From IMG/VR virus record IMGVR_UViG_3300022758_000016, positions 1 through 6,417 of that record: DNA of 6,417 nt. One strand, written 5' to 3'. Below, piece after piece: positions 1-6,417 of the stretch. Under the pieces are notes generated by a model. It was not told the origin of the DNA. It saw only the letters and a program-made list of their open reading frames with translations, and searched no databases. Each line of letters opens with the position of its first letter. Positions within the stretch are counted from its first letter, which is position 1. Source of the DNA: a virus. The translations under genes were made by a program, and so were the position numbers.

Positions 1-127
1 ATAAGCAGAAATTTTAATAGCATCCTTGCCCGAATTAAAAGCTCCGTAATAGGGAGATATAGGAGTGTCAGAGGTAGCAGGCAAGAAGCGAACGAAATCC
101 AAAGAAAAATCCACAAGCTTAAGCAAA
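1..127. repeat. Terminal direct repeat, copy A. Identical to 6291-6417 and marks the join of a 6290-bp circular genome.
   Basis: Base-by-base comparison shows 1-127 = 6291-6417, including the final aagcaaa. The repeat is cut off by the window edge, so it may be longer in the source. Confidence 0.9.
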
Positions 128-1167
128 GTAGAACGATCGGTTTTAACAAGAGGCGAAACAGGAGGACAGACAAAACCAAAAGAAAGTCTGGGCCTATTAG
201 AAGAATCAGAGAAAGCAACCCTAACCTCAAAAGTAACCGTCATAGTCTGGGAGGCCTCATCAACAGAATAGGGGTTATTAAAAGAATCGATGCCGATAGA
301 AATGAAAGGCTGTTCGTTACCCTCATCTTCAACAGGAGTAGGAGATGTAGAATAAATAATACGAGCAGTCTGACATTTTTTCAAGTAAGCCATAGGATTA
401 AAAGAGGAAGCCGAAGAATTGGCAAGACCAATTTTAGCAACACCCCGCATGACAGCAACAAAAGGTTCCGAATGAGAATCACCAGTATAAGAAAGGTTAA
501 AAGAACCTAAAGACTGATAACGCCAATAACCACGAGAATTAGGAAGAGGAACAGGGAATGAAATACAACCACCGTCAGAAGAATAAGCAGGTTCCAGCTT
601 GGTAATATGATACTGACCTAATTTCAAAGTAAGATTACCGCCTTTATAATAATTCTCTTGCAAACCAGCGTTAAATTCGATACTCATATTAGAACCAGGA
701 GTTGCCATTGATGAAGGCGCATCCTGAACAGAAGAAATGCTACCCTGGGGCAAATAACCAAAAGTCATTTCAAGCGAAGGAATACCAAAGTAATCACCAA
801 GACCGGAGGGTTTTAACGCACCACCTTCTTGAAGATCAGACGCCTTAAAATTCATATAAGGAGGTACAAATTCCTCTGTGTTATCACTACTAATGAAATC
901 CATATAGTCCTTCCAAAGAGTACGCAAAGGAACTTTAAAAAATGACAAATAAGCTTTCATCTTCGTCTGGATCGGGAACATCATAGGCATAAAGCGAAGA
1001 CCAAACTCGGGTTTAATGCGAATAGAGCTATTAGGAGGCACTAACTCAGTAAAAACAGGAGTAATGCGGCCTAAATCAGTGGTAAAATTGTTATCGTGTG
1101 ACCAATCGAAGCTATTACGCTTAACATCATTTTTAATGTCACCGATCTTGTTAAACACGTTAGCCAT
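1..1167 (-). CDS. Microviridae major capsid protein (VP1 / F-like), N-terminal 389 codons. It continues through the circular junction into 6290->5103, giving about 784 aa in total.
   Basis: ATG at 1167-1165 sits just after an in-frame stop at 1173-1171. I checked every in-frame triplet of 1-1164 and found no stop. The N-terminus reads MANVFNKIGDIKNDVKRNSFDWSHDNNFTTDLGRITPVFTELVPPNSSIRIKPEF...AYLSFFKVPLRTLW. This fits the conserved microvirus F/VP1 N-terminal pattern (RNSFDLSH..., ...LPGD/S..., FFFVP.R..W). The frame (codon tops divisible by 3) matches the 5103-6416 ORF after subtracting 6290. Third-position T bias is strong. This part is absent from the ORF track only because it has no in-window stop. 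Confidence 0.9.
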   Translation of the reverse strand, partial: MANVFNKIGDIKNDVKRNSFDWSHDNNFTTDLGRITPVFTELVPPNSSIRIKPEFGLRFMPMMFPIQTKMKAYLSFFKVPLRTLWKDYMDFISSDNTEEFVPPYMNFKASDLQEGGALKPSGLGDYFGIPSLEMTFGYLPQGSISSVQDAPSSMATPGSNMSIEFNAGLQENYYKGGNLTLKLGQYHITKLEPAYSSDGGCISFPVPLPNSRGYWRYQSLGSFNLSYTGDSHSEPFVAVMRGVAKIGLANSSASSFNPMAYLKKCQTARIIYSTSPTPVEDEGNEQPFISIGIDSFNNPYSVDEASQTMTVTFEVRVAFSDSSNRPRLSFGFVCPPVSPLVKTDRSTLLKLVDFSLDFVRFLPATSDTPISPYYGAFNSGKDAIKISAY

Positions 1168-1442
1168 TACTTAAATGATTGAGGTTGAAAAATTGTTGTA
1201 GAATCAACAGAAGAACTACTACTACTTTCACTCGATTGAGTGGAGTTGTTATTGTTTTTCTGAACAGAGAGAGTAACCGTACATGACGGCAAGAACCAGA
1301 GCAAAAGCGAAAGACCAATAACAACAAGCGCATACAAAATGTAATACACTACGAGGTTAAAAGTACTCTCGCCATCTATTGCGCTCAACGGAGAGGGCAA
1401 TATTTTCCGCAAGAGCGCCAAGATTTGTTTTTTTGTCACCAT
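1167..1442 (-). CDS. Small single-pass membrane protein, function unknown. ATG at 1442 gives 91 aa. Alternative starts are GTG at 1466 (99 aa) or GTG at 1349 (60 aa, just after the Rep stop).
   Basis: Sequence MVTKKQILALLRKILPSPLSAIDGESTFN-LVVYYILYALVVIGLSLLLWFLPSC-TVTLSVQKNNNNSTQSSESSSSSSVDSTTIFQPQSFK. It has one clear hydrophobic helix and then a Ser-rich polar tail. T-ending codons are about 49%, like VP1. The stop TAA overlaps the VP1 ATG as TAATG, which suggests translational coupling. The first ~36 codons overlap the Rep C-terminus in another frame. Confidence 0.45.
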   Translation of the reverse strand: MVTKKQILALLRKILPSPLSAIDGESTFNLVVYYILYALVVIGLSLLLWFLPSCTVTLSVQKNNNNSTQSSESSSSSSVDSTTIFQPQSFK

Positions 1443-2904
1443 ATTTCTTTTTAAATACTTCAACACGGGTTTTTAAATACTGTTCTCGACTGCGAAAATA
1501 CGAATCATCTATTTTAATCTCCAAGACATTTCGTGCTAAAATATCCAAACGTTCTGTTAAAGTGTATATATATTCGTTAAAGTACTCACGATCTTTTATC
1601 CAATTACCGATATTAATGTGAGGTACAACAGGAAGAGTATATTCGCACACATGAGCATAAGCCTCAGCCCATTTTTTACGCTTAAAGGGGTTACAAAACT
1701 CATCCGTATAGTATTGTAACTCACCATCAACAAACCTATCCATAGGGTAAAGACGATAAAGCTGTTGAACGGATTGTTCAAAAAGCGAAAAAGTGTAACA
1801 AAAATCACGAACTGTCTCATATTCTTTAGATTTTAAATAGGATGAAGGGGAAGGTATTAATGTAGATTTTACCCACGAATCTATGGGCATATAAAAAAGC
1901 TTACCGGAACCAGTAACACGATCAACGACGGGAAGAGCTTCGAGAGAGGGATTATTTAAAATCTCATCTTTCCGAGCACGAATATAAGCAGAACCAATGC
2001 CACCGCCTCTATTAGAAGCGGTACGAAATGGAGGCTCACAGGTAGAATGAGGGGCATTAGAACCTTTAACCATGTACTTAGTAATATAGGCCGGAGCACC
2101 GGAATTAGCAGGAAGAACCTTTATCGATCCGATCGGATACCGACGATAAATGAAAGCTCCTGACGGATAACGTAAACGCGCGCCAGCGCATAGATGCGCA
2201 ACAGCCGAGCAGGAGTTACGCTCTTTATATTGATTGAGCGGACAGGTGCGACATTTACTATAAAAAGGTATGCGTTTACCGTTTTCGTCAGACTGGAAAT
2301 GAGACCACGCTTTTTGTATAAATGCTTGGACCTTAAGTATATCCTTAAAATGTGTAACAGGAAAACCCCACAGAAGTAGATGATAATGAGGCCTTTTAGT
2401 GTTATGGCCATACTCGCCACACGCGAAATAGCGCAACGAATGAGGTATAGATTGATTATCAAGTAAAGAGCGTAAACGCTTAAAAAACAACTGTAAATCA
2501 GACTTGCGAAGTGTTTCATAACCATATTCATTTTTAGGGAGATGTTCGGGATTATATGTAAGTGTAATGAACAAAGGAGCAGAACCAGTAGTTTCTGTTT
2601 CCATGATAGCGCGAGTAGCCAAAGCATTGGCTTTACGTTTACGACAAATAATGCAAGAACCACAAGGGACAGCGATATAAAGAGGGATCATATCACCAGT
2701 TTTAGAATTTAAAAGGTAACAATGCTCTATGTCCGAAAGACCAATAGACCATTTTTTAGGGGAGTATTGCCAAGGCTCGAGGACAAAGGTCTCCATGATC
2801 CAGCATTGACAGCGCTCGCGAATATAGATACGATCGAAATCCAAGGCCTTTTTACGGGCCTCGGGATTGATGAGAATGACGGGATGCAGGCATTTAATAT
2901 CCAT
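1357..2904 (-). CDS. Rolling-circle replication initiation protein (Microviridae VP4 / phiX174 gene A-like, HUH endonuclease superfamily), 515 aa from ATG 2904.
   Basis: Motif I FITLTY is verified at 2554-2571 (rc TTCATTACACTTACATAT). Motif II HYHLLL is at 2371-2388, preceded by GEYG...RPHYH. Motif III YITKYMVK is at 2065-2088. A Cys cluster (PCGSCIICRKRK) precedes motif I, as in gokushovirus VP4. I chose the start at MDIKCLHP because the upstream same-frame extension (TTG at 3093) lacks the T-ending codon bias of real genes. Stop TAA at 1359-1357. Confidence 0.92.
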   Translation of the reverse strand: MDIKCLHPVILINPEARKKALDFDRIYIRERCQCWIMETFVLEPWQYSPKKWSIGLSDIEHCYLLNSKTGDMIPLYIAVPCGSCIICRKRKANALATRAIMETETTGSAPLFITLTYNPEHLPKNEYGYETLRKSDLQLFFKRLRSLLDNQSIPHSLRYFACGEYGHNTKRPHYHLLLWGFPVTHFKDILKVQAFIQKAWSHFQSDENGKRIPFYSKCRTCPLNQYKERNSCSAVAHLCAGARLRYPSGAFIYRRYPIGSIKVLPANSGAPAYITKYMVKGSNAPHSTCEPPFRTASNRGGGIGSAYIRARKDEILNNPSLEALPVVDRVTGSGKLFYMPIDSWVKSTLIPSPSSYLKSKEYETVRDFCYTFSLFEQSVQQLYRLYPMDRFVDGELQYYTDEFCNPFKRKKWAEAYAHVCEYTLPVVPHINIGNWIKDREYFNEYIYTLTERLDILARNVLEIKIDDSYFRSREQYLKTRVEVFKKKYGDKKTNLGALAENIALSVERNRWREYF

Positions 2905-2905
2905 A

Positions 2906-3118
2906 TTATAAAGGCAAATTTTCGTCCATATCAAAAAAGGAATCAACATAGTAGCCGACAATAGATGCACCAGTAGCAGGGATAACATAATCACGAAGCC
3001 AACAAAGCTCACGACGAGCAGCCGAGAGATTAACATAAACATGCGTCTTAACAAAGGATTCTTTCCAAACAGAGCGACCGGCCTTAACGCCAAAAAAAAC
3101 GCTTAAACTTAAGGACAC
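2906..3118 (-). CDS. Hypothetical 70-aa protein. GTG start at 3118 is the only in-frame start. Stop TAA lies 1 nt before the Rep ATG (TAATATG).
   Basis: T-ending codons are about 57% in this frame, against about 30% in the overlapping Rep-extension frame. This matches the genome's coding signature. The tight junction with Rep also fits. No recognisable family. Protein: SLSLSVFFGVKAGRSVWKESFVKTHVYVNLSAARRELCWLRDYVIPATGASIVGYYVDSFFDMDENLPL. Confidence 0.4.
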   Translation of the reverse strand: MSLSLSVFFGVKAGRSVWKESFVKTHVYVNLSAARRELCWLRDYVIPATGASIVGYYVDSFFDMDENLPL

Positions 3119-3560
3119 CTTGATATCTTCTTTCCATAACTCAAATGATTTTATTAATTATTTAACATGCCACAAAGATAAGCGTTCCGGGAAACAAAAA
3201 GAATAACCGACTATATGTTATAAAACATATTTCGGTATATTATATCTATAATGCTAAGGTAACATTTGCAACTTCAATGTCAACATGTCAGTTGCGCTTA
3301 TATTATCGAGAGGGAGAGAGCCCGCTCTAACCGCGGTGGGACAATTCTATTCATTTTTTATTGGTTTAGGGCGCGCGCGTCTAATGTCAGGGGGTAAACG
3401 AATAAAGTGAAGCGAACCATTAGCATTTACAGATACATCTATCCTGTAACGCGCTTGGCTCGCTTCGCTCGATTCGCTCACGCTCATTTGGTATATTTCG
3501 CCACGCCTACGGCTTGCTACATTAATGGATAATGAGTACGCCTAACGGCGATCAGCGAGA
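3119..3560 (-). promoter_or_regulatory. Large noncoding region between VP2 and ORF70/Rep. Candidate origin(s) of replication and promoter(s).
   Basis: No ORF with coding bias is present. It is AT-rich with embedded GC-rich elements. These include alternating gcgcgcgcgt at 3371-3380, ccgcgg at 3331-3336, small hairpins, CGCT(C/T) direct repeats at 3452-3485, and an inverted partner gaagcgaa at 3409-3416. A Bacteroidetes-type -7-like motif TAtcTTTG (minus sense) lies at 3173-3180, and a TTGACA/TTGCAA...TATAAT-like cluster lies around 3230-3290. Confidence 0.4.
3452..3485. repeat. Cluster of short direct repeats of the CGCT(C/T) or TTCGCTC type, iteron-like.
   Basis: Sequence cgcttggctcgcttcgctcgattcgctcacgctc. 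TTCGCTC occurs at 3464-3470 and 3473-3479. CGCTC occurs again at 3481-3485 and CGCTT at 3452-3456 and 3461-3465. An inverted copy gaagcgaa lies at 3409-3416. Confidence 0.35.
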
Positions 3561-4712
3561 CTACTTTTTGCCATGGCGTAAGATTTTTTTCGCGATGCCG
3601 CCAGGAGAAGGAAGCCAATCAGAAGCAACCTGCGAAATATGATACAAAGACTGTGTTGCCTGGTTAGCTACGGTGACAATACGCTGGGCATCATCATATT
3701 TTTGGTCCTGTTGGAGCTTAAAAACAGCAGCATCACGGTGTATGTCTATGCTATTGGTATAATGCTCGACTTGCGTCTTTTGGGCATCAGTAAGACGGAT
3801 ATTTGCCTGTTTGAGAGCAGTATCAGTGTCGATATTATTAACTTTAGCATACATGGTCACAAGGATACTCTTTGCTTCGGCTTCGGAAAGATTAACTTTC
3901 GCATCAGTCTCACGTACACGACGTGCAAACTCTTCACACTCCAACTCAAAACGCTTGGTATTAAGTATAGCAGCAGTACGATTAGCAACGGTAGAGCTAT
4001 CCAAATTCGCAGTACGAGACCAAGACTCGGCAACCTGTGCCTTAAGGAGATTGACATGTTCATTAATATCGTTAATTTCAGAAATAAGCTTACTTTTCTG
4101 TTCAGAAGTATATTCAGCCTGCGCCTTGGTTAGCTGAACCTCTAAACCTGACAACTTTATAGCATTATCAGTAGTAGCAGCTTTAACAAAATTATCAATA
4201 TTAAGAGAGGCAACCTCACCTTCTTTCTTCGAAGTATCCGCCTTAATGTTTTTCGTTTCCGCGAGCGTTTTCGCATAGGCAGCACCTTGAAAAAGAGACT
4301 CCATAGCAGTAGGCGTGCCCATAATAGGGCCAGCAACATCAGCAGGCGGGACAGAAGAGGGCATAGCAGCAGAAGCAACATTAGAATCAACAAGACCGGA
4401 AGCACCATTACCGTAAATCAAATCAGGATTTAAACCGGCATCCTTCAAACGAGCCATAACAGCAGAAGGACTATTATACGCACGTTCATCAGCCAAATTC
4501 TCACGCTCAACACGATTATACCATTCAGCCATATCTTTCTGCCATTCACGAGCAAGACGATTCTCTTCTTTTTGAGCAGCGATAGCACGCTTTTGGCGCT
4601 TATTAGCACCAATAGAGCCAAAAAGACCGGAAGCAACACCGACACCAGTATTGAGAAGAGCACCGCCACCAGTACCGGAACCAAGTAAGGCAGTTAATGC
4701 AGCAGCAGACAT
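3561..4712 (-). CDS. Minor capsid / DNA pilot protein (Microviridae VP2, phiX174 H-like), 383 aa.
   Basis: ATG at 4712-4710 and stop TAG at 3563-3561. The N-terminus is Gly/Ala-rich and hydrophobic (AAALTALLGSGTGGGALLNTGVGVASGLFGSIGA), like the H-protein transmembrane region. The segment NSPSAVMARLKDAGLNPDLIYGNG (4407-4472) matches my memory of a conserved gokushovirus VP2 block. The central 200 aa is strongly coiled-coil-like (K/E/A/Q-rich heptads). The gene sits after VP1 as in Alpavirinae/Gokushovirinae. T-ending codon bias is very strong. Confidence 0.75.
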   Translation of the reverse strand: MSAAALTALLGSGTGGGALLNTGVGVASGLFGSIGANKRQKRAIAAQKEENRLAREWQKDMAEWYNRVERENLADERAYNSPSAVMARLKDAGLNPDLIYGNGASGLVDSNVASAAMPSSVPPADVAGPIMGTPTAMESLFQGAAYAKTLAETKNIKADTSKKEGEVASLNIDNFVKAATTDNAIKLSGLEVQLTKAQAEYTSEQKSKLISEINDINEHVNLLKAQVAESWSRTANLDSSTVANRTAAILNTKRFELECEEFARRVRETDAKVNLSEAEAKSILVTMYAKVNNIDTDTALKQANIRLTDAQKTQVEHYTNSIDIHRDAAVFKLQQDQKYDDAQRIVTVANQATQSLYHISQVASDWLPSPGGIAKKILRHGKK

Positions 4713-4723
4713 AAAAATAAATT

Positions 4724-5029
4724 TTAAGTTAATAAATCTTTTTCACGACGCCGAGCTTGCATAATACGACGCTTGGCAGCTTGCGAAAGCTCCCAAAGGG
4801 AATTTCGATCAGCATCAACGCGCAATTCAGGAGGCACGCCTAAACCGGAATCGACAGAAAAAAAGTTAGAGGCATTAGGGACAGAAACAGGAACACCCTG
4901 ACGGGCCAAACGCTCGATATCCGAGGGAGTAATAGACAAACCGGAAACTACAACATCCTCACAGGAATCACGCCGACAAGAAACACGATGATAAGTTTCA
5001 AACGGATTAATACGAGATAACACTTTCAT
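4724..5029 (-). CDS. Hypothetical 101-aa protein between VP1 and VP2. It is mildly basic with an Arg/Lys-rich C-terminus. It may be a DNA-binding or scaffold-type accessory protein.
   Basis: The first ATG is at 5029-5027; the track's start at 5038 is a TTG three codons upstream. Stop TAA at 4726-4724 lies only 11 nt before the VP2 ATG. Codons are T-ending (ATG AAA GTG TTA TCT CGT ATT AAT CCG TTT...). The C-terminus reads AAKRRIMQARRREKDLLT. No family recognised. Confidence 0.6.
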   Translation of the reverse strand: MKVLSRINPFETYHRVSCRRDSCEDVVVSGLSITPSDIERLARQGVPVSVPNASNFFSVDSGLGVPPELRVDADRNSLWELSQAAKRRIMQARRREKDLLT

Positions 5030-5049
5030 AACAAACAATTTTAAAACAA

Positions 5050-5070
5050 TACCGGCACAATAGCGCCGAT
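5050..5070 (-). terminator. Weak hairpin plus U-rich tract just downstream of the VP1 stop. Possible partial terminator or attenuator.
   Basis: The minus-sense RNA reads CGGCgcuauuguGCCG followed by guauuguuuuaaaauuguuuguu. The stem is only 4 bp G-C (5053-5056 with 5065-5068). Confidence 0.15.
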
Positions 5071-5102
5071 ATTGTCAATTAACTAAACATCAGAATTACA
5101 AA

Positions 5103-6417
5103 TTATTCCAAGCGAGGAACAACAACACGAGATATAGGCAATTGGGCAGTACAATCAAAGTGTATCTGACCTAAAATTTTGTCAGAGACCTCGGTAACAG
5201 AAAATACATTATTGACGGAGCCAGGTTGCATAACAGTAAATTCCTTACCTAATTCAGGCGCATTTTCAAAAGAGCGGAACATAATGAAATTACGCAAAGA
5301 AGATAAGAAAAGACCGTGAGCACGATCATTCTTTTGCACATATTCATACCAAGGACGCTGATAACCAAATACAGTATCAAGAGACTTACCCTCAGAATAA
5401 GCCTGAAGAGGAGAGAGCTCACGAAGGTAAATAGGTTGATAACCAATATGATCAAATTCAGGGTTGAAAGAATCAAGACGCTCGCGATAAGTAAGCCACT
5501 TAGGCAAAACAGAATCGTAAACAGGCATAGGCATAACATACATAACACCCATGACAACGCTTTCCTCATCGCAAAAGACAGAAATCGAGCCGTCACTATT
5601 ACCAAAACAAGTCGCAAGGCCAGCCTGGGAGCCCAAAGAACCAACATAAACACCTGTATCAGTAGTCTCTACGGTCTGCGTGATAGGATTAACTATAATA
5701 TCACGAGTAATACCACCGAGATATTCAGGCATATTGAGAGCGTCATAACGAACATTGACATCAAAACGACCCTCAATAATCTCCTTATAGCTAAATCCGC
5801 GGAATTGATTAAGCTCAAGGTAACGCTGATAAGCATTAACATTACGGAAATCATTAATGGAAATACCGGAAGTAACAGGAGACACGAGAGACTGCATATT
5901 AACAGCTTCGCCAGCTTTCAAAGGCGTATAGTTAACACCCTTAAGAGCTTCACCATTACTTTCAAAATCAACTTTAAACGCATTACCCTCTTCGTCAACA
6001 ATTGCAGTATTGACAGTAGTAACCTCATGCCCAGCATCATTAATAGTCTTAGTTTCATAGGTAGTCAAGCCAACAAGAGGCGCAACACCTTGCTGAGGAG
6101 AAGTCAAAGCAGTGGTATAAGCATCAGACTGCCAATTAGCATACATCAAAGAAGTAGGAGTAGAGCTATCAGCACCACCTTCCTCTGAAGTTATCCAACG
6201 ATTATACGTCTTTTTACCATTAAGCAAGAAGGGATTATTGCGAGTATTGCGGATATAAGCGTTATAAATAGCCTCATACGCGCGAAATGGATAAGCAGAA
6301 ATTTTAATAGCATCCTTGCCCGAATTAAAAGCTCCGTAATAGGGAGATATAGGAGTGTCAGAGGTAGCAGGCAAGAAGCGAACGAAATCCAAAGAAAAAT
6401 CCACAAGCTTAAGCAAA
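5103..6417 (-). CDS. Major capsid protein (VP1 / F-like), C-terminal part. It is the same gene as 1-1167; bases 6291-6417 duplicate 1-127. Stop TAA at 5105-5103.
   Basis: The 437-aa ORF in the track is open to the window edge; its leading M is a TTG picked by the ORF caller. Its first residues (LLKLVDFSLDFVRFLPATSD...) are exactly what I obtain reading downstream from the ATG at 1167 through position 127. Length and composition suit a microvirus capsid protein with large insertions. Confidence 0.9.
   Translation of the reverse strand, partial: LLKLVDFSLDFVRFLPATSDTPISPYYGAFNSGKDAIKISAYPFRAYEAIYNAYIRNTRNNPFLLNGKKTYNRWITSEEGGADSSTPTSLMYANWQSDAYTTALTSPQQGVAPLVGLTTYETKTINDAGHEVTTVNTAIVDEEGNAFKVDFESNGEALKGVNYTPLKAGEAVNMQSLVSPVTSGISINDFRNVNAYQRYLELNQFRGFSYKEIIEGRFDVNVRYDALNMPEYLGGITRDIIVNPITQTVETTDTGVYVGSLGSQAGLATCFGNSDGSISVFCDEESVVMGVMYVMPMPVYDSVLPKWLTYRERLDSFNPEFDHIGYQPIYLRELSPLQAYSEGKSLDTVFGYQRPWYEYVQKNDRAHGLFLSSLRNFIMFRSFENAPELGKEFTVMQPGSVNNVFSVTEVSDKILGQIHFDCTAQLPISRVVVPRLE
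6291..6417. repeat. Terminal direct repeat, copy B (wrap-around of the circular genome).
   Basis: Identical to 1-127. The minus-strand capsid ORF reads across it in frame. Confidence 0.9.

Follow-up and report, generated by a model that had tools for sequence, protein, structure and literature searches.

A small open reading frame on the minus strand, located between the Rep and VP1 genes of the window (the whole 6,417-nt stretch of viral DNA analysed here), is a real, conserved gene, and we have hardly any doubt about this. The family to which it belongs is so far undescribed and is common to many Bacteroides-type microviruses; as judged from their sequences, its members are probably lipoprotein precursors. 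By elimination and by analogy, we tentatively propose that the product might be a single-gene lysis effector, similar to the colicin lysis lipoproteins and unlike phiX174 E. The small gene is a good candidate for the means by which these common phages of the gut lyse or protect their host.

The small gene and its neighbours

The window is composed of a circular genome of 6290 nt and a terminal redundancy of 127 nt (1-127 = 6291-6417), with all of its genes carried by the minus strand. The VP1 gene, which encodes 784 aa in all, extends past the circular junction as far as 5103 and is in the same frame as Rep, while the small ORF lies in another frame and begins inside the 3′ end of Rep, just as the earlier note had described. 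The features of this region are as follows:

1..1167, minus strand: 5′ portion of VP1, the gene for the major capsid protein (PF02305 Phage_F, phrog_514)
1165..1169, minus strand: TAATG stop/start overlap with VP1 (TAA 1169..1167, VP1 ATG 1167..1165)
1167..1442, minus strand: small gene for the predicted lipoprotein precursor, 91 aa plus stop, from the conserved ATG at 1442
1357..1442, minus strand: dual-coding overlap of the 5′ end of the small gene with the 3′ end of Rep, 86 nt
1357..2904, minus strand: Rep/VP4 gene, starting with the ATG at 2904 and encoding 515 aa (phrog_942, PF23343; relatives begin MDIKCLHP)

The ORF had been placed at 1466..1167 (minus strand), where it encodes 99 aa when read from a GTG at 1466. 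This start was not upheld, as the GTG is not conserved (in one relative, a stop separates it from the ATG located downstream and in frame), and the real start is likely the ATG at 1442, which is kept in 12/12 close relatives and stands 3′ of an A-rich leader, TTTAAAAAGAAAT. From this ATG, the overlap with Rep is restricted to 86 of the 276 nt of the small gene (31%) and, as the hydrophobic segment begins directly past the Rep stop (at 1357), the gene is mostly free-standing and not embedded in an essential gene. In relatives such as L004 the small gene is free-standing, 130 nt past Rep in this case, and two locations are seen in the family as a whole, one between Rep and VP1 and the other upstream of Rep (28 loci). 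At its other end, the overlap of the stop codon with the VP1 ATG was found as claimed, and this arrangement implies translational coupling of the small gene to VP1. Similarly tight junctions are observed family-wide, with the small gene always abutting or overlapping the next essential lytic gene in the operon.

As had been suggested, conservation of the overlapping frame and selection on it were checked, and 12 close genomes were used. In the non-overlapping part, 42 of the 66 variable sites fall at codon position 3 and pN/pS is 0.13 in the ORF's own frame, compared with 2.4 and 6.4 in the other two frames of the same part, both of which contain stops. No stops or frameshifts were seen in the small-gene frame across relatives. 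The pN/pS is 0.124 for the predicted mature part and 0.135-0.147 for the N-terminal part within clades, where selection is as strong as on the tail, and free-standing 64-aa homologues from another clade give 0.157. In the overlap, synonymous diversity in the Rep frame drops 2.7-fold (from 0.259 in the 297 nt upstream to 0.097), and the variable columns dip to 2/30 at nt 31-60 of the ORF. The T-ending codon bias that had been attributed to the ORF was also recovered: the fraction of T at codon position 3 of the non-overlapping part is 0.50 in frame and 0.33/0.34 off frame, and the former resembles the values of Rep (0.48), VP1 (0.59) and VP2 (0.53).

It could be argued that the ORF is no gene and that its frame is open just by chance, in an intergenic or overlap region rich in T, as T-rich genomes yield hydrophobic alternative-frame ORFs and many of these were found. 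We consider this extremely improbable, because purifying selection is frame-specific, the start is conserved together with a dual-coding constraint on the Rep overlap, and the 128 clusters of homologues are located, without exception, in prophages or small viral replicons.

The predicted lipoprotein and its family

The small protein had been described as one strongly hydrophobic segment followed by a Ser-rich polar tail, and both elements were confirmed. The segment, LVVYYILYALVVIGLSLLLWFLPS, reaches a Kyte-Doolittle 19-residue maximum of 2.58, and the C-terminal tail is rich in Ser, Asn and Thr. The N-terminus is basic and amphipathic (MVTKKQILALLRKILPSPLSAIDGESTFN), and the hydrophobic stretch of 24 residues (1284-1355) ends in a lipobox-like L-P-S. 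In the AF2 model, a helix at residues 25-62 is followed by a disordered tail with pLDDT <50. The protein may be divided into the following predicted parts:

1284..1442, minus strand: predicted signal or anchor region, residues 1-53 (hydropathy, AF2 helix, family pattern)
1281..1283, minus strand: Cys54, invariant, predicted lipidation site and +1 of the mature lipopeptide (family alignments)
1170..1283, minus strand: predicted mature lipopeptide of 38 aa, CTVTLSVQKNNNNSTQSSESSSSSSVDSTTIFQPQSFK, polar and disordered
1197..1205, minus strand: D80-S81-T82, in agreement with the sequon for O-glycosylation in Bacteroidota, D-(S/T)-(A/L/V/I/M/T) (PMC12871550)

The family comprises 128 clusters at 50% identity, all of 41-125 aa and typically of 63-67 aa. 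It has no match in Pfam, NCBIfam, PHROG or PADLOC; the UniRef label of one member (P0065) is "Lipoprotein". In the family alignments, an invariant Cys-Thr closes an uncharged stretch and is preceded by S or A and, in members that lie further away, by G. Of 116 members, 104 have S and 12 have A at position -1, but these members were chosen by the pattern [SA]-C-T so that the counts are partly by construction; among a further 115 distant members the position is mostly S/A/G, and about 8 of them have N/Q/K/D, breaking the lipobox. The Cys at +1 is the only conserved one of the mature part, which has a median of 36 aa, with an extra mature Cys in 2/116 members. Additionally, the sequon, as D-S-[TAVIL], is present in 112/116 members, compared with 22% of shuffled mature peptides.

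At the family level, we found the three elements used to define a lipoprotein signal, namely an n-region, an uncharged h-region and a lipobox, [LVI][ASTVI][GAS]-C, near the N-terminus. Canonical signals are present in many members (for instance, MKKRINYVVLSLVAIIAASC, MNKFAIILSTLLVASC and MIRWIIAGLIAMLVAAC), and LVASC, IAASC, LVAAC, LTSAC and LTGC are found among the lipobox endings. As [S/A/G]-Cys-Thr is invariably found at the end of the segment, and textbook signals of this kind in many members, a lipoprotein signal or anchor is preferred over a functional transmembrane domain like that of E. The variant found in the window is atypical, with 53 residues before the Cys, a 24-residue h-region of transmembrane length and a Pro at -2 (FLPSC), and processing of the window's own protein is, therefore, less certain. 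It may remain uncleaved, as a signal anchor; from the sequence, we consider it rather probable that the long variant of the window's clade is really cleaved. The Pro of the hydrophobic region, to which attention had been drawn, is indeed present in the window clade, but it is specific to it and found before the Cys in only 7/116 family members.

Between clades, [S/A/G]-C-T and the polar tail are conserved and the sequence of the helix is not. The mature peptide has 47-58% identity to that of a distant clade, a value inflated by the low-complexity composition of the tail, while elsewhere the same lineages have identities of 21-26% in VP1, about 30% in Rep and 26% or less in VP2, and their VP1 proteins differ in length (784 vs about 575 aa). 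That the tail was kept while VP1, Rep and VP2 diverged is more readily reconciled with a conserved target in the host than with a receptor specific to the capsid.

Distribution and possible functions

The host is probably a member of the Bacteroidota, for which the frequent sequon also speaks. A homologue of the small gene is found in a prophage of a Bacteroides MAG, and a second prophage copy, in a contig of 1.7 Mb, has gyrA-like and TPR genes as its neighbours. The family is also present in a circular replicon of 3.78 kb, of Rep_trans type, which is not an obvious microvirus. Among related microviruses its distribution is patchy, and many of them have neither the small gene nor an M15 peptidase. 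The latter occupies the Rep-to-VP1 slot in the B. fragilis phage phiHBP1 (PV598014) and its clade, where the lipoprotein gene is lacking. Among the examined loci, 58 carry the lipoprotein and 11 the M15 peptidase, without a single case of co-occurrence, although this exclusivity stems essentially from one clade. The occurrence of the small gene in temperate prophages and at shifting genome positions is like that of accessory or moron genes.

In the explanation that we propose, the small gene would encode, as a precursor, a tiny lipoprotein targeted to the envelope. The hydrophobic segment would be a Sec signal or anchor ending in the lipobox-like L-P-S-Cys, Cys54 would be lipidated, and the precursor would probably be cut by signal peptidase II. 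The product would be a disordered 38-residue lipopeptide, rich in Ser, Thr and Asn, at the periplasmic face of a Bacteroidota envelope, and its conserved D-S-T would probably be O-glycosylated. As its translation, judged from the sequence, is coupled to that of a downstream essential gene, the protein is presumably made in the lytic programme. Acting on the host envelope from its periplasmic side, the lipopeptide would then cause damage through which the progeny could be released.

The genomic context bears on this proposal in several ways. No endolysin, holin, peptidase or E-like gene was found in the window's genome, nor any other lysis candidate in the window, where the remaining ORFs have no family matches. 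The small protein is the sole non-structural envelope-targeted product of this genome and, given that no lysis gene is recognisable, its candidacy as a "lysis or membrane-targeting factor", put forward in the earlier note, is still reasonable: a genuine gene under purifying selection, with a membrane-targeted product and tight coupling to VP1, is what stood of that claim, but an E-like mode of action is unsupported. The small ORFs adjacent to the gene in four clades encode soluble products, and there would, therefore, be no holin or i-spanin partner. In other microvirus families, lysis-associated genes are located between VP1 and VP4 (PMC9239249). Points against a role in lysis are the patchy family, its occurrence in prophages and the lack of homology to colicin lysis proteins. 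Additionally, all small phage lipoproteins that stand alone and have been characterised are, to our knowledge, exclusion factors (Llp, Cor) or subunits of spanins.

More broadly, and with considerable hesitation, we suggest that the family could represent the single-gene lysis system so far missing from a large group of gut microviruses that infect Bacteroidota, that is, a lipid-anchored and probably O-glycosylated lipopeptide of about 35 residues with a conserved envelope target on the periplasmic side and a mode of action unseen in any phage. If true, it would represent a "lipopeptide antibiotic" for Bacteroides, similar to the colicin release proteins, and a cassette common to microviruses and a non-microviral 3.8-kb replicon of ssDNA type.

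Other functions may be envisaged for such a lipoprotein. It is possible, although rather unlikely, that it acts in superinfection exclusion or receptor masking, as T5 Llp or Cor do, by binding a receptor or the entry machinery at the periplasmic face of the outer membrane. Further microvirus infection would thereby be blocked, progeny would not be trapped on debris or outer-membrane vesicles, and lysogens would gain a conversion factor. The lipoprotein architecture, the integrated prophage copies (one of them in a Bacteroides MAG) and the patchy, cassette-like spread over at least two genome positions are consistent with such a role, and T5 Llp is itself a small lipoprotein of the outer-membrane inner leaflet that blocks FhuA (PMC9586334; 10.64898/2026.03.26.714494). 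Matches to PHROG "superinfection exclusion" entries were also obtained, at non-significant E values of 0.03-0.05 that probably reflect mere signal-peptide similarity. However, the mature peptide has been kept across very different capsids, which presumably use different receptors, its predicted disordered tail with a single Cys is unlike Llp, and the gene is embedded and apparently translationally coupled in a lytic operon instead of forming an autonomous moron unit. Moreover, exclusion would leave these 6-kb genomes without any lysis function.

An integral membrane "protein antibiotic" similar to E or other Sgls, in which a lasting transmembrane helix would block a membrane step in the supply of peptidoglycan precursors (MraY/MurJ type) and the Cys and tail would be accessory, seems to us quite improbable. 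The segment of the window's clade is of transmembrane length, AF2 predicts one long helix, the N-terminal part is selected as strongly as the tail within clades, and the known Sgls are likewise small single-transmembrane proteins (PMC10229422, PMC7693330). By contrast, the short canonical cleavable signals of many members (15-20 residues) would be unable to span the membrane as a functional domain, and what is kept between clades is not the helix sequence or the Pro but [S/A/G]-C-T and the tail; in addition, neither Pfam Microvir_lysis nor any family of Sgls gave a match. A different periplasmic or envelope accessory role, such as modulation of vesicles, capsule or surface phase state, action against a defence based in the envelope, or help with ssDNA entry or exit, also appears unlikely, if less so. 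The lack of any family or structural match leaves function unconstrained, and the patchy distribution and the member in the Rep_trans-type replicon would suit such a role; nevertheless, tiny genomes seldom retain non-essential genes when lineages are very divergent and pN/pS is about 0.13-0.16, and nothing positive points to any specific alternative.

Comparison with known systems

The small gene had originally been compared with phiX174 E, with which it shares a length of 91 aa, a microvirus genome, one hydrophobic segment in the N-terminal half, a frame different from those of its neighbours and candidacy for single-gene lysis. E is encoded wholly inside gene D, and conservation and activity reside in its transmembrane domain, which contains Pro21, while the tail can be dispensed with; E inhibits MraY, and the lysis it produces depends on SlyD. 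The analogy does not hold, as the small gene is only partially overlapped and is free-standing in relatives, its Pro is clade-specific, its tail is conserved rather than its helix, and its segment ends in a lipobox Cys. Searches for the E family gave no Pfam match at E<=0.01, only sub-threshold unrelated families at E<=10, and no PHROG match.

Llp is a folded, disulfide-bonded domain that binds one receptor, FhuA, in contrast to the window peptide, which is predicted to be disordered and is conserved across very different capsids. Both are small phage lipoproteins, that of the window being predicted to face the periplasm, and Llp is made during infection (PMC9586334). No significant sequence match to Llp or Cor was obtained, and none with PADLOC.

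The o-spanin Rz1 and the unimolecular spanins resemble the family in being small outer-membrane-type lipoproteins. Rz1, a lysis component, comprises about 40 aa in its mature form, and its gene lies in an overlapping frame. Unlike in spanins, the tail of the family is not Pro-rich, and the genome has no endolysin or holin to complement. A spanin was rejected, as the polar C-terminus has no transmembrane domain and there is no i-spanin partner. The M15 cassette of phiHBP1 and other Bacteroidota microviruses lies in the same slot as the small gene, between Rep and VP1 of a microvirus that is about 6.3 kb long and infects Bacteroides. The M15 product, however, is an enzyme; it has about 134 aa, its fold family can be recognised, its sequence is unrelated and its mechanism is presumably another.

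The colicin lysis proteins or BRPs (ColE7 Cel, ColE1 Kil) act through the activation of OmpLA, an outer-membrane phospholipase. Pfam Lysis_col gave no match even at E<=10 (7 queries). The family differs from these proteins in its O-glycosylation sequon, in the long N-terminal extension of the window clade and in belonging to Bacteroidota instead of Enterobacteriaceae. The sizes typical of BRPs (precursor of about 45-50 aa, mature part of about 28-35 aa) amount to an architectural resemblance only, with family members of 63-67 aa. The colicin lysis proteins are lipoproteins that are about 47 aa long, have about 28 aa in their mature part and are lethal if overexpressed, and BRPs permeabilise the envelope from the periplasmic side (PMC2896534). 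Like them, the family consists of tiny predicted lipoprotein precursors with a polar, apparently unstructured, Ser/Thr-rich mature part (about 28-38 aa) and would be a single-component system, encoded in a tiny replicon and co-transcribed with a cargo that needs to exit the cell.

Genome organisation and the small gene between Rep and VP1

The window covers the full 6290-nt circular genome of a microvirus, with all genes on the minus strand, and includes an exact terminal direct repeat of 127 nt (window 1-127 = 6291-6417). This repeat is a k-mer-length redundancy from the assembly of a circular genome, and VP1 reads through as a protein of 784 aa only after its removal.

Features of the genome in the window
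2904..1357, minus strand: Rep/VP4 (phrog_942, PF23343)
1442..1167, minus strand: small lipoprotein-like gene, between Rep and VP1
1167..1, across the junction to 5103, minus strand: VP1, 784 aa (PF02305)
5038..4724, minus strand: 104-aa ORF between VP1 and VP2, no Pfam or PHROG match
4712..3561, minus strand: VP2 pilot protein
2906-3118, minus strand: 70-aa ORF upstream of Rep, no Pfam or PHROG match

The nearest public genomes are Microviridae from dog faeces (MG945725, MG945130 and MG945256, with 89%, 84% and 70% nucleotide identity, respectively); in the closest GenBank relatives, the positions of the 104-aa and 70-aa ORFs carry the label "hypothetical protein". In MG945256.1 (locus L003), the lipoprotein region is tandemly duplicated at 1376-2270, with a tail-truncated copy (1376-1717) and a full copy (1718-2044), and the 5′ end of VP1 is also found twice (~2040 and 2177 onward); the duplication is either real or an assembly artefact, the record being labelled "UNVERIFIED". 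In MG945130.1 (L002), VP1 lies in two overlapping frames (1735-2046 and 1893-4061), with an apparent frameshift ~100 codons in, and is annotated only from 1995, which likely means that the genome is defective or was sequenced with an error.

The small ORF is a real, conserved gene. It lies on the minus strand (1466..1167 in the earlier note), and the description given there is accurate: its frame is not the one common to Rep and VP1, and it starts inside the 3′ end of Rep, encodes a strongly hydrophobic stretch (Kyte-Doolittle 19-residue maximum of 2.58) and a Ser-rich tail, and ends in a TAATG shared with the start of VP1. The T-ending codon bias ascribed to it was also recovered, the frequency of T at position 3 being 0.50 in frame and 0.33/0.34 off frame. 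The proposed start did not hold: some of the 12 close genomes carry a mutated GTG at 1466, and one relative (L011) has a stop between this GTG and the ATG, so the GTG was ruled out. The ATG at 1442 is kept in 12 of 12, giving a protein of 91 aa. The overlap with Rep is real but restricted to 86 nt (the Rep stop is at 1357); the rest of the gene occupies its own space, and the hydrophobic segment starts right after the Rep stop.

The conservation of the frame under purifying selection, which had been put forward as a check, was observed in the 12 genomes of the window clade, where pN/pS in the non-overlapping part is 0.13 in frame (pS 0.37) and 42 of the 66 variable sites fall on codon position 3, with stops and pN/pS values of 2.4 and 6.4 in the two other frames. 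Within the overlap, synonymous diversity in the Rep frame falls to 0.097, compared with 0.259 in the upstream 297 nt, a dual-coding signature that supports translation from the ATG at 1442. In a second clade, with free-standing homologues of 64 aa, pN/pS is 0.157.

The protein family and its lipoprotein features

A first protein search returned close homologues and, additionally, proteins of 80-81 aa whose similarity to the window protein is confined to the end of the hydrophobic stretch plus the tail (...VSC/TVTLSVQKNNNNS...SSVDST). A profile search of 5.8 billion proteins led to 128 clusters, and an exhaustive HMM search of 1.84 billion representatives to 128 clusters at 50% identity, all of 41-125 aa and with E<=1e-10 in 59 of the 128. 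The typical member has 63-67 aa: its N-terminus is polar or amphipathic, an uncharged stretch with a median length of 13 residues comes next, and [S/A/G]-Cys-Thr follows, the invariant Cys lying at median position 29 and opening a mature part of ~36 aa with the consensus C-T-[MVL]-S-[ML]-S-[IV]-x-K-N-N-x-x-S-x-Q-x-x-E-Q-...-[VA]-D-S-[TAVIL]-x-[IV]. The hallmarks of the family are the lipobox Cys-Thr, the CT-x-S-x-S-[VI]-x-K-N-N motif and the D-S-x sequon.

Scans of the window protein and typical members against Pfam, NCBIfam, PHROG and PADLOC gave no significant match (sub-threshold matches fell on the N-terminal signal regions of assorted lipoproteins), and full-text literature searches returned no description of a microviral lipoprotein; the family is thus undescribed in the libraries and literature searched. 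With a typical 64-aa member, tblastn against the phage collection retrieved one record, Dulem virus 231, whose member is named "Lipoprotein" in UniRef; the low-complexity filter probably hid others. Some entries are atypical. For instance, P0008 (155 aa, on a JGI contig of 1550 nt) joins a segment of a VP1 variable loop (...FTSIGIDSFNN) to a lipoprotein tail (NSTQSSESSSSSSVDSTTIFQPQTYK), being either a chimeric assembly or a recombinant at shared "NN" codons. In the family member P0142 (115 aa), the tail is swapped for a sequence ending ...TDRVSKYNQLLRIEEELG..., which we take to resemble the C-terminus of enolase; it may mark the border between a prophage and its host or stem from a chimeric gene prediction.

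The sequence of the product has the features expected of a small lipoprotein. Many members carry textbook lipoprotein signal peptides, for instance MKKRINYVVLSLVAIIAASC, MNKFAIILSTLLVASC, MIRWIIAGLIAMLVAAC, MTKSTKSLLRSAPVLLAAIILTSAC and ...LLGLLTGC, each ending in the Cys and followed by Thr. Lipidation would be the best explanation, as the invariant Cys ends the h-region and is preceded by a small residue; a second conserved Cys is absent from the mature part. The window protein is of a "long-N" subtype, in which the Cys is at 40-54; its N-terminus is basic and amphipathic, and its hydrophobic segment has transmembrane length. Its lipobox, L-P-S-C, is unusual in having Pro at -2, so that cleavage can be assumed with less confidence here than for the family at large. 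AlphaFold2, using a 46-sequence alignment, predicts helices that extend to residue 62, after which the tail is disordered (pLDDT <50 in the tail and 66 over the whole model).

The lipoprotein surface-export signal of Bacteroidota, reportedly described by Lauber in 2016, is said to have acidic residues. As the stretch that follows the Cys (T-[MVL]-S...) has none, a periplasm-facing location seems likelier than surface exposure. Additionally, D-S-[TAVIL] is found in the tail of 112 of 116 members (a set picked with the pattern [SA]-C-T), compared with 22% of composition-matched shuffles, and D-S-S takes its place in the other 4. D-S-[TAVIL] is the sequon of the general O-glycosylation system of Bacteroidota, whose substrates are non-cytoplasmic, and D-S-S is also tolerated (review PMC12871550). 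We infer lipidation, cleavage, a periplasmic location and glycosylation, as well as the host discussed below.

Genomic positions and host clues

The small gene lies between Rep and VP1 in ~25 loci (including the window clade, L004, L005, L107 and the divergent L036), directly upstream of Rep in ~28, prophages included, and in other arrangements in a few. The divergent 52-aa homologue of L036 is below the HMM cut-off, which leaves this locus outside the 58 HMM-positive ones. In nearly all loci, no gap is left between the small gene and the essential gene that follows it, the stop of one touching or overlapping the start of the other; in L004 the small gene stands free, with 130 nt between it and the preceding Rep. 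Among the neighbouring small ORFs, which are soluble, no holin-like or i-spanin-like partner was found, and a spanin was ruled out as there is neither a partner nor a C-terminal transmembrane domain. Between the window clade and the clade with the gene upstream of Rep, identity is 21-26% for VP1, ~30% for Rep (over a fragment) and 26% or less for VP2, compared with 47-58% for the mature lipopeptide, a value inflated by low complexity, with specific conserved positions.

A scan of genome contigs gave one locus, a homologue in a prophage on a 270-kb contig of a Bacteroides MAG; another homologue lies in a 1.7-Mb contig. The prophages in L025 (2744-12248, Bacteroides MAG) and L026 (2408-12418) occupy the same site, directly downstream of gyrA-like and TPR-protein genes, with the order small ORFs, lipoprotein, Rep, VP1, 157-aa ORF, VP2. 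The prophage locus and the sequon would support a Bacteroidota host and a periplasmic tail; the host evidence is thin, coming from clades other than the window's own.

A family member is also present in a 3781-nt circular replicon that is no obvious microvirus, assembled as a concatemer in L110 (1-10159, period 3781 nt) and L111. In L110, a 52-aa member overlaps the stop of a 342-399-aa protein, and a Rep_trans-like initiator is also encoded. The 342-399-aa protein has no PDB or PHROG match and belongs only to a large, uncharacterised family, whose >1000 clusters, some of them carrying PF19781, come mostly from contigs of 3.5-4.8 kb. L110 and L111 may represent an undescribed group of small ssDNA phages or plasmids that shares the cassette with microviruses.

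Possible functions and comparison with known systems

We tentatively favour a role in lysis, based on several considerations. No peptidase, holin or E-like gene was found in the window genome, where the small gene is the sole envelope-directed non-structural product; the conservation of the peptide is independent of the capsid type, which would fit a conserved host target; and the gene is a coupled part of the lytic operon and not an autonomous moron, a point that also argues against exclusion. Additionally, phiHBP1 and its relatives have an M15 peptidase in the Rep-to-VP1 slot and lack the small gene, and the VP1/VP4 junction of other microvirus families holds lysis-associated genes (PMC9239249). 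Colicin lysis proteins are a precedent, as these lipoproteins of ~47 aa (mature ~28 aa) permeabilise the envelope and kill if overexpressed (PMC2896534).

phiHBP1 (L112, PV598014), a B. fragilis phage and the only cultured Bacteroides microvirus, encodes its M15A peptidase at 84-488 (minus strand), preceded by a soluble 54-aa ORF; GenBank labels all its genes but VP1 as hypothetical.

There are, however, serious caveats to a lysis role. Among the loci examined, the lipoprotein is encoded in 58 and M15 in 11, with no locus encoding both, but the M15 set is practically one clade and many related genomes have neither gene, so this exclusivity is weak support. Moreover, the family is found in prophages and moves between positions like an accessory cassette, as might be expected of a superinfection exclusion factor, and, to our knowledge, the characterised stand-alone small phage lipoproteins are exclusion factors. 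T5 Llp is one example (PMC9586334). Because of these caveats, we rate superinfection exclusion as only somewhat less probable than lysis; some other envelope role is improbable, and an uncleaved membrane inhibitor of the E/Sgl type even more so.

A regex screen of family-negative relatives for non-homologous lipoprotein-like ORFs returned only L087, which the HMM matches, and L036, where the 52-aa homologue occupies the slot between Rep and VP1; the other family-negative lineages must rely on something else. In three lipoprotein-less lineages (L061 1717-2025, L071 1510-1818 and L076 978-1289), an alternative-frame ORF of ~102 aa with two hydrophobic segments lies at the same relative position within the Rep gene; it may be an overprinted membrane protein, which would be an arrangement like that of E in the strict sense, or may simply result from codon usage that favours T.

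Microviruses rank among the commonest phages in the mammalian gut, and outside phiX174-like phages a role in cell exit has been suggested for M15 peptidases in some lineages only (PMC3394797, PMC9239249). What was one odd ORF is now a defined, widespread and hitherto unannotated protein family and a solid, testable candidate for a lysis or exclusion factor of the gut microviruses that infect Bacteroidota. A lysis effector would represent a new type of single-gene lysis, pointing to a vulnerable envelope target in Bacteroides, and an exclusion factor would be the first described in Microviridae. In either case, the combination of a lipoprotein and the Bacteroidota glycosylation sequon could serve as a host-phylum marker for uncultured microviruses.

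Regarding known systems, the likeness to phiX174 E suggested in the earlier note did not stand, as both sequence and the defining features of that family set the small protein apart; by the same comparisons, it belongs neither to the colicin lysis family, to which its likeness is one of architecture, nor to the Llp/Cor family. The protein would work most like a small lipoprotein effector, within the broader group of small phage- or plasmid-encoded lipoproteins that act on the envelope.
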